This document shows, piece by piece, positions 1-56,776 of a DNA stretch of 56,776 bases. The position numbers were made by a program, and so were the translations under genes. Numbering within the stretch: the first letter of the stretch is position 1; each line of letters opens with the position of its first letter. The notes below the pieces were generated by a model. That model was not told the DNA's origin. It saw nothing but the letters and a program-made list of their open reading frames with translations, and ran no database searches. Source of the stretch: Escherichia phage Seurat; the sequence record NC_027378.1; one strand, written 5' to 3'.

Positions 1-1
1 T

Positions 2-163
2 AAATATCCTTTGGTTTATACAAGGGACATTATCCAACGTTTGCAGGATACAGAAACAGCTCTGACTGAATGTAAACTGAGGGTTAAGGAAATCATACGC
101 TATGAAGCTGAAAATGTTTCGCTTGATTTTGTAGGATCAAGCAATTATATTCAGCCTAAATAG
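2..163 (+). CDS. 5'-truncated ORF entering from the window start; candidate C-terminal part of the o-spanin if the genome is circular/permuted
   Basis: Open frame 2-160 with TAG at 161-163; frame is continuous with the ORF starting at 56634 across the junction 56776->1. Confidence 0.3.
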   Translation, partial: KYPLVYTRDIIQRLQDTETALTECKLRVKEIIRYEAENVSLDFVGSSNYIQPK

Positions 164-183
164 CAATAAGAAAGGGGGCTTCC

Positions 184-741
184 ATGAACGGGGCAAGTCA
201 AGAGCAATATGATCGTGACTGGACGAATTACATCCAGTATGCAAATAGCTTGTCCGCTGAAGAGATGGCAATACGTGACAAAGTTGTTGCTGAGTACATG
301 TTCGACTACAATTGGACTAACGCTTGCATGAGATGCGGGTTCAATGCTATGTTTGCACAGGAGCTTGGCCAACGCTTTGCCACGGACTGTTATGTTCGAT
401 GGAAGCTCAAGGAGATTGAAAGATCCCGTGTTCAACGTACTTCTGAGCAAGCTAACATTGAAGCAGACCTTGAGCGTCAGCATATCATTGAAGCATTAAA
501 ACGTGAAGCTCATTATACAGGACCGGGATCTTCTCAAGCTGCTAGAGTCGCCGCATTGGGCAAGCTTGCACAAATTTATGATTTGGATGCTCCCAAGAAG
601 GCTAAGATTGATGTTACTAACAGAGGTGGCGTAATGATAGTCCCTGCTGTAGCAAATATTGACGAATGGGAAAAAACTGCATCCGAGTCTCAACAACGAC
701 TAGTTAAAGAGACTGAAGATGGAGCTAAACCGACAACCTGA
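184..741 (+). CDS. terminase small subunit (putative)
   Basis: 185-aa ORF immediately upstream of and overlapping the large terminase; RBS AAGGGGG before the ATG; call is positional. Confidence 0.45.
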   Translation: MNGASQEQYDRDWTNYIQYANSLSAEEMAIRDKVVAEYMFDYNWTNACMRCGFNAMFAQELGQRFATDCYVRWKLKEIERSRVQRTSEQANIEADLERQHIIEALKREAHYTGPGSSQAARVAALGKLAQIYDLDAPKKAKIDVTNRGGVMIVPAVANIDEWEKTASESQQRLVKETEDGAKPTT

Positions 742-2278
742 TAACATGCCGCGAGTCGTCTGGAAACCACATCCAGGTTCACAGACACTCGCTCTATCCT
801 GCCCCGCTGATATTATCCTATACCACGGAACTCGCGGTCCTGGAAAAACGGACTGCCAGCTTATGCGTTTCCGTAAGAATGTTGGTGTAGGGTACGGTAA
901 ATTTTGGAAGGGTATTATATTCGACCGTGAATATAAAAACCTTGATGACCTTGTAACTAAATCCCAGCGTTGGTTTCCTGAATTTAAAGACGGGGCTAAA
1001 TTCCTTAGTTCTAAGTCTGATTATAAATGGGTTTGGCCTACTGGTGAAGAGCTACTGTTCCGCGTTGCTTGTAAAGAAAAGGATTACTGGTCTTATCACG
1101 GTCACGAATACCCATTTATCGGATGGAACGAATTGACAAAATATCCGGACGGGCGTTTGTTTGAAGCTATGATGTCCTGTAACCGTTCATCTTTCCTACC
1201 AGAAGATAACCCAATTATCAATCCAGATGGTACGGTTACATATTTACCGGATATCCCTCTTGAAGTGTTTGCTACCAGTAACCCGTTCGGTGCGGGGCAT
1301 AACTGGGTTAAGAAACGCTTCATTGACGCTGCACCGATGGGTAAAATACTCAGGAAGACTACGCGAGTGTTTAACCCGAGGACGCAGAAAGACGAAGATG
1401 TGGTTACGACGCAATGCCATATCTTTGGTTCGTACCGTGAAAACAAAAACCTAAGTCCAAAATATATTGCAGAACTTATGTCTATCACAGACCCGAACAA
1501 GCGTGCTGCATGGTTGGGCGGGAGCTGGGATATTACATCCGGTGGTATGTTCGATGATCTGTGGCGTAGCACTGTTCACAAAGTACGACCATTCCCGATT
1601 CCAGCGAGTTGGAAGATTACACGTTCTTTCGACTGGGGTTCTTCAAAACCGTTCTCTGTCGGTTGGTGGGCTATTAGTGATGGTTCGGATGTTGTGCGTG
1701 AAGATGGCACTACATTCTCCACGGTCCGCGGTGACCTGTTTAGGATTAACGAATGGTATGGGACCAACGGTAAAACAAACGAAGGTCTACATTTGCTGGA
1801 CTCAGAAATTGCAAGCGGTATACTGGAGCGGGAATTGGCCTGGGGTATACACGATCGTGTAGTTCCTGGTCCTGCGGATAACTCCATTTGGGATCTGGAG
1901 AACAATAACTCCACCGCTGCAACAATGGCGAAGAAAATTCGTCTTAACGGGAAGTTATACAACGGTATACATTGGAAGCGCAGTGATAAGTCTGCTGGGT
2001 CACGTAAACGAGGCTGGCAGAAAATGCGTGAGTTCCTTAAAGCTGCACTGCGGGAAGATGCGAACGGTAAACCTTTGCCCGGTCCGCGCGAGAATCCGGC
2101 AATGTACATTTTTGATAACTGCAACTATTTCTTTGAGCTGGTTCCAAGTCTACCTCGCGATGAAGTAGATCAGGACGACGTTGATACGGAATGTGAAGAC
2201 CATATGGGTGATGAAGTTCGTTATATGGTTCTGGATCAAGCTGTTTATACAGGTGTTGGCAAAACTATCGGTATTTAA
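719..2278 (+). CDS. terminase large subunit
   Basis: 519 aa; Walker A-like HGTRGPGKTD near the N-terminus; acidic nuclease-like C-terminal half; followed by the portal gene. Confidence 0.8.
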   Translation: MELNRQPDNMPRVVWKPHPGSQTLALSCPADIILYHGTRGPGKTDCQLMRFRKNVGVGYGKFWKGIIFDREYKNLDDLVTKSQRWFPEFKDGAKFLSSKSDYKWVWPTGEELLFRVACKEKDYWSYHGHEYPFIGWNELTKYPDGRLFEAMMSCNRSSFLPEDNPIINPDGTVTYLPDIPLEVFATSNPFGAGHNWVKKRFIDAAPMGKILRKTTRVFNPRTQKDEDVVTTQCHIFGSYRENKNLSPKYIAELMSITDPNKRAAWLGGSWDITSGGMFDDLWRSTVHKVRPFPIPASWKITRSFDWGSSKPFSVGWWAISDGSDVVREDGTTFSTVRGDLFRINEWYGTNGKTNEGLHLLDSEIASGILERELAWGIHDRVVPGPADNSIWDLENNNSTAATMAKKIRLNGKLYNGIHWKRSDKSAGSRKRGWQKMREFLKAALREDANGKPLPGPRENPAMYIFDNCNYFFELVPSLPRDEVDQDDVDTECEDHMGDEVRYMVLDQAVYTGVGKTIGI

Positions 2279-2289
2279 CTGGAGGGTAT

Positions 2290-3786
2290 ATGGGTATTGA
2301 TGCAACTCACCCGCTATACGACAAGTGGAAGAATGCATGGATTAAGTGCAACGACTGCTATGAGGGTGAAGATAAAATTAAGGAAGAAGGTGTTAAATAT
2401 CTACCGCCTTTAGCTTCCATGATTATTGATGGGATGAATAATCCTAATGATTTGGGCTTTCAACGTTGGCTCGCTTATCGTCTGCGTGCTAACTTCCCTG
2501 ACGATTATTCAAGTGCTGTTACAAACAATTTAGGTCTGCTGCACCAGAAGCCGCCTACAATCCAGCTTCCTCCTGAAATGGAGTACATGCGGGATCTGTG
2601 TACTGCGGACGGTGAAGACATTATTGCTCTGCTACGTCGCATCAACGAAATGCAGTTAAAAAATGGGCGTCTGGGCCTGCTACTGGACTTGCCTAAAGGT
2701 GAGGATGTAAATAACAGACCTTATATTAGCGTTTATGACGCTTTATCCATTATCAACTGGGATGATGGTAAAGATGAATTGGGCAATATCAACTTGAACA
2801 TGGTTGTTCTGGATGAAAGTGGTCCTGTACGTGTCAATCAGTTTGACTGGAAAGAAGAGAAGCGTTACCGCGTTCTACAATTAGGTCCAATGGACACAGA
2901 TGAAGTTGCAGGTGGGGCGATCTACTCCCAACATCTGTTTATTAACAATACCAATTATGATGAAGGGCAAATGATTGCTCCTTATTATAAAGGTAACACG
3001 CTGGACGAAATACCTTTCCAGTTTGTCAATACAACAGATATTACCCCAGCACCGGAAGCGCCGCCATTGTTGGGTCTTGCTAACATTTGTCTAAGCATGT
3101 ACCGAAGTGACGCGGATTACCGCCAAAGCTTGCATATGCAGGGTCAGGACACTTTAGTCGTTGTTGGTGGTACTGGGGAGAATGGGGATAAAGCCCCTCA
3201 ACGCATCGGCCCTGGCGCTGTCATTAACGTTGCTATTGGTGGTGACGCTAAATATGTAGGTGTTAGCGGTGACGGTTTGTCCGAGCAACGTCTCGCACTG
3301 GCAGCGGATAAGCAGGAAGCCCAAATTAAAGCCGGGCAAATGGTAAACAATACCAAGAGTACGCAGGAATCGGGCGAAGCCATGAAAACGCGTATTGCTG
3401 CGCGTACAGCTAGTCTGATTCGAATTGCGTATACTGGTGCGGCTGGTCTGGAAAACTTGCTGAAGGTTTGCGCTAAGTGGATGGGCGCTGATCCCGAGAA
3501 AGTTGTGGTTAAGCCTAATCTTGAATTCACCAAGAGCATGTTTAACGGTCAGGACTTTGTTCAAATTATTACTGCACGCAACCTTAAGGCTCCGATTAGC
3601 TTGCAGTCTATTCATGGTTGGCTTGTTGATCAGGGCTTAACCACACTAAGCTTTGAAGAAGAAATGGCAATTCTTGAAGAAGAGCTTAAGAAGTGGCCTT
3701 TGCCCGATGATGCTAAAGCTGATTTAAACGCAGAGCAGCAAGTAAGCAAAGATCCTAAGGAAGACGACGCTTCCGATAAAGAATAG
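2290..3786 (+). CDS. portal protein (putative)
   Basis: 498 aa directly after terminase; RBS GGAGGG; acidic C-terminus; size and position typical of portal. Confidence 0.65.
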   Translation: MGIDATHPLYDKWKNAWIKCNDCYEGEDKIKEEGVKYLPPLASMIIDGMNNPNDLGFQRWLAYRLRANFPDDYSSAVTNNLGLLHQKPPTIQLPPEMEYMRDLCTADGEDIIALLRRINEMQLKNGRLGLLLDLPKGEDVNNRPYISVYDALSIINWDDGKDELGNINLNMVVLDESGPVRVNQFDWKEEKRYRVLQLGPMDTDEVAGGAIYSQHLFINNTNYDEGQMIAPYYKGNTLDEIPFQFVNTTDITPAPEAPPLLGLANICLSMYRSDADYRQSLHMQGQDTLVVVGGTGENGDKAPQRIGPGAVINVAIGGDAKYVGVSGDGLSEQRLALAADKQEAQIKAGQMVNNTKSTQESGEAMKTRIAARTASLIRIAYTGAAGLENLLKVCAKWMGADPEKVVVKPNLEFTKSMFNGQDFVQIITARNLKAPISLQSIHGWLVDQGLTTLSFEEEMAILEEELKKWPLPDDAKADLNAEQQVSKDPKEDDASDKE

Positions 3787-3881
3787 TTGCAACTTCCAAG
3801 TTGATTGGTTTATATTAACGAACACGGGGCTGGGACGGCTCAGCCCCAAAAACGTCACACGGGTGACAACGGAGATAAGAA

Positions 3882-4754
3882 ATGAAAAAGAGTTCTGTAG
3901 CTATTAGTGTTGGTATGGCTTTAATTAATCCACGCGCTCGCGGTGAAGGTGATGTGGAACTGGAATACGAATATGCATCTGCGGAAGAGATCCCGGCAGA
4001 GTTTGCAACTCTTTACGCAGAGCAGGGCGGTAAATACGTTCTTGCAAAAGTTAAAGGTGTAGCCCCTGCTGATAGCGTTCGTCGTCTGGAAAGTGCATTG
4101 GCAAAAGAACGTAACGACCATCGTCAGGTGAAGCAACAGATTAGCGCACTTGGGCGTCCGGTTGAAGAAGTCCTTGCGGACCTTGATCGTATCCCTCAAC
4201 TAGAAGCTGCCGCTAACGGTAAAGGTACTCCAGAAGACATCGAAAAGATGGTTAAAGCCCGTCTTGCTCCGCTTGAGCGTCAATTGCAAACTGTAGCAGC
4301 TGAACGCGATTCCGTTAAGCAGGAAATTGAAGGCTACCGCACTCGCGAAACTAAAGCGAAGATTAAAGACGCAGTTATTGCTGCTGCATCCGGCGCTAAG
4401 CTGCGTCCGTCTGCTATCGAAGATGCGGTGACTTATGCACAGTTGCAAATGACCGTCGACGAGAACGGCAATGTGGTTACGAAAGATGGGGCGGGTGTAA
4501 CTCCATACCTAACCCCGGCGGATTGGCTTAACGAGATTCTCCCGAAACGTCCTCACTGGGTTGAGGGTTCTGCTGGTGGCGGTGCATCTGGTCCGGGCGC
4601 TGGCGGTCATCACGGTGAAGACCCATACAGTCACGACGGTTGGAACATCTCTAAGCAGATGAATCTCTGGAAAACTAATCAATCTTTAGCTAAACGCTTA
4701 GCTGAAAAGAATGGCGTAGATCCGCTGAAGCCTGTACGTCCTGCTAAGAAATAA
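3882..4754 (+). CDS. scaffolding protein (putative)
   Basis: 290 aa, charged helical coiled-coil-like sequence between portal and capsid genes. Confidence 0.5.
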   Translation: MKKSSVAISVGMALINPRARGEGDVELEYEYASAEEIPAEFATLYAEQGGKYVLAKVKGVAPADSVRRLESALAKERNDHRQVKQQISALGRPVEEVLADLDRIPQLEAAANGKGTPEDIEKMVKARLAPLERQLQTVAAERDSVKQEIEGYRTRETKAKIKDAVIAAASGAKLRPSAIEDAVTYAQLQMTVDENGNVVTKDGAGVTPYLTPADWLNEILPKRPHWVEGSAGGGASGPGAGGHHGEDPYSHDGWNISKQMNLWKTNQSLAKRLAEKNGVDPLKPVRPAKK

Positions 4755-4876
4755 GTTGACATCCCGACGTCCCTGATGTTAAGTTTCAACACATCAGGGA
4801 CACGGGTTCCTAAACAGCCTTCCACGGGGAAAGGCTACCAACAGTAAACAAATCAATCCTTTTCCTGGAGACAAGT

Positions 4877-5938
4877 ATGTCTAAATCTAAAATTATTCTG
4901 CCATTTGGTCGTGGTGAAACTGACCTGACTCGTTTGACGGATGTCATTGTCCCTGAGATCTTCACTGGTTATGTGCAGACGCAGACCGCTGAACTTTCTG
5001 CCCTGATCCAATCCGGTGCGGTTGTGATGGACGAGCGTTTATCAGCTAACCTTGCTGGTGCAGGTCTGACTTTTAACGAGCCGTTCTATAACGACCTGAA
5101 AGATGAAGACGAAGATATCGCGGTTGATAAAGGTAATCCGTCAAAACCGTCTAATATCACTACCGGATCTGAAGTTCAGGTTCGTATGAGTCGTTCAAAA
5201 TCCTGGGGTTCTGCGGATCTGGTATCAGCTTTGATCGGTAACGACCCAATGACCGCTATCGGTAATCGCGTGTCTGCGTGGTGGGTTCGCCGTCTGCAAG
5301 CTGCATACATCGCAACCTGGAAAGGTGTATTTGCTAATGCGAAGAAATCTCATAACGACGATTTGACTTTCGACATTTCTGGCGAGTCCTTTACGAATAA
5401 CCAGACCAACTTTACCGCGTCTAACTTCATCAACGCAACTGCAACGATGGGTGATGCTGCTCGCGGTCTGACCATGATTATGGTACACTCTACCGTTCGT
5501 AACCGTATGCGTCAGTTGAACCTGATCGACTTCATTCCGGATGCTCGCGGTGAAACTCAGTTTGAGTATTATCAGGGTCTGCGTATTATTGAAGACGACT
5601 CCATGCCGCACGATCCGTCTACTGGTGTGTTTGAAAGCTGGCTGTTCGGCCCGGGCGCGACTGCAATGGGTGCTGGATCACCGAAAGTTCCGACCGCTGT
5701 GGTGCGTGACGAAGCCGCTAACCAAGGCGCTGGTGAAGAAGTTCTTCACAACCGTGTTGAATGGATTCTGCATCCGGTTGGCCATGCTTGGGCTGCTGCT
5801 CAAACTGCTAAAGGTGGTCCGTCTAACGCTGCTACCACTAACAACCTGGCCCATGAAGATTCCTGGCGTCGTGCGTTCCCTGAGCGCAAGCAGCTTAAAG
5901 TTGCACGCCTGATTACTCGTGAGTATCAGGGTTCCTAA
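4877..5938 (+). CDS. major capsid protein (putative)
   Basis: 353 aa, position after scaffold, followed by a strong intrinsic terminator. Confidence 0.65.
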   Translation: MSKSKIILPFGRGETDLTRLTDVIVPEIFTGYVQTQTAELSALIQSGAVVMDERLSANLAGAGLTFNEPFYNDLKDEDEDIAVDKGNPSKPSNITTGSEVQVRMSRSKSWGSADLVSALIGNDPMTAIGNRVSAWWVRRLQAAYIATWKGVFANAKKSHNDDLTFDISGESFTNNQTNFTASNFINATATMGDAARGLTMIMVHSTVRNRMRQLNLIDFIPDARGETQFEYYQGLRIIEDDSMPHDPSTGVFESWLFGPGATAMGAGSPKVPTAVVRDEAANQGAGEEVLHNRVEWILHPVGHAWAAAQTAKGGPSNAATTNNLAHEDSWRRAFPERKQLKVARLITREYQGS

Positions 5939-5969
5939 GGCTTCACTCAACGCCGCGCTGTAGTATTTT

Positions 5970-5996
5970 GGGGACATCTTATGTCCCCTCTTTTTT
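5970..5996 (+). terminator. rho-independent terminator after the capsid gene
   Basis: GGGGACAT-ctt-ATGTCCCC hairpin followed by TCTTTTTT. Confidence 0.7.
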
Positions 5997-6008
5997 AGGA
6001 GAACAACC

Positions 6009-6332
6009 ATGCGTTATCAACGTTATGAGCGACATGACTTGATGGAAAAATCGTTGCAGGTGGAGCCAATTTCGATTACTCTCGATCCTGCTACGATTGA
6101 CACCACAACTTCAGAAGTAAAAACGGTTACTGTTAAAATAAACTTTGTCCCAGGCGGAACTACAAACAAAGCGTATAGCGCGTCAGTTGACGGTTCCTCT
6201 GCTACAATTAAAGACAACGGGGACGGTACAATTACTGTGACCACAACCGAAAGCAGTGGTACTTCAAACTTGACAGTAACGTCCAAGGCAAAGGATAGTG
6301 TTACTGGTACATGTGTTATTAATGTGACCTAA
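6009..6332 (+). CDS. Ig-like (Big_2-type) domain protein, candidate head decoration protein
   Basis: Thr/Ser/Val-rich beta-strand pattern (TVTVKINF...TITVTTTE...LTVTSKAKD...TCVINVT); RBS AGGAGAA. Confidence 0.55.
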   Translation: MRYQRYERHDLMEKSLQVEPISITLDPATIDTTTSEVKTVTVKINFVPGGTTNKAYSASVDGSSATIKDNGDGTITVTTTESSGTSNLTVTSKAKDSVTGTCVINVT

Positions 6333-6348
6333 AAATAAGGATTAAACA

Positions 6349-7002
6349 ATGAAGACATTAATTGAAGCATTGTTAGAACTTGATCCGGATAACCCGAATC
6401 ATTGGACTAGCGACGGTCTACCTAAAGTTGACGCTCTGCGTTTCGCTACCGCTAACCCGTCTTTAACTCGCGACGATATTACAACTGCTGCTCCGCTGTT
6501 TACCCGCGATAACCGCGTGCTGGAAGAGCCCGAGTCAGTGGAACCTGTTAAATCTGCTGACCCAGTTTTACATGAAGCAGTTAAACAGGAGAAAGCTCAT
6601 GAAGAACAAAAGAAAGTCGCGGTTGCAACGATGCAAATCGAAGTTAAGATTAGCGAAGCACTGCGTGCTCTTCTGGAGCCGGAAAAAATCGGTGACACTT
6701 CCAGCCTAAGCGATGAAGAGCTGAAAGCGAAGAGCGAAAAGCTTAGCAATGTGGTCAAAGAGATTGCTGACACTAAGCACGCGCTGGAGCTTGCTATTGC
6801 CGACGTTCAAGCGGATCTGGATAAGATTATCGTTGAGCAGGAAAGTCGTCGTCCTAAGTCCGGTCTTACTGCAACTCAGATGTATCTTGAGGCGCAGAAA
6901 AAACGTAAACCGGAAGACATGCTTTCTGACCATCGCTTCCAGAACCCTATTGACGATCCGGTCGCCCGTATGGTTGCACGTAATATGATGCGTCGAGGTT
7001 AA
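6349..7002 (+). CDS. hypothetical protein in the head/neck module
   Basis: 217 aa, charged helical; positional only. Confidence 0.4.
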   Translation: MKTLIEALLELDPDNPNHWTSDGLPKVDALRFATANPSLTRDDITTAAPLFTRDNRVLEEPESVEPVKSADPVLHEAVKQEKAHEEQKKVAVATMQIEVKISEALRALLEPEKIGDTSSLSDEELKAKSEKLSNVVKEIADTKHALELAIADVQADLDKIIVEQESRRPKSGLTATQMYLEAQKKRKPEDMLSDHRFQNPIDDPVARMVARNMMRRG

Positions 7003-7056
7003 TTATGGAAATGAGCCATAGACAATATGTGTTGTGGCTCCTCCGACGTAATAGAA

Positions 7057-7085
7057 AACGGCGTCAAGAAGACGCCGTTTCTGTT
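7057..7085 (+). terminator. hairpin, terminator-like
   Basis: AACGGCGTC-aagaa-GACGCCGTT followed by a T-containing tract. Confidence 0.35.
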
Positions 7086-7140
7086 CCTGAAGAAGAGCTC
7101 CAGCCACTTATCCCTACAACCATCGCAATGAGGAAGAAAG

Positions 7141-7647
7141 ATGGAGATTCCACTAATAGTTGAAGATGGTACTGGTGTACCGGATGCCAATAGCTATATT
7201 ACAATTGAACAAGCTCGAACGTATGCAGCAATGCGAGGTATTGTTCTTCCAAGTGATGATGAAGATTTAAAGACAAAGATCTTCGACGCTATGGATTTTG
7301 TGGAAGGATACGGTCAACGGTTTAAGGGTTACAAAATGGACCCACAGCAACCGCTAAATTGGCCACGCTACGGGGTGTTTGTGGATGGGTTCGAGCTACC
7401 CCAAAGCCCTTTGCCAAAGGCGCTTATAAACGCGGTTTGCCAGCTTACAGCGGACTCTGCATCTGGCGGTCCTCTTAACGGTAAAACTACAGCATATGCA
7501 GTCAAAAGAACTAAAGTGGAAGGGCTTGAGATTGAATATGCAACTGGTAGTACCGCGCAATCCGGACCAGCAAAGACTTACGATAAAGCAATGACGTTTT
7601 TATCACCTTTGCTGGGTTATCAAATGGGTAACAGATTAATACGGTGA
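7141..7647 (+). CDS. head-tail connector/adaptor protein (putative)
   Basis: 168 aa; position between head and tail genes. Confidence 0.4.
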   Translation: MEIPLIVEDGTGVPDANSYITIEQARTYAAMRGIVLPSDDEDLKTKIFDAMDFVEGYGQRFKGYKMDPQQPLNWPRYGVFVDGFELPQSPLPKALINAVCQLTADSASGGPLNGKTTAYAVKRTKVEGLEIEYATGSTAQSGPAKTYDKAMTFLSPLLGYQMGNRLIR

Positions 7648-7650
7648 TTT

Positions 7651-8031
7651 ATGAGCTTTCCTTATGAGCAGTTAGTTGAAGCTGCAAAGCAAATGATCAA
7701 CGACGCTGGCGTGAACTGTACCCTTGTGGTTATGGAAAAAGGAGAAGGTCAAGATGAGTGGGACGATCCTAGTGTTGAAAAACGCTACCCATTTATCGGA
7801 GCTTTTCTTTCTCCGAAGGAAAAAATGATCGGTGGGAGCCTTGTTGCTACTGGCGAATTGAAAGTCTTAACCTATCCAATGACACCTCCGTTGACTCGCG
7901 ATAAGGCAATGACTGCACGCATTGAGCGCATGTCTCCGGATGGTGAGTTGGAAGTATGGACAATTAACGAGTTCGTCGATACAAGACCTGCTAATGTTTC
8001 TGTTCTTTATACTTTCAAGGTGACGCGATAA
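7651..8031 (+). CDS. head closure/neck protein (putative)
   Basis: 126 aa; tightly packed with neighbours (stop and next start overlap). Confidence 0.4.
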   Translation: MSFPYEQLVEAAKQMINDAGVNCTLVVMEKGEGQDEWDDPSVEKRYPFIGAFLSPKEKMIGGSLVATGELKVLTYPMTPPLTRDKAMTARIERMSPDGELEVWTINEFVDTRPANVSVLYTFKVTR

Positions 8032-8438
8032 TGGGATTCGGGGCGGATATACGGCGTGCAAGTCAAAAGGTACTTGTTCAGACAAGCGAGCAGGCCAAAA
8101 AAGTCGTTGTCAAGTTCACAGAGAACGTGATACAGGATACTCCTGTTAAGACCGGACGCACAAAAGGTGGTTGGCGGTCATCCATTGGTGCGCCGTATGC
8201 AACGGAAACTATCCGCCTCGATCCTACTGGAGAGATGGCTAAAGCTGAAGCCCGAGTTGTTGCACGCCAACTACCTAATGATAAAGACTGGACTTTCTAT
8301 TTTAGCAACCTGACACCATATGCTGGCAAACTGGAGTTCTTAGGTTGGTCACAGCAAGCCCCGAACGGTATGGTTCGTATTAACGTAGCGAAGCTTCCAA
8401 TGTTGATACGTCAAGCTATAGCAGAAGGAAAACTATAA
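8031..8438 (+). CDS. neck/tail completion protein (putative)
   Basis: 135 aa; ATG overlaps the preceding stop (TAATG). Confidence 0.4.
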   Translation: MGFGADIRRASQKVLVQTSEQAKKVVVKFTENVIQDTPVKTGRTKGGWRSSIGAPYATETIRLDPTGEMAKAEARVVARQLPNDKDWTFYFSNLTPYAGKLEFLGWSQQAPNGMVRINVAKLPMLIRQAIAEGKL

Positions 8439-8887
8439 TGCTTGGATACGATTTCATTAATGATGCATTTAATAAGATGCTACGCGAAGCAGTTGGACCG
8501 GATATTGGTATAGCGTGGAAGAATAAGAAGTTTACACCTAAAGCTAACCAGATGTGGTTAAAGGCAATCAATGCTCCCGCTTCCACTTACGCTGCAACGC
8601 TAGGTGATAACGGTCTGAATGAAATCCCAGGCTTCTACCAAATCACAGTATATAGTCCTTTAAACACTGGAACGTCTAAGCAGAATCAAATCTTGGATTC
8701 TATTCGGAAAAAGTTTAAACTGGGCTTGCGTATCCCGTGCCCGGATGACCACACGTTACGGATTGTCAGTTTAGACTTTTCGCAAGGTGGACAAACTTCG
8801 CTGAACGATTTTACCAAAGGCGGGGTTGAAGATAACTGGGACGTTAACTTTATCACAATCTATTGGTCGGCTCGTGAGCCGAGGTAA
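8438..8887 (+). CDS. tail terminator/completion protein (putative)
   Basis: 149 aa; precedes the major tail protein. Confidence 0.4.
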   Translation: MLGYDFINDAFNKMLREAVGPDIGIAWKNKKFTPKANQMWLKAINAPASTYAATLGDNGLNEIPGFYQITVYSPLNTGTSKQNQILDSIRKKFKLGLRIPCPDDHTLRIVSLDFSQGGQTSLNDFTKGGVEDNWDVNFITIYWSAREPR

Positions 8888-8901
8888 GAGAGGATCTAAA
8901 T

Positions 8902-9825
8902 ATGGCTACAGGTTCACGTTATTCGTGTTACTACGTCAAAGAAGATGTAAGCAACACAACTCCAGCGAACGCAAAGTTTACCCCGTTTCGTGTAACGAGT
9001 TCCGGTCTGGATATTAACATCGCGACGCTGGAGTCTGAAGAGCTGCGCGATGACGCAGAAACCGCAGACTTCCGTCTTGGCGCTCGAAGCGTTGAAGGTA
9101 CGGTAACAGGCGAAATGTCCTTCGGTACATTTGACGACCTCATTGCGGCAGCACTGCGCGGTGAATGGCAAGACAACGTCCTTAAAGGCGGTATTGTCCG
9201 TCAGTCATTTACTTTTGTAGACTATAACGCAGATCTGCCGTCAGGTAAATATACAATCTATCGTGGTTGTGAAGTTAATAGCATGACTTTCTCATTGTCT
9301 GCTGAAAACATGACAACAGTAGAGTTCGGTATTGTTGGTCGCTCGATGGAAATTGCGGAATCGCTCCCATCTGGTGCAACTATCAACGCGCGTACAACTA
9401 CTTCTCCGATGGACGGCTTCTCTGGTCGCTTGCTGGAAAACGACGAAGAGATCAGCGTTATTACGGAAATCGGTCTTACCGTTGAAAACGATATCGCTCC
9501 GCGCTTCGTTGTTGGCTCAAAGTTCTCCATTGAACCGTCTGCTGGTCGCCGTGCTGTAACTGGTACAGCTAACGTTTACTTCCTGGATAACAAGCTGCGT
9601 ATGAAGTATCTGGATGAAGTGGAAACTTCAATCAAGTTTGATCTGATTGACCCAAGCAATCCGGAACAAAAATACACTGTGGAAATCCCTCGCGTGAAAT
9701 TCACTGAAGCTCCACGTCCTATTGACGGTGAAGGGGATATCATGCTTAATATGGGCTACCGCGGATTGCTGGACCCAACAACCGCAAGTTCCATCAAAAT
9801 TACCCGCGTTTTAGCGGCAGAATAA
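8902..9825 (+). CDS. major tail (tube) protein (putative)
   Basis: 307 aa; immediately upstream of the G/GT chaperone and tape measure genes. Confidence 0.6.
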   Translation: MATGSRYSCYYVKEDVSNTTPANAKFTPFRVTSSGLDINIATLESEELRDDAETADFRLGARSVEGTVTGEMSFGTFDDLIAAALRGEWQDNVLKGGIVRQSFTFVDYNADLPSGKYTIYRGCEVNSMTFSLSAENMTTVEFGIVGRSMEIAESLPSGATINARTTTSPMDGFSGRLLENDEEISVITEIGLTVENDIAPRFVVGSKFSIEPSAGRRAVTGTANVYFLDNKLRMKYLDEVETSIKFDLIDPSNPEQKYTVEIPRVKFTEAPRPIDGEGDIMLNMGYRGLLDPTTASSIKITRVLAAE

Positions 9826-9834
9826 GGATAAGAG

Positions 9835-10242
9835 ATGACCGACACCAAAAAAGCCAAAGTTGCAGTAGCTAAAAGCTTTCGTGATTTTAAAACTGTGAGC
9901 CGGGCAAACGACCCGGCAAACACTAAGCCTATGAATGTGGTTATTCCTGGTGTAGGCGACACTGGCGAAAAACTCTACATTCGTAGCCGCTACTGCACTG
10001 AGTACCGTGAAGCTGAACTGAAAGCACAACGTCAATTGTTGGCACTTATGCAGGGTAAAGACGGGGAAGTAACGGATGCTATGAAGGAAGACATCCTTAC
10101 CCGTTCACTGTGTAACCTTGTAGCAGGTTGGACCTTTGATGAGCCGCCGACAGTTGACAACGTGTTTGAGTTCTTAACGGAGAACCCAACTGTTCGAGAA
10201 GACCTTAACGTATTTGCCGCTAAAGATAGTAATTTTTTCTAA
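9835..10242 (+). CDS. tail assembly chaperone G
   Basis: 135 aa between major tail and tape measure; ends ...AAT TTT TTC TAA with a slippery heptamer. Confidence 0.65.
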   Translation: MTDTKKAKVAVAKSFRDFKTVSRANDPANTKPMNVVIPGVGDTGEKLYIRSRYCTEYREAELKAQRQLLALMQGKDGEVTDAMKEDILTRSLCNLVAGWTFDEPPTVDNVFEFLTENPTVREDLNVFAAKDSNFF

Positions 10243-10640
10243 AAGCGCGCAGACAGTTAATTGATAAGAAGATCCTCCAATGGGAACTAAATAGTAAAGT
10301 CCCCGGCGGGGGATCTTCTTTATTATCGCAACTGCAAAAGGTTGAGGAACAGTCTGGTAAGACGCCACCTAAGCTTAAGGAATATCGGGAAAAGGAAATA
10401 CCGCTTTGCTTCGAATATCTATCTACTTTATTTGATGATATCTACACTGGAGGGGATTTTAGTTATACAGAATTGCACAGCTATCAAGTGACAATGGGCT
10501 TACATCTTCAACCGTACGAATGCGAAATACTGCGGCAGCTATGGCTTGAAAAGCGCGTGTCAGAAGCTGAACAAAATGCTAAACTCATGGAAAGTCAAAT
10601 GCAAAATCAAAATAAAGGTAGAAGAAAAAGGAGAAGATAA
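9835..10640 (+). CDS. tail assembly chaperone GT (frameshift fusion product)
   Basis: -1 frame after 10239 encodes LKARRQLIDKK...KGRRKRRR with no stop until the TAA that overlaps the tape measure ATG. Confidence 0.55.
10233..10239 (+). other. programmed -1 ribosomal frameshift site (slippery heptamer T_TTT_TTC)
   Basis: X_XXY_YYZ heptamer in the zero frame at the end of G; the -1 frame stays open for 133 codons to the TAA at 10638-10640. Confidence 0.6.
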
Positions 10641-13600
10641 TGGCCGAAACCGCTTCGCTAGTAATCAGAGTTGACGCGAGAGGGATTAGTACCGCGGACT
10701 CTATGTTGCGGAACTTAGCGCGTACAGGTGACACAGCGGAGCGCTCTGCTCAACGTGTTACCTCCAGCTATAAAACATTGTCTAACACATCTAACGAACT
10801 TGCAACTGTCACAAGTCGTTTGGATGCTGCAATTGTAGGAATGATTAGCGTTGACACTATTAGCCGTGTTATATCGCTGTCTGACTCCTGGACCATCCTT
10901 ACCAACAAACTTGAACTAGCTCGTATGGGTAATGAAACCGTTGCGGATTCCCAGCAACGTGTATTTGATATTGCTCAGCGGTCACGTACAAGCTTGGAAG
11001 CAACTGCAACTCTATATTCCCGTCTCCAGCGTGCAATGAAGAATACTGGTATGACGGGTATGGAGCTTGGACGTATCACGGAAACAATCAACAAAGCGAT
11101 GATTGTTTCCGGTGCAACGTCACATGAAGCAAGCGCTGCCCTTATTCAGTTTTCGCAAGCAATGGCGTCCGGTGTTCTGCGCGGGGACGAATTCCGATCT
11201 GTTGCAGAACAAGCACCACGCTTAACCCAAATCATGTCCGATGCGTTAGGTGTTACCATTGGACAATTGCGTGAAATGGCTTACAGCGGCAAGTTGAGCG
11301 CCGATGTGGTTATCAAATCGTTGTCTGGTGCTGCGGATACAATTGATAAAGAATTTAGCCGCACTATGCCAACGTTTAACCAGCAATGGACGGTTGCAAC
11401 AAACAACTTGACTAAGTTCATGGGCGAATCCCAAAAGACTCAAGGTGCGGTTGCTGCATTGGGACAGACGTTTGTTGCGTTATCCGAAAACTTAGGAACG
11501 GTTGTAACAGTTGGTTCAGCTTTAGCCACAGTAATTACCGCCCGTATCATTACGGCAATGCTTGCTAAGACTAAAGCGTCTATAGCTGCTGCAAAAGCAT
11601 CACAAATGGAAGCTGCACAAACTGCGGCAACTACGGCGGTGATGCAAAGCTCTATTGGCGTTACCGCACAGAAAGCGGCTGCGGATCGTGCTGCTTCGCT
11701 TGCCGCGTTACAGGTTGCTCGCGGGTCATTAGCGGTTGCTAAGGGTACGGCAGCGGAAGCGGGCGCACGTCTTGCCCTTATTAACGCTACCCGTGCGCAT
11801 TCTGCGGCAATTATGGCGGACGTACAAGCGCGGCAAGCGCTCAATGCTGCTCTTAATGCAACTGTACCAGCCGCAAGCCGGGCGGCTACAGCAATGAGCG
11901 TGCTGCGCGGTGCTATGGGGTTAATTGGTGGTCCTGTTGGTGTAGCAATGCTGGCAGCGGGTGCAATTTACTCCTATAAAGCGTCGCTGGAAGCAGGTCG
12001 TGCGGAAAACAATCAGTTTGCGGATAGTGTTGACAGTGTACGCGATAAATTGATGCAAATGACGGAAGCTCAGCTGGCAGCTAACGCGGTCAAAGCTAGA
12101 GCAATCCTTCCGGAACTTGAAGAGCAACTGAAGCGGGAGCAGAACGCTCTAAAATCTGCAACAGAAACACAGAAGTTCTATGAAGCACAATTAAAACGCC
12201 GTGCCGCGTCCGGTCGTGATACAGCTAGTGCTGAGAAGAACTTACAAATTGCAACGGATAACGTCAAGCTTGCTGCCGAGCGTGCTGAAGAAGCTCAACG
12301 CCGTTACAACAATGTCTTAGAAATGACAAGCCCTGCTATCGAGAAGATAATTCCGTTAGCTCGTCAGCTTGCAGCTGATATGAAAGCAGTGCTTAATATC
12401 AAATCCGGTCCGCTTATTGACGAGAAAGTGCTTGATCGTTTTAAAGGTCAGTTAGGTGATGTCAACCGTGAGATTGATGTTAACACGGTTAAGGGTGCTG
12501 GCAATGCTCGCCAAGCTGCAATCCTTAGTGGACTGTATCAGACGCTGGGCAAGGATGCGGATACATACGGAAGTCTTATTCGCAAAGTAGCTATGGGTCA
12601 GGACGTTAGCTCAGAGGCAACAAGCGAATCCGCTAAAGAGCTTGTTAAATATGCTCAAGATTTAGCGCAAGCTCTTGGCAAAAACTACGATCTTGAAGAA
12701 GCAGAGAGAAACCGGACTAAAGCTACAAAAGACGGTATTAAAGCAGAACAACAGAACGCCAAAGTTATTGACGATTTACGCAACAAGCTTAACGAAGTAA
12801 CCACAGGAGTTAAGGAAAACGCCAAAGCAAAAGCTCAAGCTGTGGCTTTAAACAAGCTCAATACGTCTGCAACTGCCGCGGAAAAAGCAGAAGTTATGAG
12901 TCTTGCTGCTGCGATTTATGAAGCGGAAGAAGCTCAAAAGAAACTGGACGAGCGTAAAAAGAATCGTAAAGTTGCTCAAGGTCTGTTAGATGAAGGTATG
13001 ACGGACTATGAAAAAATCGCGTATGAGCAAAATACTAAGATTGCGGATCTTAATGCAAAACAACGGGCGGATGATCTAGCTCACTATCAGCTTTACGAAG
13101 ACGCTAAGACGCAAGTCCTGAAGAAAGCGAGCATGGAAAGGGAAAATCTGGATAAAGTTCTTATGAACCGAATGATATCCTTTTCTCAGGAATCCTTAGG
13201 TATTATAATGGATGGGCTGTCACAGGCTGTAAGCCAGCAGAACTTCTTTTATAAAGCTATGTTTGCAGCACAGAAAGCAATGCAAATCCCATCAATCCTT
13301 GCCAACACGGAAACGGCAGCATCTGCGGCGCTTGCATGGGGTACACAGCAAGGAGGTGCTACGATGGGTGCAACAATGGCAGCTATAGTGAAAACTATGG
13401 GTTATGCGTCCGCTGCTACTGTGGGTGGCTTAGCGATCGCTGGTATGGCTCACGACGGTATTGATAACGTTCCGCGTGAAGGTACATGGCTGCTGGATAA
13501 GGGTGAACGTGTACTTAATGCTCCGTCTAATGACAAGTTAAATCGCTTCCTGGATAGCCAAGCTTCACAACAAGGTGGCGTGAATATGTCCGGTGGTGTT

Positions 13601-13756
13601 AGCATTGTTCAGTATATCACGGTGCAAGGAAATGGCGATGCAGCACTCACACAAGCCATGCAAAAAGCGGCCCGTGATGGCGCTGAGCAGGGATATAATA
13701 AAGTTCTTAATGACTTTGCATCCCGAGGAACAATTCGTAGAACTGCAATGGGGTAA
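10640..13756 (+). CDS. tail tape measure protein
   Basis: 1038 aa, Ala/Gln-rich coiled-coil sequence, follows G/GT. Confidence 0.9.
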   Translation: MAETASLVIRVDARGISTADSMLRNLARTGDTAERSAQRVTSSYKTLSNTSNELATVTSRLDAAIVGMISVDTISRVISLSDSWTILTNKLELARMGNETVADSQQRVFDIAQRSRTSLEATATLYSRLQRAMKNTGMTGMELGRITETINKAMIVSGATSHEASAALIQFSQAMASGVLRGDEFRSVAEQAPRLTQIMSDALGVTIGQLREMAYSGKLSADVVIKSLSGAADTIDKEFSRTMPTFNQQWTVATNNLTKFMGESQKTQGAVAALGQTFVALSENLGTVVTVGSALATVITARIITAMLAKTKASIAAAKASQMEAAQTAATTAVMQSSIGVTAQKAAADRAASLAALQVARGSLAVAKGTAAEAGARLALINATRAHSAAIMADVQARQALNAALNATVPAASRAATAMSVLRGAMGLIGGPVGVAMLAAGAIYSYKASLEAGRAENNQFADSVDSVRDKLMQMTEAQLAANAVKARAILPELEEQLKREQNALKSATETQKFYEAQLKRRAASGRDTASAEKNLQIATDNVKLAAERAEEAQRRYNNVLEMTSPAIEKIIPLARQLAADMKAVLNIKSGPLIDEKVLDRFKGQLGDVNREIDVNTVKGAGNARQAAILSGLYQTLGKDADTYGSLIRKVAMGQDVSSEATSESAKELVKYAQDLAQALGKNYDLEEAERNRTKATKDGIKAEQQNAKVIDDLRNKLNEVTTGVKENAKAKAQAVALNKLNTSATAAEKAEVMSLAAAIYEAEEAQKKLDERKKNRKVAQGLLDEGMTDYEKIAYEQNTKIADLNAKQRADDLAHYQLYEDAKTQVLKKASMERENLDKVLMNRMISFSQESLGIIMDGLSQAVSQQNFFYKAMFAAQKAMQIPSILANTETAASAALAWGTQQGGATMGATMAAIVKTMGYASAATVGGLAIAGMAHDGIDNVPREGTWLLDKGERVLNAPSNDKLNRFLDSQASQQGGVNMSGGVSIVQYITVQGNGDAALTQAMQKAARDGAEQGYNKVLNDFASRGTIRRTAMG

Positions 13757-13759
13757 TAT

Positions 13760-14344
13760 ATGCTCACTTGGCCCGAAGAAATTAGACCGTCTGAGATGGA
13801 ATGGTATCTAGTTTCAAACTCTGTAGAATTTACAAGCCCCTTCAATGGGGCTTCCCAAACTGTGTCCTATCCTGGATCACGATGGGAAGCAACGTTGACA
13901 TTTAGTAATTTAAATGACTGGCAATCCAGAAAGCTCGAATCGACATTAGCTAAGCTTGATGGTAAAGCTGGTCGAATTATGCTTCAAGATTTTGGTCGTT
14001 GGGGACGCGCACCGATTGGATCACCTGTGGTTAACGGTGCAAACAATACAGGGACAACTTTATCAACTAAAGGTTGGACACCTAATAGAAAGGTTTTATG
14101 GGAAGGGGATTACATCGCAGTAAACAATGAATTAAAATTAATAACCGAGGATGCTTGGAGCGATTCTTCTGGCAACGTGATATTAAATATCGCCCCGATG
14201 CTAAGGACTATTCCACCGAATGGGGCTAAAATCGAAACTCAAAAGCCACAAGGGGCTTTCCGGTTAGCGGAAAATACTAACGGGGTTAAGCGTCAGCCAG
14301 CTTTTAATAATTCATTCACTCTAAAATTCTCGGAGGCGTTCTAA
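13760..14344 (+). CDS. minor tail protein (lambda gpM-like position)
   Basis: 194 aa directly after the tape measure. Confidence 0.5.
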   Translation: MLTWPEEIRPSEMEWYLVSNSVEFTSPFNGASQTVSYPGSRWEATLTFSNLNDWQSRKLESTLAKLDGKAGRIMLQDFGRWGRAPIGSPVVNGANNTGTTLSTKGWTPNRKVLWEGDYIAVNNELKLITEDAWSDSSGNVILNIAPMLRTIPPNGAKIETQKPQGAFRLAENTNGVKRQPAFNNSFTLKFSEAF

Positions 14345-14928
14345 TGCTATTCAGTCCTTTCAGCGATACGCTTCTCAACGCAATGGAGCAGCCGAACGTT
14401 AGTCTGGTGCTTGCTGCGGAAATTGACTTTCCTTCTGGTGTAACGCGTGTGCATACTGGGACAGGGGTTGTTGTTATTAATGGTCAGACTTTCCTTGGCG
14501 TTGGTACTCTTGGGGACGTTGGGTCCGTGACTGAGGAAAACAGCACTAGCTCCAGCACAATGTCCATGGCGCTTAGCGGTCTGGACATGAGTCTTGTTGG
14601 GGAGACATTAAACGAAGAAGTTATCGGGCGTAATGTTGTTTGCTATATTGCAGTGATGAACGATCAAGGTAATGTCATTGCTGCTAATATTTTATTTGAA
14701 GGTTTTATTACAGACACCGCATTACAAGCAGGTCAACAGAATGCCTTGAGTTATGTTATTTCCAACGTGTTTGAGCGTTGGTCACAAGGTTTACCGGATC
14801 GCTATACAGATGAAAGTCAACAGCGTTTATATCCAGGCGACCGTTTCTTTAGATACATTGCACAAATGGCTGAACGTTCAATCTTTTGGGGGAGTAAGAA
14901 AGATGCGCCAGGGTTTTCCTATGAGTAA
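14344..14928 (+). CDS. minor tail protein (lambda gpL-like position)
   Basis: 194 aa; start overlaps the previous stop. Confidence 0.5.
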   Translation: MLFSPFSDTLLNAMEQPNVSLVLAAEIDFPSGVTRVHTGTGVVVINGQTFLGVGTLGDVGSVTEENSTSSSTMSMALSGLDMSLVGETLNEEVIGRNVVCYIAVMNDQGNVIAANILFEGFITDTALQAGQQNALSYVISNVFERWSQGLPDRYTDESQQRLYPGDRFFRYIAQMAERSIFWGSKKDAPGFSYE

Positions 14929-15337
14929 GTTGCCGGGCTGGCAGACACGTTTATTAACCACAGTAAAGGAGTTGTCATCGACTCCTTTTTCTTGGGGTGA
15001 AAATGATTGCTGCACCTTCGCGGCTAAATGTGTTGATGCGCAATACGGCACAAATATCTACGAACAAGTTGCTGGAAAATATAGTACCGAGCTTGGAAGT
15101 AAAAAGTTCACTATTGAAAGAGTTGGAACCGCTTACCTTCCATTGTTATTGGATACTTACCTCAGCGAACGAGTTGACAAGAACTATGCGCAAAGAGGCG
15201 ATGTGGTTACATTTGAGGGAGCATTGGGCTTAACTGCTGGCATATTATGGACTGGATATGTATGGGCTATGGGTCCGAACGGTGTGGAAACATTCCCGCT
15301 TAATAAGATCAAAATTACGGATATTTGGAGGGTCTAA
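14903..15337 (+). CDS. tail assembly protein, gpK-like (possible NlpC/P60-type Cys peptidase)
   Basis: Reset to the ATG at 14903 with RBS GGGGGAG; WGENDCCTFAAKC Cys motif. Confidence 0.45.
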   Translation: MRQGFPMSKLPGWQTRLLTTVKELSSTPFSWGENDCCTFAAKCVDAQYGTNIYEQVAGKYSTELGSKKFTIERVGTAYLPLLLDTYLSERVDKNYAQRGDVVTFEGALGLTAGILWTGYVWAMGPNGVETFPLNKIKITDIWRV

Positions 15338-18300
15338 TGCCACCAGCAATAATTGGAGCAGCGATAGCTTTAGGTGCGTCAGCTGCTGCCGCGGCTAGTA
15401 TTATTTCGGCTACTACCGCTCTCGTTATCGGTATTGCTGCAACCGCGGCAGGTGCTCTTTTAACTAAGACACCAAATATGAACTTTGATGCTTACAAGGG
15501 GCAGCAAGAGCGTAAACAGGTTCTGCGTGCAGCTACAGCGTCACGTTCTGTTGTATATGGCACGACTGTAGCGTCCGGACTATTAGCATTTGCGGAGGAA
15601 GAAGCTGGAGATCAAGATGAAGGTGAATGGATGCATCTTGTTGTCGTTCTTGCCAGTCATAAATTGGAAGGTATTGAAACGATTTGGTTGGGTGATGACG
15701 GAATTGATTGGTTTGGTGAAAACGCTACTTGGGAGTTTCATAACGACCGTCAGACTGTTGACCCATTCATGTTAAAACATTGTCCTTCCTGGAAGGAGGA
15801 TATGATTGGCAAGGGTATTGCATGGCTACGTTTAAGCTTAAAGTTTGATGCTGAAAAATTCCCATCCGGTTTGCCAAACGTCAAGGTGTTGAAAAAGGGA
15901 CGTAGAATTTATGACCCACGTTCCGGTCAAACTGTCTTTAGCGATAACGCCGCTCTTGTTATTCTTGATTATTTCCGCACGTATTTAAAGCGCAAGGACG
16001 AGAATATTAACTGGGACCAATTCAAGGAAGCTGCTAACATCTGCGATGAGTTTGTTACTAACGCAGATAACACTACGGAAAGACGCTATCGCATTAACGG
16101 TGAGTTTGAAGTGGATGAAGCACCTGCCAAAATCCTTGATGCTATGCTTGAAGCTTGCGGCGGGGAGCTTACCTATATTGGCGGCAAGCATGGTCTGTTA
16201 GTTGGTGCTTATTACGGCCCAGCTACCATGACTTTGGATGAAAGCTGCATTGCTGGGGATATTAAAATAATCCCTGAGACGTCTTATAAAGAGCGTACCA
16301 ATACCATTACAGGTACATTCGTCGACCCGAAGCAAACATACGCTGAAGCAGATTTCCCTCCAGTTGTGGTTAAGGAATGGGTGGAAAAAGATGGCGGTGA
16401 AATAACGCAAGACATGGATTTCCGCTTTGTTACAAGTGAATATCAAGCTCAACGTCTTGCTAATATTATTTTACGTCGTAAGCGTGTTGGTCGAACAATT
16501 GAAGTTCCGTGTAACATGAAGGGGTATAAATTCCGCCCAGGCATGTATGTCAACGTAACCATTTCAAACATCGAAATGAAAAACGTTGAGATGCGCGTTA
16601 CTAAATGGTCATTCGATCTTAAAGGTGGGATTAATCTTGTCCTTCGTCAAGACTTCCTGGAAATGTGGGACGACGCTATTGGTAAACCAATGGAGCGCCC
16701 GGATCTGGTAGACCTTCCGTCTGGTGCTATTGCTCAACCGCAAAACCTTCAGTATCAGGTATTGCAGATTAGCGATGTTGTGCAGGGTGTTTTAACGTGG
16801 AGCAATATTGGGCAGGTAGCATATAACCGCGTAGCCGTGCGACAGGGAGGTACAACGGTTTGGACCGCACAAGTCCCTGGCCAAAACGTTCGCGTTACTG
16901 GGTTGCTGCGGGGCGCGTATACAGCGCATGTTCAAGCGGTAGCTTATAGCGGGGCAATATCGCCTGAAGCATATCTGGAATTTAATATTCAGGCTCCGCC
17001 GCCACCAACATCTATTGAAGTACAACAGGGTTACTTTGCTATAAGCCTAATCCCTAAATCTGCGGACCTTGCAAACGTTAGCACGCAGTATGATTTCTGG
17101 ACTTCCGGTGAAACAAGATTGTCATCTGTGTCTACAGACGTTGTTGAGCGTGAAGCAACTCGTAAAGGTATAGGCACAACCTGGACTTCGGAAGGTTTGA
17201 AGAATGACCACACTTATTACTGGTATGTCCGCACCATTAACGCTTTCGGATCATCTGCATTTGTAGAAGTAGCTGCATTGTGCTTTACAACAGCTACAGA
17301 TTTGATGCCACAAATTGATTCTGAATTCAAGAAGACGGAGACTTACAAAGAGCTTACTACTGAGATCACAGGTGTTAAAGACGGTGTTACTCAGCTTAGC
17401 CAAACTGTAGTGGAAACTGAACAGCGTTTAAGTCAAAGCGTTAGCAATGTTCAACAAAGCGTTATTACTTTGGACGGTGTTGTTCAGGATCAGGGCGTTA
17501 CCATTAACGAACAAGGACAGCTTATCGACGCACAGGGTAAGTTGATTGACACTCAAGGTAAGACTATTGAAACGGTTAGCGCGACCGTGCAGGAGACAAG
17601 TAAAGCAGTTGTAGATCTGGAAGGTAATGTTAACGCTCAATGGGGCGCTAAGGTACAGGTTGATAGTAAAGGACAAAAATACGTCGCTGGTATCCAGCTA
17701 GGTATGGAGGGTTCCGGTGGCGCTGTTCAGTCTTACTTTATGGTAAGTGCTAACAACTTTGCTATCTATAACCCGACAAACAGCGCCGCTGAATTAGCAT
17801 TTGCCGTTAAAAACGGTCAAGTGTTTATGAAGGCTACATTTATTGAAAATGGTACTATCGACAGTGCTAAGATAGCAAACCAAATTCAGTCAACAAACTA
17901 CGCTAACAATAGCGCGGGTTGGATGATTAACAAGAATGGTAGCGCTCAGTTTAACAACGTAACGATAAGAGGTACTGTATACGCTAACAACGGATCTTTC
18001 ACAGGCACAGTGAACGCAACAAGCGGTAAATTCAAGGGTACTGTGGAAGCTACCAGTTTTGTGGGTGATGTTGCGAATATGTGTGTCATTGCTGAGTCTG
18101 CAATACCAAACACACAAACTACAAGTTCAAGAACCTGGACAAAAACTTTCAAAGACTCATCTGGTTCAACATTATCTAAAGACTTTGTGTTGCTATTAAG
18201 TTATAGTTTAACTGCATATACATCAAAACAGGCGAGTCGTATAATTGTGACTGCTAACATAGGGGGGACATCAATTACAAGGAGGATTGAGCGAGCTGCT

Positions 18301-18459
18301 AATGGACCTGCGATGGATGTAACCATACCTTTAGCAGTGAAAGGAAAGACAGCGTCGCGCGTAACAATAAGCGTTAAGGAGGAGTATACGAACGTCTATG
18401 GGAGCTACTTGCGCCCGTCTGTAATATTAATGACTCGCGGAACTGGTAGTTGGTCGTAA
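15337..18459 (+). CDS. tail tip/host specificity protein, lambda gpJ-like
   Basis: Clear similarity to lambda J (YYWYVRTINAFGSSAFVEV vs lambda YYFYIRSVNTVGKSAFVEA; KYVAGIQLGMEG vs HYVAGIGLSMED); track start is TTG at 15325, reset to the ATG at 15337 with RBS GGAGGG. Confidence 0.85.
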   Translation: MPPAIIGAAIALGASAAAAASIISATTALVIGIAATAAGALLTKTPNMNFDAYKGQQERKQVLRAATASRSVVYGTTVASGLLAFAEEEAGDQDEGEWMHLVVVLASHKLEGIETIWLGDDGIDWFGENATWEFHNDRQTVDPFMLKHCPSWKEDMIGKGIAWLRLSLKFDAEKFPSGLPNVKVLKKGRRIYDPRSGQTVFSDNAALVILDYFRTYLKRKDENINWDQFKEAANICDEFVTNADNTTERRYRINGEFEVDEAPAKILDAMLEACGGELTYIGGKHGLLVGAYYGPATMTLDESCIAGDIKIIPETSYKERTNTITGTFVDPKQTYAEADFPPVVVKEWVEKDGGEITQDMDFRFVTSEYQAQRLANIILRRKRVGRTIEVPCNMKGYKFRPGMYVNVTISNIEMKNVEMRVTKWSFDLKGGINLVLRQDFLEMWDDAIGKPMERPDLVDLPSGAIAQPQNLQYQVLQISDVVQGVLTWSNIGQVAYNRVAVRQGGTTVWTAQVPGQNVRVTGLLRGAYTAHVQAVAYSGAISPEAYLEFNIQAPPPPTSIEVQQGYFAISLIPKSADLANVSTQYDFWTSGETRLSSVSTDVVEREATRKGIGTTWTSEGLKNDHTYYWYVRTINAFGSSAFVEVAALCFTTATDLMPQIDSEFKKTETYKELTTEITGVKDGVTQLSQTVVETEQRLSQSVSNVQQSVITLDGVVQDQGVTINEQGQLIDAQGKLIDTQGKTIETVSATVQETSKAVVDLEGNVNAQWGAKVQVDSKGQKYVAGIQLGMEGSGGAVQSYFMVSANNFAIYNPTNSAAELAFAVKNGQVFMKATFIENGTIDSAKIANQIQSTNYANNSAGWMINKNGSAQFNNVTIRGTVYANNGSFTGTVNATSGKFKGTVEATSFVGDVANMCVIAESAIPNTQTTSSRTWTKTFKDSSGSTLSKDFVLLLSYSLTAYTSKQASRIIVTANIGGTSITRRIERAANGPAMDVTIPLAVKGKTASRVTISVKEEYTNVYGSYLRPSVILMTRGTGSWS

Positions 18460-18466
18460 TAAATAA

Positions 18467-18494
18467 TTAACCCCTCAAACGAGGGGTTAATTTT
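18467..18494. terminator. bidirectional intrinsic terminator between J and the convergent lipoprotein gene
   Basis: TTAACCCCTC-aaac-GAGGGGTTAA perfect 10-bp stem with T-rich flanks on both strands. Confidence 0.6.
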
Positions 18495-18727
18495 CAATAA
18501 TCAATCACACAGTTTGAAGGTGAGCCAATTCGTCGGTATTCGTGATCAATTTCATGGCACCATTGCCCAGTCATTGGAAGCTTTTCGGTATTATAAATTA
18601 AAGAACCGTTACCATCGCGATCCAAAGGTTTTGGAATAACGCCGGAATTTGGTTTACCAGTATTTAAACCATTACCACATGCAGTGAGGGACAAACATAA
18701 TGCCAGCATAATTAGAGCGTGTTTCAT
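18494..18727 (-). CDS. small outer-membrane lipoprotein, candidate receptor-blocking superinfection exclusion protein (Cor/Llp-like)
   Basis: 77 aa; signal peptide MKHALIMLALCLSLTAC with lipobox LTAC; opposite strand between J and the side fibre; RBS AAAGGAG. Confidence 0.6.
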   Translation of the reverse strand: MKHALIMLALCLSLTACGNGLNTGKPNSGVIPKPLDRDGNGSLIYNTEKLPMTGQWCHEIDHEYRRIGSPSNCVIDY

Positions 18728-18763
18728 CGGGACTCCTTTGTGTTGTTGTCAAGGTTCAATTTT

Positions 18764-18791
18764 AATATACTTGTTGTGTTGAGTAAGTCAA
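18764..18791 (-). promoter_or_regulatory. sigma70-like promoter for the lipoprotein gene
   Basis: TTGACT-N16-TATATT on the minus strand about 40 nt upstream of the lipoprotein ATG. Confidence 0.45.
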
Positions 18792-18809
18792 ATAAATGTG
18801 GGAGATATT

Positions 18810-20618
18810 ATGGCAACTCGTTTACGTGGTACTTTAGTTGATGGTTTGAACAAGCCTATTATCAACGCTACAGTTGCGCTTTTAGCTAAAGGAAACAGTC
18901 TTACCGTATTATCCGGCAGCGAAGCTATCTTTAAAACAAGTGCAACCGGAACTTATGATATTACAGTCCAGACAGGTTATTACAAGGTTATTATCGGTCC
19001 ACAGGGCGTAGAGCCATATAAAGCTGGTGAAATTGCTATTTACGCGGATAGTAAAGAAGGTACGCTGAATAACTATTTAACTACATGGGCACCGGAAGAA
19101 TTAACTCCGGAAGTTATTGCTCAGGTAAAAGATTTGGTTGCACAAGCAGAGACGGCTAAGAATGCTTCAGCTTCGTCTGCTACTAAATCCGAGCAAGAAC
19201 GCGTTAAAGCAGAAGCTGCTGCTAGAAAGGCAGAAGACACTGCTAATGGTATGAAGGCGTCTATTGGTCTTAGCAATGTTCCAAGACATGTAGCAGATAT
19301 TAGTGGAAACCCTTCTGAGTTCTTAGGGTTTATACGCATATTAAGGACAACTACTGTCGGTTATCCTTCAATTGCTTCTGGTGAAACAGTATTAGCTGGT
19401 TTTGTGTCACCGATGGATGGAACTCCAGGATATACTGGTGTATTTGTTGGAGATGTGACTGGGACTTTATATACTTACCGTTGGACTTCAGTTACTGGCG
19501 CTATATGGTGGAAACATGTAAAATCAGAAACAATAGACAGATATACACAATTATCCGATTCCACTACTATTTATAATGCGTCAAAGAGCGCTACCCTTGT
19601 CATAAAAGATACTAAAACTTGGGGAGCTTGGGACAATCAAAGCTCCAAATACATACCTCTGGCAATAGCACAGGGTGGCACTGGAGGGGTTACTGACGCG
19701 GACGCTCGTACAAACTTAAAGCTTGGCGCTAACGATACCCCGCAATTCAGAAACCTTAATCTTGTTACCGTAGCGGACACGGCGCAAGCCCCTTCCGGTA
19801 TTGTAAGCGGTTATTTAAATAATAGCTCTGGAGTTCAAAGATGCCGCTACCGCATATATTCTGAAATACGCGGTGACAATAAAGCGTGGTTAACCTTACA
19901 CCTTCAATCAGACACAGCAACAAATAAATATGCTGGTCTAAGCGTTGATGGTAATTTTCAAATCAATGGAAGTTTTATCGGTAACGCTTTAAGTCTTAGT
20001 GATGTCCCTACTTCTAAAGTAAATCTTCAAATTAATAGATTTGTTCAGAACACTGGTGAAACTGATGTGGTTAACCATGCAGGGACAGCTCAAATTTTTA
20101 TCACTGATAATAAAAATTGGGGAGCTTACGATAAAGAATCAAAGCGCCATATTCCTTTGCCCATTTCACAAGGAGGTACTGGAGCGGTTACTATTGCTGA
20201 TGCTAAAACCAATCTTCAAATTCCATCTGTAGGTGGGGGTGATTGGTTAACTTATAACGCCCCTCCTGGCGTGGAAGCTGGAAAGTATTATCCCGTTATT
20301 ATTGATATGGCGTATAGTTCTTTATATGCTTCCGGCGCTTTTATAGATATAAAAACAAAATCCGCCTCTGGCGATGATCCAATGAACTGCTGCACTTTTA
20401 ACGGTTTTATCCGATGTGGTGGTTGGAGCGATCGTAAAGACTTCGCAGGGGATTTTATTAGTAAGTTTCTTGGTATGCAACCAGAGCAGCCTGTAGAAGC
20501 ACGCGAGCATATTAGCCCGTGGCCACCCATGATTGATCAGGAAGTGCTGCAACCAAAGACCGCTCAAACGGTCCCTCAGAAACCGGAGCAGAAGGTGAAA
20601 CCAAATGACGAAGAATGA
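18810..20618 (+). CDS. side tail fibre / receptor-binding protein
   Basis: Track start is GTG at 18798, reset to the ATG at 18810 (RBS GGGAGA); two internal repeats (KTWGAWDNQSSKYIPLAIAQGGTGGVT... and NKNWGAYDKESKRHIPLPISQGGTGAVT...). Confidence 0.7.
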   Translation: MATRLRGTLVDGLNKPIINATVALLAKGNSLTVLSGSEAIFKTSATGTYDITVQTGYYKVIIGPQGVEPYKAGEIAIYADSKEGTLNNYLTTWAPEELTPEVIAQVKDLVAQAETAKNASASSATKSEQERVKAEAAARKAEDTANGMKASIGLSNVPRHVADISGNPSEFLGFIRILRTTTVGYPSIASGETVLAGFVSPMDGTPGYTGVFVGDVTGTLYTYRWTSVTGAIWWKHVKSETIDRYTQLSDSTTIYNASKSATLVIKDTKTWGAWDNQSSKYIPLAIAQGGTGGVTDADARTNLKLGANDTPQFRNLNLVTVADTAQAPSGIVSGYLNNSSGVQRCRYRIYSEIRGDNKAWLTLHLQSDTATNKYAGLSVDGNFQINGSFIGNALSLSDVPTSKVNLQINRFVQNTGETDVVNHAGTAQIFITDNKNWGAYDKESKRHIPLPISQGGTGAVTIADAKTNLQIPSVGGGDWLTYNAPPGVEAGKYYPVIIDMAYSSLYASGAFIDIKTKSASGDDPMNCCTFNGFIRCGGWSDRKDFAGDFISKFLGMQPEQPVEAREHISPWPPMIDQEVLQPKTAQTVPQKPEQKVKPNDEE

Positions 20619-20889
20619 AGGTATTGATAAAGTCGTTGAAGGGCTTTCTATTCGTGCTCATGTTATAGCAGACGAAGGTCATGATCAACTCACAATTATG
20701 AAATCTGCATTTAGTGATTTTAAGTCTCTTGGAAACTTAAGCGGGTTAATGACTGTGGTGTCGACCGGAAAATTAACCCAGCAGCAAATCAGTCTGGCTC
20801 AGCGTATTGCTGTTAAAGTTATTGCGGTACTTGGGATGATTGAAGCTGAAAAGCCCAGTTCCAAGCAGGATAACGAAAGCGACCTTTAA
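20605..20889 (+). CDS. hypothetical protein (possible fibre assembly factor)
   Basis: 94 aa; overlaps the fibre gene end. Confidence 0.35.
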   Translation: MTKNEGIDKVVEGLSIRAHVIADEGHDQLTIMKSAFSDFKSLGNLSGLMTVVSTGKLTQQQISLAQRIAVKVIAVLGMIEAEKPSSKQDNESDL

Positions 20890-20900
20890 GGAGGTCTACT

Positions 20901-21104
20901 ATGTGTGGTAATACTAACCGTTGCTGTCTAGGCAGTCCTGCAACACAAGCAGGTATACTTCAGGGGCAATTAGCTCAAGCGGCGTGTAATTGCAAAACTT
21001 TTCAACCAGTAGCTCCAACTCCTGTGTTTGTGAATGCTTTTGCACCGCCTGTTTTCAATACTTTTGGCGTATACCCATACGGTGCTTTCTTTCGTATATT
21101 CTAA
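20901..21104 (+). CDS. small Cys-rich protein of unknown function
   Basis: 67 aa; strong RBS AAGGAGG; MCGNTNRCCLGSP...CNCK then hydrophobic C-terminus; followed by a terminator. Confidence 0.45.
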   Translation: MCGNTNRCCLGSPATQAGILQGQLAQAACNCKTFQPVAPTPVFVNAFAPPVFNTFGVYPYGAFFRIF

Positions 21105-21111
21105 GAAGAGA

Positions 21112-21136
21112 AAAGGGGCAAACGCCCCTTTCTTTA
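21112..21136. terminator. bidirectional intrinsic terminator between convergent blocks
   Basis: AAAGGGGC-aaac-GCCCCTTT hairpin with T-rich flanks on both strands. Confidence 0.65.
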
Positions 21137-21415
21137 ACGCTTATGAAAAGCTGACAGGATTGCAAGTGTTACAGCACCCAATCCGACGACGGTAGCATAA
21201 GTGAGTTGGTGTTGAACTTTAACAAAGCCATAATAGGTGCTAGGGATGTCTACAATCCCAAACGCCATAGCAAAGCTGGTCCCAAGCAGTGCTACAGCAA
21301 GGGCGCGTAATAACGCCCTGCTCATTGCTGTAAAGCCCTTCTCATTACTATCTCCGGTCATTATAACAACAATGATTAGAAATAGCGAAACGACAACTAA
21401 TAGATATTCCATCAT
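21134..21415 (-). CDS. small membrane protein
   Basis: 93 aa with about three hydrophobic segments. Confidence 0.45.
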   Translation of the reverse strand: MMEYLLVVVSLFLIIVVIMTGDSNEKGFTAMSRALLRALAVALLGTSFAMAFGIVDIPSTYYGFVKVQHQLTYATVVGLGAVTLAILSAFHKR

Positions 21416-21618
21416 TTGCGTCTCCTGTACATGTATTGATCATACGCAGTCGCAATAATAGTGACTGGCCAGCAAACAAGTATACATAGAAGACTCACAA
21501 TCTTCTCCCAACGTTTCTTATGAGCTAATGCATAATCATAATTATTCCAACAAAAGAAATAAGTCATTGCCGCAATGATTGCACCAATTACAAAATACAT
21601 AACCACATATTCATTCAT
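21412..21618 (-). CDS. small membrane protein (2 TM)
   Basis: 68 aa, two hydrophobic helices, basic C-terminus RRRK. Confidence 0.45.
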   Translation of the reverse strand: MNEYVVMYFVIGAIIAAMTYFFCWNNYDYALAHKKRWEKIVSLLCILVCWPVTIIATAYDQYMYRRRK

Positions 21619-21806
21619 TTAGCAAACTCCCAAATTAGATTATAATTATTGCCCGCGGGTACATAGCGCCCTGGACGTGAGTTGAAGCTTTTCACTGAAA
21701 ATTCCAGCGTTCCAGCGCTATATAGTTGTACTTTTTGCCCGTCCCACGGTCCACCAATTAGCTTAAAAGTCTGTCTGTAACCTTTTGCTGCTCTAGCCAT
21801 ATTCAC
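21615..21806 (-). CDS. hypothetical protein
   Basis: 63 aa; overlapping start/stop with neighbours. Confidence 0.4.
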   Translation of the reverse strand: MNMARAAKGYRQTFKLIGGPWDGQKVQLYSAGTLEFSVKSFNSRPGRYVPAGNNYNLIWEFAK

Positions 21807-21842
21807 TCCTTAAAATACCCGCGCGAACGCGGGTATTATTTA

Positions 21843-22049
21843 TTACGCTTCCGGTGATTCCGGAGTTGGCTCATCTGGAACAACAATAACGTCAGCTAAA
21901 ACCTTCAACGCTTCTTGCTGCTCAGCGGTCATATTATTCCAGTAATAGACGTGAATGTAAACTACTGGTTTGTCACCATGTTGCCACGGTTCGCGACTTA
22001 CTGCATCCACACCTAAATCGCTTGCTACGCTCTTTTCTTTACCAGCCAT
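21843..22049 (-). CDS. hypothetical protein
   Basis: 68 aa, acidic C-terminus. Confidence 0.4.
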   Translation of the reverse strand: MAGKEKSVASDLGVDAVSREPWQHGDKPVVYIHVYYWNNMTAEQQEALKVLADVIVVPDEPTPESPEA

Positions 22050-22081
22050 GCTAATATACCCCTTTAAGGTTTTACACGCGG

Positions 22082-22375
22082 CTAGCCCCCAAAAGTACCC
22101 CTATGATCAAGGGTTCTAATGCGCTGCTCCAGCCAACGTGCGTTCTTTTCAAAATGTTTATTGGTACGCGCTGCTTTGCACGCATCAATAATACCTAACT
22201 CACATCCAAGCTGCGTTTGTCCCATCACGTAAGAATGAGTTAACATGCTGGATACAAGGTCTTCACATTGTAACTTAATAGGATGGTCTTGGCATAGTTT
22301 CTTTGCTGCATCTTTTAAATCCACAGCTTGGACACCAGGCGCTATCAGCAAAGTTACGAGTAATAAACGTTTCAT
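22082..22375 (-). CDS. secreted (periplasmic) Cys-containing protein
   Basis: 97 aa; signal peptide MKRLLLVTLLIAPGVQA with AxA cleavage motif; four Cys in the mature part. Confidence 0.5.
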   Translation of the reverse strand: MKRLLLVTLLIAPGVQAVDLKDAAKKLCQDHPIKLQCEDLVSSMLTHSYVMGQTQLGCELGIIDACKAARTNKHFEKNARWLEQRIRTLDHRGTFGG

Positions 22376-22659
22376 TATGCTTTCCCTTTACGACATAAGG
22401 CTTGAAGTTCAAGAAGCGCATCAATGTCTTCCTGTGGAGTTACACCAACGTGAATTGGATATTTAGCGCGACATTCGTAGCCAACTTCAACAGTGTGGTT
22501 AATGTAGCCGTAAACACATCCACCAATAACAGTGAAGATAAGCGCAACAATCATTGCAAGGTACTTACCTTGTTTGCGTTCTTCATTTTGTTTATTAAGC
22601 TGACGGTTAAGTTCCACCGCGTCGATTTTACCTTTATTGTAATCGTCTACTAAGCTCAT
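22375..22659 (-). CDS. single-pass membrane protein
   Basis: Reset to the ATG at 22659 (RBS GAGGAG); central TM helix YLAMIVALIFTVIGGCVYGYI. Confidence 0.45.
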   Translation of the reverse strand: MSLVDDYNKGKIDAVELNRQLNKQNEERKQGKYLAMIVALIFTVIGGCVYGYINHTVEVGYECRAKYPIHVGVTPQEDIDALLELQALCRKGKA

Positions 22660-22684
22660 TTTGTATCTCCTCTTGTTGTATGCA

Positions 22685-22713
22685 TATATTAAAACAGACC
22701 CGCGAAGGGTCTG
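22685..22713 (-). terminator. intrinsic terminator after the DNA polymerase gene
   Basis: CAGACCC-ttcgc-GGGTCTG followed by TTTTAATAT on the minus strand. Confidence 0.55.
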
Positions 22714-22723
22714 CAAGTAGAAT

Positions 22724-24709
22724 TTAGGCGTATCCCATGTCTTCGAGATACTTCTCTGCTTTAGCTATATAAGCATCATAATCTATGTCGTCCGGCACTT
22801 TATCCGGTAGCGTCATGATCGGAACACCTCCCGCGCTACCAGCTACACGGTTGCCCGTGTTAGCATAGATTATTTCAGGTGTTTCTTCATTAGTGCTTAA
22901 GTACCAGCGTACAACCTTACCCAAAAATTCGCCATTCCATACCGCGCCGCCTTTTACCGCACGTAGGATAATGAATTTTCTAATATCGTTGCAATTGCGT
23001 ATAGTACGAGAAACAGGCGTACCGTGGGCCAAACATTCACATACAGCTTCCATAATGATCTCACCAGTACAGTTCTTTTGAAGACCTGTCTTTGCGAACC
23101 ACCCTTTACGTTTAATTTCAACATTTCCTTCCTCGTCAGGTTCTTTTACTGCAACATAGTTATTGACGTTAGCGCTGTACAGCTTGTCATAGTAGTTGGA
23201 CTCCATTTCAAAGCCTGTCACGGATTCCCACCACTTGATCATATTATCAACGAAGTCCTGCATATGGTCCGGATACTTAACCACAATACCATCCGTGTTC
23301 GCTGAAATTACTTTAACACCATTTAACTCAAATGCTTCAATAAGCATCAACAGTGATAGCTGCCCTGTTAATGTAACTTGTATCAATAATTGCGGCGCGT
23401 AAAGGACAGACCACATAGACCCCAGCTTACCAAACGATCCGTTAATAACGATCTTCAGCGTGTTGGCTGTGTTCTTGTCTCCGCTGTGCTTAGCTGCAAT
23501 ACGGCGGTCTACAATACTTTTATAAACACGAAGGAACGCTGGTCCCAACTGTTCTGGATATAAGCCCTGATTAAGAATGATTGAAGGATAATAAGACGTT
23601 ACGTCAATGTCCCGCTTTTTGATACCAGGCTCTTTACCGTGGCCAGCACACTCTTCGGAGCTATGTAAACCACCAATACCCATACGGTAGACACCGTCTG
23701 CAATCTTGATCTCAAGACCTGTTAATGCTGGAGGTAAGCTGACACCACCGTTATCGCTAACAATAAAGCGACAGTCCCGAACAATATCAAGAACACTATT
23801 CATCAAAGGTGTTTGAAAACGAATAAAGTCCGGTATGTTGTATGCATACTTTGTTCCAGGATAAACTTGCGGACGCTGTGGGCGCACGCCCGTTAACGCT
23901 TGGATTTCGTGCTTAATTACGTCTTCTGCAATCTGTGCATCGGAGCGTGAACGTAGATCCACACCGTATTCTTGCGACATAATTTCACGCAAGTGAATAG
24001 GCTCTTGCAATGCAATAAAACATTCTTCTGTTTGTACAAGGTCGTTAATACAGTACCAGCGTACAATTAACATCTGGTCCTGCGTTAACATGGTATTGGG
24101 TTTGAACGGTAAATCCTGCATACGTCGAGTATGTACACGTCCGCCGTATTGTTTCAAACCGCCGGACCCAGGCAGCACTTCCATGATATCAATGTGGTTA
24201 ACGTTCTGCATACGCTTGAGACGGTAACTTTTCAATACATCCGAAGGACGCCAGTCTTCAACGATTATCTTATCGGTCGCGTCTTTAAGCTGCGCATTAG
24301 AACAGCCGTTAAGCGCAAGCGTAGCAATGGGCATATCGTACCCGTTACCGTTAAAGCTTACGATAAGGAAGTTTGTCATTACCCAGTTAAGTAATAAGCA
24401 ATTCAAACTACAACCGTGATACATCTCGAAGTAGACAACTTTCTTAGTTCGCACTCCGCGAAATGCAATTAAAAAATAATTTGGATAACATTCTATATCA
24501 TATACAAGCGGTTCGCGGTTAATCCATGCTTGAATAAGTTCGTCCTGTGTGTACAGGTTGTATTGGAAGTTCCGCGCTTCCTCAAGATTAGGCAAATAAT
24601 CCGGGCGCTCCCAAGTGCGCTCCGGCGGTAAACGTTTAACCTTTTCTTTTTTTGCTTTTGGCTCAGGCGGTAAGTCCTGCCAAAAGAAACCAATAGCATC
24701 TGTCCGCAT
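22724..24709 (-). CDS. family B DNA polymerase with 3'-5' exonuclease domain
   Basis: Exo motifs YDIECYPNYF, FNGNGYDMP, WYCINDL; polymerase motifs DVTSYYPSII, KIVINGSFGKLG, SANTDGIV; track start is TTG at 24763, reset to the ATG at 24709. Confidence 0.8.
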   Translation of the reverse strand: MRTDAIGFFWQDLPPEPKAKKEKVKRLPPERTWERPDYLPNLEEARNFQYNLYTQDELIQAWINREPLVYDIECYPNYFLIAFRGVRTKKVVYFEMYHGCSLNCLLLNWVMTNFLIVSFNGNGYDMPIATLALNGCSNAQLKDATDKIIVEDWRPSDVLKSYRLKRMQNVNHIDIMEVLPGSGGLKQYGGRVHTRRMQDLPFKPNTMLTQDQMLIVRWYCINDLVQTEECFIALQEPIHLREIMSQEYGVDLRSRSDAQIAEDVIKHEIQALTGVRPQRPQVYPGTKYAYNIPDFIRFQTPLMNSVLDIVRDCRFIVSDNGGVSLPPALTGLEIKIADGVYRMGIGGLHSSEECAGHGKEPGIKKRDIDVTSYYPSIILNQGLYPEQLGPAFLRVYKSIVDRRIAAKHSGDKNTANTLKIVINGSFGKLGSMWSVLYAPQLLIQVTLTGQLSLLMLIEAFELNGVKVISANTDGIVVKYPDHMQDFVDNMIKWWESVTGFEMESNYYDKLYSANVNNYVAVKEPDEEGNVEIKRKGWFAKTGLQKNCTGEIIMEAVCECLAHGTPVSRTIRNCNDIRKFIILRAVKGGAVWNGEFLGKVVRWYLSTNEETPEIIYANTGNRVAGSAGGVPIMTLPDKVPDDIDYDAYIAKAEKYLEDMGYA

Positions 24710-25449
24710 TAGACACGTTCTCCAATTAATACACCGCGAAGATTTTCCCCAAAGAATGCGCAAGGTTGCGGATATAAACTAAAGTCCGCAGTCTTAACCA
24801 CATTTTCGAGTAATAACAGGATGTCGATATTGTAAACTCCCGTTATTGATCTGTCCTGCAATACGAAGCTTGCACCTTCTGCATCATCATAATGAGTACG
24901 CGCTAGACCGTTTTCAATATATACGCGAGGACGATCTTCCGCAAAAGGTTTGATTTTATGCAAGCCCTCAAAAAGACCTGGATCAACAGGATGTGCATTG
25001 CATTGAACATTTAAAATACGACGTATATCAGGCCACTCCGCATCAATAAGCTGTGTTCGCAACCAGCGACCTTCCGGATAATGAAACGTCACATTGTTCT
25101 TGCTGACCTGAATATGTGTCGGGTTAGCTTTAATGCGCAGTATTTCTTTAATAGCAACAGACGGTATTATGCAGTCAATAGGGAATTGATTACCGAACCA
25201 ATATTCCGCAATGGTGACGTTATTTGTAGCAAACAGGCTACCGTTATTGATCAGAATACCGCAAGCCCACGGGCGGGATGCATCTGAGCCTACGAACGGA
25301 GCAACGGACTTCACACCGTGTACGAAGCGAGCACCGTCTATTTCGTATAAATTGCCTTCAGGGAATACGTGAGGTGTTTCCTTGTCAATACAGCGTATAG
25401 CAACACGAAACGGTCCGGACTTGATATTAAGTTTACCGTTAGCCATCAT
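24709..25449 (-). CDS. hypothetical protein between DpdA and the DNA polymerase
   Basis: About 247 aa; start set at ATGATG preceded by AAGGAAAA; stop overlaps the polymerase ATG (TAATG). Confidence 0.45.
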   Translation of the reverse strand: MMANGKLNIKSGPFRVAIRCIDKETPHVFPEGNLYEIDGARFVHGVKSVAPFVGSDASRPWACGILINNGSLFATNNVTIAEYWFGNQFPIDCIIPSVAIKEILRIKANPTHIQVSKNNVTFHYPEGRWLRTQLIDAEWPDIRRILNVQCNAHPVDPGLFEGLHKIKPFAEDRPRVYIENGLARTHYDDAEGASFVLQDRSITGVYNIDILLLLENVVKTADFSLYPQPCAFFGENLRGVLIGERV

Positions 25450-25609
25450 TGTTTTGTTTTCCTTGTGCATTAAACCATGTACCTGACGGATCCTGCCATT
25501 GCTTAGGTGTCTTGTGGAGAAATACTACTCTGTTTTCACCGTAATAATTAATTCTTACGCCTGTGTGAGTATATTTACGTTTACCTTTTGGTCTTCTTAA
25601 GTTAGCCAT
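25439..25609 (-). CDS. small basic protein (56 aa), not in the ORF track
   Basis: ATG overlaps the DpdA stop (TGATG); MANLRRPKGKRKYTHTG...; no internal stops. Confidence 0.3.
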   Translation of the reverse strand: MANLRRPKGKRKYTHTGVRINYYGENRVVFLHKTPKQWQDPSGTWFNAQGKQNNDG

Positions 25610-26529
25610 CAGAACAACTCCATTACACGATCACGGAATGTGCCGTCATGGGTGGCGTTAATGTTTGCAGCAATTACACCATACGCCCATAAGTTGAAGG
25701 CAGCACGTGATTCATAGATTGTTGATAAACGTTCGTAAGTGAAACCGTTTTGCTCAAGGTATTTAAGGACAGCGTCTTGTTCAATTTCAGTTAATGTTGA
25801 AACATGCTTACCAAAATGATGGCGGTCCGGTGACTTATCTGAAACGCGCATTGGTCCCCACGGAGGGGTAACCACACTTCCAAACGCTGCCGCTTGTATC
25901 CAGGAGGATGAGTCGCAGCTATACCACGGGTAACGTTCCATAATGGTTGTGGACGTAATACCAAACGCATGAAGTTTAATCTTAGCACGTCCGCTACCGT
26001 CGCAAATGTATTTGTCCCACATGCGGTCAAGCCAAGTCTTAAGCGTGTCCGTGGAACGCCCTACCATGCCCCCGATGGTGATATATTCGTAGTTCTTCAT
26101 GTAGTATTCAAGATAGCGGAAGTCCTCCCCAAAGTGAAAGCAAGGTAACGGTTTAGCACCGCGTGCTTCCATTTCAAGCTGGTTACGGTAGGTTTGTAGC
26201 GGATCACCGATACCATCGAGCACCGATGCCATCACCGCACCATCTTCTACGCGAAGGATGTCTTTGTTACGCTTAATGTATTCGCAGTATTCAACAATAT
26301 CAATGTGAGCACCCAAAGAGTGCGCGGAGAATGCACCGGAGTCGAGAAACACTTTAGCCCCGTCCGCACGCATCTGATCAACATACTTTTGACGTCCAAC
26401 GTAGTGGTATGATTCCAAAATATGGGGCAGATTGCGCGTGATATTTTTCTCATGCTCCGACAGCTTTTCATAACGCTGCTGCCCGGGCATATATCCGTTT
26501 GTGTAAACTGCTGCCATAAAAACGTTCAT
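25609..26529 (-). CDS. dpdA: DpdA-like DNA-guanine transglycosylase (TGT family)
   Basis: FLDSGAFS motif matching the catalytic DSGGFQ region of tRNA-guanine transglycosylases; sits in the preQ0 gene cluster. Confidence 0.7.
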   Translation of the reverse strand: MNVFMAAVYTNGYMPGQQRYEKLSEHEKNITRNLPHILESYHYVGRQKYVDQMRADGAKVFLDSGAFSAHSLGAHIDIVEYCEYIKRNKDILRVEDGAVMASVLDGIGDPLQTYRNQLEMEARGAKPLPCFHFGEDFRYLEYYMKNYEYITIGGMVGRSTDTLKTWLDRMWDKYICDGSGRAKIKLHAFGITSTTIMERYPWYSCDSSSWIQAAAFGSVVTPPWGPMRVSDKSPDRHHFGKHVSTLTEIEQDAVLKYLEQNGFTYERLSTIYESRAAFNLWAYGVIAANINATHDGTFRDRVMELF

Positions 26530-26732
26530 TTTTGGAATGGTCCTCCAAACTGATCAATTAGTTCTAAGGTACGCCATGCATTATTAAATGCTTCGTCCGC
26601 TTGATGTTTAGCGTCAATAAGCTGCTGCTTTAAGACATTTGTAGGAGCATCATTCTGTATTGCAGAGCAAGCATCCGCAGTACCTGCTTTAAGCTTGTAG
26701 AATGCAGCTTCTAAAATTAATTGTCTTGACAT
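26526..26732 (-). CDS. hypothetical protein
   Basis: Start reset to MSRQLILEAAF... with RBS GGGGGA. Confidence 0.35.
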   Translation of the reverse strand: MSRQLILEAAFYKLKAGTADACSAIQNDAPTNVLKQQLIDAKHQADEAFNNAWRTLELIDQFGGPFQK

Positions 26733-26803
26733 ATTTCCCCCAATGACTAAAAAGCCCATACCAGTATTATGACCGATATGGGCTTGATCTGTAAAGCTAT
26801 CTA

Positions 26804-27412
26804 TTATTTACAAGCTTCAAGGAACTCCCGGCGCCATTCTTTACCAATATCGCTACCATGCTCCAGTTCTGTAGCGCCCCGGAACGCTTTGGTAATAGTA
26901 GAGCTTCCGCATACCTGCTTGACGCCACGACTTTCCATGCACATATGCTTGGCGTCAATATAAACACATACCGCTTTCGGATTCAGGTGTTCCTGGATAG
27001 CGTCAGCAATCTGGTTAGTTAGTCTTTCCTGAACTTGTAAGCGGCGTGCAAAAGCGTCAACCACACGAGACAGTTTGCTAAGCCCCACAATGCGACCGTT
27101 CGGGACATACCCCACAACAGCACGACCAATAATGGGAGCCATATGGTGCTCGCAATGACTGTAAACAGGAATATCCCGTACAATAACCATTTCATTAGTA
27201 TTTTCCGCCCCATCCTCAAAGGTCTTAAACAGCCCAGCAATATCTACATCGTAACCGCTAAACCATGTAGCATAGGCTTTAGCGACACGATCTGGAGTCT
27301 CTGCTAATCCTGGACGTAACTTAATGCAATCTTCAATCTGAGTTAGTAAAGTATGCACCGCGCGAGCAATACGGAATTGAGTACCTTCGTTATCAATAGT
27401 AAATTTTGGCAT
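26804..27412 (-). CDS. folE: GTP cyclohydrolase I
   Basis: 202 aa with the FolE signature YSHCEHHMAPIIG. Confidence 0.9.
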   Translation of the reverse strand: MPKFTIDNEGTQFRIARAVHTLLTQIEDCIKLRPGLAETPDRVAKAYATWFSGYDVDIAGLFKTFEDGAENTNEMVIVRDIPVYSHCEHHMAPIIGRAVVGYVPNGRIVGLSKLSRVVDAFARRLQVQERLTNQIADAIQEHLNPKAVCVYIDAKHMCMESRGVKQVCGSSTITKAFRGATELEHGSDIGKEWRREFLEACK

Positions 27413-27448
27413 GGTTTGCAGTTTCCTTGTTTGTTAATGTGGTCATAC

Positions 27449-27982
27449 TTACAGACTATAGTTTACGTGACATTTCGAAGTTTCTTCGATGGTGCATTCT
27501 ACAAGTTGAACACCATGTTCGTCAAGCAGTTGCGACCCAATTACTTCAACCATGTACGCAGCCAGGTTTTCTGCGGTCGGGTTGAAAGGCAGCGCTACCA
27601 GCGAGTCAAAGAAATGGTATCCGTCCTCTTGCTCTACCACGTCATACCCTATAGCAGCGTCGTGACGTAAAAGAGCATCGAGCCCTTTAATGAGAGGATC
27701 ATTTTCCCAATGCAGGAATTTATGATCCCAGTTATCTTCCAGCCATTGGCAGAGCGTAGTTTTGACCACACTAAAATCAATAACGCGCCCAACATCGTCC
27801 AGTTTACCTTCAACGGAGAAACCTTTCGCACCCGGGATGTAGTTTTCGCTTTCTACGCGCTTCGGCGCAACCTTAAAATGAAACTTATAGTTATGACCGT
27901 GAAGGTGGCGACACTTGCTTTCATGTCCTACAACACGATGTCCAGCACAAATTTCATGTGAACGAATTACTGTATAGCTCAT
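27449..27982 (-). CDS. queD: 6-carboxy-5,6,7,8-tetrahydropterin synthase
   Basis: CAGHRVVGHESKCRHLHGHNYKF zinc/catalytic motif. Confidence 0.85.
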   Translation of the reverse strand: MSYTVIRSHEICAGHRVVGHESKCRHLHGHNYKFHFKVAPKRVESENYIPGAKGFSVEGKLDDVGRVIDFSVVKTTLCQWLEDNWDHKFLHWENDPLIKGLDALLRHDAAIGYDVVEQEDGYHFFDSLVALPFNPTAENLAAYMVEVIGSQLLDEHGVQLVECTIEETSKCHVNYSL

Positions 27983-28524
27983 TTTAATACCTCTTTAGAT
28001 TGTTCGATTTCTAACGCACGCTGTGCAGACGCAATAATGTCTTTCAAATCTTCTACCAGACCTTTATGACCGCGTTCGCCCGGCTGTAATGCCTTTTTAA
28101 TTAAATGCTGTAAAGCTGGGTTAGTTGTTTTCCAAGCTTCCAAGACATCATACACGTCCACGATGCATTTTACAACATTGCCGTTTTGATCTTTACCATA
28201 AATAACTTTCTGATATTTATTCATGGGAATTTTAGACGGTTCGTATTTCGTAAAAATTGCGGTTTTATCAGTTCTCCAATAGGGTAGATTTGCTTCAATA
28301 GATTGTTTGACGTAATCCTCCGCAACGATATACCGCCAGGCTACTACATCCGACATCTTGAGTGGTAATGGTTTGGGATTGTCTGTATACCAATCCCAAC
28401 CAGTTCTATAATTCTTAACAATATTACCGCTAGCTAATTGAACTTCAAACTGCTCGTTTTGTAGAAAGATAGGCATCCCTTTGCCATCATGCTTGTGCCA
28501 AATTTTATTCAAATTATCTTTCAT
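27979..28524 (-). CDS. hypothetical protein embedded in the 7-deazaguanine cluster
   Basis: About 181 aa from MKDNLNKIWHKH...; no recognisable motif. Confidence 0.45.
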   Translation of the reverse strand: MKDNLNKIWHKHDGKGMPIFLQNEQFEVQLASGNIVKNYRTGWDWYTDNPKPLPLKMSDVVAWRYIVAEDYVKQSIEANLPYWRTDKTAIFTKYEPSKIPMNKYQKVIYGKDQNGNVVKCIVDVYDVLEAWKTTNPALQHLIKKALQPGERGHKGLVEDLKDIIASAQRALEIEQSKEVLK

Positions 28525-28526
28525 TT

Positions 28527-29006
28527 TTACGCTCTCGCTGTACGTGAATGAACTTCGTAAACAACCCAAAGGATAGCGGATGCTGTGAACTTACTTAAGC
28601 TCATTGCTACCATTGATCCCGGATTAACAATACCTATAATACTTAAGAACACAATGGAGTCAATTGGTACAGCTACCAAAGAGCTGATAAATACGCGTTG
28701 ATGGAAAGGCTTCTTCGTAATCGTGTATACCGCATAGTCCGCGAACTCACTGAGGGCAAAAGACGCAACTGATGCAACTACAACAGCAGGATCCCCAAAT
28801 ACCCAGCTAAGGATGCAACCGACAATCATTGCAGGGATAACACCTTTGCCTGCGTTACGCTGTGCATAGTCGCGCAACACAAAGATAATACCTACAAAGA
28901 AAGCCATCATCGGGACTACGCCAAGCGGCGTGTTAAGCATTGGAAGGTAGGAAAAGCCCAGGTTTACGAATGTAATTGCAGCCAAATAAGCGACGATAAA
29001 TTTCAT
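28527..29006 (-). CDS. integral membrane protein, candidate queuosine-precursor transporter (YhhQ/DUF165-like)
   Basis: About 159 aa, several TM helices; loose resemblance to YhhQ (SEFADYAVY, FGD); RBS TGGAGAA. Confidence 0.45.
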   Translation of the reverse strand: MKFIVAYLAAITFVNLGFSYLPMLNTPLGVVPMMAFFVGIIFVLRDYAQRNAGKGVIPAMIVGCILSWVFGDPAVVVASVASFALSEFADYAVYTITKKPFHQRVFISSLVAVPIDSIVFLSIIGIVNPGSMVAMSLSKFTASAILWVVYEVHSRTARA

Positions 29007-29126
29007 ACTTTTGTTCTCCAGTTTTAACAGCGGTATTCGCTGGTTGTTGGGTTTAAAAGCTTTAGTAGTATAGTTGGGTTCCCGCACCCTAAACAATGCG
29101 CTAGCGGTGCGGTTTTCGCGGTAAGA

Positions 29127-29834
29127 TCAAGCTTTGCTAATAAATTCGCTGTACCCTTTAGCACGAAGTTTGCACGCAGGACATTCACCGCAGCCATATC
29201 CCCAGTCATGCAGAGTGCGACGGACGCCGTTATAACACGTATGGGACTGCTCAATTACTGTGGTTAAGAAGCCAACCTTATCCGCCAGCTCAAACGTTTC
29301 TGCTTTATTTAAACGCATAAGCGGGGTAACGAAATGAATATCTGTTTCATATCCAACGTTTAACGTAGCTTCAAGCAAATCTACAAACTGCTGACGGCAA
29401 TCCGGATAACCGCTATAGTCCGTTTCGCAAACGCCCGTAACCACATATCGGGCGCCAACTTTCTGCGCGTAGGCGTGCGCGGTAGTCAGAAAAAGAGCAT
29501 TACGGTTTGGCACAAAGCTAGCCGGAAGGTTGTTGTGCTGTTCGTGATGTTCGTTAACATCACCTTCGTTCCCGATTAAAGCGCTATTGCCAATCTGTTT
29601 CAAAGCAGGTAATTCAAAGACAACAAATTGGACATCGTGCTCTTTACAAATCTGATTAGCACAAGCCAGCTCAATGTTATGACGTTGACCGTATGCAAAA
29701 CCAATAGCGTAAACCTTATCATAGTTATTAAGTGCAAGACCTAAACAGGTCACGCTGTCCTGGCCGCCAGACAGGACGACAACGGCGGAGTTATGATTTT
29801 TTACAGGGAATACCAGTTTATCTAATTTATTCAT
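29127..29834 (-). CDS. queC: 7-cyano-7-deazaguanine synthase
   Basis: PP-loop VVLSGGQDSVTC; C-terminal Cys cluster CYNG...GYGCGECPACKLR; stand-alone, no amidotransferase domain. Confidence 0.85.
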   Translation of the reverse strand: MNKLDKLVFPVKNHNSAVVVLSGGQDSVTCLGLALNNYDKVYAIGFAYGQRHNIELACANQICKEHDVQFVVFELPALKQIGNSALIGNEGDVNEHHEQHNNLPASFVPNRNALFLTTAHAYAQKVGARYVVTGVCETDYSGYPDCRQQFVDLLEATLNVGYETDIHFVTPLMRLNKAETFELADKVGFLTTVIEQSHTCYNGVRRTLHDWGYGCGECPACKLRAKGYSEFISKA

Positions 29835-29835
29835 C

Positions 29836-30024
29836 TTAGAACCCTTTAAGGCTAATATTAAGATTAACGACCACTTGTTCAACTACATCATCAGATGTCA
29901 TCTGACGCTTATGAATTTCAAGCTCCGAATGTATGTTCTTGGATGCAGCACGACAGATAGCGTCATTCAGCTCGTCTTGTAAACGTTGCATCTTCTGCAT
30001 AAGAATCACAGTCTCTTCATTCAT
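29836..30024 (-). CDS. hypothetical small protein
   Basis: 62 aa, helical, charged. Confidence 0.4.
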   Translation of the reverse strand: MNEETVILMQKMQRLQDELNDAICRAASKNIHSELEIHKRQMTSDDVVEQVVVNLNISLKGF

Positions 30025-30229
30025 CTTCTACACCTTTAATATCACAAGGATTGATTGTTACATTTGACATCACAATTGGATGATTGCGTGCTCCGATTGT
30101 ACTAACGTGATTAATATCTAATTCTACATGCACGCCCTGCATAGTAGCGTGAGCAATTGAAGAATTAAGTTTTTCTACCAGCTCAGTGATCATTTCCTGA
30201 TGCTGTTTCGCTTCTTCCAAAGTGATCAT
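30017..30229 (-). CDS. hypothetical small protein
   Basis: 70 aa. Confidence 0.4.
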   Translation of the reverse strand: MITLEEAKQHQEMITELVEKLNSSIAHATMQGVHVELDINHVSTIGARNHPIVMSNVTINPCDIKGVEDE

Positions 30230-30484
30230 TTAAACCTCCGTTAATGTTTGAGTCCAGTCTAAGCCTTCAAGGTCTACATCAGCTATTTCATCGTACTCGT
30301 AAGCTCCCGGATCTGCTGGCAGCCATCTATCAAATCGATGGCTGAGTTCTGGAGGAATTGCTTCATACCCCCAAACCTTCCCATCCTTGTCGGCTGCCAG
30401 ATAATCAACTCGACTTGGAACGGTTAAAGCGACACCACAAAAATTAACATCTTTAGTATGCACAACCTGACTTAATACACGCAT
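30230..30484 (-). CDS. small acidic protein, member of a three-copy paralogous family
   Basis: VPSRVDYLAADKDGKVWGYEAIPP...GLDWTQTLTEV shares motifs with the 51099 and 51682 proteins. Confidence 0.5.
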   Translation of the reverse strand: MRVLSQVVHTKDVNFCGVALTVPSRVDYLAADKDGKVWGYEAIPPELSHRFDRWLPADPGAYEYDEIADVDLEGLDWTQTLTEV

Positions 30485-31191
30485 TATTCCACCCCGATAT
30501 ATTTGTGGACCTGAAGCTGCAACGTGTACCCGTGTTTCATACAGCTTTGGACAACCGCTTGGATATTACTGTGGTTAAGGTCTTCATCCTGCTCGTCCAT
30601 TGGCTGTAAATATATCTTACCCTTGAAACCCTTCGGAGGTCTAGCGATAAATGGCGTAGCTTGATGATCTAATGCCTGAAGCGGCAAACCATCTTCCACG
30701 TTTACACAGCACGCTTTAAGTACATATTTAAATGCATTAGCGCGGCGCAGCACAGAAGGATGAATCTTTGAGGTCTTGGGACTACATACAATTACAGGTA
30801 ACTGGGAAAAGTTCTTAGGTAAAGGCATAGACCCATTAGTTTCAATTTGCACCAAATAGCCGCGCGATAACAGTTGTTCAATAAACGGGTTAATTTGCTG
30901 ACGGAACGGTTCACCCCCAGTGATAACCACAAGTGAGGTGCTATTACCTGATTCCAGCTTACGGCTTTCGATTAAACGCATAATATCAACAATATGATAA
31001 AGACTACGACCAACAGTATAATCGGTATCACAGCCAGGGCATTGCAGATTACACCCAGCAAGACGCACAAATACAGCAGGTTGGCCGCAGAATGGACCTT
31101 CACCCTGAATGGTAGAGAATACCGAATGCACGTCTAAATACATATCGTTTTCTTTAGAACGGGACTCGGGAGCTTGTTGATTAATATTCAT
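30484..31191 (-). CDS. queE: 7-carboxy-7-deazaguanine synthase (radical SAM)
   Basis: CNLQCPGCDTDY cluster-binding motif near the N-terminus; 235 aa. Confidence 0.85.
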   Translation of the reverse strand: MNINQQAPESRSKENDMYLDVHSVFSTIQGEGPFCGQPAVFVRLAGCNLQCPGCDTDYTVGRSLYHIVDIMRLIESRKLESGNSTSLVVITGGEPFRQQINPFIEQLLSRGYLVQIETNGSMPLPKNFSQLPVIVCSPKTSKIHPSVLRRANAFKYVLKACCVNVEDGLPLQALDHQATPFIARPPKGFKGKIYLQPMDEQDEDLNHSNIQAVVQSCMKHGYTLQLQVHKYIGVE

Positions 31192-31202
31192 CTTAAATCC
31201 TC

Positions 31203-31235
31203 TAGTGAAAAAGAAAGCGCCTCATTGGGCGCTTT
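31203..31235 (-). terminator. intrinsic terminator
   Basis: AAAGCGCC-caatga-GGCGCTTT followed by CTTTTTC on the minus strand. Confidence 0.55.
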
Positions 31236-31260
31236 CATTATAACGTGATATGTTTTGATA

Positions 31261-32073
31261 TTACAAGCCGTTCAGGGCTTCCGGTACTGGCATAGGTACG
31301 CGACCAGTTACACCATTAAACTTCTTCCAACGTGCATACTGAGTTTTAACGGTATCTTCGTTCAGACCGTGGCGACCTGCCAGATTCAGAACATAAGAGA
31401 TCGGAGCAGGCTGACCCAGCGTAGCGCTAATCTGATCCATCAGAGCCCAGGCACGACCGCAGGAAGTTTCAGGTTGCGGACGACGAACACCATTCTGTTC
31501 GGGCATACGGTTCGCTTCTTTCGCTTTTTCACGTTCAGCTTTTTCGCGGGCTTTTTCAGCAGCCTTTTCAGCCTGTTTAGCAGCGCGGATCTTGTCTTTG
31601 AAGCCTTTGATAGACGAATCCAGTTCGTCAACCATGCTCTGAGCAGCAGTTACTGCACCGGACAGATCTTCACCTTTGGATTTTTTAACAACTGCTTTCA
31701 GATCTTTCAGAGCATTCTTTAAATGCTTCAGCTGTTCGGAACCCTTAGATTCTGCTTCCGTAATCTGTTCAACAGTGCTTTCATCGGTAATACCGGATAA
31801 AGCAAGCTTCACGGTTTCAACTGCCTGGGAAAGAGTGGTAAATTTATTTTCCGCTTCAGTACGAATTTCAGCTTGTTTCTTTTCAGCGGCAGCTTTTTTC
31901 TCTGCTTCTTTTTTCTCTTTTGCTACGCGTGCAGCTTCAGCAGCAGCGGCTTTTTTAGCTTCTGCGTCGTTAGCAGTAGCTTCTTTCTTTGCAGGCTTAG
32001 CAGATTTTGCAGCGGCAGCAGCGGCTGCGGCAGCAGCGGCTTTCTTATCTTCAATATTACTCATTTTCTTCAC
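31261..32073 (-). CDS. Lys/Ala-rich histone H1-like protein with a C-terminal globular, possibly DNA-binding, domain
   Basis: N-terminal KKAAAAAAAAAAAKSAKPAKKE... low-complexity tract; C-terminal WALMDQISATLGQPAPISYVLNLAGRHGL. Confidence 0.5.
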   Translation of the reverse strand: MKKMSNIEDKKAAAAAAAAAAAKSAKPAKKEATANDAEAKKAAAAEAARVAKEKKEAEKKAAAEKKQAEIRTEAENKFTTLSQAVETVKLALSGITDESTVEQITEAESKGSEQLKHLKNALKDLKAVVKKSKGEDLSGAVTAAQSMVDELDSSIKGFKDKIRAAKQAEKAAEKAREKAEREKAKEANRMPEQNGVRRPQPETSCGRAWALMDQISATLGQPAPISYVLNLAGRHGLNEDTVKTQYARWKKFNGVTGRVPMPVPEALNGL

Positions 32074-32192
32074 TCCGAATTATTATGGGTTCGTTTGTTA
32101 CCAACGGGGTTAAATGTACCAAAGGATTTTGTGACACGCAACCCCTTACATAAACATTTTTTAAAAATATTTTTGATCAGGGTTAGAACTTA

Positions 32193-32687
32193 TTAGCTCT
32201 TCGCACCTCTGCCCGGTGTCCATGCGGCTTGCAATGCGGGTCGCTCACAAATGACCCTGGCACCGGAAATAATACCACCCTCCCGTTCAGCATCGTATTT
32301 GACACGGGCAGGTTTCCAAAGTCCTTCATCCATTGACGGTACGTATTGTCCAAGTTGAGGCGAGCAAAAGCCCTGGATATCATATTCCACACAGAATTCG
32401 GCTTGTGCGCTAATTTGGGCGTGATCCAGGATTGTTTCTGGAAGTTGCGTAAAGTAATCAGACAAAATGCGCTCAACGATTTCCCGTTCATATGGTGCAG
32501 CTCCTAAGTTTTCTGTCAGGTTAATATAAAGCATTTGAAGATCAACATCTTCAAGATCTTTTAAATCGTTTACCGGTGTTACCAGTGTTGACTCTGGACA
32601 ACAGATAATTCCAAGTTGGTGTAGTGTCAACCAATTGGGATGTTTTGCCAAGAGTTCAAATTTATCTGTATCAATTAGGACGTACAT
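32193..32687 (-). CDS. hypothetical protein
   Basis: 164 aa. Confidence 0.4.
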   Translation of the reverse strand: MYVLIDTDKFELLAKHPNWLTLHQLGIICCPESTLVTPVNDLKDLEDVDLQMLYINLTENLGAAPYEREIVERILSDYFTQLPETILDHAQISAQAEFCVEYDIQGFCSPQLGQYVPSMDEGLWKPARVKYDAEREGGIISGARVICERPALQAAWTPGRGAKS

Positions 32688-32696
32688 TGCAATCCC

Positions 32697-32731
32697 CTAT
32701 AAATAAGTAATGCCCCAATAGTAGGGGCATT
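32697..32731 (-). terminator. hairpin, terminator-like, after the helicase gene
   Basis: AATGCCCC-tactatt-GGGGCATT followed by ACTTATTTATA on the minus strand. Confidence 0.4.
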
Positions 32732-32746
32732 AGATGTTGAAGTCAA

Positions 32747-34723
32747 TTAGAACGGAACGTAATCCGGATCATCTGCTTGCACAGGATTAACCACATTGTT
32801 CACTGTTATACCTTGCGTATTCTGCGAAACAATATCGTCCCAGCTTACATCATCGTTATAGCTCGGACCTTCGGTTGTTCCATCCTGCCCGTATACTTTA
32901 ACCTGAATAGCTTGGTCGTCCTGCGGAGCTTCAAACTTACCGAAACACGTACCATCATAATCATAGTTCAATATCTCAGGCCATTTCTTATTGGTATGAA
33001 CTTTGATGTATTTTGGTGTTTTAAGCATTGCAGCAACATCAAGAGCTTCTTCAATAGTTTGTGGTAAAGGTAAATGTGTCCTTTTCTTCCACCATGCGAC
33101 AGCTTTACGACCTGCCCAGTCCCCATGAAGCAGAGCTACCCATTCACTGAATATTTTACTACCGCAATAATAAGTCACCTTCATTGTTGGAGGTTTAGAG
33201 CTGTCATTGCGTTTAGTATGCTTTGCATAAGTAACATGCGTAACTTTGAAGTCTTCAACTACTGGAATATCCTGCTTGATCAGGGCTTCCGTACTTGCAG
33301 CTTTCTTGAGTTTGGTCTGGAACTTAAACTCATGACCGCAAAAGCCTTCTTTAACGTAATCCGTCCCGCGTAGCCTAAATCCTTTCAGATATAATTGTTG
33401 AACTTGTTCCTGTGTGACGCTGTCCATTGGGATTGGTGCGAAGCCACCGCAATAGCGAGCAGATGCATGATTATACGACCCACATACATCGCATTCTTTA
33501 ACCGGAGCAGTACCAGCACCTTTTTCGCCAGGTCGCTTGGGTTTAACAGGGTCGTTAATAGGGCCCAAACGGCGCGTATTACCGCTGAAATCCAGTACAA
33601 GGCAGTTCTGCTTGGGGCTTGCTGCAATAGCTTGTAAGCGCCCCTCCTGCGTGGAAAGATCAAACCCCTCCGCGTACACCGGACGCGTACCGCGACCCAG
33701 CATCTGGACCCATAGCACCGCCGATGCAGTGGGGCGGAGCATGATAATTAAGTCCAGCATTGGATGATCAAAACCTGTGGTTAAGACGTTATTGTTAGTT
33801 AATGCTCGAAATTCACCGCGCTTAAACTTCTCAATAATCTCGTCACGTTCTTTTGCATCAAGCTTAGAGTGAATACATCCACAGCTAATACCCATATCGT
33901 TCAGCATATCACACGCGTCTTTAGCGTGTTCAATACCAGAACAAAATATAAGCCAGCTTTGACGGTCTTCACCACATTCAATCGCTTCCTCAAGTGCGCG
34001 GAGTGTTGCGTCATCGCGGTTTACCGCACTTTGCAGCTCACTCTGGATAAACTCACCGCCGCGTTTACCTACCCCGTTGAGGTCCAGCTCCATCTTAGTA
34101 CGCTTTGGCACAACCGGAAGAAGATAACCTTGCTCCAGGAACCAGTTGAAGGCTTCCGGAGTAGTTGCATCAAACGTCACCTTATCAAATAACGCATCAT
34201 CGTCTTCGTTTTCCTTAACAATTGAACCATACCCCAGTCGATAAGGTGTAGCAGTAAGGCCGATGATTTTTAAGTAAGGGTTAACTTCACGCAAAGCTGC
34301 AAAGAACTTCTTATACATTGTTGCATCACGTGGACTAATAAGATGCGCTTCGTCCACAAAAATAAGATCAACTTTGCCGAACTTTTTCGGATGCTTAGCA
34401 ACGGACGCAACTCCTGCAAAGGTAATAAGATTGTAGACTTCTTTACGCTTCAAACCCGCGCTGTAAATACCTGCTGGCGCTTCGGGCCAGACTTTCATTA
34501 ATTTATCATAGTTTTGTGCAATTAACTCTTTGACGTGAGTTAACATCATTACGCGCTGGTTTGGATACCATTTGTAAAGCAGATCGAGGAACCCCGCGAT
34601 AACGAGCGATTTTCCTGTCCCTGTTGGTAACAGGATCAAAGGGTTCCCCGCGTTACCCTTTTCAGCATCAAAATAGCGGAATACGCTATAAACTGCTTCC
34701 TGTTGATAATCGCGGAGTTGCAT
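32747..34723 (-). CDS. SF2 DEAD/DEAH-box DNA helicase with C-terminal zinc-ribbon region
   Basis: LRDYQ; Walker A LLPTGTGKSLV; DEAH box IFVDEAHLIS; motif VI GRGTRP; CDVCGSYNHASARYCGG. Confidence 0.8.
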   Translation of the reverse strand: MQLRDYQQEAVYSVFRYFDAEKGNAGNPLILLPTGTGKSLVIAGFLDLLYKWYPNQRVMMLTHVKELIAQNYDKLMKVWPEAPAGIYSAGLKRKEVYNLITFAGVASVAKHPKKFGKVDLIFVDEAHLISPRDATMYKKFFAALREVNPYLKIIGLTATPYRLGYGSIVKENEDDDALFDKVTFDATTPEAFNWFLEQGYLLPVVPKRTKMELDLNGVGKRGGEFIQSELQSAVNRDDATLRALEEAIECGEDRQSWLIFCSGIEHAKDACDMLNDMGISCGCIHSKLDAKERDEIIEKFKRGEFRALTNNNVLTTGFDHPMLDLIIMLRPTASAVLWVQMLGRGTRPVYAEGFDLSTQEGRLQAIAASPKQNCLVLDFSGNTRRLGPINDPVKPKRPGEKGAGTAPVKECDVCGSYNHASARYCGGFAPIPMDSVTQEQVQQLYLKGFRLRGTDYVKEGFCGHEFKFQTKLKKAASTEALIKQDIPVVEDFKVTHVTYAKHTKRNDSSKPPTMKVTYYCGSKIFSEWVALLHGDWAGRKAVAWWKKRTHLPLPQTIEEALDVAAMLKTPKYIKVHTNKKWPEILNYDYDGTCFGKFEAPQDDQAIQVKVYGQDGTTEGPSYNDDVSWDDIVSQNTQGITVNNVVNPVQADDPDYVPF

Positions 34724-34724
34724 A

Positions 34725-35633
34725 TCAATCTTTCCCGTAATAATTAGCTACTTGATAGTTTTGACAACCAACTTTCTGTCCTTGCGTATCCACTGAGGCG
34801 GAATGGAAATTGCAATACCATGTTCCATCTTCTTTTGGCTCAAGGAATTGACATGTGCGGCAGTTTACTTCCGGCATAGTTTTACGCCAGCATAGTGAGG
34901 AGTGATCGCACCATTTACATTCGAAGAAAGTGGAATCTTTAAATGCGCGGTCCGGAATATCTGTAGCAATAGCAATCTGCACACCACGATCAATATACAT
35001 GTCCGCGGTAACAGGATCAAACGGAATAATTTCTGCGTAAACTTCATCGTCATTCTTGTTTACTGCAAGATATAACGCTGCGCCAAGACCTAGTTTTCGC
35101 ATGTACACGTTCATCTGTACATAGTGCTCAGGTTTAGCTTCTTTGACACCTTTAGCTTTCAGCTTTTTAAAAGACTTATCGTTATGCGTCTTCATTTCGG
35201 TAAGCACAGGCATCCCAGGCTGCACGTCCGGACAACCTATAACCACACCATCACAGGAACCGCCAAAGTGTCCGCCAGCTTCGCTGATACGGAACTGGTG
35301 TCCATTTTCGTCCTGCTGATAGACCTGCATACCTGCCGCAAGAAGCATAGCAATGAAACGCGCTTCTTCCAGATGTCCACGGTTAAACAGTCGAAGCTGG
35401 CGTCCGTCAAACTCTTTGCGTGTAGCCCAGCGATATCCATAGAAAAGCTTGCGTGCGCACTGTTGCCCAATAAGGGAAGCGCCTAAGTGACTGCGGTTAC
35501 CGCTTTCAGGGCGATAAGCGTCTTCAATTGTGGGAATGACTACGCCAAGATACTTACGGTAAGTCCCACCCTGATCTTTTTGCACACCGTCATTGATCGC
35601 TTGAAGTGTTTTTTCTGCAATATAAATAGCCAT
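34725..35633 (-). CDS. PD-(D/E)xK nuclease (Cas4/RecB-like exonuclease) with C-terminal Cys cluster
   Basis: D...EMK signature (SCDGVVIG...LTEMKTH); C-terminal CKWCDHSSLCW...CRTC...C. Confidence 0.55.
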   Translation of the reverse strand: MAIYIAEKTLQAINDGVQKDQGGTYRKYLGVVIPTIEDAYRPESGNRSHLGASLIGQQCARKLFYGYRWATRKEFDGRQLRLFNRGHLEEARFIAMLLAAGMQVYQQDENGHQFRISEAGGHFGGSCDGVVIGCPDVQPGMPVLTEMKTHNDKSFKKLKAKGVKEAKPEHYVQMNVYMRKLGLGAALYLAVNKNDDEVYAEIIPFDPVTADMYIDRGVQIAIATDIPDRAFKDSTFFECKWCDHSSLCWRKTMPEVNCRTCQFLEPKEDGTWYCNFHSASVDTQGQKVGCQNYQVANYYGKD

Positions 35634-35641
35634 TGGAATAC

Positions 35642-35672
35642 CTTAGAAAAATAAGCCGTCTTTCGACGGCTT
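35642..35672 (-). terminator. intrinsic terminator
   Basis: AAGCCGTC-gaaa-GACGGCTT followed by ATTTTTCT on the minus strand. Confidence 0.55.
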
Positions 35673-35698
35673 ATGGACACTACAGAGGGAGGGTTATC

Positions 35699-36580
35699 TT
35701 ACTGCTGCCACGGCGGGACTGCTGCTTGTGCTGGATGCGGTTCAGCTTGCTGCTGCGGCTGAGCTTGCTGCTGAGGCGCTGCTGCCTGACCCGGCTGTGC
35801 TACCTGCTGCGCCCACGGCTGCTGAGCTGCTTCCGGTGCTACTGGCTGTTGTACCGGAGCTTGCTGCACTGGCTGCTGTGGTGCTGCGTTTTGAGCAGGA
35901 TTATCCCACGGCTGCGGTGCTGCGTTCTGCCACGGTTGAGCTGCTGCGCCCTGCTGCGGTGCTGGTTGCTGCACAGGTTGCTGAACAGGCTGCTGTTGCT
36001 GTACCGGAGCTTGCTGCTGTACAGGTGCTTGCTGTTGCTGAGCAAACGGGTTAGCTGCTGGCTGCTGTGGCGCTGCGCCCGGGAAAGTTGGCTGCTGTGC
36101 TGGCGCACCTGCACCAAACGGGTTAGCTACTGCTGGAGCACCCATTGATGGAGCCTCTGCTGCTTTTTCTGCATATTTAACCGGATCGTTGATGTTAGCG
36201 TAACCGTTAGGCTCGTTGCTGTCTTCATAACCTTCCTGAGAACGAACTTTCAGACGCAGGTTCAGCGGAATGTTATGCAGCTGAGCAGGGGTATCCCAGC
36301 GAATTACACCAACCGCATGGGACAGAGCACCCAGTTGCTCGTAAGCGATGCGTACAGTATCTTCGTTGTCGTTAATGACGTTATAACGAGCAAAGATTTT
36401 ACGCCCTTTAGCAAAACCGTCAATGATGCTAAACGTTACCTGGATCGCCATACCGCCATTTTTGGTCGGTTTAAATTCAGATGCTTCAATTACTGCTTTA
36501 TACCAACCTTTCGGCAATGCGCCGTAAGAAGGTGCTTGATAGCTGCTCGCGTCAAAGTGGAAATTAGTTGGCATAGTCAT
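35699..36580 (-). CDS. putative ssDNA-binding protein with a Gln/Pro/Ala-rich disordered C-terminal tail
   Basis: Globular N-terminal about 150 aa, then about 140 aa of QQPVQQ/APQQ repeats; adjacent to the Sak4-like ATPase. Confidence 0.45.
   Translation of the reverse strand: MTMPTNFHFDASSYQAPSYGALPKGWYKAVIEASEFKPTKNGGMAIQVTFSIIDGFAKGRKIFARYNVINDNEDTVRIAYEQLGALSHAVGVIRWDTPAQLHNIPLNLRLKVRSQEGYEDSNEPNGYANINDPVKYAEKAAEAPSMGAPAVANPFGAGAPAQQPTFPGAAPQQPAANPFAQQQQAPVQQQAPVQQQQPVQQPVQQPAPQQGAAAQPWQNAAPQPWDNPAQNAAPQQPVQQAPVQQPVAPEAAQQPWAQQVAQPGQAAAPQQQAQPQQQAEPHPAQAAVPPWQQ
35700..36130. repeat. CAG/CTG-rich low-complexity coding repeat tract
   Basis: Repeated GCTGCTG/CTGCTGC units encoding the Q/P/A-rich tail; generates spurious ORFs in several frames. 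Confidence 0.7.
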
Positions 36581-37308
36581 TAGTTGATACCTTTCATTTT
36601 GTTGATAACAGAACCTAAGTGTGGGACTTCAACCGCATCTAAACGTCCCGAACGATCCTTAGCGATTGTATTAAAGTCCGGTTGAGTTTGCAAGTAACGA
36701 TATGAGTTACCTTGCTGATCTTTATTTACATTCAGACGAAATACCTCGTCGAAGAAATAAGGGAGCATTTGTCCCAATTTGGACCCAGGCATAGATGGAG
36801 CATACGCGGTAACACCGGAGACTTCATCTTTGTCTTTGCCCATTTTAGCAGACATATAAACATGTTTGCCAGGAATATCGCGAAATTTACGGATCAGATC
36901 TTGCATCTTTTCAAGCAAAGTACCATAAGCTTGACGAGGATCTTTTGTTCCTTTTTTCGCATTGTTTAAACATTGTTCAGCAATTTCGCTCAAGCTGTCA
37001 AGCGCAATAGAATCGAAATACTGCTGGTTAGCTGGAGTTACACACCACTGATAAGCAGCTTCAACGTCCTCCAGACATTTAACTTCGATAACAGGAATGT
37101 CATAAACGATCGGCAATCCCATGTTACCATAAACACGATTAAGGTTTTCCGCTGCAATAGATAACAGACCGGACTCTGCGCTGATCAAAATTGGTTTAGG
37201 TAGTGTGGCTACAAGGCTGGTTTTACCCATACCCGCTTCACCGTAAACCAGAATTTTAACGCCTGTGTCTTGCACTACTTGTGAAGACATTTTAATTTCA
37301 ATGGCCAT
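36580..37308 (-). CDS. RecA-like core ATPase (Sak4-like recombination protein)
   Basis: Walker A VYGEAGMGKTSL; about 240 aa; adjacent to SSB-like and nuclease genes. Confidence 0.6.
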   Translation of the reverse strand: MAIEIKMSSQVVQDTGVKILVYGEAGMGKTSLVATLPKPILISAESGLLSIAAENLNRVYGNMGLPIVYDIPVIEVKCLEDVEAAYQWCVTPANQQYFDSIALDSLSEIAEQCLNNAKKGTKDPRQAYGTLLEKMQDLIRKFRDIPGKHVYMSAKMGKDKDEVSGVTAYAPSMPGSKLGQMLPYFFDEVFRLNVNKDQQGNSYRYLQTQPDFNTIAKDRSGRLDAVEVPHLGSVINKMKGIN

Positions 37309-37373
37309 TTAACGCCTCTCTTTTAAGTTCGTGCTCATTGTAACGTAATATACTTTGAACCCTCAATTACTTT

Positions 37374-38294
37374 TTAATCTAAAGCCTGATCAGTTTCATC
37401 GCGGAAATGCATAAAGTTAGCAAAACGCGGTTTATCTTTAACGCCATGAGGAAAGTGTTTATATGAAATAGTCCGACCTTTAATCTTGTCAGGGTTATTC
37501 CAATAATAAATCTTATCCTCTTGCGTTAATTTACCAGGACTAACGTTGATTGTATTGCCCGTCTTAACGTCTTTACAAACAAGCGTCCCGATCATACCGT
37601 TAGGAACTTTATTTTCCTGATGTGAAGATCGTGTAGTCCTTCCCAGCTCGTTAACAGTAGCTTCATTAAGATTAGTTTCACCCTCAATAATATCGAGGAC
37701 AATAGCGTCTTCCTGAATAAAGCGTTTAATACGAAGATATCCACCTTCTCGAACTGTACCGCGCCCATGCTTGTAAGGCTTGTTTGGATCACGGATAATA
37801 ATACCTTCATAACCCATATCAAGCCAGATGTTTTCCCAGTAGAGCAACTCTTCTAAAGACTTAACCACATACATCGGCACAACTTGCAGGTCGAGCAGTT
37901 CGCCTTTCGCGTGCTGTGTGGTTATAAAATCTTTCATCATGTTGTAGCGTGCTTCATAGCCCAGCTCTGCAACACTTTCCGCGCACAGATCAAAGATGTG
38001 CCATTTCAGGAACGGTTCGCCTTCAATTGTGTTTACCGCACTGGTTGTTTTACGGCACAGATCCGGGTCCGTTTCAACTCCTGCCGCAAGCTCACCATCA
38101 TAGCCCATGTACTGGGGACCGCTGAAAATTGCGCTTGTATGGCGGTTTTTAAACAGCTTTAAGCTGCGCCCTACTATTTGCCCATCCGGATTTAAACCGC
38201 GTACACCGTCGATTTTAGGCAGTATGCAGCACGGAAACTTAATCTTTTCTTCAACCGCGTCAGTTGCTAAATGTGGTTTAAATGCCATTTGCAC
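37374..38294 (-). CDS. ATP-dependent DNA ligase (minimal type)
   Basis: Nucleotidyltransferase motif I LPKIDGVRG, motif IV EGIIIR; 306 aa. Confidence 0.75.
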   Translation of the reverse strand: MQMAFKPHLATDAVEEKIKFPCCILPKIDGVRGLNPDGQIVGRSLKLFKNRHTSAIFSGPQYMGYDGELAAGVETDPDLCRKTTSAVNTIEGEPFLKWHIFDLCAESVAELGYEARYNMMKDFITTQHAKGELLDLQVVPMYVVKSLEELLYWENIWLDMGYEGIIIRDPNKPYKHGRGTVREGGYLRIKRFIQEDAIVLDIIEGETNLNEATVNELGRTTRSSHQENKVPNGMIGTLVCKDVKTGNTINVSPGKLTQEDKIYYWNNPDKIKGRTISYKHFPHGVKDKPRFANFMHFRDETDQALD

Positions 38295-38940
38295 CTCTAT
38301 TCATAAAAGAATGTACGAATTTTAATTTACGAATACGCTCATCGCGTTCTGCAACAGCTTTATCGTCTTCTGAACGAGCAGCCGAACAAACTTTCTCTTT
38401 CATACGAATATTACGACGTAAATGTCCGCTACCCTTTTTAGGTCTGTTTTCCTTTTTCTTTGCTTCGGAAATAAGCTCTTTGCATTCCTGCAAACGGATC
38501 TTGCTTCTTTCCAATCGCATAGCAGAACGCGCACGTTCATCACAAAATCTTTGAGCTTTGCTACGCTGGTCCTGATTACTTGTATGACCTTTAACGTGGC
38601 GAAACTCAATAGTAAGGTTATATTTACGAAGTTGATCGTTCAACCATTTGAAAGCTGTACCTTCCTGTTCGCTTTTCCAGCTTGCCTCTTTATAAACTTT
38701 AATAGCAGTTGAACAATCTGTTTGGACGATTAGATGATCACCCGATTGAATTAAATTAGCTTTTAACCCTTCCCAAATAACATTACAAATCGCCATTGTT
38801 TCGGCGGCATTGTTATCCGGAGCACCGCGTAATGGACCACCGTTAGCATTATTTCCACGGTTACAAACTACCCATCCGCCATAGCCTGCGGCTTTTGTAT
38901 TTGGGCAAAAACTTGCATCAGAAATAATTGTTACTCTCAT
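38278..38940 (-). CDS. rnhA: ribonuclease H (RNase HI-like) with a basic C-terminal extension
   Basis: VTIISDASF...GYGGWVV; NNAAETMAI; LIVQTDCS; RHVKGHTSNQDQRSKAQRFCDERARSA; colinear with E. coli RNase HI motifs. Confidence 0.8.
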   Translation of the reverse strand: MRVTIISDASFCPNTKAAGYGGWVVCNRGNNANGGPLRGAPDNNAAETMAICNVIWEGLKANLIQSGDHLIVQTDCSTAIKVYKEASWKSEQEGTAFKWLNDQLRKYNLTIEFRHVKGHTSNQDQRSKAQRFCDERARSAMRLERSKIRLQECKELISEAKKKENRPKKGSGHLRRNIRMKEKVCSAARSEDDKAVAERDERIRKLKFVHSFMNRGANGI

Positions 38941-38945
38941 TGTTT

Positions 38946-38978
38946 TTCCTTAATAAAAAGGGGTCGAAAGACCCCCTT
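38946..38978 (-). terminator. intrinsic terminator
   Basis: GGGGGTC-tttc-GACCCC followed by TTTTTATTAAGG on the minus strand. Confidence 0.5.
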
Positions 38979-38983
38979 GTAAG

Positions 38984-39214
38984 TTATGCAGGAATAGATT
39001 CTTCCGGTTCTTCAGGGATCACGATTTCAATCTCTTCTTCATTTTGGAAGGTTAGACGGAAACCATCTCCCGGGCGCCCAAAAGCAAAGGTAAGGGCTAT
39101 CGTATTATCCTGCTCGTAATGACAGATACTTTCTACTTTCATTTCGTTACCGTAAAAGTCACGGTAAATCATTCCAGGAAGCGCATCGGTCGCTTTGATC
39201 TTTCTTACAGCCAT
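38984..39214 (-). CDS. hypothetical small acidic protein
   Basis: 76 aa. Confidence 0.4.
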   Translation of the reverse strand: MAVRKIKATDALPGMIYRDFYGNEMKVESICHYEQDNTIALTFAFGRPGDGFRLTFQNEEEIEIVIPEEPEESIPA

Positions 39215-39225
39215 TATTCCCCCGT

Positions 39226-40017
39226 TTACAGTTTGTCTTTGAACTCTTCGATATATTGCTCGATCGGATACTGCTTACGCTTGAAACGATCAAACAAGAT
39301 TTTAGCAGATTCTACGTCTTCGTCGCTCTCTTTACTTGCGCCCGGTGCCATAAAATCACGCCATGTAAAACCGTTCAGATTATGCATCTTAGCGATGTGC
39401 TTGTTGTAACGGCTTTCCCAGTCCACACGCGGACCTTCCATCGTGCGTAAACCGCGCCCAAGCACCTGTACATATAGATCTTTCTGACGTTGTACAGCTT
39501 CACCATTATAAGGTCCGGTTTTAAACTCAACAACACTACCGTTAAGATCTGCACCATCCGCAAAGTTGTGTAGCATAGTTTCAATAACGTCATTCAATGT
39601 TGGAACCGTCACTTTTCCCTGGGCAATACCTGCCAAATAACCGACGTTTTCTTCACCGTACAACTCGATCAGTTCTTTCTTGGTCGCTTCTGCTTCTTTG
39701 TTTGCGGACAAAGCCAACATCTGTTGTTCGAACATGTGTTCCTGTTCCAGGAAGTGAGCATAGCGCTCTTCGTCTACTTTGCACACAATCCATTTATATT
39801 CAACATCCTTGCTGAAGTCCGGATACTGATCTACTTCTACTACTTCCGTAGTAAAGAACTTGCCGTTATATTGAATAACAACTGTATCGCCCGGCTGCAA
39901 TTCGTCACTTTCCAGAGCACGGTATGTATAAAGACGACCACCCGCTTCAAACTTAACTTTGACAGTTACAACGCCTTTTAACAGAGCATGATAAGCTTTC
40001 TGAAATTCTTTACGCAT
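39226..40017 (-). CDS. hypothetical protein
   Basis: 263 aa. Confidence 0.45.
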   Translation of the reverse strand: MRKEFQKAYHALLKGVVTVKVKFEAGGRLYTYRALESDELQPGDTVVIQYNGKFFTTEVVEVDQYPDFSKDVEYKWIVCKVDEERYAHFLEQEHMFEQQMLALSANKEAEATKKELIELYGEENVGYLAGIAQGKVTVPTLNDVIETMLHNFADGADLNGSVVEFKTGPYNGEAVQRQKDLYVQVLGRGLRTMEGPRVDWESRYNKHIAKMHNLNGFTWRDFMAPGASKESDEDVESAKILFDRFKRKQYPIEQYIEEFKDKL

Positions 40018-40058
40018 TTTAGTTTCCTCTTGGGCGGATTGACCGCCCGTTAATGTGG

Positions 40059-40469
40059 TTAGGCTTTATTCGGCACAATTTCCAGAGACGCGGAACCAAC
40101 TTTCGATTCAACGCACTGGTTAAAGACTGCGGCTTGCTCCGCTGTAAGTTTACGCCAAGCCGCAACTTTCAACACAGGTTTATTTTCCACAAGCTGATCA
40201 ACGTTAACACCAACTTTAATCAGATCGCCCAGGATTCCGTTAAGGCTTGGAAGATCAATCTTGCGATCAATCTTGTGTGTCATTTTCATAACCCCGCCAG
40301 TAATTTCAACTTTATTAGTCCCTTCTGATGGAGCAGGGAAATAGGACTTAATAATCTTTTCGCGTAGTGCTCGCTCGCGAGCTTGAAGCTTTTGTAATTC
40401 TGCTTTGGTTTTATACCACTCAATGACATCTGCTTCGGTTGCTTGTACTGCTTTATCTGCGTCGAACAT
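40059..40469 (-). CDS. hypothetical protein
   Basis: Start reset to MFDADKAV... with RBS AGAGGA; about 136 aa. Confidence 0.45.
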   Translation of the reverse strand: MFDADKAVQATEADVIEWYKTKAELQKLQARERALREKIIKSYFPAPSEGTNKVEITGGVMKMTHKIDRKIDLPSLNGILGDLIKVGVNVDQLVENKPVLKVAAWRKLTAEQAAVFNQCVESKVGSASLEIVPNKA

Positions 40470-40493
40470 TTTTCTATCCTCTGTTGTGTTTCG

Positions 40494-40530
40494 ATGTATG
40501 TATAATAGCACATCCATGTGACAGGGCAAG
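40494..40530 (-). promoter_or_regulatory. sigma70-like promoter
   Basis: TTGCCC-N16-TATTAT on the minus strand about 30 nt upstream of the 40469 start. Confidence 0.35.
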
Positions 40531-40710
40531 ACTCAATCTGTATCAATTAATCTTTTTAAACGGATTAGTAATCTAGCAACCTTCCTCCATTCAGCATCCT
40601 CCATTAATGGTGAAGGCTTATATGCTTCAGGTATCGGACAAGGTATATATGGCTCCATGTCAGATATTACTTGCTTTGATAACTTTTTCTTCCGTTTACC
40701 CATAAATAGC

Positions 40711-41298
40711 CTATTTCAAATAGCGGGAAGTCATAATTGGCTGCAAAGACACTTCTTCCTCAGATGTAACCACATTAGCAGACGATCCAGTGGACCCGAA
40801 GCCGTTAGCACCGCGCTCAGTGGTCTTAAGCTCGTCCACTTCTACCAGTTGCACGCTGGGCAGCTTAATAAGCATAGCTTGCGCAATGCGATCACCATGA
40901 TTGACAGTAAAACTACCATCGTTATCAATAGTAATCTTAACCTTAACTTCTCCAGTGTAGTCGCTATCAATGACGCCCACGCAGTTTGCTAGACGCACGT
41001 CGTTTTTGAATCCGTGTCCGCTACGGGAATAGACCATAAGCGCGTAACCTTCAGGAATATCAAACGCTAACCCTGTGCGGAATATGTGCTCGTAAGAGAA
41101 AATAATTTGTTCACATCCATCTTCACTCTTAAGGTCCGCGTGCAGGTCAAAGCAAGCTGCCCCAGCACTGGCAAACGATGGCAGGATTGCGGTGTCTGTT
41201 AAGCGTTTTACCCCGAGAAGAGTTGGCGCAAAGGATGCAGCAGTTACGCTAGAATTAGTTATAGAAATAGTGTGCATATTATTTAATACGTCCGTCAT
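40711..41298 (-). CDS. dut: dUTP diphosphatase
   Basis: Motifs AGAACFDLHA, YSRSGHG, GVIDSDYTGE, GDRIAQ, RGANGFGSTG. Confidence 0.85.
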   Translation of the reverse strand: MTDVLNNMHTISITNSSVTAASFAPTLLGVKRLTDTAILPSFASAGAACFDLHADLKSEDGCEQIIFSYEHIFRTGLAFDIPEGYALMVYSRSGHGFKNDVRLANCVGVIDSDYTGEVKVKITIDNDGSFTVNHGDRIAQAMLIKLPSVQLVEVDELKTTERGANGFGSTGSSANVVTSEEEVSLQPIMTSRYLK

Positions 41299-41307
41299 AA
41301 TTTCACC

Positions 41308-41805
41308 TTATTGGATTGAACCGCGATCAATTAGCCATTGTTTCGCGTGCGCTTTAAAAATAATGCGGTAGTCATCAAGACTAATTTCCGCGCGGATGGA
41401 ATCTTTAACTTCATACCACTGCCATTCACCATTACTGAAGACAACCGGATTAAGTGGTAGAACAACCTTCCATCCTTTACGTTCTATTTTATACATCAGA
41501 ACTGGATATCTGCCAAGCTCTTTAGCAGATTGAACAGTCTGCTTCCACCATGTGTTTACTTGTGGTGTAGCATGGTTTTTTACTTCAACTGCATGGTGAC
41601 ATGTATTGCTAATGTCGCAACCACCGACCGCACTTTGATTCTGGTTACGCTGAGCAATAGGTTTTTCCGGTAACTGCATCCCCAGCTCTGCGTAGATTTC
41701 GGCATAAATTGCATTAAAGAAATCACATACTTCCCGCTCACCGCGTTGACCTTTAGCGCGAATATTTACTGCCATGTTTGTCTCCATAACTTTAATGTAA
41801 AACAC
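41308..41805 (-). CDS. PD-(D/E)xK endonuclease, Hjc-like Holliday junction resolvase (putative)
   Basis: KGQRGEREV...GGCDISN...HAVEVKN pattern. Confidence 0.5.
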   Translation of the reverse strand: MFYIKVMETNMAVNIRAKGQRGEREVCDFFNAIYAEIYAELGMQLPEKPIAQRNQNQSAVGGCDISNTCHHAVEVKNHATPQVNTWWKQTVQSAKELGRYPVLMYKIERKGWKVVLPLNPVVFSNGEWQWYEVKDSIRAEISLDDYRIIFKAHAKQWLIDRGSIQ

Positions 41806-41847
41806 TTCATAAAGAATTTTATATTGAAGTTATGTTGATCGCAAGGA

Positions 41848-41880
41848 ACAAAAAAGCCCAGGCATAAGGATTCCTGGGCT
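41848..41880 (-). terminator. intrinsic terminator
   Basis: AGCCCAGG-aatccttatg-CCTGGGCT followed by TTTTTT on the minus strand. Confidence 0.6.
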
Positions 41881-42192
41881 CTCTTGATTGTCGGATAGCT
41901 TACTTTGACTGCCGTCTTCGTCTACCCTGGCCTACTTGTACAGCCTCGCCAAAGGCTGGTGACGGTTTGGTACATCTGGCGCCGTCTCGTTAAACATCGT
42001 TTACATCGTTCAGTAAGTTGCGGGTTTACCCTGTCCGCTCCAGGAAGCCCAGCGAAAGTAGTTGCTGTAAGGAGGTACAGCTACCGCTTTCAAGGGCTTG
42101 AGTTAAGCATCGTTCACTAAGTTAATGTTGTTAAATTGTTAAACCTCGTTAACTGTGGTTATCTTAAAGGATGCAGTCTTGAATGGCAAGCT

Positions 42193-42510
42193 TCAATTTT
42201 GCGCGGTTCCCTTTGCCGCTTTTGGTGCTAAAGTACCGTCGTCTAACATCAACTCAAAACCTGTTACTTGATCGGTTGGAACAATAGGGTAATTCATAAT
42301 AGCCATGTGGATACGATTCCCTCCGTCACATTCATCGATGTATTCATTACCCCAATAGTATAAATGCCCATCTCTTCGAATATCCATTGCTGTTGGGAAA
42401 TCTACAAGAATTCTTTTGATTTCTTTTCGTCCTTCTTTATGTAGATTAGTTTCAATACGGATAAGCTCCGCATAAATTGCTTCACAGATAGTGTTTACAA
42501 TACTCATCAT
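42193..42510 (-). CDS. hypothetical protein
   Basis: 105 aa. Confidence 0.4.
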   Translation of the reverse strand: MMSIVNTICEAIYAELIRIETNLHKEGRKEIKRILVDFPTAMDIRRDGHLYYWGNEYIDECDGGNRIHMAIMNYPIVPTDQVTGFELMLDDGTLAPKAAKGTAQN

Positions 42511-42704
42511 TTACCCCTTAAGTTTTGAATCATTCTATCACAGGCAGCTTTTACAGAAGAGTTTTGCCAGTCTTCCTCAATTTGTGAAGGTTCTTCAGGT
42601 GAATAAGCAGCACTAATCAAGCACTGATTATAACCTTCAATATAAGCCTGTTTTGCGGTATCTACTATTGATTGTAAAGCGATATTGAATAATTGTTCAG
42701 ACAT
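42507..42704 (-). CDS. hypothetical small protein
   Basis: Start reset to MSEQLFNIALQ... with RBS GAGGTG; the upstream extension in the track is unlikely. Confidence 0.4.
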   Translation of the reverse strand: MSEQLFNIALQSIVDTAKQAYIEGYNQCLISAAYSPEEPSQIEEDWQNSSVKAACDRMIQNLRGK

Positions 42705-42712
42705 TTTACACC

Positions 42713-42787
42713 TCACAAAATATACATAAACCAGAAATAACCAGCTACGAAAATAGCACCCGCAAATAATTTTAAAATCTCGAACAT
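42713..42787 (-). CDS. hydrophobic micro-protein (24 aa), not in the ORF track
   Basis: MFEILKLFAGAIFVAGYFWFMYIL preceded by RBS GGAGGG at 6 nt spacing. Confidence 0.4.
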   Translation of the reverse strand: MFEILKLFAGAIFVAGYFWFMYIL

Positions 42788-42945
42788 TGTTCCCTCCGTT
42801 AACTTTATGCTGTAAGTATAGCAGGACTTGCGATGTATACAACAACTTTAGACTTGAAATACATCTATAAAATAGCACGATTTGCCTTTACCTCTGATCC
42901 GTCTAGCTGTACTATTAACCCATAAACAGAGCGGAGGATTACAAA

Positions 42946-43170
42946 ATGGTCATGCTGAATAAAGTATATAGCACAATGAGCGCGGATTATAAAGTTGTAC
43001 GTCACCCGCGTACTGGTAAATTTGAAGCATATATCCGTCCAATGGGTGAAGGTTGGATGTATTACGGTACTTATGACGACGCTGAGCAAGCTTATGAAGA
43101 AGCGGAAAGTGCGGCGGAAGCATCCGAAATTATGGCAAGGTACGACATCGATGATTACTATCTTAACTAA
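42946..43170 (+). CDS. small acidic protein on the opposite strand within the leftward block
   Basis: 74 aa; RBS GGAGG; own terminator downstream. Confidence 0.5.
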   Translation: MVMLNKVYSTMSADYKVVRHPRTGKFEAYIRPMGEGWMYYGTYDDAEQAYEEAESAAEASEIMARYDIDDYYLN

Positions 43171-43174
43171 TAAT

Positions 43175-43199
43175 AAAGGGCCGAAAGGCCCTTTATTTA
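43175..43199. terminator. bidirectional intrinsic terminator
   Basis: AAAGGGCC-gaaa-GGCCCTTT followed by TTTATTTAT on plus, T-rich on minus. Confidence 0.6.
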
Positions 43200-45539
43200 T
43201 TCCTCTTCACCTAAGTTTGCCATAATTCCTTCAACATCTTGCGTAATGCGCCAAGCTGCCCCAGTAAATCCCAGTTTAATAGTCTCCTCCCGTGTTACCG
43301 GAACAAGTGCACCCATAGCAACCATTTCCTTGATTGTAGACTCGATTGCAGCGGACAATCCGTGATGATAGTTTTTAAACGCGGACTTACTTGCAAGACG
43401 CGTAGTAATATCACCCCGCGTGATAATACCTTCTTTGCGCAAATCTACACGTTTAACTTTGACCCAGTCTTTAGTTAGATAATTCACACAGACCTGACAC
43501 ATAGTACGGATACGAGCTTCATCGTTAGTCCCGATACCGCCGCTATGCCATTCCTTCATAATAATGTCCTGTCCATGTCGCACAAAGTCCAAAGCCCATT
43601 GCACATGATATGTCTGTACCACCGGATTGATCCAGTTTTCCCCAACTGCTAACAGGGCGGATAGACGTAACACCTTCAGGTGAGCACGGTTCCAGGGCTG
43701 ACGGATTGCTTCGTCTTTGGTTGCGTTAATATTACGGTCACATTCGTCGTTAAACTGATCACATAATGCTTCCGCTTCTGGACTAAACTGCACTTCAATA
43801 CTTTGATGCTTTGCCATTGCGACTAAGGTGTGGTTAACAAGATGGCACACCATATCACGCAAATGCTGATCCATTGTAGTCTGCTGGTTCTTGTTTAAAG
43901 GTGGTCGATCACCTTCATAGCGGACAACATGGAAACGGGATAAGAATCCATCCTCCATCATTTCACGGGTTAACGCTTCAAAAAACGTGTCCGGTGTTGT
44001 TTCGCCCATGATGCTATAGGCCACACCTTGTTGAGCTTCCGTATTATTAGCCTTATCAGAATAAGACATACCACCAACAATAGACATCTGACCGGACTTT
44101 TGATAAACATCGGTAAGATCATTCTTGAAGCTTTGCATCGGTGAACCTGCTGGCGCCGTAGCCATTGCTTTAATAATCTTACCAAACTCACCGTTCAAGT
44201 TGATAAAAGATTGTTTGTCTGCAAAAGATTTACGCAGTGCGGAGCCGGAAGCGCATCGGTCAAATGATACAAAGCTATGAATCTGCGGAAACGGTTCCTG
44301 AAGCTGGCTAACTATATTAGATAGACCACTGTTCAACGTTTCTTTACCAACACCAGAACGAGCAATAAGGACAAAATATCCATTAAGACCGGATTGAGGA
44401 ATCTGCCAAACCTTCCCGCATACGCCAGCCATAAATCCTAGTGCTGTCACAATAGAAATTTCTTTCACTGGTCGGACGGATGCCTTGTAGATGTACTTCG
44501 CAAGCTCCCCAGCAAGTCCCGGCGGCCAGTCAATGGCGGTTGCATCAATAGACGTACTTTCTGCAACTACGGTCTGCCCCTGTGTTGTTTCAACAGTTAC
44601 GGGCATTTCCGCTACCTGTTGCATTGCACTGTGTGCCGCTTGCATACGGGCAGCATAATCCCGCGCCAGCGCCGCTACGTTTTCCTGGGCAATGCGCTCA
44701 CGCTCCATGCGACCGCGACACATACGCAAGCAACGGTCAATATGAACATTGTTCTTATTAGCCTTCTCACGTTTGCCCAGTGCGCTATAACGGAACAGAC
44801 GACGACATTGCTCATTACTTTCCGTGTAAAATGCATACATAGAAATAAGGGCAAGGTCTGCTTCAGACTGGGAAGGGAATCCCATTTCAACCCATTCACC
44901 ATTGAATAGGCGTGCATACTTATCTCCGTTGTCCGCTTCAAGTGCACGCTGGTGAATAGTTGCATCGTCTTCTACCGGATCTTTTTCTACCAGTTCAATT
45001 TCATATGTCTTGCGCTGAAGATCAATTTCATTCACAAGCATAGTAAGATAATGATCGCGTTCGGCAACTGGTTTGTTATAGACAGGATTACCCGTGCAGA
45101 TAATAAAACGCTCCTGACTATAAACTTCGACACCATCACGTCGGCGACCTTTACCGATGTTTCCTCTTAACCACAGGTGAACGCCCAAGCCTGAGCGACT
45201 TACTTCGGTGTAAGTGTCGAACGCAGTCATGATCTGTTCGAAGCGACGCAATTGCTCCGGCGTAGTGTGCTTCTTGGGGTCCGGTTCATTGGTTGCGTTC
45301 TTCACATCCAGGTCGATGCAGGTGAACGGGTCTTGTGCAGTAAGCACGAAGCCAATATAAGGTTTATTGAAATGAGCGGCGCAACCTTTGGCAGCTTCAA
45401 ACGTCATAAGCATATCCGGATCGGTAACGTCCGCCGCCATCAAACGTCCAATATCGTTATCCCATACGAGCGGCTTTTTGTCCGTATCGGCGACAGCCCA
45501 TTGTGGGAAAGCTTTAATTTCAGCGGGAAACAGTTCCAT
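43197..45539 (-). CDS. DNA primase-polymerase (AEP-type) fused to a C-terminal helicase/NTPase
   Basis: N-terminal FTCIDLDV and SGLGVHLW primase motifs; PriCT-like SEADLALISMYAFYTE; Walker A LIARSGVGKET. Confidence 0.75.
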   Translation of the reverse strand: MELFPAEIKAFPQWAVADTDKKPLVWDNDIGRLMAADVTDPDMLMTFEAAKGCAAHFNKPYIGFVLTAQDPFTCIDLDVKNATNEPDPKKHTTPEQLRRFEQIMTAFDTYTEVSRSGLGVHLWLRGNIGKGRRRDGVEVYSQERFIICTGNPVYNKPVAERDHYLTMLVNEIDLQRKTYEIELVEKDPVEDDATIHQRALEADNGDKYARLFNGEWVEMGFPSQSEADLALISMYAFYTESNEQCRRLFRYSALGKREKANKNNVHIDRCLRMCRGRMERERIAQENVAALARDYAARMQAAHSAMQQVAEMPVTVETTQGQTVVAESTSIDATAIDWPPGLAGELAKYIYKASVRPVKEISIVTALGFMAGVCGKVWQIPQSGLNGYFVLIARSGVGKETLNSGLSNIVSQLQEPFPQIHSFVSFDRCASGSALRKSFADKQSFINLNGEFGKIIKAMATAPAGSPMQSFKNDLTDVYQKSGQMSIVGGMSYSDKANNTEAQQGVAYSIMGETTPDTFFEALTREMMEDGFLSRFHVVRYEGDRPPLNKNQQTTMDQHLRDMVCHLVNHTLVAMAKHQSIEVQFSPEAEALCDQFNDECDRNINATKDEAIRQPWNRAHLKVLRLSALLAVGENWINPVVQTYHVQWALDFVRHGQDIIMKEWHSGGIGTNDEARIRTMCQVCVNYLTKDWVKVKRVDLRKEGIITRGDITTRLASKSAFKNYHHGLSAAIESTIKEMVAMGALVPVTREETIKLGFTGAAWRITQDVEGIMANLGEEE

Positions 45540-45545
45540 ATTAAA

Positions 45546-45749
45546 TTAAGACCTCCGACGCTTATCGCCTTGCATTGCTATAAGTGCTGGCTCAGCAATT
45601 TCGCGCACGTATACAAATACGTTAGCGATACGAACAGCTCCAGGAAGTATATCTCGATTGCGGCACAACTTATAACGACTAACCCCGAAACGGGCTTCAA
45701 TCTCTGATGTGGTTATATATTTAGCATCAAACTCGTCTTGTGCAGTCAT
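45546..45749 (-). CDS. small helix-turn-helix DNA-binding protein (excisionase/AlpA-like)
   Basis: YITTSEIEARFGVSRYKLCRNRD HTH pattern; RBS AGGAGGAG. Confidence 0.55.
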   Translation of the reverse strand: MTAQDEFDAKYITTSEIEARFGVSRYKLCRNRDILPGAVRIANVFVYVREIAEPALIAMQGDKRRRS

Positions 45750-45810
45750 AGCTCCTCCTTTGTCCGCACACTATACACAGATAAGAGGAGCCATTGCAAC
45801 CAAATTTGCA

Positions 45811-46593
45811 TTATTGGGCAGCAAAGTTTGCGTACTCCATAACGCATTCATATACCTCTTCAGGAGTGCGACCTTCCCGTAGATTTATCATCCATTCGTC
45901 CAATTGTCCAAGGCGTTGCTGAGCCTTCGTGATGTCATGAAATGCTTGCCATGGAAAAAAGTTTCCCCCAGCTAGTGCAACCTCTATGCCCGTAGCGGCG
46001 TTGCCATATGCCTTGAGCTTGCAAACAGGCCAACGTCCACGATTATCCCAAATTGCTGGTTCCACATTTTTATCCGGCCGCGAATACCATCTATTTTTAA
46101 GAGATGTGATTTCTTTTTCCGTTAACTGCTCACCCTTCGCACGCTCATTCTTGGCAAGCCAAACTTTAAACGCAGACTCATTATTTTTATCCTTTGTTTG
46201 GCAAACCTTAAAAGCATTCTCATATGGTGCTTCCGGTCCAAACCGTTTGTAGTAGTCAAACTTGCCGCGGAACTTTGCAACTTCTTTAGTTGTAAGTTCA
46301 CGGTTTTCTTTTTCCTTTATTTGTTCGCGCACCCATACCATAAACTTATCACGCTCAGGGTTTTCTTTTTTTGCAGCAGCTTTTCCGTGTTTAACTTTAG
46401 ACTTCACATCTTGTGCGCTATCAAAATAATCCTCAACCATCTTAAGAGCCTGCTCTTTAGTTACCTTTCCGCGGATACGGGAACACGCTTGCACGACCCA
46501 GGCTGCGAAGCACAAATCCTTAACCACATTGGGGTGAGTGCTGGTCGGCTGTTCCTCCACCACCGCGTTATTGTTAGTCAGCTCTGTATTCAT
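45811..46593 (-). CDS. hypothetical protein adjacent to the iteron region
   Basis: Track start is TTG at 46653; reset to the ATG at 46593 (RBS GGAGG); Lys-rich middle region. Confidence 0.5.
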   Translation of the reverse strand: MNTELTNNNAVVEEQPTSTHPNVVKDLCFAAWVVQACSRIRGKVTKEQALKMVEDYFDSAQDVKSKVKHGKAAAKKENPERDKFMVWVREQIKEKENRELTTKEVAKFRGKFDYYKRFGPEAPYENAFKVCQTKDKNNESAFKVWLAKNERAKGEQLTEKEITSLKNRWYSRPDKNVEPAIWDNRGRWPVCKLKAYGNAATGIEVALAGGNFFPWQAFHDITKAQQRLGQLDEWMINLREGRTPEEVYECVMEYANFAAQ

Positions 46594-46603
46594 ATAGCCT
46601 CCG

Positions 46604-46885
46604 ATAGGGTATTGCCTTAACCCTATGGTAAGACCCTCCCTATTAAATTGCAAGAGTTATTGTAAAACAATAGGTATAGGGTGCAATACAGGGTTCATAT
46701 AGGGTAACCCTATAAACACCCTATAAAATACCCTCCCTATGCAGCTTTCTAAATTTATAGTTTTAGTTTACCCCTTGCGCCCCCGCAGAAAAACTAAAGA
46801 TAGGGGTACTAGGGTAAACATTGGCAAATACCCTATACCCTACTCCCTATACTATGATTCTAAAAAATTTGGAGTATACCCCTAT
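46604..46885. repeat. iteron-like array of CCCTAT/ATAGGG hexamers (at least 12 copies, both orientations)
   Basis: Includes the palindrome TATAGGGTAACCCTATA near 46698-46714; about 0.14 copies expected by chance in 280 bp. Confidence 0.7.
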
Positions 46886-47060
46886 AAACTTATAAACTTT
46901 CAGTCAACTAACTAAAATAAAACTAATTAAACTAATATTAATAATAACTATAAATATATATAAAATAAGGATTTATTATTAATGTATATAGTACCTATTG
47001 GTATTATTTGACGAGTTTATGGTCATTATATAAACTCTATAAATTTTCATAAACCTGAAC
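46886..47060. other. AT-rich tract (candidate DNA unwinding element)
   Basis: About 175 bp almost devoid of G/C immediately after the iteron array; no ORF. Confidence 0.55.
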
Positions 47061-47224
47061 GGATGCAGATCAAAAACGAGAAGTCAAGTGCTTTTGAGAG
47101 AAATTTATTGAACTATTGTGATCGGAAGGTATATCAAGCTATAATGCGCTTAATCGCGGGATATTGGAGGAGGACTTTATTGCGCGGTTAACCGGACCAG
47201 TAGGAGGGCTGGCCCGGAAGTAGT

Positions 47225-47551
47225 TTAGAGCTGTACAGGTGTGAAGTGGGCTAGCGTATCGTCGGACATAATACCCGACAGTTTTTCGTTTACCCAGTCG
47301 GACCAAATGCTATCCGGTTCCTGGCGGTGTACGAACCAGATCTCGGATGTGCCTTCTTTGCGCATTGGTTGCACTTCTGCAAGGAACTTGTCCTGCATAA
47401 GGCGGGTGAAGCATACGCTGGTCATTGGAACCGGCTTTTCGTCTTTATTGTAATAAGGGACCAATATTTTATTTCCGAAGTCGGCAACTTCATAAACTGT
47501 TCCTTTGCGTAGACCCCGGATGTCAGTGTAAGAGCGAATGAACGTTTTCAT
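47225..47551 (-). CDS. hypothetical protein
   Basis: 108 aa. Confidence 0.45.
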   Translation of the reverse strand: MKTFIRSYTDIRGLRKGTVYEVADFGNKILVPYYNKDEKPVPMTSVCFTRLMQDKFLAEVQPMRKEGTSEIWFVHRQEPDSIWSDWVNEKLSGIMSDDTLAHFTPVQL

Positions 47552-47553
47552 AT

Positions 47554-47730
47554 TTATTTCCTTACGAACACAGAGCCGACGAATAATGTTGATTGAGTAG
47601 CAGCTTGCTCGATTAATTCGCCAACAAGCTGGGACTGCGTCAGAGGCTTAAGGCCTACTTTGGCGCGAGCTTCATTTACACGACGTTGAAGGTCTTTTAG
47701 GTATTGAGTTGCGAAACTATCTAATTGCAT
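47554..47730 (-). CDS. small protein (58 aa), not in the ORF track
   Basis: MQLDSFATQYLKDLQRRVNEARAKVGL...; stop abuts the next start. Confidence 0.4.
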   Translation of the reverse strand: MQLDSFATQYLKDLQRRVNEARAKVGLKPLTQSQLVGELIEQAATQSTLFVGSVFVRK

Positions 47731-47785
47731 CTTCTTATCCTTAGGGCTCCCGCAGAAGCCCGTCAGTGAACAGTGTGGTTATAGA

Positions 47786-47899
47786 TTATGCCAGTGAGTA
47801 CCTTGCTTTTAATTTTTGGTTTGCTGCGATAATTTTACATACAGGTATAACAACCAGAAGATCATTATAGTCCAGCCAGAATTGAATGAGCGCCTGCAT
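47786..47899 (-). CDS. micro-protein (37 aa), not in the ORF track
   Basis: ATG preceded by GGAGGG; start overlaps the stop of the 47904 gene. Confidence 0.3.
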   Translation of the reverse strand: MQALIQFWLDYNDLLVVIPVCKIIAANQKLKARYSLA

Positions 47900-47903
47900 T
47901 TAA

Positions 47904-48518
47904 TTAACCCTCCAAGCCGTTATATTTGCGCCAGGCGTAGAACTGAATGGCTACCGTCGTCCCGTTGTAAGAAGGCATTGCAGCTTTCATTTCTTTCAGC
48001 TCCGGCGTGCGGCCCAGTTCCTTCAGAAGCTTGTCGCCCATTGCCCACACTTCGGCAGTTTTTCCTTTCAGGGGCTTGCGAGCGCCATTTTTGAAATCAC
48101 AGCGAGCAGCTTTTACATCCTGTTTTGGCGCGGCAGCTTTTGGCTCTTCAATTTTGATTTCAGAAACCTGCGTGGCAGCTTTTGCGTGTTTCATATCTTT
48201 CTCTTCCTCCTGCTCCAGAGCTTCGAGGCAGCTTTTGACGATTTCCGGATTTACCATCGGGCGCAGTACCGAGACGCTGGCAGCTGGCGCGGCGGTCGGT
48301 GCCGGGACTTTCTGCTCCGGCTGTTGCGCTTTTTCGTGATCGCGAAGCACCTGAAGCACTTCCTTTTCGACAATGTAAAAACCGATGTCGTCCTGATGAA
48401 TTAACTGTTCGTGTGCGTCGCGTGCAACCTGACCCCAACGGTTCTTCAGGGCGCGGCGTGCATTCGTTTTCATGGTGTAACGCATTTTGTCCTGTTCGCG
48501 GTGAGTTACTTTAGACAT
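47904..48518 (-). CDS. hypothetical early protein
   Basis: 204 aa. Confidence 0.45.
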   Translation of the reverse strand: MSKVTHREQDKMRYTMKTNARRALKNRWGQVARDAHEQLIHQDDIGFYIVEKEVLQVLRDHEKAQQPEQKVPAPTAAPAASVSVLRPMVNPEIVKSCLEALEQEEEKDMKHAKAATQVSEIKIEEPKAAAPKQDVKAARCDFKNGARKPLKGKTAEVWAMGDKLLKELGRTPELKEMKAAMPSYNGTTVAIQFYAWRKYNGLEG

Positions 48519-48604
48519 GGTATATTCCTTCTGTTAGATTGTTTAGTAGTCTTGCTAAGTTGTACTTATTATTGCCCACTAAGTTGAAGTAGGCAAGATA
48601 TAAA

Positions 48605-49108
48605 TCAGCTATTTCTGATATTCTTTAGAGCTTGTGTACAAAAGAAAACATCCAGCAAAACAAGTTTTCCGTCTTTTACCGCCACATTGCGGGGACTGAT
48701 TTCAAACCACATTTGCGGACCAATATTAGCGCAAGCATCCAAAGCTTCCAGGAGCACATCTTTAATGTCTTGAGCCAGGTCGCTATTACTGAAAGCATCA
48801 TATAGATAGCTATAGTTGTCATATGTGTTACGCGGCATCTCTAACCCTGCGCACAAGCTGCGGAGTTGTTTATAGAGTGCGTATTGCTCAGGTTGTAAAG
48901 AGCTTTTTAAGCTGCGGACACGAGGGTAATAATCCATTTCGTAGACACCTGTGTCTATCATTGTGACATGGGGAAATAATTCATGCTCAGGAAACCATCC
49001 CCACGCCATGCATTCTTTAATAGGGTCGCAAGATTTTAGAAGTACGCGACCTGAGTCTAGAAGGTATGCCTTGGTGAAAGCGCCCTTGCCAATTAGTTTA
49101 GTAGCCAT
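48605..49108 (-). CDS. small protein kinase-like protein (atypical)
   Basis: Start reset to MATKL... with RBS AAGGAG; Gly-rich loop IGKGAFTKAY, VLLK, EISPRNV catalytic-loop-like, LLDVF DFG-like. Confidence 0.4.
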   Translation of the reverse strand: MATKLIGKGAFTKAYLLDSGRVLLKSCDPIKECMAWGWFPEHELFPHVTMIDTGVYEMDYYPRVRSLKSSLQPEQYALYKQLRSLCAGLEMPRNTYDNYSYLYDAFSNSDLAQDIKDVLLEALDACANIGPQMWFEISPRNVAVKDGKLVLLDVFFCTQALKNIRNS

Positions 49109-49441
49109 GTTGTGCTCCTTAATGTGGTTAAGTAGTATTGCTTTGTTGAAGTAATAATAGCCTTGCATCGTGATATTGAATAGGCCAAAAGTGCTATTTT
49201 AGATCACTATTACATCTACAGCTTTGCAGTAACGCTACGCTAAAAATGCAAAGTCTTACGTTTGCTAAACATGTAGATTTTGTGCACATCACTCTTAGTA
49301 CGTATAACGTCTATTATGTTAAATAGCTAACCTATTGATTTATGGTATGCCCTACGTGCGGTTGGATGAATGTCGTGTCTAAGTCTTTGTTTTAAAAGGT
49401 GCTAAAAATTTGATGGTGGAAAACTGTAAAAGTACATGTCA

Positions 49442-49471
49442 TTAACTGACATAAAATGTTGTCAGTATAAA
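49442..49471 (+). promoter_or_regulatory. candidate rightward promoter with a palindromic operator in the spacer
   Basis: TTAACT-N18-TATAAA; spacer holds CTGACAT-aaa-ATGTTGTCAG. Confidence 0.3.
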
Positions 49472-49556
49472 TGCCACGTTTGGCCTAGACATAGATCAAG
49501 TCATGTCGTACTATATAGTCAAAGGAAAGATAAAGCCGAAAGGCGGAGGAAATAAA

Positions 49557-49706
49557 ATGAGAAAGTTTAAAGTCATGTGCTATGGTAACTACATTGGAGA
49601 CGTTAAAGCGCCGAACCGTGCGGATGCAGAAGGTTTCGTCCGCGCAGAGATGCAACTTGGAATTGCTGATTTTGCAGCTATTATTGAACTGGTAGAGGTA
49701 TTTTAA
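49557..49706 (+). CDS. hypothetical small protein
   Basis: Start reset to the ATG at 49557 with RBS GGAGG. Confidence 0.4.
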   Translation: MRKFKVMCYGNYIGDVKAPNRADAEGFVRAEMQLGIADFAAIIELVEVF

Positions 49707-49707
49707 T

Positions 49708-49851
49708 ATGACACGCAAATACAGGCTTACACGTGCACAGCACGCGTTATTATTGCAGGTTATGCGCATGGAGTACGAAGAGACTACATGGGCGCAAGCT
49801 ATGCAGACAGGGCGCGAGTTCTACGCGCAACTAATAGCACAAAATGCCTAG
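49708..49851 (+). CDS. small protein (47 aa), not in the ORF track
   Basis: TAATATG arrangement with the previous gene; RBS GAGG. Confidence 0.35.
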   Translation: MTRKYRLTRAQHALLLQVMRMEYEETTWAQAMQTGREFYAQLIAQNA

Positions 49852-49908
49852 ACAACATGATCGGTCTGGTGGATACTACACACATCAACCAAATAGTGGA
49901 GGTACAAA

Positions 49909-50094
49909 ATGTTAATCTTAATCATGATGGTCGTTGCGGTAGTGGGCCCACTGGTGGCACTGATTGTAACCGAAGTATGTGATGCTAAATGGGATCGCAA
50001 ATACAACGAAGTAATGGAACAGCGGTATGCAGAGCGCCGCGTAAGGAAATGGGAACAGCGCTATAACGCACACAGCGACACGCTAGCGAGCTAA
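49909..50094 (+). CDS. small membrane protein
   Basis: 61 aa; N-terminal TM helix; RBS GGAGG. Confidence 0.45.
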   Translation: MLILIMMVVAVVGPLVALIVTEVCDAKWDRKYNEVMEQRYAERRVRKWEQRYNAHSDTLAS

Positions 50095-50135
50095 TGTACA
50101 TAGGTAATGGTAATGCATTAGCTTGGGCGAAACAG

Positions 50136-50175
50136 GCGCACAGCGTCGCGCACAGCTCGCACAGCGCACACAGAC
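50136..50175. repeat. short tandem GC-rich repeat (GCGCACAGC units)
   Basis: GCGCACAGCGTC / GCGCACAGCTC / GCACAGCGCACACAG in a roughly 400-bp non-coding stretch. Confidence 0.55.
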
Positions 50176-50492
50176 CCACGCAGGCCCAGCCGCGCAACCC
50201 GACCCATCCTTTTCCAGGTACTTGGAGCGCTGGGGCGTGCCCTGTCCATCCTGATAGTAAGTCCACGCCTAAATCTCACCAATCACTTTACTATCCACCT
50301 ACATCCATGACCCCACCTACCTTCTTTTTGAATATATTGCGCTCATCCTTTCTAAATATATGGATTTTGGTAGTAAATTCTGAGTCGTCAACGTATAATT
50401 CGTCTTGTAGCTGCTCCATAGCTACCATCTTTAAGCGGATGCAACCAATTTCTATCAATTCTTACCAGTTTTAGAGCATCAAGGAGGTATTT

Positions 50493-50750
50493 ATGTGCGA
50501 CTCCAGTGCAAGCGCTACACCCAGCACCTCCAGCAATGTGGTTACAGAGGTAAATGCAATGCGATTAGGTCCATATCGCGGCTATTATGGTCGGGCAGCA
50601 TGGAATGACGCTACTCAACGTTTTGAAGGCTGGATTATCTGCCCGGAACGTGTTAAATTTCACTCCGTAAAAGAGAAAAATATCGTTCTTAATTTTCAAA
50701 AATGTGTCACTAAATATGTAGAGGAGCAAGAAGAATGTCTTATCAATTAG
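50493..50750 (+). CDS. hypothetical protein
   Basis: 85 aa; RBS AAGGAGG. Confidence 0.5.
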   Translation: MCDSSASATPSTSSNVVTEVNAMRLGPYRGYYGRAAWNDATQRFEGWIICPERVKFHSVKEKNIVLNFQKCVTKYVEEQEECLIN

Positions 50751-51097
50751 CTTTAGAAGCTGCCGGATGCGAAGTATTAGATTATGTTGAATACGGCTGC
50801 TATCAAGGTGAGTGGCTTGCATTGATCCGCAAGGACGGCGCTTTGGGAGTTTGCGAAGGGTCTTATGGTTCCTGCTCAGTTTGCGATGCATTTGAGGCTG
50901 AATTTGGTTATTTAGATGATGAGGAAGCGGATTACCAGAAACGTCTTGCAGATTTTGGAGAAGGTTACTTACCCGCAAATACTTTTGAAGAGATGATTGC
51001 TAAGCTTCAGAAGGATGTTGAAAACTATTCATACGATGACGATTATAAGTCAATGTTGAATACAGTTATTAACTGGCAAAAGCAATACGGGGTTTAA
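50735..51097 (+). CDS. highly acidic protein
   Basis: 120 aa rich in D/E/Y; RBS GAGGAG. Confidence 0.5.
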   Translation: MSYQLALEAAGCEVLDYVEYGCYQGEWLALIRKDGALGVCEGSYGSCSVCDAFEAEFGYLDDEEADYQKRLADFGEGYLPANTFEEMIAKLQKDVENYSYDDDYKSMLNTVINWQKQYGV

Positions 51098-51098
51098 G

Positions 51099-51338
51099 AT
51101 GCGTTTAAAGTATAAGCAAAAGATTGTAGAATACTTCGGGATGCAACTTGTTGTCCCTGAATGGGTTAAATGGCTTGCTGTCGATGGTGATGGGGAGCTG
51201 TACGGTTACGAATGCGAGCCTGATAACTTAGTTGATGAACCGTGGGACGAATGGTACACAGAAGAAGGTAAATGTTACCGCATTACAGAAGTAGTTCTTG
51301 AAGAACATTGGTCTGAAACCTTAGTGGAGCTTTTCTAA
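51099..51338 (+). CDS. small acidic protein, paralogous family member
   Basis: VPEWVKWLAVDGDGELYGYECEPD...EEHWSETLVEL. Confidence 0.5.
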   Translation: MRLKYKQKIVEYFGMQLVVPEWVKWLAVDGDGELYGYECEPDNLVDEPWDEWYTEEGKCYRITEVVLEEHWSETLVELF

Positions 51339-51339
51339 A

Positions 51340-51630
51340 ATGCACATAGAAGAACTTGTTGAAGGCAAAGAGTATCGTTTACTGACCGATATTGGTGGTG
51401 TTGGGTATACTCCGGATGATGCGGCTTGTTTTAACGTCCTTCCGCAAGGTGCTATCGTGACAGTTAACAAGGTCGTTACCGATTTATACAGTGTTCATGA
51501 CGGCAGATGGCCATATGCAGTTATTGTCACCTTCGGTAAAGATGGTTATGTGGACCTTGATGGCGAAGACGATACTTACGAAGTTGCGTATACAGGTCTG
51601 GTAAGTCCCAATTTCCTGGAAGAAGTATAA
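51340..51630 (+). CDS. hypothetical acidic protein
   Basis: 96 aa. Confidence 0.45.
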   Translation: MHIEELVEGKEYRLLTDIGGVGYTPDDAACFNVLPQGAIVTVNKVVTDLYSVHDGRWPYAVIVTFGKDGYVDLDGEDDTYEVAYTGLVSPNFLEEV

Positions 51631-51681
51631 TTATCAATCTATAATGGGCTCTACGGAGCCCTTAATTATCTGGAGGTTGTT

Positions 51682-51978
51682 ATGCTGTATTTAGGAATGG
51701 ACGAAACTGGACACGCGATTCCTTCCGTTAACAAGGAGACGCAAGTATTTACCGACTATTACGGGTCTGCTGTCCCTGTTGAGCCCTGGGCTAACTTTAT
51801 CGCTGTAGACGCAGACGGTAAAGTACATTGTTATGACGCCAAACCTTCTTGCTATGAATCTGGTAAGCAATGGATGCTTGGCGTATACGGTTTGCATGTT
51901 CGCTACTGCGGCGAAGTTGACATTGAAGGTGTGGACTGGCGCGATACGTTGAAGGAGATTAAAGATGTCCGCGGCTGA
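51682..51978 (+). CDS. small acidic protein, paralogous family member
   Basis: VEPWANFIAVDADGKVHCYDAKPS...GVDWRDTLKEI; RBS GGAGG. Confidence 0.5.
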   Translation: MLYLGMDETGHAIPSVNKETQVFTDYYGSAVPVEPWANFIAVDADGKVHCYDAKPSCYESGKQWMLGVYGLHVRYCGEVDIEGVDWRDTLKEIKDVRG

Positions 51979-52051
51979 AGTTACGACATTTATAATAGCT
52001 TTTGCTGTTGCTTTATTCCTTATAGCTAAGTTAGATTTAATGATGGGATAG
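51965..52051 (+). CDS. hydrophobic micro-protein (28 aa), not in the ORF track
   Basis: MSAAEVTTFIIAFAVALFLIAKLDLMMG; RBS AGGAG; overlaps the stop of the previous gene. Confidence 0.4.
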   Translation: MSAAEVTTFIIAFAVALFLIAKLDLMMG

Positions 52052-52054
52052 TTT

Positions 52055-52279
52055 ATGCGCTTACTCATGGTGTTAGGCGTTATACTTGCCGCTTTCGTTG
52101 TATTTGCAATTGTAGACTCTAAAGAAATGGAGCGGCAAAACTGCCAACGTACTGGTAACAGCCGGGATGATATTATTTGGCAATATATTTACGATGCAAA
52201 AGGTAATGTTATGTCAATGTATCCTCAGGTTATTACTGAGTATGAATATAAATGCAATGACCGTAACAGGTGGAGATAA
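52055..52279 (+). CDS. small membrane protein
   Basis: 74 aa; N-terminal TM helix. Confidence 0.45.
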   Translation: MRLLMVLGVILAAFVVFAIVDSKEMERQNCQRTGNSRDDIIWQYIYDAKGNVMSMYPQVITEYEYKCNDRNRWR

Positions 52280-52281
52280 TA

Positions 52282-52821
52282 ATGAGCTGTCAAAAATGTA
52301 ACGGAACGGGAATGGTTGATAGTGGTGGAGTTCAACCGTGGGGTGATCCTATTCTGGTGGAGTGCGATTGTTTATATCGTGAGCGCGATGCTTGGGAGCT
52401 GGATCAAGCTGGAGGTTATTACTCCCGCCATGTTATGGCAATGACATCCGAAGGTTTGCACAGCAAAGGTGATATTGCTGCGGAGCTGGGCTATCGTGAC
52501 ATGCGCATTGACCAGATAGAAGCTGAATGGCGTGCTCAGGAAGAACGTGCAGAAAATGCTGAGACGGATCTTGTCGACATGCGTGCTGCTGAGCACGCTC
52601 TATCCGATTCTTATATTCGTTTGCGTCAAATTGTTGGTGCAATGAATCCGCCTGGTGTGAGCAGCGAAGAGGTGTGGGCGCATACCGAGAAGAAGGCTCA
52701 AGAGTTGCGTGATCGCTGCGAAGCTCTGGAAGCTGTAGCAAAGGACTTCCTGCGTCGTAACGCTAACGGTCCTTTGTTCTATCGTGATTTGTATAACCGT
52801 TTTAAGGAGATTGTGAAATGA
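52282..52821 (+). CDS. zinc-finger protein (DnaJ-like CxxCxGxG motif)
   Basis: Track start is GTG at 52270; reset to the ATG at 52282; CQKCNGTG...ECDC. Confidence 0.5.
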   Translation: MSCQKCNGTGMVDSGGVQPWGDPILVECDCLYRERDAWELDQAGGYYSRHVMAMTSEGLHSKGDIAAELGYRDMRIDQIEAEWRAQEERAENAETDLVDMRAAEHALSDSYIRLRQIVGAMNPPGVSSEEVWAHTEKKAQELRDRCEALEAVAKDFLRRNANGPLFYRDLYNRFKEIVK

Positions 52822-53087
52822 TTACTGCTCAAGAAGCTCGTGAATTAAGCGATAAGCTGGATATTAGCGAAGATATTGAATTTATCAGTGACAGCATTCG
52901 TGTAGCTGCTACAAAGGGATACAATAAAGTATCACTGGTGACCAAATACGGCGCTGTTGGCAATCCTGACACTCAAGACCCAACCACTATGAAGATCGCT
53001 AAATGGTTAGCCGATTCTGGTTTTACGGTGCTATATTATCCTTCCATGGACCAACGTGATAACGAGCGTACTGAGGTAGCATGGTGA
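52818..53087 (+). CDS. hypothetical protein
   Basis: 89 aa. Confidence 0.45.
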   Translation: MITAQEARELSDKLDISEDIEFISDSIRVAATKGYNKVSLVTKYGAVGNPDTQDPTTMKIAKWLADSGFTVLYYPSMDQRDNERTEVAW

Positions 53088-53155
53088 TTGAAGAAAATAT
53101 CAAATATTGGAAAGGCTTTATTGACGAAATGTTGAAACCATTGGAGAAGAAATAA
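53081..53155 (+). CDS. translationally coupled micro-ORF (24 aa), not in the ORF track
   Basis: ATG overlaps the upstream stop (ATGGTGA) and its TAA overlaps the downstream ATG (TAATG). Confidence 0.35.
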   Translation: MVIEENIKYWKGFIDEMLKPLEKK

Positions 53156-53547
53156 TGCTATTAGTCGTCACCGGAGGTCGAGATTTTAAGCATGTGGAGT
53201 ATATTTACGCTCAATTGGATAAGCTGCATATGCAAAGAAGGATAACCACACTTCGCCACGGTGACGCTGACGGTGTTGACCGGATTTGCGCACATTGGGC
53301 GGAGCGCAACGGTATTAAAACAGAAGCATTCCCTGCCCCGTGGGACAATCTTTCCTTACCAAATACCAAGATACGGTATAATGCCAAAGGTGCTTATAAT
53401 GCACAAGCAGGCGCTTACCGCAACCAATTAATGCTGGATACTGATCCTAAACCAGATCACGCTATTGTGTTTCCTGGCGGAGCTGGTACTATGGATATGT
53501 ACAGACGGATTAAAGCATCCGGTATTCCTTACACTTTAGCGGAGTAA
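53155..53547 (+). CDS. SLOG/LOG-like Rossmann-fold protein (DUF2493-like)
   Basis: VVTGGRDF, GDADGVDR and VFPGGAGTMDM glycine-rich motifs. Confidence 0.45.
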   Translation: MLLVVTGGRDFKHVEYIYAQLDKLHMQRRITTLRHGDADGVDRICAHWAERNGIKTEAFPAPWDNLSLPNTKIRYNAKGAYNAQAGAYRNQLMLDTDPKPDHAIVFPGGAGTMDMYRRIKASGIPYTLAE

Positions 53548-53550
53548 ATA

Positions 53551-54021
53551 ATGGCTGACGTTAAAACTATTGTTGATGCAATGGACGAGTCCAAAGACTG
53601 CCAACTGAAGAAGTCGTTTGAAGTAAAACAGGTTACAGAGACTCAGTTAGTCTGTAATTTTGCGCGTTATTGTGGACTGGGCCGTGGGAAAGACTGGAAC
53701 GGGCTTATTGTTATGCCCACATCACAGATCCTCGTTTACGTCCGCAATATTGTAGAAGATCTTTTGCGTCTTCAAATAGATATTGGTGACGTAGAAATTA
53801 ACATGACCGCGAGCTCTACCATTGTGGTTAAATGGCAGTCGGGCGAGACACTGCGTTTGGAAGCGTGCCATTGTGCTAAGAGCCTACACCACCTGCGCGG
53901 TTGTCATTACCAGTTCGTTGGGTTTGTACATCCGCAAGGGTTAAGCGAGCGTACGGCGCTGGTAGCGCGTTTGCTGCTGCGTCCTTATAATAACGAGCCG
54001 GAAGTTATATACGAGGCATAA
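53551..54021 (+). CDS. hypothetical Cys/His-containing protein
   Basis: 156 aa. Confidence 0.45.
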   Translation: MADVKTIVDAMDESKDCQLKKSFEVKQVTETQLVCNFARYCGLGRGKDWNGLIVMPTSQILVYVRNIVEDLLRLQIDIGDVEINMTASSTIVVKWQSGETLRLEACHCAKSLHHLRGCHYQFVGFVHPQGLSERTALVARLLLRPYNNEPEVIYEA

Positions 54022-54022
54022 A

Positions 54023-54448
54023 ATGTCAGTAAATTTTGTCAAACAGCCAACTTTAAATACATGCGTTTCTGCGTGTTTGGCAATGATCCTTAATAAACCT
54101 GTTGAGGATGTTATTGAGGAATTTCACAATCGATATTATAACAATTGGGAAATTACTATTAGTGAATATTTGACCAAGAATGGAGTTAAACATCACTGTT
54201 GTGAAGGTGGTGGGCGTGAAACTTTGCATATGGGAGGTTTGTTCCTGTGCACGGTGCCAAGTCTTAATATTCCTGGCGCATTGCACCAGATTGTGATTGA
54301 TATGACGGATCACAAGTTTATTGTGCATGATCCAATTAAAGGATGGGAAGGTAAAAAGTTCTATGTTGGTCCGGATCAAGATCCTGAAGAGCTTGGAGCT
54401 TTTATCATTCATACTTGGGTCAAAGACGTTGAAATCCTGCCTTATTAA
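54023..54448 (+). CDS. papain-like cysteine peptidase, C39-like
   Basis: QPTLNTCVSACLAMIL matches the Gln/Cys active-site region of C39 peptidases; downstream His and Asp (HQIVI, IVHDP). Confidence 0.55.
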   Translation: MSVNFVKQPTLNTCVSACLAMILNKPVEDVIEEFHNRYYNNWEITISEYLTKNGVKHHCCEGGGRETLHMGGLFLCTVPSLNIPGALHQIVIDMTDHKFIVHDPIKGWEGKKFYVGPDQDPEELGAFIIHTWVKDVEILPY

Positions 54449-54510
54449 TTTTCTTGCTATCACATAACCCTTCATTGTATTGTGTACCCATCGAATAAGA
54501 GGGGTACACA

Positions 54511-54696
54511 ATGACCAAACTATACGCCGGATTGTTTTTATTTGCGACGTTAATGTTCGCTGGGCTTTATACCTATACAGTAGTCGAACAACCTTCCACG
54601 GTTATCCGAATCTTTGCAAGTACAGGGCTTTGCATCTGTCTTATTCTATTTGTTTTATGCATTGTTATTATCCAAGACCAAAGGAAAGTTAAATGA
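54511..54696 (+). CDS. holin-like small membrane protein (2 TM)
   Basis: 61 aa, two TM helices, basic C-terminus QDQRKVK; RBS AAGAGGGG. Confidence 0.5.
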   Translation: MTKLYAGLFLFATLMFAGLYTYTVVEQPSTVIRIFASTGLCICLILFVLCIVIIQDQRKVK

Positions 54697-55157
54697 CCAC
54701 AATTGCGTTTGATGGAAAAGTATTAGCTGCGGACCGTGGCGTTATGCGCGGGGAAGCTGTGACTGCTTATAAGAAAGTTCATAGCGTGAATGGACATCGT
54801 GGACGGTTTTTACTGGGCTTGTGCGGTTTGACGGCATTTACCGATCAGGTGTTGCGTTATTTTAATAGCGCGGAACCTGTTAAGTTCCCTGATATTAAAC
54901 TTTACAGCAAAGATGATGATTACGGGCAAACTTGCGGTCTTGCTGTCACTCCGGAAGGTACTTGCCATTTTATTTATAATGATGGTACTTTGAGCGAGCC
55001 CATGCTGGATGGATGGGGATCTGAGGGTAGCGGTTGTGTGTTTGCTGCTGGCGCATTAGCTGCTGGTGCAAGTGCAAGCGAAGCTATTGAGCTGGCAATT
55101 AAACACACCACATGCGCATTCCTGGGAGTTGATACAATATCATTTGAGGGTTTTTAA
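54693..55157 (+). CDS. HslV/proteasome-like Ntn-hydrolase (putative Thr peptidase)
   Basis: N-terminal MTTIAFDGKVLAADRG (Thr after Met), YKKV, GSEGSGCVFAAGALAAG...SASEAIELAIK colinear with HslV. Confidence 0.55.
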   Translation: MTTIAFDGKVLAADRGVMRGEAVTAYKKVHSVNGHRGRFLLGLCGLTAFTDQVLRYFNSAEPVKFPDIKLYSKDDDYGQTCGLAVTPEGTCHFIYNDGTLSEPMLDGWGSEGSGCVFAAGALAAGASASEAIELAIKHTTCAFLGVDTISFEGF

Positions 55158-55418
55158 ATGACTACATTCAGTCACCTGATCCCACCTGCTTATCATAGTA
55201 AGGTAGTTGACCACGGGACGCATGTTGTAATTGGTGGCGAAATCTTTATCACAGATAACGAGGAAATCGCCATTGCAATTATTGACAGCACTCAGCATGA
55301 CTTTATGGTTATCCTGCAACACGAACCAGATAACTTCACTTTTTACTCCAGCTACGGGGTCGATAAAGGTGGAAAAAGCCTTGTTAGCTGGTACATTAGC
55401 GAGTGGTTTGACGGGTAA
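55158..55418 (+). CDS. hypothetical protein
   Basis: 86 aa; RBS GAGGG. Confidence 0.45.
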   Translation: MTTFSHLIPPAYHSKVVDHGTHVVIGGEIFITDNEEIAIAIIDSTQHDFMVILQHEPDNFTFYSSYGVDKGGKSLVSWYISEWFDG

Positions 55419-55500
55419 TCTCCTTAGATCAATTCTCCTTGCGCCGTATCAAGTTTCTCTGTTACCCTTGAGTGGTTCATGTCAAGCGGAGGAACTCGAT

Positions 55501-55938
55501 ATGGCACTTCAACCTCGTGGTATTCGTAATAACAATCCAGGCAATATTCGCTGGGGTGATAATTGGCAGGGCTTAGTTCCTGCTGATAAGCGAACCGATA
55601 AATCTTTTGCTCAATTCACGCAACCGATTTACGGCATTCGTGCGCTAGCGAAAATCCTGACAAACTACACCAAACGTGAAGGCTTACCCAATGTGGGTAA
55701 GAAAAACATCGACACTGTACGTGAAATTATCGCTCGCTGGGCACCGCCTAACGAAAACGATACGGAAGCGTATATTCGCTCTGTTGCCAAAGCAATTGGT
55801 GTTCAACCTAACGATCCAATTAATGTCTTCGACAAGGCAATTATGTCAGGATTGGTGAAAGCAATCATTCGTCATGAAAATGGCATGATGCCCTATACCG
55901 ACGACGTAATTAACCGCGCTATTGCAATGGTACTTTAA
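55501..55938 (+). CDS. hypothetical protein, positional candidate endolysin
   Basis: Start reset to the ATG at 55501 (RBS GGAGG); lies between holin-like and spanin genes; no catalytic motif recognised. Confidence 0.35.
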   Translation: MALQPRGIRNNNPGNIRWGDNWQGLVPADKRTDKSFAQFTQPIYGIRALAKILTNYTKREGLPNVGKKNIDTVREIIARWAPPNENDTEAYIRSVAKAIGVQPNDPINVFDKAIMSGLVKAIIRHENGMMPYTDDVINRAIAMVL

Positions 55939-55974
55939 CTGACGGGGCGTTAGCCCCTTTTATTTGGAGGGAAC

Positions 55975-56319
55975 ATGTTCAATTCACCCAACGAACATTG
56001 GGCAGTTCTAGCGGGGTTTGCGTTTATCTCCCTCATTGGGGGAGCTCTCGGTTATGTCATGCGTACAATAGACGCTGGTAAGAAAGTACGGGCAAGCATT
56101 GCATTTCTTGAAGGCTTATCCGCCGCTTTCTTTGGCGTTATAATGTATGCGATCTACAGGGAGTTTAACATCAGCCTTTGGTTCGCTTTTGGCCTTGCTG
56201 GCCTATTTGCTTGGGCAGGTTCACGTGCTACGCTAAAAGCCCTAACGTCGCTTATAGCTTCACGGACAGGGATCAAACTCGATTCAGGGGACTGCAAACA
56301 TGAAAACGATTCTAAATAA
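55975..56319 (+). CDS. membrane protein (3 TM), holin-like
   Basis: 114 aa; three hydrophobic helices; RBS GGAGGG; just upstream of the spanins. Confidence 0.45.
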   Translation: MFNSPNEHWAVLAGFAFISLIGGALGYVMRTIDAGKKVRASIAFLEGLSAAFFGVIMYAIYREFNISLWFAFGLAGLFAWAGSRATLKALTSLIASRTGIKLDSGDCKHENDSK

Positions 56320-56776
56320 CTTCTTCGGTTTTATAAAAACTAAACCGCGTCTGTTTATCGAGTATTTGATGATCGGCGCGGTTGTGTTTTTATGCGGGGT
56401 GGCTGCATACTTGTGGTCACAGAACGAGCTTAGCAAAACTAATTTAAATCATGCTGAGCAAAGACTAACTGTTGTAGAACAGGACAATGCAAAGCTGGGC
56501 GAAGCTGTTGTATTTCTTGCATCCCAACGGGAGAAGGATACTGAATCCTATCGAAAATTGGCTTCAGCAATTGAAAGTGAGCAACATAACCACAGGTTGC
56601 TTCAGGACAAATTAAAAGCACTGGAGAAAAGCAATGCCGACGTCAAAGCTTATCTTAATGAGCGTGTTCCTGATGATTTGCGCAGGCTGCTCGACGGAGA
56701 TACAACCTCCACCACCGCCGCAGATAGTGAAGATAAAACTTCCGGCTCATCTGTTGGTAGAATGTCGGGAAGTTGA
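56300..56776 (+). CDS. i-spanin (Rz-like)
   Basis: N-terminal TM helix then charged coiled-coil periplasmic domain; embedded +1 frame lipoprotein ORF. Confidence 0.65.
   Translation: MKTILNNFFGFIKTKPRLFIEYLMIGAVVFLCGVAAYLWSQNELSKTNLNHAEQRLTVVEQDNAKLGEAVVFLASQREKDTESYRKLASAIESEQHNHRLLQDKLKALEKSNADVKAYLNERVPDDLRRLLDGDTTSTTAADSEDKTSGSSVGRMSGS
56634..56776 (+). CDS. o-spanin (Rz1-like lipoprotein), 3'-truncated at the window end
   Basis: +1 frame inside the i-spanin gene; MPTSKLILMSVFLMICAGCST signal/lipobox-like start then PPPPPQ; no stop before the window end. Confidence 0.55.
   Translation, partial: MPTSKLILMSVFLMICAGCSTEIQPPPPPQIVKIKLPAHLLVECREV

Follow-up and report, generated by a model that had tools for sequence, protein, structure and literature searches.

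TF1 of the Bacillus phage SPO1 is an HU-family protein that prefers hydroxymethyluracil DNA, and in phage phi29 the protein p16.7 and the histone-like protein p6 are abundant early proteins that organise the replication of the phage DNA. Modification of phage DNA with 7-deazaguanines is an active field in which attention has so far been on the enzymes (QueC, QueD, QueE, FolE and DpdA). Here we describe a conserved non-enzymatic gene that accompanies the 7-deazaguanine cassette in Gram-negative and cyanobacterial siphophages (957 clusters, 148 phage records) and that is also, judged by codon usage, the most highly expressed gene of its genome. A literature search found no study of the protein and no characterised homolog, and databases list the family as hypothetical proteins.

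The window, that is, the whole 56,776-nucleotide stretch of DNA analysed here (Escherichia phage Seurat, NC_027378.1), belongs to a CAjan-like Seuratvirus (Queuovirinae), and the locus under study is 98.8% identical to that of Escherichia phage CAjan, whose gene product numbers are used below. An original prediction, made from the letters of the DNA, had read the gene as encoding a histone H1-like, Lys/Ala-rich protein, nucleoid-associated or DNA-compacting, in a phage with modified DNA.

The gp46 gene and its neighbourhood

31261..32064, minus strand: gp46 gene, 267 amino acids from ATG 32064, stop included (CAjan gp46)
32073..32076, minus strand: Shine-Dalgarno GGAG, 8 nt upstream of ATG 32064, read from the sequence
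32113..32141, minus strand: candidate sigma-70 promoter (TTGCGT, 17-nt spacer, TACATT; 8 of 12 matches; weak)
31213..31236, minus strand: intrinsic terminator between the gp46 gene and queE, from a terminator scan (9 pairs, 6 of them G-C, 6-nt loop, T-run)
30484..31191, minus strand: queE, first gene of the 7-deazaguanine cassette, directly downstream of the gp46 gene
25609..26529, minus strand: dpdA, encoding the DNA 7-deazaguanine transglycosylase
32193..32687, minus strand: upstream partner gene (CAjan gp47, phrog_7864), 164 amino acids, covering positions 1-163 of a 242-position profile
32747..34723, minus strand: SF2 (DEAD/ResIII) DNA helicase gene, the conserved upstream boundary of the interval

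The minus-strand ORF 31261..32073, which had been called as a 270-residue protein, is present in the ORF list and has that length if started at GTG. The ORF was upheld but its start was not: the in-frame GTG at 32073, upstream of ATG 32064, overlaps the Shine-Dalgarno GGAG, and the true start of gp46 is almost certainly ATG 32064, giving 267 amino acids, because the GGAG lies 8 nt upstream of it and the CDS is 804 nt long in every annotated relative, all of which use ATG. GGAG is found at the same spacing in most of the first 20 related loci printed. With 233 homologs of gp46 found, and 957 clusters (at 50% identity) that carry its C-terminal domain, sequence comparison indicates that the ORF is a real gene and no chance ORF.

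The gene had also been credited with a terminator of its own and with a position just upstream of queE, and both are as described, the terminator reading 31236..31213 on the minus strand. The annotation of phage SA80RD places a terminator at this site as well. A terminator-like hairpin 3' of the gene was seen in a crude scan in 34 of 79 related loci versus 27 of 75 for a control region, and the terminator was consequently rejected as a hallmark of the gp46 family and kept for this phage and its close relatives. Upstream, the candidate promoter sits in a 119-nt A+T-rich intergenic region and scores below the threshold of the promoter scan. Across the family, the 160 nt upstream of the gene have an A+T fraction of 0.557 versus 0.486, and sigma-70-like sites there reach a mean best score of 8.24 versus 7.09 in random windows.

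The order of genes around gp46 is invariant in 80 IMG/VR loci: ligase, Sak4, DUF669 (SSB-like), Cas4-type exonuclease, SF2 helicase, (gp47), gp46 homolog, QueE, QueC, QueD, FolE, DpdA, clamp and PolA. QueE comes next after the gp46 homolog in all 79 related viral loci with room for it. The helicase-gene-queE neighbourhood is kept for architecture variants and distant metagenome members, and in phages of Rhizobium, Stenotrophomonas, Microcystis and Shewanella. The gp47 protein of the window is truncated and without the domain, and its homologs in many relatives carry either their own copy of the C-terminal domain or a fusion to a Lys/Ala/Glu tract plus domain; tandem domain-bearing genes were seen in other loci.

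Codon bias was used as a proxy for abundance, with an E. coli optimal-codon set taken from general knowledge. By this measure the gp46 gene has an optimal-codon fraction (Fop) of 0.731 and ranks first among the 82 non-overlapping ORFs of the window (mean 0.503, SD 0.076, z=+3.0), with values of 0.704 for the major head protein, 0.703 for the DUF669 SSB-like protein and 0.648 for the scaffolding protein, and the bias is even along the gene. The homolog in phage 9g, gp09, provides an independent replicate, its Fop of 0.767 ranking first of 60 annotated genes (major head protein, 0.741). The consensus GGAG, the gene's own intergenic regions and the 3' terminator are further signs of high expression, and gp46 is apparently very highly expressed. 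It is probably a non-virion protein. The possibility of a virion or inner-capsid protein was rejected on the position of the gene, the presence of a separate scaffolding gene (3882-4754) and the text on mass spectrometry of the Vid5 virion, in which no gp46 homolog is among the virion proteins named.

Protein architecture and the C-terminal domain

31855..32064, minus strand: N-terminal Lys/Ala/Glu-rich tract, residues 1-70 (K 21%, A 41%, E 14%, P 1%, net charge +5)
31585..31854, minus strand: central helical region, residues 71-160 (AlphaFold pLDDT 90-98), ordinary helical sequence
31510..31584, minus strand: second Lys/Ala/Glu tract, residues 161-185 (K 24%, A 36%, E 24%, net charge +2), inside helix 135-184
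31285..31509, minus strand: conserved C-terminal domain, residues 186-260, beta-hairpin QNGVRRP followed by three helices
47904..48518, minus strand: divergent paralog, 204 amino acids, with another N-terminal part, a Pro/Ala linker and the same C-terminal domain (residues 137-204)

The run of 11 alanines that was the most visible feature of the original prediction is present (nt 32008-32040; residues 9-19 when counted from the ATG), and gp46 also contains the string KKAAAAEAARVAKEKKEAEKK. By direct calculation, about 6e-6 such runs are expected in a 267-residue protein with 20% Ala. The run is 7-11 residues long in close relatives and absent from more distant ones. The low-complexity Lys/Ala sequence had been said to fill the N-terminal half; the tract is real, but it comprises residues 1-70 (26% of the protein) and, separately, residues 161-185, is 14% Glu in its N-terminal part, and is interrupted by the ordinary helical sequence of residues 71-160. 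This central region is specific to members of the Seuratvirus/Nonagvirus type (phrog_11298 and phrog_18634).

An AlphaFold model of gp46 was built from a 93-sequence alignment (mean pLDDT 89.6; 55-77 over the first 30 residues and above 86 beyond). It contains helices at residues 4-20, 31-90, 98-128 and 135-184, of which the last three are predicted to pack as an antiparallel three-helix bundle, the second tract being a helical linker that leads into the end domain. No hydrophobic segment was found in the sequence. When the full model was searched against the PDB with Foldseek, nothing was recovered but generic three-helix, spectrin-like or designed bundles (best E 0.21), and the spectrin-like character of the bundle explains the label 'plectin' that some records carry.

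Composition is kept and sequence is variable in the parts of the family outside the domain, with medians of 17.6% K, 30.5% A and 13.9% E and a median net charge of +0.018 per residue in 257 members. Given this near-neutral charge and Glu content, the family tails are polyampholyte helices, not H1-type polycations. Truly H1-like AKKA/PKKA tails are found in rare relatives only: P0251 (MATKKKVATRKKVAKKAAPKK...) has a tail with a net charge of +0.48 per residue, and P0252 has an N-terminal AKKA/PKKA stretch, yet its non-domain part is net-negative overall.

The C-terminal end, which had been expected to be globular, is indeed modelled as such with high confidence (pLDDT 90-96), with a beta-hairpin at residues 189-194 and short helices at 201-216, 222-231 and 236-249. 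The ∼75-residue domain probably has a winged-helix-like fold (beta-hairpin plus three helices) and is probably DNA-binding. W206 and W246 are invariant, and Y243 nearly so, in a diverse set of 105 sequences (alignment A2), while P188, N191, P196, Y243, G254 and R255 are invariant in a 93-sequence alignment (A1) and 82-99% conserved in A2. Positions 182, 186, 194, 195, 197, 240, 245, 247, 248 and 255 are conserved as basic (at least 70% K/R), position 204 is 63% basic, and D210 is the sole conserved acidic position in the domain. The conserved K/R at 194, 195, 197, 240, 245, 247, 248 and 255 are consistent with a basic DNA-contact surface on the third helix and the wing.

An exhaustive search of 1.84 billion representative proteins is the source of the 957 clusters, each with the C-terminal domain at E≤0.001. 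gp46 itself matches PHROG families 11298 (E 1.6e-120), 18634 (E 3.7e-30) and 21588 (E 9.6e-8), all without known function, so that membership explains nothing. There were no Pfam matches among the 105 diverse members; gp46 gave sub-threshold, composition-driven matches in Pfam and nothing in NCBIfam, and sequence and profile searches of Pfam, NCBIfam and the PDB returned composition noise only (SMBP, Mitofilin, keratin, PqiB). A fold search of BFVD recovered only family members and remote paralogs, the lone label among them, 'Transcriptional activator', being unsupported. HNH_repeat (PF18780) was matched below threshold by 1 of the 105 members (E 0.095) and by the paralog at 47904-48518 (E 0.039; 14.8 bits against a cut-off of 26), and is a lead only.

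The domain is C-terminal in the great majority of members and N-terminal in P0223, P0235 and P0249. Two copies are present in P0134, P0135 and P0237 and three in P0121, with Lys/Ala/Glu linkers between the copies, and six relatives (P0111, P0159, P0160, P0179, P0208 and P0230) are fusions to the product of the upstream gene. The domain is also reused on other N-terminal parts, in gp47 homologs and in the paralog at 47904-48518. The last 68 residues of this paralog match the family (hhalign against A2, probability 97.5%, E 6e-12; family HMM, E 2.3e-11), and it shares phrog_21588 with gp46. Its optimal-codon fraction of 0.653 ranks 4th of 82. Phage 9g has an equivalent pair, gp09 and gp37.

Co-distribution with the 7-deazaguanine cassette

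In the contexts examined, the gp46 gene is confined to phages with the queE-queC-queD-folE-dpdA cassette, and dpdA co-occurs with the domain in every one of them. Among 50,697 phage records, the domain is present in 148 and a DpdA homolog in 235, with counts by host genus (domain/dpdA) that are nearly equal for the Gram-negative siphophages: 39/39 for Escherichia, 31/32 for Pseudomonas, 23/23 for Vibrio, 13/14 for Rhizobium and 8/8 for Enterobacteria. Mycobacterium, Arthrobacter and Cellulophaga, whose phages include some with dpdA, are not in the genus list of the domain. The helicase family is broader than the domain and is found in 493 records. In Synechococcus phage Yong-L2-223, DNA polymerase I precedes the domain gene, and the queE-dpdA cassette is part of the same region, on the upstream side. 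The only locus without nearby que genes (L007) encodes a three-domain protein and has a DpdA homolog two genes downstream (E 1.4e-24). A search of 100,044 bacterial and archaeal species genomes gave three matches, all of them on phage-like MAG contigs with the same synteny, and there is therefore no bacterial or prophage context to learn from.

Five phages with the same module order, PaMx42, DLP_1, Pavpe01, Pfeifenkraut and Loki, have no cassette; in these the clamp comes after the helicase, with at most two small ORFs in between. The domain was not found in the whole genome of PaMx42 or in 13-20 kb regions of the other four. These five phages fall in one clade of an unbootstrapped neighbour-joining tree of the helicase and, since the cassette-less relatives form this single clade, the co-distribution of domain and cassette may be the result of a single evolutionary gain or loss. 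Phage ply2008005c of Stenotrophomonas, one of the cassette carriers, is a mosaic whose head genes are close to those of Septimatrevirus and whose replication genes are close to those of Queuovirinae. With this mosaic on the one side and a single clade on the other, the natural comparison of phages with and without the cassette worked in part only.

[quoted passage not shown] An obligatory DpdA cofactor, as a functional analogue of bacterial DpdB, was rejected on this ground and also because actinobacterial and Cellulophaga dpdA phages are without the domain.

Possible functions of gp46 and comparison with known systems

We propose, tentatively, that gp46 belongs to the module for DNA replication and modification as an abundant architectural protein that binds nucleic acid and is no part of the virion. 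The end domain would use two elements to contact double-stranded DNA, its third helix (K240, R245, K247, K248) and its basic hairpin (R194, R195, K197). The helical part would either act as a spacer or let the protein self-associate, and several domains would thereby act in concert; relatives would gain the same multivalency through two or three tandem domains. Such a protein would coat, bridge or organise replicating phage DNA stoichiometrically, unlike a rare gene-specific regulator. A stoichiometric nucleic-acid protein is favoured over a rare regulator because of the basic domain, the multivalent architectures, the predicted abundance at the level of capsid and SSB proteins, and the location in the replication/recombination block. 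The putative recognition helix is nearly invariant across cyanobacterial, alphaproteobacterial and enterobacterial phages, which argues for a generic target, be it the DNA backbone, a modified base or a conserved co-encoded protein. A role at a replication origin or as an initiator was discarded, as a search of the gene and its surroundings recovered no iteron-like repeats, and those direct repeats that were reported reflect only GCN/AAR codon repetition.

The strict co-distribution with the cassette, which includes the unlinked paralog, suggests that the substrate of gp46 is phage DNA containing 7-deazaguanine. A more specific proposal, that the domain is a reader or organiser of 7-deazaguanine DNA in the way that TF1 of SPO1 acts on hydroxymethyluracil DNA, is made by analogy and seems to us rather doubtful. 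The nearly invariant third helix (Y243, W246, R245, K247, K248) would then lie in the major groove, into which preQ0, G+ or ADG project their C7 substituents, and gp46 would mark, organise or protect the modified genome of its phage, or make DpdA more efficient or more processive on DNA that is being replicated. Such a role would account for the restriction of all copies of the domain, the distant paralog included, to que/dpdA genomes.

A conserved co-encoded protein as target would correspond to a protein-protein adaptor, in which the winged-helix-like domain docks on a protein of the module (helicase, clamp, polymerase or DpdA) or on a host factor such as RNA polymerase, with the variable N-terminal parts as functional cargo or spacers. 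RPA32C and the C-terminal winged helix of MCM are winged helices of this adaptor type. The ten to eleven conserved basic positions against one conserved acidic position, the DNA-type AKKA/PKKA tails of some members and a predicted abundance matching that of the major head protein, unusual for an adaptor to an enzyme, nevertheless make this unlikely, if by no means negligible. A gene-specific transcription factor, switching on middle or late genes or the que operon, would fit the modelled fold, which is of the helix-turn-helix type, the position of the gene, which immediately precedes the que operon and is separated from it by a terminator, and the label 'transcriptional activator' of several records. 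However, the 'FtrA domain' in that label is without support, there being no AraC, DJ-1 or other Pfam or NCBIfam match; a repeated operator-like motif was looked for around the gene and none was found; and top codon adaptation in two genomes is atypical for a regulator. The near-invariance of the putative recognition helix despite very different hosts and sequence composition also counts against binding to an operator of defined sequence, since an operator and its regulator change together rapidly, and we regard such a factor as quite unlikely.

Electrostatic compaction of DNA by a Lys/Ala-rich tail, as in histone H1, which is a winged helix with a basic tail, would be the mechanism behind the original prediction. 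The Lys/Ala-rich composition and the Ala11 run that prompted it are real, and P0251 and P0252 show that truly basic tail stretches occur in rare relatives. The broader idea of a DNA-associated protein is compatible with the basic winged-helix-like domain, the codon adaptation and the position in the module, but the H1-like reading was not sustained: profile searches gave no match to Linker_histone (PF00538) or any other Pfam family, and the tract is Glu-rich, has a net charge of only +5 in 70 residues, and is predicted to be helical and to pack in part into the three-helix bundle. Compaction of this kind is now improbable. The public labels of gp46 range from 'transcriptional activator FtrA domain-containing protein' through 'plectin 1' and 'outer capsid protein' to hypothetical. 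The second and third of these, with 'membrane protein involved in colicin uptake' in some records, could be taken, together with the spectrin-like bundle and the high predicted abundance, as pointing away from DNA to a scaffold, cytoskeleton-like or envelope-associated protein. These labels, however, track composition only and lack Pfam support, the head scaffolding protein is already placed at 3882-4754, and the gene is part of the early replication block and is encoded on the strand opposite to that of the structural genes. The lack of a hydrophobic segment and of a homolog among the virion proteins named for Vid5 points the same way, and a role of this type is most improbable. Sequence comparison gives no support to the labels 'FtrA activator', 'plectin' and 'outer capsid protein', and they should not be carried into further records.

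Should gp46 bind DNA, it would represent a new family of phage chromatin-like proteins. A preference for modified DNA would make it the first 7-deazaguanine DNA reader and a counterpart to TF1 of SPO1. Phage CAjan and a mutant of it with dpdA deleted are already available for a direct test. As far as sequence comparison goes, gp46 is a member of none of the TF1, p6, p16.7, H-NS and KfrA families, although in its proposed mode of action it would most resemble the phage chromatin-type proteins (TF1, p6, p16.7) and the bridging proteins (H-NS, KfrA). With H1/H5, Hc1/Hc2, AlgP and the tail of HupB it shares, in abstract arrangement only, a winged-helix-type domain and a Lys/Ala-rich low-complexity extension; it differs from H1/H5 in that the hairpin is N-terminal to the helices, the tract is Glu-rich, nearly neutral and helical, and no linker-histone profile is matched. 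Bridging proteins of the H-NS type and the plasmid protein KfrA, an Ala-rich coiled coil plus a helix-turn-helix domain, combine a helical region for self-association with a small DNA-binding domain, as gp46 would, and an Ala-rich, mostly alpha-helical sequence is shared as well. However, the DNA-binding domain of KfrA is N-terminal, the reverse of the order in gp46, and the AlphaFold monomer of gp46 folds its helices into an intramolecular bundle; neither an H-NS nor a KfrA_N profile matched gp46, and KfrA_N matched none of the 105 members.

The phi29 protein p16.7 is comparable in setting, as an early and abundant protein of a replication context. It has a coiled coil and, at its C-terminus, a small domain of three helices that binds DNA and multimerises on it. 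p16.7 differs in having an N-terminal membrane anchor and a homeodomain-like fold, whereas gp46 has no hydrophobic segment and no detected sequence relation to it. SPO1 TF1 resembles gp46 in being phage-encoded, in being very abundant (for gp46, as predicted) and in acting in a phage whose DNA contains a modified base. In fold the two are unrelated: TF1 is a dimer of the HU/IHF type, and gp46 matches neither Bac_DNA_binding nor anything else in Pfam. TF1 is proven to prefer modified DNA; for gp46 such a preference is proposed by analogy. TF1 is the precedent for a phage chromatin-like protein that is matched to the modified DNA of its own phage.

A single block between helicase and sliding clamp

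The interval from the helicase to the sliding clamp (25609-32687, minus strand) behaves as a single presence/absence block when compared with the corresponding loci of five phages that lack the cassette (PaMx42, DLP_1, Pavpe01, Pfeifenkraut and Loki). It comprises gp47, the gp46 gene, queE, small ORFs, queC, a preQ0 transporter, queD, folE and dpdA; in Septimatrevirus, Lokivirus, Pavpe01 and Pfeifenkraut only zero to two small ORFs separate the helicase from the clamp downstream of it. Three features of the block are considered here.

32193-32687, minus strand: gp47, directly upstream of the gp46 gene, in a truncated form (phrog_7864, a PHROG without assigned function)
32106-32145, minus strand: intergenic inverted repeat, arms GGGGTT and AACCCC around a 28-nt loop, upstream of the gp46 gene
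30230-30484, minus strand: small ORF of 84 aa, flanked by queE and the small genes that come next

The 84-aa ORF is limited to some close relatives, with 2 of 80 related loci positive by tblastn. The inverted repeat overlaps the candidate promoter of the gp46 gene, and its site is annotated as a terminator in phage SA80RD.

Recurrence of the gp46 C-terminal domain

Homologues of gp47 carry their own C-terminal copy of the predicted winged-helix-like domain of gp46 in phages 9g, ply2008005c, Me-ZS1 and S0112 and at several metagenomic loci, and in six protein clusters a gp47 homologue is fused to a Lys/Ala/Glu tract and the domain. Some phages contain three domain copies, or three domain genes in succession, as at the locus of Synechococcus phage Yong-L2-223 and in gp52 and gp53 of ply2008005c (39100-40326 of locus L103). 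BFVD holds four proteins of the same fold with adjacent accessions (A5A3S7, A5A3S9, A5A3V4 and A5A3V9), all probably from one phage. The window itself encodes a divergent second domain protein, whose counterpart in phage 9g is gp37.

47904-48518, minus strand: paralogue of 204 aa sharing the gp46 C-terminal domain

Here the domain is preceded by a Pro/Ala linker and an N-terminal part unlike that of gp46. Two independent matches to Pfam PF18780, a homing-endonuclease-associated repeat and putative DNA-binding helix-turn-helix, were obtained with this paralogue (E 0.039) and with one member of the diverse 105-sequence alignment (E 0.095). Both are sub-threshold, and on sequence similarity the domain may be distantly related to PF18780.

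Codon adaptation

The paralogue is also highly codon-adapted (optimal-codon fraction 0.653, rank 4 of 82 window ORFs). Two genes score directly behind the gp46 gene, and their placing serves as a control within the genome that codon scores follow the abundance expected of the products.

4877-5938, plus strand: major head protein gene (0.704)
35699-36580, minus strand: DUF669 SSB-like protein gene (0.703)

DpdA neighbours in actinobacteriophages

The gp46-type domain was absent from the DpdA-bearing Gordonia and Mycobacterium phages (records H121, H127 and H129). In these phages the DpdA homologue lies at the genome end and is adjoined by a ParB-like nuclease-domain protein, a neighbour reminiscent of bacterial DpdB.

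Follow-up and report, generated by a model that had tools for sequence, protein, structure and literature searches.

The gene at positions 35,699-36,580 of Escherichia phage Seurat probably encodes the phage's own ssDNA-binding protein (SSB), a predicted OB-fold protein that carries PPW and QPW motifs in a long disordered tail and works together with a Sak4-like ATPase. The window, meaning the whole stretch of DNA analyzed here, comprises the 56,776 nucleotides of record NC_027378.1, and Seurat is a CAjan-like Seuratvirus of E. coli (~96% identity). We infer ssDNA binding from the predicted fold, the gene context and the absence of another SSB gene, while cooperation with Sak4 and binding through the tail motifs are predicted properties of the same protein.

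The genes of interest lie on the minus strand in the order ligase, Sak4 (AAA_24), 293-residue DUF669 protein, Cas4-like exonuclease and RadD-like helicase (Table 1). The original prediction of a Sak4-SSB-exonuclease recombination module agrees with a module type described in the literature (PMC5928155, PMC4889955), and its three components were recovered; its extent proved wider than stated, reaching from the ligase to the RadD-like helicase. The TAA stop codon of sak4 and the ATG of the SSB gene share one nucleotide (TAATG). Related loci were gathered with an 8-row alignment of the SSB N-terminal domain. In 73 of 75 of them, the gene just ahead of the SSB gene is of the Sak4 class, with two sequence classes of Sak4 seen, and the Cas4-like exonuclease gene is syntenic in nearly all. 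The SSB gene thus shows the adjacency and co-orientation with sak4 that mark Sak4-cognate SSBs of the HK620 type. A terminator-like hairpin directly follows the SSB stop codon, ahead of the exonuclease gene; in phage SA126VB, the same hairpin carries a rho-independent terminator annotation. Two plus-strand open reading frames antisense to the tail (35,633-36,148 and 35,728-36,054) were rejected as genes, their Leu/Ala/Cys-rich products being mirror images of the CAG-rich strand.

Table 1. Features of the Seurat recombination locus (positions in the window)
Feature	Position	Strand	Basis
ATP-dependent DNA ligase, conserved upstream neighbor of the module	37374..38294	-	phrog_114 E=2.8e-60; synteny
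Sak4-like RecA-core ATPase, 242 aa, Walker A GEAGMGKT	36580..37308	-	PF13479 97.4 bits; phrog_124
DUF669-family SSB-like protein, 293 aa (coordinates with stop)	35699..36580	-	PF05037, phrog_13350, phrog_6015
Predicted OB-fold domain, residues 1-140 of the SSB-like protein	36161..36580	-	structure prediction
Disordered Gln/Ala/Pro-rich tail, residues 146-293	35702..36145	-	composition, AF2 pLDDT
Imperfect (A)PVQQ(Q) tandem array, ~residues 183-205	35966..36034	-	TRF arrays at 35964-36041; indels
Three internal QPW motifs (W217, W225, W256)	35813..35938	-	motif list, family-wide site matrix
SSB C-terminal tip AQAAVPPWQQ, residues 284-293	35702..35731	-	family-wide tip conservation
Terminator-like hairpin (10-bp stem, GAAA loop, T-run)	35651..35674	-	sequence reading; SA126VB annotation
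Cas4-like PD-(D/E)xK exonuclease, 302 aa	34725..35633	-	phrog_1990, phrog_434
RadD-like SF2 helicase, 658 aa	32747..34723	-	ResIII + Helicase_C; RadD 6jde match
Helicase tip DDPDYVPF, SSB-Ct-like, acidic, Pro-Phe end	32750..32773	-	six-frame translation

Both enzymes that flank the SSB gene had been correctly recognized, and the open reading frames lie exactly where stated. The ATPase exceeds the PF13479 (AAA_24) cutoff of 27 bits by a wide margin and matches the phrog_124 profile, annotated as 'Sak4-like ssDNA annealing protein', with E=1.7e-59. Its AF2 model is a RecA-like α/β core (pLDDT ~90); this minimal core with a Walker A motif and no RecA C-terminal domain, together with the two profile matches, is that of a Sak4 family member. 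BLASTP similarity between the HK620 and Seurat Sak4 proteins is confined to the P-loop, and AAA_24 is matched by both. The PD-(D/E)xK nuclease just downstream matches phrog_1990 ('Cas4-domain exonuclease', E=5.7e-118), phrog_434 (RecE-like, E=1.6e-7) and phrog_1706, which identifies it as a Cas4-domain/RecB-like nuclease at the profile level; a Pfam search of the same protein returned no match.

The 293-residue protein is a member of the DUF669 family, matching PF05037 over residues 8-131 (52.6 bits, cutoff 21, E=6.7e-14), as do 147 of 147 aligned homologues, and also matching phrog_13350 (E=4.6e-138) and phrog_6015 'SSB' (E=4.5e-37). The family comprises 5346 representatives at E≤1e-3, a count taken from an exhaustive representative search; a word-indexed homologue search with the N-terminal domain found just two near-identical proteins. 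Residues 1-140 are confidently predicted to adopt an OB fold, with strands at 25-38, 44-52 and 61-69, a helix at 73-90 and strands at 106-113 and 121-129, preceded by a conserved N-terminal arm in which F9, A11 and P16 are nearly invariant. The original prediction, which would have failed on an N-terminal domain lacking such a fold, is upheld on this point. In structure comparison, PrgE is the closest solved match to the OB domain, followed by bacterial SSBs, and searching PDB sequences with either the protein or its family profile retrieved no structural relative, the single match being the P/Q linker of ZipA, which is compositional. An earlier prediction assigned DUF669 to the OB-fold SSBs (PMC4889955). 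The Seurat protein is the sole SSB candidate of the phage, so that a role in replication is implied as well as one in recombination; its gene sits among replication genes, and these lytic phages have a polymerase, primase, helicase and ligase, and no other SSB.

The tail (residues 146-293) consists of 31.8% Q, 24.3% A and 20.9% P (77% Q/A/P), against 3.4, 11.7 and 6.2% in the N-terminal domain, a bias far beyond chance, and holds no Lys or Arg and three Asp or Glu among its 148 residues. Disorder is predicted, with AF2 pLDDT values of 46-65 and no secondary structure, as is typical of a disordered low-complexity linker. The tail had been described as QQPVQQ/APQQ repeats; its Q/A/P richness is real, and the term 'repeats' is partly apt, since TRF finds four short imperfect arrays (period 12-24, 2-3.4 copies). 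The underlying DNA is CAG-rich (34 of 47 Gln codons; GC 63% in the tail vs 46%), and variation of the slippage type foreseen for it exists, as in-frame indels concentrated in the PVQQ array. Ten Seuratvirus genes encode products of 287-295 residues, and every indel among them is in frame: those of several residues, along with one of a single Gln, map to the (A)PVQQ(Q) array, and a further 1-residue indel lies at about residue 149. In the metagenomic variant P0001, 31 residues are missing at the same array, and natural alleles span 262-295 residues. Of all parts of the tail, the Q-rich repeats are conserved least; they drift in length and sequence, and PVQQ units are gained and lost. The tail as such is present in frame in at least 31 independently sequenced Seuratvirus genomes and in hundreds of diverged homologues, and its ratio of synonymous to nonsynonymous changes (65:17) is similar to that of the folded domain (53:10), indicating purifying selection on both. 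Shortened records also exist, namely P0002 (160 aa) and NP1, which has an in-frame TGA.

Conservation within the tail is concentrated in its aromatic motifs. The seven tail aromatics each follow Pro or Thr, in the order NPF, PTF, NPF, QPW, QPW, QPW and PPW, and the tip-region peptide of the Seurat SSB, EPHPAQAAVPPWQQ, contains W291. Among the 150 best representatives, 119 have PPW within the last 28 residues, placed 2-8 residues from the C-terminus, compared with 5.9 expected from tail shuffles (maximum 13), i.e. a conservation ~20-fold over chance; PPW is also found in 61 of the 70 complete SSB genes of related loci. The family-wide tip consensus is A-Q-x-A-[TV]-P-P-W-[AQM]-[QRK]-[PQ], the string HPAQAAVPPWQ is common to relatives whose OB domain is only 61% identical, and the PPW tip persists even in members with minimal tails. 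The flanks of the terminal motif (P at -1 in 90%, T/V at -2) differ from those of the internal PW sites (n=282), where Q occupies -1 in 74% and the consensus is [AQ]-Q-P-W-[AQ]-Q-P. Homologous tails hold 1-7 PW motifs, most often two, and the three internal QPW motifs of Seurat are invariant in ten Seuratviruses. Phages with PPW-type tips infect Escherichia, Pseudomonas, Vibrio, Burkholderia and Rhizobium, and more distant members have G-W-G type motifs, close to the E. coli SSB linker sequence GGWGQPQQP. The proposal that the Q-rich tail may mediate interactions is borne out in part: the repeats that it emphasized vary most, and the conserved elements are the near-terminal [TV]PPW tip and the internal QPW motifs, which it does not mention.

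SSB tails organize replication, repair and recombination in a nearly uniform way, through an acidic C-terminus with a Pro-Phe end that is bound by basic pockets on many partner proteins. No acidic tip of the D-D-D-I-P-F type is present in the Seurat SSB, which ends in ...AAVPPWQQ, nor in any of the 70 complete SSB genes of related loci, and an acidic PF tip occurs in 2 of the 150 best representatives (P0030 and P0119). The tip has pLDDT 59-65 in the full-length AF2 model. To ask whether Sak4 docks either tip, we modeled it in AF2 as one chain with the last 28 residues of the SSB and the last 14 of the helicase, each joined through a linker, from a 35-row paired alignment. Sak4 folded but both tips remained at pLDDT 41-54, which lends docking no support; the test is a weak one, with Sak4 as a monomer, neither DNA nor ATP, and pLDDT as its only output, and the HK620 interaction needs ssDNA and ATP. 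The literature searched mentions neither an SSB with a PPW tip nor a phage helicase with DDDIPF, an absence that is no proof of novelty. The conserved [TV]PPW tip and internal QPW motifs favor specific docking and/or aromatic 'sticker' behavior as putative roles.

The helicase at the downstream end of the module is homologous to E. coli RadD in its motor core (6jde, E=7.3e-55 over residues 3-348), and six-frame translation shows that its C-terminus is the only acidic SSB-type tip in the window. The C-terminus fits acidic-x-[ILVC]PF in 43 of the 51 complete helicase homologues compared, and in 29 it is exactly DDDIPF. We considered whether this tip might occupy a RadD-type SSB-Ct pocket on its own helicase: the hydrophobic residues of that pocket are kept and R145 is retained as K/R (K in Seurat), and the other two of the three arginines are lost, R21 being replaced by D19 and R49 by N55 in Seurat, with mostly non-basic residues at these positions across the 51 homologues. 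A strictly reciprocal tip swap, in which the SSB would lack an acidic tip only where the helicase has one, was rejected, because eight loci with a tipless helicase keep PW-type SSB tips. A further reading may be entertained tentatively for this widespread module: the SSB would have given up the otherwise universal acidic tip, and its neutral Trp code (a near-terminal [TV]PPW and internal QPW) would be orthogonal to the host SSB network and read by a partner of its own, while the RadD-like helicase would display the host-type DDDIPF and thereby plug into, or compete for, proteins that dock on host SSB, or Sak4, the reader of the NDYPPF tip in HK620. If true, this would amount to a second, previously undescribed SSB-tail recognition system accompanied by SSB-tip mimicry by a phage helicase.

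Other explanations of the tail and of the protein were weighed against specific docking. The tail could act as a multivalent, low-specificity sticker-spacer chain that promotes cooperative coating or phase-separated foci, possibly with host SSB, and has no PPW docking partner. We consider this possible but doubtful: the spread of seven aromatics over a 148-residue uncharged Q/A/P spacer and the variable number of PW motifs in homologous tails speak for it, as does the resemblance of the G-W-G motifs of distant members to the E. coli SSB linker, whose G/Q/P composition with W136 and F148 is similar and whose aromatic residues tune condensation (PMC12143593; PMC7584906), whereas a terminal motif with its own flanks, held at a fixed distance from the C-terminus and kept in minimal tails, is typical of a specific linear motif. 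Sticker behavior and specific docking are not mutually exclusive. Condensate formation, suggested by the original prediction, may be a property of the tail; its sole precedent is the linker of E. coli SSB (PMC12143593). There is next to no probability that the repeat tail arose from sequencing or assembly errors, or that it is low-complexity sequence drifting without a function; its CAG-rich, length-variable DNA and the shortened records P0002 and NP1 would be expected on that account, and against it stand the in-frame presence of the tail in so many independent genomes and homologues, the synonymous excess and the motif conservation.

It is unlikely that the target of the PPW and QPW motifs is a host factor and not a protein of the phage. 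The idea has a precedent in phage N4, where late promoters are served by E. coli RNA polymerase with the N4 SSB as activator. N4 has the same Sak4-SSB gene pair; moreover, the motif is kept across phages of many hosts, as would fit a universally conserved host target, and docking to Sak4 is unsupported by AF2. On the other side, the C-terminus of the N4 SSB is basic and unlike that of Seurat, and the N4 protein falls in another PHROG; we know of no host protein that reads a PPW motif, and a phage partner would account just as well for the strict association with a constant set of phage genes. Quite improbable, in our view, is that the protein is no general SSB but an OB-fold accessory or mediator of the recombination module, or a PrgE-like binder of double- and single-stranded DNA, with host SSB covering the phage ssDNA. 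PrgE, the closest solved fold, shows equal binding to dsDNA and ssDNA and is dispensable (PMC11137577), the acidic tip is absent, and a helicase with a host-type SSB tip could mean reliance on the host SSB network; yet bacterial SSBs are the next-best structural matches, the gene lies in a replication context with no other SSB, and the sister family (N4, HK620) holds bona fide SSBs (PMC5928155).

Under the preferred reading of a phage SSB that works with Sak4, the overlap of stop and start codons would keep the SSB in fixed proportion with Sak4, and the terminator hairpin after the SSB stop codon would probably place the SSB in excess of the products encoded downstream. Its OB domain would coat ssDNA arising from the Cas4-like exonuclease, the RadD-like helicase and phage replication forks, and Sak4 would anneal complementary strands on the SSB-coated DNA, as in the HK620 Sak4/SSB pair. 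The tail would correspond to a bacterial SSB linker that has grown longer and has had its acidic tip replaced, in which the near-terminal [TV]PPW, the three QPW motifs and the three P/T-F sites are the likely functional elements. These motifs may serve as short docking sites, the partner being Sak4, some other protein of the phage replisome or one of the host; they may also, or instead, be aromatic stickers giving a cooperative, possibly condensate-like assembly, and the Q/P/A spacer between them would be free to drift and to change length through repeat slippage.

The DUF669 SSB family is large, with thousands of 50%-identity clusters in phages of Escherichia, Pseudomonas, Vibrio, Burkholderia, Rhizobium and other hosts, and it keeps the OB-linker-tip architecture with the tip swapped for a neutral Pro-Pro-Trp beside a helicase with a host-type tip. 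Should the PPW tip be a true docking motif, it would define a new peptide-protein interface and show how phages keep their recombination and replication machinery apart from that of the host; should the aromatics act as stickers instead, the tail would offer a natural 'amplified' E. coli SSB linker for condensation studies. Sak4/SSB pairs are also candidate recombineering tools, and the need to match a tail with its cognate partner limits the portability of such pairs. The phages Bas21-25 of the BASEL collection and CAjan are available and genetically tractable.

A Sak4 beside a distant SSB is an already described module, known from HK620 and N4: about 80% of sak4 genes adjoin a distant ssb, the HK620 SSB stimulates Sak4 (PMC5928155), and loading of Sak4 on ssDNA covered by this SSB depends on the SSB tip, whose deletion brings a roughly 10-fold loss (Hutinet et al. 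2018, PMC5928155). In HK620 (SSB HkaK), N4 (gp44/gp45) and Seurat alike, sak4 directly precedes a non-canonical SSB gene that is read in the same direction. The HK620 SSB resembles that of Seurat in its globular N-terminal part and its flexible tail with a Pro-Pro-aromatic end (NDYPPF vs VPPWQQ), but the HK620 tail is short, with an acidic, strictly C-terminal tip whose Phe bears the free carboxylate, whereas that of Seurat is ~150 residues long, uncharged, and ends in Trp plus two residues; the N4 SSB ends in the basic ...AAKSLFGKK, unlike Seurat's neutral Trp-based tip. The HK620 and N4 SSBs belong to phrog_743 and gave no Pfam DUF669 match here, in contrast to the DUF669/phrog_13350 SSB of Seurat. 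BLASTP found no match between them, and hhalign gave E=0.05 for HK620 (70 columns, colinear) and E=0.003 for N4 (25 columns); with BLASTP and Pfam negative and hhalign not significant, we do not place the Seurat protein in the HK620/N4 family. Published HHsearch results link the N4 SSB to DUF669 with 98% probability (PMC4889955).

The E. coli SSB has the same plan as the Seurat SSB, an OB fold followed by a low-complexity Q/P/A(G) linker with scattered aromatics and a short conserved tip, without detectable sequence similarity between the two (hhalign E=0.19). The Seurat linker is ~2.5 times as long (148 vs 56 residues), contains PW four times and lacks the acidic tip, and the host-type tip that E. 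coli carries on its SSB is found in Seurat on the helicase instead. In phage T7, the SSB gp2.5 and the helicase-primase gp4 both have acidic C-terminal tails ending in Phe. T7 and Seurat are alike in that helicase and SSB each possess a short C-terminal recognition tail, which organizes replisome contacts in T7 and may do so in Seurat; in T7 both tails are acidic with Phe, whereas in Seurat only that of the helicase is, the SSB tip being neutral and Trp-based, and the proteins are unrelated. PrgE of pCF10 (PDB 8s4s/8s4t), the closest solved structure, is only 11-15% identical to the Seurat SSB and was not retrieved by the sequence profile of the family; unlike the Seurat protein, it has no long C-terminal tail and is encoded in a conjugation operon. 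Finally, E. coli RadD is an SF2 helicase-like repair protein that binds SSB-Ct (PMC10238739), and the phage helicase, which shares its motor core and the hydrophobic residues of its pocket, itself ends in an SSB-Ct-like sequence.

More than 30 Escherichia phages of the genus Seuratvirus (subfamily Queuovirinae), among them CAjan, Seurat-like phages and BASEL Bas21-25, match the 3.6 kb surrounding the gene at 35699-36580 with 95-97% identity. The CAjan RefSeq counterpart, gp50, is labelled 'hypothetical protein ... DUF699 [sic] domain' and is flanked by gp51, a 'Sak4-like ssDNA annealing protein', and gp49, a 'Cas4-domain exonuclease'. The original prediction had proposed a Sak4-like ATPase, an SSB-like protein and a nuclease just downstream, and all three minus-strand ORF positions hold in the window: matches to PF13479/AAA_24 and phrog_124 confirm the ATPase, DUF669 and SSB-annotated PHROG matches agree with the SSB-like protein, and the nuclease corresponds to the 302-aa protein. 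A tblastn search with E. coli SSB detected no canonical SSB in the window, and none occurs among the CAjan annotations. Kazlauskas et al. (PMC4889955) predicted DUF669 to be a diverged OB-fold SSB, linked it to N4 SSB by HHsearch, reported that phages with DUF669 have no other SSBs and described its tails as acidic. The gene is well supported as the phage's DUF669-type OB-fold SSB, which would bind ssDNA. The results of Kazlauskas et al. and Hutinet et al. mean that this type of Sak4/SSB module has already been described, and a DUF669 SSB beside Sak4 in a conserved gene block is, with good support, of a known kind. The HK620 and N4 SSBs both fall in phrog_743, the Pfam DUF669 model matches neither, and their alignment with the window SSB is marginal; by sequence, the latter belongs to DUF669 and not to the biochemically characterised sister family of HK620/N4.

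Features of the recombination block and SSB operon of phage Seurat, with the matches that characterise them
Feature	Position	Strand	Evidence
DUF7173 protein, upstream in SSB operon	40059-40529	-	E=4.6e-31
263-aa protein, upstream in SSB operon	39226-40017	-	phrog_27666; weak PriA 3'-DNA-binding domain match, E=0.007
Sak4	36580-37308	-	242 aa, GEAGMGKT; PF13479/AAA_24, 97 bits; phrog_124, E=1.7e-59
293-aa protein (SSB)	35699-36580	-	PF05037/DUF669, E=6.7e-14, residues 8-131; PHROGs annotated as SSB
302-aa protein, downstream of SSB gene	34725-35633	-	phrog_1990 'Cas4-domain exonuclease'
Helicase	32747-34723	-	658 aa; RadD homologue, 6jde, E=7.3e-55
Helicase tip DDPDYVPF, SSB-type acidic	32750-32773	-	C-terminal end; gene two downstream of SSB

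The new element is a long neutral linker in which a conserved near-terminal PPW and internal QPW motifs replace the acidic tip. In the window SSB, Q, A and P account for 32%, 24% and 21% of the tail (residues 146-293), which has three D/E and lacks K/R. Its seven aromatics, each preceded by Pro or Thr (NPF, PTF, NPF, QPW, QPW, QPW, PPW), are invariant among Seuratviruses (10 genes). An exhaustive search with the N-domain yielded 5346 cluster representatives at E<=1e-3, of which the best 150 were analysed; their OB domains are 36-61% identical, apart from one 100%-identical self-match. Most of these 150 measure 240-340 aa, so that a long tail is usual. Tail composition is rich in A, P and Q (25/22/19%) with almost no charge; the median tail length is ~135 aa, and only the tryptophans can be aligned. 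PPW occurs within the final 28 residues of 119 of the best 150 representatives, against a mean of 5.9 and a maximum of 13 in tail shuffles, while P[PAS]W within the final 25 residues is found in 131/150, most of the remainder carrying another xPW. The terminal Trp lies 2-8 residues before the C-terminus across family tails, in the consensus A-Q-x-A-[TV]-P-P-W-[AQM]-[QRK]-[PQ] (position -1 is P in 90%), distinct from the consensus of internal sites, [AQ]-Q-P-W-[AQ]-Q-P (position -1 is Q in 74%). Family members P0004 and P0057, whose OB domains are only 61% identical to that of the window SSB, share HPAQAAVPPWQ with it in otherwise different tails, and the tip is kept where the tail is only ~25 aa long (P0092, ...TTPPWKRG; P0143; P0099). 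A PW tip also ends distant DUF669 proteins of other genera: BcepGomr (...SVPPWLAGQQAA), PAC1 (...APWGQR), Shy (...PAWGQPR) and SE4 (...APWEE). The motifs are thus conserved and the spacer drifts. A classical acidic tip is present in 2/150 of the best representatives (P0030, ...DDVPPFE; P0119, ...DDDSDLPF); together with the PW-tip counts, this defines a neutral, Trp-based tip in a large DUF669 branch, contrary to PMC4889955.

The repeats described in the original prediction are present as arrays, but short and imperfect ones (four by TRF, with 2-3.4 copies). They are not an artefact: the tail is in frame in every related genome, with mostly synonymous differences. Counted as distinct codon differences across 10 Seuratvirus genes, the tail has 65 synonymous and 17 nonsynonymous changes, the folded domain 53 and 10. 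The proposed slippage stands in a limited way: the ten genes encode 287 to 295 aa and no indel breaks the frame. One indel, of a single residue, lies at ~residue 149, and every other one falls in the (A)PVQQ(Q) array (~residues 183-205). The metagenomic allele P0001 (262 aa, 57.5-kb contig) lacks 31 aa of the tail through a clean in-frame deletion that takes out the third PF motif together with the entire PVQQ array. A near-identical allele, P0002 (160 aa, 3.4-kb contig), has a truncated tail: beyond ~residue 154 its C-terminus is altered (...VANRSEERR), suggesting a frameshift. In the homologue of Pseudomonas phage NP1 (KX129925; locus L003, 3535-3537), codon 182, which lies in the tail, is an in-frame TGA. 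The frame stays open beyond it for ~100 codons to ...TATPPWAQPQQ-stop, in a 360-nt 'gap' that carries no annotation; a recent nonsense mutation, read-through or a sequencing error could each account for this. Two plus-strand ORFs antisense to the tail, 35633-36148 (171 aa) and 35728-36054 (108 aa), are Leu/Ala/Cys/Arg-rich and were rejected as genes, being mirror images of the CAG/GCA-rich coding strand. GenBank homologues (e.g. CSP1C, Greed, vB_VpaS_AL-2) are labelled 'methyl-accepting chemotaxis protein', 'cell division protein FtsK' or 'multimodular transpeptidase-transglycosylase', evidently because the low-complexity tail attracts spurious matches by composition; the PDB match of the family profile to the ZipA P/Q linker is of the same kind.

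The gene order (RNase H)-ligase-Sak4-SSB-Cas4 exonuclease-SF2 helicase is kept in 80 IMG/VR loci and four sequenced phages. Using a Sak4 profile, a Sak4-class gene was found directly upstream of SSB in 73 of the 75 loci with sufficient upstream sequence. These genes form two size classes, the typical one of 226-242 aa, with VLVYGxAGxGKT and including the window Sak4, and another of ~275 aa with IAGQEKMGKTT (L022-L044, L076-L087 and other loci), detected with the profile only and not with phmmer; PW-tipped SSBs occur with either class. In the window the two genes overlap in TAATG, which contains the stop of Sak4 and the start of SSB, and a hairpin (10-bp stem plus T-run), annotated as a terminator in SA126VB, lies 3' of the SSB stop. 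These signals fit coupled synthesis with Sak4 and would place SSB expression above that of the downstream genes, with SSB and Sak4 co-expressed in the conserved ligase-Sak4-SSB-exonuclease-RadD-like helicase block. Septimatrevirus and Lokivirus phages carry, between the DUF669 SSB and the exonuclease, an extra Cys-rich protein of 171-175 aa (CxxC...CxxC, basic C-terminus; PAC1, L099 3308-3835; Shy, L101 3350-3865), annotated in PAC1 as a second SSB and with no counterpart in the window. The module adjoins 7-deazaguanine (preQ0) DNA-modification genes (L001 69-3366; CAjan, L014 28848-31191) comprising QueC/D/E-like proteins, GTP cyclohydrolase, a tRNA-ribosyltransferase-like protein and a preQ0 transporter, and the corresponding part of the window is downstream of the helicase; given this proximity, SSB, Sak4 and helicase presumably act on modified DNA. 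GC skew in the window switches sign twice, near 21 kb and near 47 kb, which agrees with the structural block and the minus-strand replication/recombination block being encoded on different strands.

An SSB-type acidic tip is found instead on the helicase. Among 51 complete homologues in related loci (L017-L095), the ending is acidic-x-[ILVC]-P-F in 43, and in 29 it is identical to the E. coli SSB tip, DDDIPF; we found no mention of such a tip on a phage helicase in the searchable literature. The E. coli RadD pocket for the SSB tip comprises R21, R49, R145 and hydrophobic residues (PMC10238739). The phage helicases keep the hydrophobic residues and R145 (as K/R), whereas mostly non-basic residues take the place of R21 and R49 (D19 and N55 in the window helicase), so that binding of the helicase tip in cis at a RadD-type pocket is uncertain. 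A simple reciprocal swap of tips between SSB and helicase is ruled out by eight helicases that have no acidic tip and are still paired with PW-tipped SSBs.

By analogy with HK620, Sak4 is the first candidate reader of the PPW tip. Docking was assessed with AlphaFold2 on a Sak4-linker-SSB tip-linker-helicase tip fusion and a paired 35-row alignment; Sak4 folded confidently, the SSB and helicase tips reached pLDDT values of 41-54, and docking received no support. As the HK620 Sak4-SSB interaction needs ssDNA-bound SSB and ATP (PMC5928155), and as the output was pLDDT only, this argues only weakly against Sak4 docking. Alternatively or additionally, the tail aromatics may behave as stickers: in the E. 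coli SSB linker, W136, F148 and two arginines tune condensation (PMC12143593; PMC7584906). Compared with that G/Q/P-rich linker of 56 aa, the phage tail is a lengthened counterpart that has seven aromatics and no arginine, and the internal G-W-G motifs of distant DUF669 proteins resemble the GGWGQPQQP of the E. coli linker.

Follow-up and report, generated by a model that had tools for sequence, protein, structure and literature searches.

The stretch of DNA analysed here (the window, 56,776 nt, NC_027378.1) is the near-complete genome of Escherichia phage Seurat, a CAjan-like siphovirus (Queuovirinae, genus Seuratvirus). Inside its replication module, between two replication-gene operons, lies an element of about 300 nt, and the genes around it all run leftward. 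Upstream, at a distance of about 1 kb, is the gene for an NrS-1-type primase-helicase (43197–45539, leftward), which carries an NrS-1-type helix-bundle domain; two small leftward genes, gp61 and gp60, separate it from the element. The product of gp60 (42193–42510) is a 105-aa protein with no Pfam match and no homologue in Hafnia phage yong3. On the downstream side follow a leftward gene for a PD-(D/E)XK 'RusA-like' resolvase (41308–41775), the dUTPase gene and more replication genes. The structured core of the element has a GC content of 51–54%, compared with 32–44% in the neighbourhood, and an adjacent AT-rich segment has 34%.

On the minus strand, to which the features described below all belong, positions 42189–41850 read as a complete transcription unit: a promoter, about 300 nt without a conserved ORF and an intrinsic terminator. 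A promoter scan found the sigma-70-type promoter P1 (42161–42189), which begins 4 nt past the gp60 stop codon and consists of a −35 box TTGCCA (42189–42184), a 17-nt spacer and a −10 box TAAGAT (42166–42161). Four diverged lineages share this architecture, TTGMMA-N17-TAAKAT, although the spacer sequence drifts: the equivalents are TTGACA-N17-TAATAT in Salmonella phage STP-SP5 and in metagenome contig L016, and TTGCAA-N17-TAAGAT in yong3. The predicted primary transcript is about 305 nt long (41850–42154), with a start placed 7 nt past the −10 box by the promoter consensus and an end at the U-tract of the terminator.

The initial annotation had bounded this stretch by an intrinsic terminator on the leftward strand, and both sequence and fold bear this out: AGAGAGCCCAGG-AAUCCUUAUG-CCUGGGCUUUUUU (41884–41850) forms a 13-pair stem with a GCCCAGG/CCUGGGC core, a 10-nt loop and a U6 tail. 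A consensus scanner missed it because the loop has 10 nt. The terminator is kept in STP-SP5, L016 and yong3, with a different stem sequence in yong3. In the VogelGryff/Dru_SM1 group, an HNH endonuclease gene adjoins the element, whose 3′ part has diverged into a separate allele, and phages with this gene have another terminator instead (GCGCAGCG-UGAAAA-CGUUGCGC-U6). After the terminator, a second promoter for the resolvase and dUTPase genes (TTGCGA-N17-TAAAAT, 41816–41844) is conserved in STP-SP5 and L016, and yong3 has TTGCAA-N18-TATAAT. With promoter P1, a terminator and a second promoter that restarts transcription, the RNA is therefore a self-contained unit between two operons. A promoter of its own and an intrinsic terminator, both conserved in relatives, are what is generally expected of a small-RNA gene.

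Two near-identical 16-nt direct repeats had been reported in this unit, and a repeat search recovered them 104 nt apart: CATCGTTCAGTAAGTT (42004–42019) and CATCGTTCACTAAGTT (42108–42123) match at 15 of 16 positions, where by our own arithmetic about 7×10−4 such matches are expected by chance (~6×10^4 position pairs in a 340-nt stretch). They are the best-kept part of a larger internal duplication. Two more repeat pairs lie between them in register, spaced by 104–105 nt, and the 16-mers themselves, AACUUAsUGAACGAUG on the minus strand, form the opening 16 nt of two tandem modules that have diverged and measure about 104 nt each. Module 1 (42123–42020, 104 nt) begins with the right-hand 16-mer and runs from the linker AACUUAGUGAACGAUGCUUAAC through hairpins P2 and P3; module 2 (42019–41907, 113 nt) begins with the left-hand 16-mer and runs from the linker AACUUACUGAACGAUGUAAACGAUGUUUAAC through P4 and P5 to the start of P6. 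When the two were aligned globally the score was 69, compared with 34 ± 5 for shuffled sequences (0 of 1000). In both modules the linker follows the consensus AACUUAnUGAACGAUGyUUAAC, is predicted to be single-stranded and is followed by hairpins. Metagenome contig L020 has a third module, which resembles module 1 (score 57; 1 of 1000 shuffles), and the spacing of the modules is 103–109 bp in all lineages.

Shorter repeats accompany the modules. The A/U-rich 5′ leader (42121–42153) contains four of five direct UUAAC (in DNA, TTAAC) repeats, which follow each other at 10, 8, 9 and 19 nt, with the fifth beginning at 42106. UKAAYGAUG and UUAAC motifs recur in linkers and leader. Nowhere else in the window is TTAAC as dense as in the leader (6 per 100 nt; the next best cluster has 4), and GAACGATG has no further copy anywhere in the 56.8 kb. 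Other repeat clusters of the window, for example 48126–48237, were considered as sites for an origin elsewhere and rejected, as they fall inside ORFs. The copy number of the 9-mer varies, phage Dru_SM1 having one extra 9-nt GAACGATGT unit, and the yong3 homologue has other repeats at the same place (GTTAACAAG twice and CTGAACTA twice). Thus, the repeats evolve in concert within lineages.

The predicted transcript folds with a minimum free energy of −92.6 kcal/mol, and the folding z-score is −2.39 for the minus strand versus −1.52 for the plus strand. RNAalifold, run on 11 distinct sequences, gave 14 pairs with compensatory changes. A curated structure covering P2, P3, P4, P5, P6, the inner P6 hairpin and the terminator comprises 59 pairs with 98% of cells paired; 12 of its pairs are compensatory, compared with 2.6 ± 1.3 in shuffled controls (0 of 500) and 1–3 with slid partners. 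In the P4/P5 alignment, which includes yong3, all cells of 11 pairs are paired and three pairs are compensatory, a number reached by 9 of 500 shuffles; with slid partners no pair was compensatory. The P6 alignment, which includes the VogelGryff allele, has nine pairs, again with 100% of cells paired, and five compensatory pairs (0 of 500 shuffles). Altogether six helices are backed by covariation, a signal carried by only about five independent lineages. Because of the G-U wobbles, which occur in 13 pairs (60 cells) versus A-C in five pairs (five cells), the fold is assigned to the minus strand. A secondary structure conserved with compensatory substitutions is likewise generally expected of a small-RNA gene. 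Together, promoter, terminator and covariation make it very probable that a discrete structured RNA is made from the minus strand.

The short hairpins noticed earlier between the repeats proved real. P2 (42045–42099) is an irregular 55-nt hairpin with nine compensatory pairs, whose apical loop (42076–42068) reads ACCUCCUUA in both the window and STP-SP5. In three lineages it folds into a long hairpin with CCUCC at its tip (z-scores −5.5, −4.5 and −4.3, the 55-nt hairpin scoring −5.5), while about half of the stem positions have changed. ACCUCCUUA is identical (9/9) to the anti-Shine-Dalgarno sequence, the nine bases that end E. coli 16S rRNA; likeness to the 16S tail beyond these nine bases is weakly above chance (17 of 500 shuffles). 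In yong3, which keeps only the promoter, the repeats, P4, P5 and the terminator, the CCUCC hairpin is missing, and its place is taken by a hairpin with a P4-like loop. P3 (42020–42038) has a GCGG/CCGC stem, in which a C-G pair becomes U-A in STP-SP5, and an 11-nt loop, ACAGGRUAAAC; the third module of L020 has a paralogous hairpin, CUGU-ACUGGAUAAAC-ACAG.

The most conserved part of the element is P4 (41961–41986), a GACGG/CCGUC stem that carries the 16-nt loop CGCCAGAUGUACCAAA (41981–41966). This loop is the same in all lineages, including yong3, except for one U/A position, and the stem covaries (GAGGG/CCCUC in yong3, GCGG/CCGC in L016). P5 (41941–41958) consists of a CAGCCU/AGGCUG stem and a UUGGCG loop, with two compensatory pairs and one pair that has a G-U intermediate. 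As read from the sequence, UGGCG of the P5 loop is complementary to CGCCA of the P4 loop; because this complementarity is invariant, covariation neither supports nor refutes a loop-loop contact. P6 (41893–41927) has a GGRUAG/CUAUCC stem that encloses an inner hairpin, GAC-GGCA-GUC, and the motif CAAAGUAAG; in the VogelGryff group the P6 allele is AAUAAGG/CCUUAUU. The initial annotation had passed over promoter P1, the 104-nt modular duplication, the anti-Shine-Dalgarno loop and the invariant 16-nt loop.

A check that the initial annotation had named, conservation in relatives, came out positive: the element is present in 33 of 33 CAjan-like records and in yong3. No Seuratvirus record examined lacked it, and no other phage checked had it. 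Across 41700–42300, 27 phage records match the window at 97–100% identity and STP-SP5 at 79%. When the window was compared with STP-SP5, the element itself was 79.5% identical, versus 63% for gp60 (43% for its protein), 56% for the dUTPase gene and 85% for the resolvase gene, so it is better conserved than two of the three neighbouring genes compared. The syntenic position lacks the element in Nonagvirus 9g, Klebsiella phage K9PH25C2, Providencia phage PSTCR7 and Pantoea phage Vid5. An analogous RNA in Nonagvirus was considered and rejected: the syntenic 457-nt gap of 9g holds an unannotated, conserved 76-aa ORF instead. The related phage Vid5 has a tRNA at the syntenic position. The resolvase is also present in checked phages that lack the RNA. 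A P4-P5 covariance model applied to 83 sources, 80 of them IMG/VR loci around resolvase homologues, matched only the window and yong3, and pattern searches in IMG/VR, in metagenomes and in 100,000 species genomes returned only Seuratvirus-like contigs or chance matches. E. coli genomes and plasmids contained neither a source sequence nor a long antisense target for the element.

Does the RNA belong to a known class? The covariance-model scan that the initial annotation had suggested gave no match in the window at the gathering threshold of Rfam 15, only chance-level matches (E 4.6 or higher) in a permissive search of 41700–42300 and no match in STP-SP5, L016, L020 or yong3. The failure to recognise a tRNA was also correct: ARAGORN predicted no tRNA gene in the window and Rfam gave no tRNA match even at E ≤ 10, while the same Rfam search does recover the tRNA-Ser of Vid5. 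A type III toxin-antitoxin system (ToxI-like) was rejected, since the repeats are 104 nt long and diverged, a separate promoter follows the terminator and the downstream gene encodes a PD-(D/E)XK resolvase. We also rejected an RNA anti-CRISPR: in local alignments to the E. coli I-E and I-F repeats, at least 148 of 500 and at least 43 of 500 shuffles, respectively, were as good, and the repeat hairpin is absent. GCGCCAG...AAACCG and GGAUAAACC resemble the I-E repeat, but at the chance level of this alignment. Our literature search found no description of the element and no paper on Seuratvirus transcription. Judged by these comparisons of sequence and predicted structure, the element represents a new family of non-coding phage RNA that is restricted to one genus and absent from RNA databases.

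What could such an RNA do? The initial annotation had left open a small RNA, a long structured UTR and a protein-binding element. The promoter, the terminator, the covariation and the conservation favour the small RNA, while protein binding may still apply to TTAAC and GAACGATG. In our preferred reading, the element encodes a structured non-coding RNA, about 300 nt in length, that would act in trans through its exposed loops and linkers, and we give this reading a probability of roughly 0.55. The data support an RNA gene well; its mechanism we infer. Host RNA polymerase would start at P1 and stop at the intrinsic terminator, and the second promoter would restart transcription of the downstream operon. 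An unstructured, A/U-rich leader carrying the UUAAC repeats would form the start of the RNA, ahead of two modules, or three in one variant. The nearly invariant 16-nt P4 loop and the repeated linkers could be trans-acting sequences in addition to the CCUCC/ACCUCCUUA loop, which may base-pair with Shine-Dalgarno sites and thereby keep ribosomes from binding. With its U-tailed terminator and A-rich stretches, the RNA would lend itself to binding by Hfq or a similar chaperone; of Hfq-type features, the U6 tail is present, the leader has only short AAN runs and no phage target was found.

That the RNA regulates translation by anti-Shine-Dalgarno pairing is a tentative proposal, which we consider possible but somewhat unlikely. 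Such pairing cannot be the sole or ancestral function because yong3 lacks the CCUCC hairpin. Scans of the phage genome for loop complementarity and for duplexes stayed at chance level; the best phage match of the 16-nt P4 loop (9121–9136) is inside a coding region, and the strong Shine-Dalgarno sites of the phage are ordinary ribosome-binding sites. A bolder version, which we regard as quite doubtful, is that the RNA mimics the 3′ tail of 16S rRNA through ACCUCCUUA, presented by its stable hairpin, and, made early from a host-type promoter, reprograms translation during infection. It might then compete with ribosomes for strong Shine-Dalgarno sites or act as a decoy for a factor that works on the 16S 3′ end, with the second module and its invariant 16-nt loop docking the RNA to a conserved host partner.

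Alternatively, the locus could act as DNA, as a replication origin or another DNA-level element whose direct repeats serve a phage initiator or regulator as iterons. Transcription starting at P1 would open the duplex or provide a primer, and hairpins in the displaced minus-strand DNA would present a priming site to the NrS-1-like primase-polymerase. Several features fit this model: (i) the element lies within the replication module, 1 kb downstream of the primase-helicase gene, and, as generally expected of an iteron origin, its direct repeats are clustered close to replication genes and have an AT-rich segment beside them; (ii) the five TTAAC copies at ~9–10 bp, densest here in the window, the GAACGATG 9-mers and the two 104-bp units about 10 helical turns apart are helically phased, module spacing being kept in all lineages while 9-mer copy number varies; and (iii) the repeats evolve in concert, to the point that yong3 has different ones at the same place. 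The helix-bundle domain of the primase also points in this direction. The NrS-1 enzyme recognises and primes at 5′-TTTGGTTA-3′ on single-stranded DNA (PMC8718748), and the plus strand of the invariant P4 loop reads TTTGGTAC. However, this likeness extends to six of eight bases and the specificity of the enzyme is loose (PMC8718748).

Other observations count against an origin, which we regard as a serious but unlikely rival. A strong, conserved terminator speaks for an RNA that is set free, not one that persists as a hybrid, and at least 12 compensatory pairs with a G-U bias are unexpected for double-stranded protein-binding sites. No conserved DnaA box was found in the element, and the element is missing from related genera whose primase is homologous. 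GC skew turns at ~21 and ~47 kb and not at the element, which says little on origin position because skew follows gene orientation.

About as unlikely, in our estimate, is an RNA that sequesters or scaffolds protein in the manner of CsrB, its repeated linker UKAAYGAUG-YUUAAC (3–5 copies), CAGGR or both binding several copies of an RNA-binding protein from host or phage. The modular build with two to three modules, the variable number of 9-nt units and the concerted evolution of the repeats would all suit such a role, as would linkers that are conserved and predicted to be unpaired. CAjan-type copies moreover have CAGGAUA twice and CAGGAAU once. However, two of the three CAGGA motifs are CAGGG in the window, this position is polymorphic among near-identical phages, and yong3 has no GGA at all. 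A CsrB/RsmZ-type sponge for CsrA was rejected, and any CsrA sponge is unlikely, because GGA is polymorphic and is absent from yong3. No candidate partner protein emerged from the neighbourhood either, gp60 having neither a Pfam match nor conservation in yong3.

A purely cis-acting element, that is, a structured 3′ UTR and terminator of the primase operon or a leader or attenuator of the resolvase operon that insulates the two transcription units and stabilises the upstream mRNA, is improbable. No terminator separates the upstream genes from P1, so read-through mRNAs would carry the element as a 3′ UTR, and CUGGGCUU, which in the window occurs at the P2 base and again in the terminator, could allow alternative pairing. 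However, STP-SP5 and L016 have lost this potential antiterminator pairing: the CUGGGCU duplicate able to pair with the terminator is changed there and the terminator is not, on which grounds an attenuator or riboswitch leader was rejected. Moreover, a dedicated, consensus-like promoter is conserved directly before the element, the downstream operon has its own promoter, and invariant loops within 300 nt of covarying structure exceed what a terminator or insulator needs.

Finally, a small protein, from a plus-strand ORF of 53–71 aa or a short minus-strand ORF, is highly improbable: the plus-strand ORF 41905–42120, which some GenBank records (KS_A8 and BASEL-collection phages) list as a 'hypothetical protein', encodes 71 aa that are not conserved in STP-SP5, where it is truncated and frame-shifted, lineage indels of 1, 2, 8 and 9 nt are not as a rule multiples of three, no start codon follows the plus-strand Shine-Dalgarno-like TAAGGAGGT, and substitutions track base pairs rather than codons, all in line with the earlier finding of no convincing ORF.

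A gene for a trans-acting structured RNA is thus the reading we carry forward. To our knowledge, few non-coding RNAs of virulent phages have been characterised, and Seuratviruses, known for their 7-deazaguanine DNA, are model phages of the BASEL collection. The element is a tractable candidate for a new phage riboregulator or replication-associated RNA. The analysis also corrects the annotation of several GenBank records that call a spurious protein across it, and the alignment and structure now allow an RNA family model to be built. Should the anti-Shine-Dalgarno loop prove functional, the phage would have a simple RNA-based means of interfering with translation initiation; if the repeats are iterons, the origin of this phage group would be located.

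How does the element compare with known systems? Lambda OOP and the prophage RNAs DicF and IpeX are trans-acting small RNAs with their own promoter and intrinsic terminator. Like these, the element is an ORF-less promoter-to-terminator unit with a U-tailed terminator hairpin and a conserved exposed loop sequence. It differs from them in being three to five times longer, at about 300 nt, in its modular build with a tandem duplication and in its place in the replication module of a virulent phage, and it has no sequence or Rfam relationship to them. In Staphylococcus aureus RNAIII and RsaE, C-rich apical loops pair with Shine-Dalgarno sequences; similarly, the CCUCC of the element sits in the apical loop of a stable hairpin and is kept while the stem covaries. 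Unlike those RNAs, with which it shares no homology, the element has one such loop per RNA and none in yong3, belongs to another host clade, and its pairing is predicted.

Repeated modules, short motifs in loops and linkers and a variable number of modules recall CsrB and RsmZ, from which the element departs in its GGA, which is not conserved (GGG in the window, none in yong3), and in having no Rfam match. Origin-associated transcripts and iteron origins include ColE1 RNA II, T4 oriF and oriG, the T7 primary origin and the ori and crr of phage P4, which are bound by the P4 primase-helicase; crr consists of two long direct repeats that contain short repeated motifs. In the element, too, a promoter feeds a repeat-containing region beside replication genes, and two long direct repeats hold short repeated motifs as in crr. 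Unlike in these systems, a strong terminator ends the RNA of the element, covariation is extensive and G-U-biased, and initiator binding is here only hypothesised; the P4 alpha protein is unrelated to the Seurat primase. Lastly, although the element is much smaller than GOLLD and ROOL, is confined to one phage genus and has no match to their Rfam models, it resembles both in what appears to be its basic character, a structured, conserved, phage-borne RNA that is not cis-regulatory.

Five Seuratviruses, including VogelGryff and Dru_SM1, carry an HNH homing-endonuclease gene between the predicted structured non-coding RNA gene and the "RusA-like" resolvase gene downstream of it. The HNH-associated segment (861-1373 in both L005, the VogelGryff locus, and L006, the Dru_SM1 locus) is equivalent to approximately 41806-41935 of the window. 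In the HNH-carrying Seuratviruses, the 3' end of the RNA (hairpin P6 and the terminator) and the resolvase form a diverged allele, beginning exactly at ...GGCUGUACAA, and the resolvase of this allele shows 61% amino-acid identity. This divergence beside the HNH gene points to recombination, or to co-conversion, in the surroundings of the inserted endonuclease gene.

An additional 100-aa ORF is found between promoter P2 (the second promoter, which serves the resolvase and dUTPase genes) and the resolvase gene in WildeMaa (L003, 1578-1880) and STP-SP5 (L004, 2159-2461). This ORF has no Pfam match and is missing from the window; Greed and SHIN8 probably carry it too, given a match that is longer by ~300 bp. 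An inverted repeat in the window at 41785-41834 (23 nt, 83% complementary, 4-nt gap) overlaps both the ribosome-binding region of the resolvase gene and promoter P2; it might act as an operator or fold into a hairpin at the 5' end of the mRNA.

The RNA itself varies in module number: in a natural variant from metagenome contig ERZ1026901 NODE-154 (L020, around 1265), a third module of ~108 nt is inserted between modules 1 and 2 and brings a GC-rich hairpin of its own as well as a copy of hairpin P3 that covaries. In several GenBank records, the plus strand over the RNA is annotated as coding for a hypothetical protein (41905-42120 (+) in the window; for example, KS_A8 CDS0066 and WildeMaa bas23_0064), which is probably a false gene call.

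At the primase end, gp62 (74 aa, 42946-43170 (+)) is the sole rightward gene within the surrounding leftward block, and its match to the AP2 DNA-binding domain is weak (E = 0.006) and does not reach the Pfam cut-off. At the end of gp62 lies an 11-bp hairpin (43172-43197), called as a plus-strand terminator by the terminator scan; since the primase gene ends right beside this hairpin, both strands may use it. In yong3, 9g and Vid5, too, the primase is followed by a small gene on the opposite strand.

On a larger scale, the cumulative GC skew of the window has its maximum at ~21 kb and its minimum at ~47 kb, and these extremes coincide with both gene-orientation switches. Several short direct repeats occur at 46.1-46.7 kb. 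Elsewhere, imperfect repeats of the GCTGCTG type are densely packed at 35727-36132, within the block of leftward genes. Their periods are multiples of 3, and the stretch presumably codes for protein of low complexity.

What occupies the slot upstream of the resolvase in other phages? Its contents vary among the phages examined: the window and Vid5 have a non-coding RNA gene, others have small ORFs. In the Pantoea phage Vid5, a tRNA-Ser gene (L014, 3197-3284) is syntenic to the RNA. In 9g, the 457-nt "non-coding" gap holds an unannotated 76-aa ORF (L011, 3085-3315), also present in Nonagvirus loci L032-L041, with only 2 amino-acid changes at ~5% DNA divergence; beyond this ORF come ~150 nt that are non-coding yet highly conserved, and a terminator.

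Follow-up and report, generated by a model that had tools for sequence, protein, structure and literature searches.

A conserved 24-codon gene for a predicted membrane micro-protein ahead of a variable gene slot in Seuratvirus phages

The window analysed here, the whole 56,776-nt stretch of DNA, comes from a Seuratvirus (Queuovirinae) coliphage and carries a 24-codon gene that is very probably a genuine, translated phage gene. Our preferred reading, to which we give a probability of about 0.6 as a whole, is that this micro-gene encodes an early micro-protein which would act on a host membrane component as a single inner-membrane helix, N-terminus in and C-terminus out, by packing against another helix. 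The evidence for this reading comes from the strict conservation of the reading frame and its translation signals, from the composition of the peptide, from the position of the gene at the head of a leftward transcription unit with an exchangeable second gene, and from the transfer of the segment that carries it into a different phage family. The coordinates of the features discussed below are collected in Table 1.

Table 1. Features around the micro-gene, in window coordinates.
Feature	Position	Strand	Remarks
24-codon micro-gene	42713..42787	minus	ATG at 42787, TGA at 42715-42713; from the sequence and the ORF list
Shine-Dalgarno sequence (SD) of the micro-gene, GGAGGG	42792..42797	minus	4 nt (AACA) from the ATG
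Ribosome-binding site (RBS) of the next gene, GAGGTG	42709..42714	minus	overlaps the TGA of the micro-gene
Second cistron, 65 aa, PHROG 36709	42507..42704	minus	AVU36_gp61 in CAjan
123-aa "extension" ORF	GTG 42878..42507	minus	other frame; from the mechanical ORF list
Putative sigma-70 promoter	42815..42842	minus	extended -10 TGCTATACT (42823-42815), weak -35 TTGTAT (42842-42837)
Direct repeat GCAAnTCnTGCTAT, second copy	42818-42831	minus	overlaps the -10
Direct repeat GCAAnTCnTGCTAT, upstream copy	42872..42885	minus	repeat D2; 54-nt spacing
74-aa gene, PHROG 22269	42946..43170	plus	divergent; shares the 158-bp intergenic region 42788-42945
Palindromic bidirectional intrinsic terminator	43172..43197	.	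annotated on both strands in SA126VB and SA80RD
Primase/helicase gene	43197-45539	minus	upstream of the micro-gene; ends at the palindromic terminator

Reading frame, translation signals and conservation

The micro-gene reads ATG TTC GAG ... TTG TGA and its product is MFEILKLFAGAIFVAGYFWFMYIL (24 aa). The initial annotation had proposed an ORF of this length without naming a strand, and the frame is found exactly where it was placed, on the minus strand; the ORF list contains no in-frame start codon further upstream of 42787. The translation signals, as first described, were partly misplaced. The GGAGGG sequence is indeed present, but the spacing of 6 nt that had been claimed is obtained only when counting from GGAG (the GGAGG core lies 5 nt from the ATG), and the 8 nt said to separate the end of the frame from the RBS of the next gene are in fact the distance from the stop codon to the ATG of that gene (42704). 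The RBS itself overlaps the stop codon, which is part of TGAGGTGTAAAATG. In diverged lineages the SD is kept with a different sequence, namely AAGGAG in Salmonella phage STP-SP5 and in metagenome contig L054 and AAGAGG in Hafnia phage yong3, and with any of these three motifs the distance to the ATG stays within 4-8 nt across all lineages. A six-frame count of the window gives 326 ATG ORFs of 20-40 aa, of which only two combine high hydrophobicity (GRAVY >= 1.5) with a strong SD (match of at least 5 nt), the micro-gene being one of them; this combination is rarer than chance would give. Judging from these signals, the best reading is that the product would be efficiently or strongly translated.

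Conservation was assessed in phage records, viral contigs and metagenomes. A tblastn search with the 24 residues recovered an intact copy in 36 of the 36 phage records carrying the region, and scans with degenerate patterns added 3 IMG/VR and 10 metagenome contigs with an intact frame. Looser degenerate DNA patterns gave chance matches at 11 of 14 loci in IMG/VR and at 31 of 41 in the metagenome set, and filtering these by ORF geometry left Seuratvirus-like contigs only. The 29 loci that were compared hold 22 nucleotide alleles and 12 protein alleles, each exactly 24 codons long, with no indel or internal stop in the micro-ORF at any of them. The 1.9 kb around the micro-gene is 98.5% identical to CAjan, and four diverged lineages, with amino-acid identities to the window of 54-67%, extend the comparison: the peptides are MFE(I/L)LKLFAGAIFVAGYFWFMYIL in the CAjan type, MYEFVKIFAGVIFVAVYFWFMYFL in contig L054, MFEFVKIFASVIFIALYFWLMYWV in STP-SP5 and MSAFVNIFGGSIFVAVYFWVMYFL in yong3. 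Ten residues are invariant across the four lineages (M1, F8, I12, F13, A15, Y17, F18, W19, M21 and Y22), residue 21 being T or F in some isolates.

The pattern of substitution is that of a coding sequence. Within the close clade, 16 of the 23 variable sites fall on codon position 3 (binomial p = 4e-4), and the variant codons comprise 15 synonymous versus 7 nonsynonymous changes when nonsynonymous sites are about four times as numerous (~55.5 against ~13.5 synonymous sites); pairwise dN/dS ranges from 0.11 to 0.51. Compared with yong3, the ORF is 75% identical and free of gaps, whereas the intergenic DNA beside it keeps 50% identity and needs 10 gaps, and across the lineage comparisons intergenic DNA shows 6-10 gaps. 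The RNA that begins at the predicted transcription start and covers the ORF has no more stable fold than shuffled sequences do (z = +1.41), and there is no Rfam or tRNA match in the whole window, results on which a reading as an RNA element was rejected. Together, the third-position bias, the gap-free ORF, the unstructured RNA and the lack of an Rfam match exclude a structured RNA and support protein coding. We thus regard it as well supported, by comparison of related genomes, that the micro-gene is protein-coding and under purifying selection: frame and length are kept, synonymous changes are in excess, and a conserved SD stands at a suitable spacing. Loss of the frame in relatives had been named at the outset as an observation that would speak against the gene; instead, every relative found keeps the frame, and the substitutions are of the coding type. 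A literature search found no transcriptome or translation (Ribo-seq) data for Seuratvirus or Queuovirinae.

The description of the gene as unannotated is nearly correct. Among the 16 distinct relatives' records whose annotation was examined, one, that of Cronobacter phage CSP1, contains it as a 24-aa hypothetical protein (CSP1_063, ARW59095.1 / UniRef100_A0AB33CJ70). This is the same gene with one substitution (A11I), has no function or analysis attached to it, and is the sole member of its own cluster in a collection of 15 billion proteins. Gene callers with length cut-offs miss a gene of 24 codons; Prodigal, for example, is not known to call genes shorter than 90 nt, and the micro-gene measures 75 nt. 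Callers that skip it sometimes invent a false N-terminal extension of its neighbour instead, an error which spreads through dozens of Seuratvirus records. In the window, such an extension is represented by the 123-aa ORF of Table 1, which prolongs the 65-aa gene upstream across both the micro-ORF and the promoter region. The initial annotation had called it implausible, a view borne out by the fact that its frame is not conserved, being closed or absent in STP-SP5 and yong3. A long out-of-frame ORF is annotated in KS_A8, SeppeHuegi and KurtStettler (there fused to another slot gene), and a 30-aa plus-strand ORF across the promoter region (42833-42925) is annotated in GottfriedDienst, SA80RD, KS_S4 and Dru_SM1. 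Both the plus-strand ORF and the minus-strand ORF at 42507-42878 are probable mis-annotations in these relatives.

Elsewhere in the window, a second candidate micro-protein gene was noted at 51965-52051 on the plus strand. It would encode 28 aa (MSAAEVTTFIIAFAVALFLIAKLDLMMG, GRAVY 1.73), has GAAGGAGAT 6 nt upstream, overlaps the end of a 98-aa gene by 14 nt and is followed 3 nt after its stop by the next gene. Its DNA is conserved in 19 Seuratvirus records; a tblastn search with the 28-aa sequence gave no match, probably owing to low-complexity masking.

Control region, variable slot and transfer between phages

The palindromic terminator closes the primase operon, and the micro-gene therefore starts a new transcription unit. 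We infer a promoter before it, comprising an extended -10 and a weak -35 separated by a 16-nt spacer; the resulting 5' UTR would be about 20-25 nt long, with transcription predicted to begin near 42808, some 7 nt past TATACT. The exact TGCTATACT is unique within the window, and the -10 position reads TGCTATAAT in STP-SP5 and TGTATAAT in yong3. A simple promoter scanner run on the window did not report the site because its -35 is weak. Each of the two copies of GCAAnTCnTGCTAT is followed by a -10-like element (TGCTATACT or TGCTATTTT), and the upstream GTGCTAT core is invariant in 7 of 7 aligned relatives, yong3 included. The repeats may represent tandem promoters or an operator. A role as a promoter or operator motif shared across the window was considered and rejected, given that GCAAnTCnTGCTAT does not occur elsewhere in the window above chance.

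The leftward unit runs from the micro-ORF through the 65-aa gene, a 105-aa gene and a RusA-like resolvase gene to a dUTPase gene, while the divergent 74-aa gene is read from the other side of the same intergenic region. The 74-aa product shows a sub-threshold match to an AP2 domain (E = 0.006) and weakly resembles HNH endonucleases in their DNA-binding part; it may be a small protein that binds DNA and regulates the control region which its gene shares with the micro-gene. Two further observations concern the neighbourhood. Between the 105-aa and RusA-like resolvase genes lie about 390 nt without a minus-strand gene (41806-42192), with no Rfam or tRNA match; at this place relatives carry insertions (among them a homing endonuclease in Skure) or have small opposite-strand ORFs annotated, and in Providencia phage PSTCR4 a gap of 640 nt precedes the homologous resolvase gene. 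The primase/helicase shares 99.5-99.9% identity with that of slur01, SLUR75 and KS_S4 but only about 77% with that of several other Seuratviruses, in which the flanking DNA is 93-97% identical to the window; a divergent primase between similar flanks indicates mosaic exchange of the primase gene.

The second position of the unit is a slot of variable content. Among relatives, it holds at least 8 unrelated genes, each starting 7-9 nt past the stop of the micro-ORF: besides the 65-aa protein of the window, we found 135-aa, 71-aa, 85-aa and 84-aa proteins, two small MarR-like wHTH proteins and an HNH_3 homing endonuclease (slot examined at 42507-42704 of the window and at loci L004-L017, L009-L011, L036, L045 and L054-L069). 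About 14 records lose DNA homology immediately behind the micro-ORF. The micro-ORF is thus shown by these comparisons to be independent of the downstream gene, and marks the fixed 5' side of a slot in which genes are exchanged. In one record, SA126VB (L012, 801-1231), a decayed HNH endonuclease gene runs in frame into the last 29 residues of the 65-aa protein, and the last four codons of the SA126VB micro-ORF are of the STP-SP5 type (FFYWL, TAG); the junction resembles a scar left by homing, with a co-conversion tract.

The distribution of the micro-gene is restricted. At the syntenic site, an equivalent micro-ORF is absent in PSTCR4 (Craquatrovirus) and in Nonagvirus JenP2, the next-nearest phages (primase identity 52% and 33%, respectively), so that the wider phage group can evidently do without the micro-gene. 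No match was found at the DNA level in 5,426 complete E. coli genomes, nor at the protein level by tblastn in PLSDB plasmids, and by these searches the micro-protein family is a narrow one. Its carriers include five phages of the BASEL collection (GottfriedDienst, KurtStettler, SeppeHuegi, WildeMaa and VogelGryff), all of which infect E. coli K-12, a circumstance that makes experiments simple.

Beyond Seuratviruses, a Seuratvirus-like segment of 280 bp, about 93% identical, is present in two Felix-O1-like Salmonella myophages, vB_SalM_SPJ41 (Felixounavirus; ON868915, ~41.2-41.6 kb; L016 / L072) and SWJM-02 (OQ594353). It begins about 100 nt before the ATG, takes in the whole micro-ORF and breaks off some 100 nt into the 71-aa slot gene, leaving that gene truncated at 53 aa. 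In these myophages, the segment lies between an HNH endonuclease / 127-aa gene and the DNA ligase gene, upstream of the latter. A 57-bp remnant of the 5' end of the 74-aa gene is found in these Felix-O1-like phages on the far side of the 127-aa gene. The segment shows that the predicted promoter and the micro-ORF have moved between phage families. As these two are the cargo that remained intact, the peptide's independence of any Seuratvirus-specific partner is suggested. With an identity of about 93% the transfer is recent, and it could reflect neutral hitch-hiking.

Membrane prediction, proposed function and alternatives

Several properties of the peptide point to the membrane. Its N-terminal six residues carry one acidic and one basic side chain, and residues 7-24 form an uninterrupted stretch of 18 uncharged residues, as long as the at least 18 apolar residues in a row expected of a single-pass segment, with a favourable predicted insertion energy. 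Summed over these residues, the Hessa energy is about -0.5 kcal/mol for the window, -1.6 for STP-SP5 and 0.0 for yong3, and GRAVY lies at 1.69-1.77 in these three lineages. All four lineages keep the 18 consecutive apolar residues, K6 on their N-terminal side and an aromatic YFWxMY belt on their C-terminal side. From these features, we consider the micro-protein probably membrane-inserted, with a predicted N-in/C-out single-pass topology in the inner membrane. Conservation is not confined to one face of the helix (helical moment, permutation p = 0.33), and the idea of a single conserved face as the binding interface was dropped on this test. Searches of PHROGs, Pfam, NCBIfam, PADLOC and PDB sequences with three diverged peptides returned no meaningful match at E <= 10, and on present comparisons the predicted product joins the known membrane micro-proteins of phages and bacteria as a new member without a family.

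We propose that the micro-gene would be the first cistron of an early leftward operon driven by the host RNA polymerase. The MFEILK N-terminus of its product would stay in the cytoplasm, the 18-residue apolar helix LFAGAIFVAGYFWFMYIL would span the inner membrane, and the invariant Y17-F18-W19...Y22 cluster would sit at the periplasmic interface. Early in infection, the peptide would pack helix to helix against a host inner-membrane protein, and the candidate outcomes are that superinfecting phages would be excluded, a membrane-bound host function blocked, or a defence effector blocked. A host inner-membrane target is the most likely one because the gene is predicted to be expressed early and strongly, its residues are strictly conserved and it is portable from one phage family to another, and we would put the chance that the peptide acts by binding such a protein at somewhat under even. 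Given that the stop lies inside the next RBS, translation of the micro-ORF would also deliver ribosomes to whichever gene fills the slot, and this coupling is likely to be a second role of the micro-gene.

A bolder extension of this proposal, which we find rather doubtful, treats promoter and micro-gene as a self-contained, portable cassette for a host-directed membrane effector (e.g., for superinfection exclusion or anti-defence) that would work in unrelated phage backbones, with the conserved 3' end of the micro-gene, where the stop overlaps the SD, serving as a recombination joint that plugs new early genes into an expressed slot.

Hydrophobic peptides of this kind might also act by depolarising the inner membrane, and a toxin-like product (a type I toxin or mini-holin) that oligomerises there and contributes to host shut-off or lysis timing has to be weighed against binding to a host protein. 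The size and composition do resemble those of Ibs, ShoB and TisB-type toxins, and the small residues A9, G10 and A15 could allow self-packing. The mRNAs of type I toxins, however, are translationally locked, whereas the SD of the micro-gene is strong and exposed in an unstructured leader. The peptide lacks a charged or polar tail, no toxin family in PADLOC, Pfam or NCBIfam matched it at E <= 10, and no Rfam antitoxin sRNA, or any other Rfam family, was found anywhere in the window; a novel antisense RNA to the micro-gene may exist. Position argues in the same direction, as the gene stands first in an early operon of replication genes and not in a lysis cassette, and a phage that depends on an energised host would suffer from early depolarisation left unchecked. 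We therefore think a toxin-like action unlikely.

Alternatively, the act of translation rather than the peptide could be what matters, the micro-ORF being a translational leader (uORF) that works by ribosome loading, arrest or membrane tethering while its peptide has no target. Such a leader would account well for the geometry of the junction, since the stop falls within the SD of the following gene, whose start is 7-9 nt off in all lineages despite sequence differences, and for the role of the ORF as fixed 5' anchor of a slot that takes so many different genes; the clustering of conserved residues in the C-terminal half is also reminiscent of arrest peptides. Pure coupling, on the other hand, needs neither a fixed length of 24 codons nor 10 invariant residues nor a dN/dS of 0.1-0.5, and junctions in which a stop overlaps an SD are generic in phage operons. 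As for arrest, the arrest peptides known so far each control a single dedicated gene downstream, whereas here that gene changes among relatives, and no stable RNA structure sequesters the downstream SD (the same z = +1.41). Coupling is, moreover, compatible with a functional peptide and already forms part of our preferred explanation. A leader without a target is, in our view, a quite improbable account.

Least of all do we believe that the stretch is not a gene and owes its conservation to a DNA or RNA element close to the promoter, or that it is the 5' part of its neighbour (the 123-aa extension): although it follows immediately on a conserved control region, hydrophobic ORFs arise by chance in U-rich sequence and the long out-of-frame ORF is annotated in its place in three GenBank records, variation is concentrated at third positions of the micro-ORF frame, four lineages show zero indels in it as against the gaps of intergenic DNA, the extension frame is closed in two lineages and the gene downstream is replaceable, and neither an Rfam match nor a stable fold speaks for an element.

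Comparison with known systems

Phage micro-proteins are largely uncharted, and those few that have been looked into, PfsE among them, proved to be precise inhibitors of host membrane machines. The micro-gene is a clean experimental candidate: it is tiny, strictly conserved within one genus, first in a putative early operon, and recently transferred together with its predicted promoter.

Three groups of known small proteins offer points of comparison. The first are type I toxins; those of the Ibs, ShoB and TisB type have 19-30 aa and a single apolar helix (review PMC12648545). The micro-protein shares with the type I toxins (Ibs, ShoB, TisB, Hok/Ldr) its length and hydrophobic single-helix composition, but differs from them in that it matches no family and has no antisense RNA family, that its strong SD lies open, and that its gene is placed in an early operon. 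The second are small membrane proteins of fewer than 50 aa, for instance E. coli YohP and YkgR, many of which bind larger membrane proteins (PMC12648545). Here, the likeness consists in a single apolar helix, in being missed by gene callers, and in being recognisable by a strong SD and a conserved frame; there is no homology, and the micro-gene is phage-borne and absent, at the DNA level, from the E. coli genomes searched above. The third is PfsE (PA0721) of the Pseudomonas filamentous phage Pf4, an inner-membrane protein of 30 aa with its N-terminus in, whose conserved aromatic motif YAWGW lies at residues 16-20 in its second half; PfsE binds PilC, a host protein of the inner membrane, and excludes superinfection (PMC8764522). 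The phage that encodes PfsE is temperate and filamentous and infects another host, whereas the micro-gene described here comes from virulent siphophages of Enterobacteria. The resemblance, one in kind only and drawn from features rather than from sequence homology, is that of two phage micro-proteins of 30 and 24 aa, the one with YAWGW at residues 16-20 and the other with YFWxMY at residues 17-22.

Follow-up and report, generated by a model that had tools for sequence, protein, structure and literature searches.

The small rightward gene that faces the primase/helicase gene of Escherichia phage Seurat encodes, as judged from profile searches and a structure model, a free-standing AP2-fold domain that is related to the DNA-binding module of phage HNH_3-AP2 endonucleases. 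This gene is the ortholog of gp62 of phage CAjan and is referred to here as gp62. Our tentative reading is that its product acts by binding protein, as a small acidic decoy or inhibitor of the DNA-mimic type; such an effector would be built on an AP2 scaffold and co-expressed with the genes of the main control region, and would no longer work as a classical DNA binder. Classical DNA binding is doubted because the protein is acidic, because its conserved charged residues are mostly acidic and because DNA-contact positions have been lost. All coordinates refer to the window, that is the whole stretch of 56,776 nucleotides in sequence record NC_027378.1.

A conserved rightward gene facing the primase gene

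The gene and its immediate surroundings comprise the following features:
42946..43170, plus strand: gp62 coding sequence, 74 aa with ATG start; predicted stand-alone AP2-fold domain with acidic helix and tail
42933..42937, plus strand: Shine-Dalgarno sequence GGAGG, 8 nt ahead of the gp62 ATG and kept in all relatives
43197..45539, minus strand: primase/helicase gene, the convergent neighbour, 780 aa, Pfam NrS1-1_pol-like_HBD

CAjan is 96.9% identical to positions 42000-44000 of the window, and ~30 other Seuratvirus (Queuovirinae) genomes are 90-95% identical. In CAjan the orthologous product (YP_009196856) is annotated as 'hypothetical protein', and the ORF at 42946-43170(+) belongs to phrog_22269. 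The initial annotation had described an acidic 74-aa gene with a GGAGG ribosome binding site, which converges on the primase-helicase gene and is the sole plus-strand gene between 21 and 49 kb. Each of these points holds: the ORF encodes a protein with a pI of 4.42 and a net charge of -7.4, the primase ORF faces gp62 with 26 bp separating the stop codons, and the CAjan RefSeq record has gp62 as the only plus-strand gene among gp26-gp70. Two further tiny plus-strand ORFs are called by some annotators, one of 30 aa at 42833-42925 and one of 53 aa at ~41959-42120. The former was rejected as a gene, since stop codons interrupt it in the divergent relatives L004, L011 and L013; the latter, which is called in the BASEL annotations, falls within non-coding sequence, where substitutions occur as compensatory changes in RNA helices. 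The search for tRNA and tmRNA genes was negative.

Comparison of nine close relatives indicates that gp62 is a real gene under purifying selection. Mean dN is 0.016 as compared to a mean dS of 0.135 (ratio ~0.12), and the variable sites are distributed 6/3/14 over codon positions 1, 2 and 3. By tblastn, gp62 was detected in 32 close Seuratvirus records at 93-97% identity. Distant orthologs at 40-57% identity, which come from Salmonella phage STP-SP5 and from metagenomic ~60-kb contigs, occupy the same position in the same orientation, between the primase gene and a variable leftward cassette. The GC content of gp62 is typical (0.427 as compared to 0.446±0.047 for 225-nt windows). Taken together, the 32 records, the syntenic distant orthologs, the purifying selection and the ordinary GC content identify gp62 as a core gene of the E. 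coli-type Seuratvirus clade and not as a recent insertion. Accordingly, the check for presence or absence in related phages, as proposed in the initial annotation, uncovered no polymorphism among close relatives, and every divergent relative examined carries the gene as well. One apparent gp61-gp62 fusion protein, P0004, was discarded because it stems from a fold-back artefact of assembly where a 1218-bp contig ends; in its source (L018 1069-1206, ENA contig k141_29406) the N-terminus of gp61 is joined to the C-terminus of gp62 at the micro-homology CA(A/G)GCTTAT.

Literature searches covering promoters, CAjan, Seurat and the primase, and AP2 in phages returned nothing on gp62 or on transcription in Seuratvirus.

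A predicted transcription unit with its own promoter and terminator

We infer that gp62 constitutes an independent transcription unit with its own sigma-70-type promoter. The relevant elements are:
42887..42915, plus strand: predicted gp62 promoter with -35 TTTACC, 17-nt spacer and -10 TACTAT, from the alignment of relatives and a position weight matrix (PWM)
42815..42842, minus strand: predicted leftward promoter with -35 TTGTAT, 16-nt spacer and -10 TATACT (TTGCAT and TATAAT in relatives)
42713..42787, minus strand: unannotated 24-aa hydrophobic ORF MFEILKLFAGAIFVAGYFWFMYIL with ribosome binding site GGAGGG, first gene of the leftward unit
43172..43197, both strands: predicted bidirectional intrinsic terminator common to gp62 and the primase gene, a hairpin with compensatory stem changes, also annotated in phage SA80RD

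The 157-bp gap left of gp62 holds two predicted promoters arranged back-to-back, with their -35 hexamers 44 bp apart. Promoters were scored with an approximate sigma-70 matrix together with the alignment of relatives, and both narrowly miss the 9/12 cut-off of a consensus scan; among 567,410 window positions, the PWM ranks the leftward promoter 79th and the gp62 promoter 131st. The latter, which is of the sigma-70 type, is located 23 nt upstream of the Shine-Dalgarno-ATG region. Its -10 hexamer (42910-15) is invariant in all relatives aligned, and its -35 hexamer (42887-92) reads TTTACC here, TTTACA in L008 and TAGACA in L011. An alternative pair, TTGAAA at 42854 and TAAAAT at 42868, was rejected as the gp62 promoter due to wrong spacing and a non-conserved -10 element: the counterpart of TAAAAT is TGAAAT in CAjan and is deleted or altered in L004, L011 and L013. 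On the minus strand, the leftward promoter has its -35 at 42842-37 and its -10 at 42820-15. The unit to its left begins with the 24-aa ORF, followed by the gp61 and gp60 homologs. This ORF is called in no record seen; it is kept in L004 and L011, and its version in STP-SP5 reads MFEFVKIFASVIFIALYFWLMYWV.

The initial annotation had also considered that the gp62 transcript is antisense to the promoter region of the leftward operon. This idea is not supported: since the two promoters diverge back-to-back, with the leftward one lying upstream of the rightward one, the gp62 mRNA would not be antisense to the leftward promoter.

At the other end of the gene, the hairpin AATAAAGGGCC-GAAA-GGCCCTTTATT (43172-43197) has a perfect 11-bp stem and occupies the 26 bp that separate the stop codons. 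Its calculated fold energy is -17.2 kcal/mol on the plus strand (z -4.4) and -16.8 kcal/mol on the minus strand (z -2.7), and none of 200 shuffles was as stable. A U-rich run follows the stem on either strand; that is, the GC-rich hairpin is placed between an A-tract and a T-tract, which is the sequence pattern of a bidirectional terminator. In distant relatives the stem is preserved by compensatory changes (GGGTC/GACCC in L004, GGGGC/GCCCC in L011), and the annotators of phage SA80RD marked terminators at the gp62-primase junction. The symmetric hairpin, the U-rich tails on both strands and the compensatory changes thus argue for the bidirectional terminator common to both genes that had been proposed earlier. 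Searches of the whole window against Rfam gave nothing at gathering score; close to the terminator, at 43166-43247, there were sub-threshold matches to terminator-like sRNAs only. Likewise, the earlier suggestion of an independently regulated gene is supported by the conserved predicted promoter, the gene's own Shine-Dalgarno sequence, the bidirectional terminator and the elements in common with the promoters at 49.2-49.9 kb described below.

The terminator also marks a mosaic junction, as several Seuratviruses align with the window as far as position 43201 and diverge beyond it. The C-terminal half of the primase (43200-44399) occurs as two alleles, with at least 99% and ~61% amino-acid identity, respectively.

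Promoter elements shared with the main control region

Four stretches of sequence define a putative promoter class to which the gp62 promoter belongs:
42872..42886, plus strand: upstream box ATAGCACGATTTGCC, which abuts the -35 of gp62
42847..42867, no strand assigned: 21-bp block lying between the divergent promoters, with the inverted repeat TAGA-N11-TCTA (42849-42867)
49183..49218, minus strand: second module of inverted repeat and box, with TATTCA-17-TATTAT, AGGAG and an ATG at ~49108
49834..49877, plus strand: third box copy, with the box at 49834-49848, TAGACA-17-GATACT, GGAGG and an ATG at 49909

In the window there are exactly three occurrences of the box, ATAGCAC-N4-KGCC, as compared to 0.06 expected, for a pattern that was defined post hoc. 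All three copies adjoin a -35 hexamer, which is followed by a 17-nt spacer, a -10 hexamer, a Shine-Dalgarno sequence and an ATG. All relatives keep the 21-bp block at 42847-42867, which is found at no other place in the window. The repeat TAGA-N11-TCTA is present only twice in the window, at gp62 and at 49200-49218, and thus at two of the three box sites. In the second module it is accompanied by the box at 49197-49183(-); its arms are the same in CAjan and in the window phage, and its spacer differs. A degenerate fourth member of the class, consisting of AATGCCACGTTTGGCC and TAGACA-17-TACTAT, is found at 49470-49514.

These shared elements suggest that gp62 forms part of one small regulon with the genes that begin in the main divergent control region (49.2-49.9 kb), and it is probably co-expressed with them. 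The control-region genes are probably early genes. PHROG and Pfam searches with the other genes behind promoters of the box class yielded no known function.

Two observations concern neighbouring genes. The second module implies that the 187-aa ORF at 48605-49168 truly begins at ~49108, after AGGAG. Directly upstream of the primase gene lies a 67-aa gene (45546-45749, minus strand; phrog_11967) without a match in Pfam. Its positional counterpart in phage yong3 encodes 65 aa, is located two genes upstream of the primase gene and is annotated as 'regulatory protein cox'. The 67-aa protein is a candidate for binding the TAGA-N11-TCTA repeats.

The slot after the primase gene in related phages

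A small gene that converges on the primase gene is also present in Hafnia phage yong3 (Seuratvirus), Providencia phage PSTCR4 (Craquatrovirus) and phage 9g (Nonagvirus). The respective products of 102, 59 and 76 aa are each strongly acidic by residue count. Homology of these proteins to gp62 was not detectable (hhalign probabilities all <1%), and no AP2 similarity was detected in them either; the AlphaFold2 model of the 9g protein (pLDDT 52) is too poor for fold comparison. In Pseudomonas phage PaMx25 there is no small gene in this slot. A different occupant in place of gp62 is seen only when sister genera or divergent species are compared.

Phage yong3 is particularly informative. It keeps the TAGA-N11-TCTA repeat and the ATAGCAC box upstream of its unrelated 102-aa acidic slot gene, and tblastn found no gp62 homolog in its genome. 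Because yong3 retains the control elements in the absence of gp62, these elements are not a private operator of gp62, and the 21-bp block was dismissed as its exclusive operator. The co-occurrence of operator and regulator gene, which characterizes a divergently transcribed autoregulator with an intergenic operator, does not hold here, with yong3 being the counter-case. From this comparison, gp62 is better seen as the cargo of a conserved expression slot rather than as the regulator of the slot.

These data also bear on the earlier proposal of a moron-like insertion, which survives in part. In the strict sense it does not apply, given the presence of gp62 in all 32 close records, its typical GC content and the purifying selection. 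In a broad sense it stands, as the slot holds non-homologous acidic genes in yong3, PSTCR4 and 9g.

A candidate non-coding RNA and HNH genes in the vicinity

The leftward cassette between gp62 and a candidate non-coding RNA consists of 2 to 9 small genes and varies among relatives. This RNA, which is located ~750 bp left of gp62 and may merit more attention than gp62 itself, is represented by one feature:
41846..42189, minus strand: candidate structured non-coding RNA of ~300 nt, flanked by the gp60 homolog and the RusA/PDDEXK gene

Its predicted sigma-70-like promoter (42189-42161, minus strand) reads TTGCCA-17-TAAGAT here and TTGACA-17-TAATAT in relatives, and a putative intrinsic terminator of -22 kcal/mol is present at 41883-41852. 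In a 5-sequence alignment, 16 of the 64 predicted base pairs show compensatory changes. Shuffled controls gave 7.6±1.9, with none of 500 reaching 16, and slid controls gave 2-6. The best-supported helix is formed by 42099-42083 and 42062-42045. No matching family was found in Rfam. The region contains the repeats GTTAAACATCGTTTAC (three copies) and CATCGTTCAGTAAGTT (two copies), and an alternative reading of 41846-42189 is that of a replication origin or iterons.

HNH_3-AP2 homing endonuclease genes occur at scattered sites in relatives (L002 1326-1808, L003 32971-33453, L014 735-1358), among them sites before the primase gene and near RusA in SA80RD, and before the primase gene in yong3. The site of the CAjan endonuclease gene gp67 is empty in the window, leaving a gap at 47552-47903.

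An AP2 fold with unusual acidity

The AP2 relationship of gp62 emerges from several searches. Residues 17-59 match the Pfam AP2 family (PF00847) with 17.3 bits (E 0.0059), which is under the gathering cut-off of 33.3 bits. A phmmer search against 1.84 billion proteins returned matches other than orthologs at E-values from 1.4e-9 to 1e-3, and these are multi-copy AP2 proteins according to Pfam (E 1e-56 to 1e-12). The matches at E 1.4e-9, 4.9e-7 and 1.8e-4 are to proteins with Pfam AP2 hits at 1e-56 to 1e-23 and amount to significant AP2 similarity. Alignment of the gp62 family profile with the AP2 alignment gave an hhalign probability of 96.9%. The best profile matches in the PDB are WRI1, ERF096 and AtERF1, which are weak (E 0.013-0.38).

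The AlphaFold2 model of gp62 (pLDDT 82.6) comprises strands at residues 7-9, 13-19, 26-32 and 38-43 and a helix at 46-71; it contains the three-stranded antiparallel beta-sheet packed on one alpha-helix that is characteristic of AP2. Foldseek searches with the model found no PDB match at E<=0.001, and in BFVD they retrieved, apart from gp62, only weak hits to small, uncharacterised phage proteins.

Among phage proteins, gp62 weakly matches internal parts of the HNH endonuclease families phrog_99 and phrog_953, which together with CAjan gp67 are its nearest matches beyond its own family. It is 33% identical to the AP2 tail of gp67 over 48 aa (BLASTP, E 2e-5). Pfam recognizes HNH_3 and a C-terminal AP2 domain in gp67, and the AP2 signature is weak there, as it is in gp62. 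HNH_3 scores E 6e-16 and 1e-19 in gp67 and SA80RD_62, respectively, and Pfam detected no HNH domain in the 74-aa gp62.

The charge of the protein is distributed unevenly. For the E. coli clade, residues 1-43 (the sheet half) carry +2.6, and residues 44-74 (helix and tail) carry -10.2. Orthologs range from -2.5 to -12.3 in net charge, and in the STP-SP5 and P0010 lineages the sheet half is net negative as well. Invariant or near-invariant in the family are the N-terminus MVMLNKVYS and residues D14, Y15, R31, W37, D44, A49, E54 and E61. The conserved acidic residues are thus D14 and E61, which are invariant, and D44 and E54, which are nearly so; the conserved basic residues are the invariant R31 and the nearly invariant K6. 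The sheet of the E. coli clade additionally keeps K16 and K25, besides R31 and W37.

For comparison with a DNA-bound AP2 domain we used the base-contacting residues of AtERF1, which we take to be R150, R152, W154, E160, R162, R170 and W172 in structure 1GCC. In the hhalign register, in which the alignment of strand 1 is uncertain, one of the seven is retained, namely R31 as the equivalent of R162. W37 is invariant, yet it aligns to R170, and the other contact positions are occupied by V, H, T or Y and are variable. The C-terminal tails of the orthologs (YDIDDYYLN, FDEPDYDFCY, FDDYNFGYC, SDFY) drift in sequence and keep an acidic-aromatic character; in the gp62 model the tail has low confidence values (pLDDT 43-53).

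Possible functions of gp62

How could an acidified AP2 domain act? Its box-class promoter would drive expression of gp62 alongside the genes at 49.2-49.9 kb, and the terminator would insulate this unit from the operon of the primase. If gp62 is a protein-binding effector, its effector surface could combine the acidified AP2 helix with the acidic-aromatic tail at the C-terminus and the invariant N-terminus MVMLNKVYS, and would be directed against some host or phage nucleic-acid enzyme. The acidity of gp62 is by itself no proof of mimicry.

Most AP2 domains with a characterised role are DNA binders. The close rival of the effector reading, only somewhat less likely, is that gp62 is a sequence-specific, nuclease-free AP2 DNA binder that serves as a transcription regulator or roadblock, with possible sites at the adjacent divergent promoter pair, at other promoters of the box class or in host genes. 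The AP2 homology and fold, the likeness to the DNA-binding domain of homing endonucleases and the divergent promoters with conserved elements between them are all in line with such a role, as are the charge of +2.6 of the E. coli-clade sheet and its conserved K16, K25, R31 and W37. Moreover, phage AP2 proteins with a DNA-silencing role exist (bioRxiv 10.64898/2026.02.23.707548). However, a net charge of -7 to -12, with the sheet itself net negative in two ortholog lineages, and the substitution of the majority of DNA-contact positions argue against DNA binding. The persistence of inverted repeat and box in yong3, which has no gp62 homolog, points in the same direction, and the CapR domain, which the DNA-silencing CasPR proteins need in addition, is missing from gp62.

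The acidic-aromatic C-terminal tips of SSB and T7 gp2.5 provide an analogy for the gp62 tail. An accessory factor of the replisome, whose tail mimics these tips and docks to the adjacent primase-helicase, to the polymerase or to host SSB-client proteins, would account for the tail remaining acidic-aromatic despite sequence drift, and gp62 always adjoins the primase gene. The slot proteins of 9g and PSTCR4 have acidic-aromatic ends, too; that of yong3, however, lacks such a tail. Since the tail of gp62 is also the part modelled with low confidence and adjacency to the primase gene is possibly just inherited synteny, we consider a replisome role improbable. Still less likely is that gp62 is what remains of a domesticated HNH-AP2 homing endonuclease and is functionless or acts as an anti-homing or immunity factor on endonuclease target sites: its closest phage matches beyond its own family, the gain and loss of HNH genes around the region in relatives and the mosaic junction between primase alleles at the terminator fit this idea, but purifying selection and own expression signals across deep divergence contradict a dead remnant, gp62 is present with or without HNH genes, and its acidity speaks against tight occupancy of DNA.

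Returning to the protein-binding effector, the slot as a whole allows a broader and distinctly speculative proposal. The post-primase slot of enterobacterial Queuovirinae could be a conserved, co-regulated site, recognizable by the promoter class with inverted repeat and box, at which unrelated small acidic effectors are swapped. Its occupant in the Seuratviruses of E. coli would be an acidified homing-endonuclease AP2 domain, which might serve as a decoy, either mimicking DNA or resembling an SSB tail, against a nucleic-acid enzyme or a defence system of the host. In every Seuratvirus record seen, gp62 carries the label 'hypothetical protein', and these records include several BASEL phages used for work on defence systems. 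The acidified, nuclease-free AP2 domain, the slot and the promoter class make gp62 a testable candidate for a function in host takeover or anti-defence. If the decoy reading is true, gp62 is a DNA-binding fold recycled as a protein inhibitor; if it is false, gp62 is one more small phage DNA-binding protein.

Comparison with known systems

New in the present analysis are the assignment of the fold, the link to HNH-AP2 endonucleases, the uncommon acidity of the protein, the promoter class and the concept of the slot. Free-standing phage AP2 proteins and bidirectional terminators are already known kinds, and the gene itself had been annotated as encoding a hypothetical protein.

As compared to the AP2/ERF domain (PF00847; AtERF1, 1GCC/2GCC; TEM1, 7ET4; WRI1, 7WQ5), gp62 scores below the Pfam gathering threshold, is strongly acidic and has most of the DNA-contacting Arg and Trp residues replaced. 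It adds a strand at the N-terminus and, at the C-terminus, a long acidic helix with a tail, and it is a single free-standing 74-aa protein of a lytic phage. The arm-type DNA-binding domain of tyrosine integrases (HPI integrase, 3JTZ) is more remote: its similarity to gp62 is weaker than that of plant AP2 domains, and gp62 is devoid of a catalytic domain.

With the HNH_3-AP2 homing endonucleases CAjan gp67 and SA80RD_62, gp62 shares the phage genus, the weak AP2 signature and, in the case of gp67, 33% identity over 48 aa. In contrast to them, it has no HNH nuclease and is net acidic where the endonuclease domain is basic. It occupies a fixed core position with its own predicted promoter and terminator, whereas the endonucleases are sporadic selfish insertions.

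Morons of lambdoid and HK97-type phages are extra genes with their own promoter and terminator that are placed between conserved genes. Likewise, gp62 would be an autonomous promoter-gene-terminator unit, opposite in orientation to its neighbours, with unrelated genes in the slot of sister genera. Unlike morons, it is missing from none of the 32 close records and lacks a compositional anomaly, and the phage is lytic.

The CasPR anti-CRISPR repressors are phage proteins that combine CapR and AP2 domains, the AP2 domain being required to silence cas genes (bioRxiv 10.64898/2026.02.23.707548). They depend on the Cys-rich CapR domain and on basic AP2 arginines, and they are found in prophages of Bacillota (bioRxiv 10.64898/2026.02.23.707548). 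Like them, gp62 is a phage-encoded AP2 protein without a nuclease; unlike them, it has neither the CapR domain nor the basic AP2 arginines.

Finally, gp62 resembles T7 Gp2 in its size of ~7-8 kDa, its strongly negative charge, its predicted sheet-plus-helix architecture and its probably early expression. T7 Gp2, a small acidic phage protein made of a sheet and one helix, is an inhibitor of RNA polymerase.
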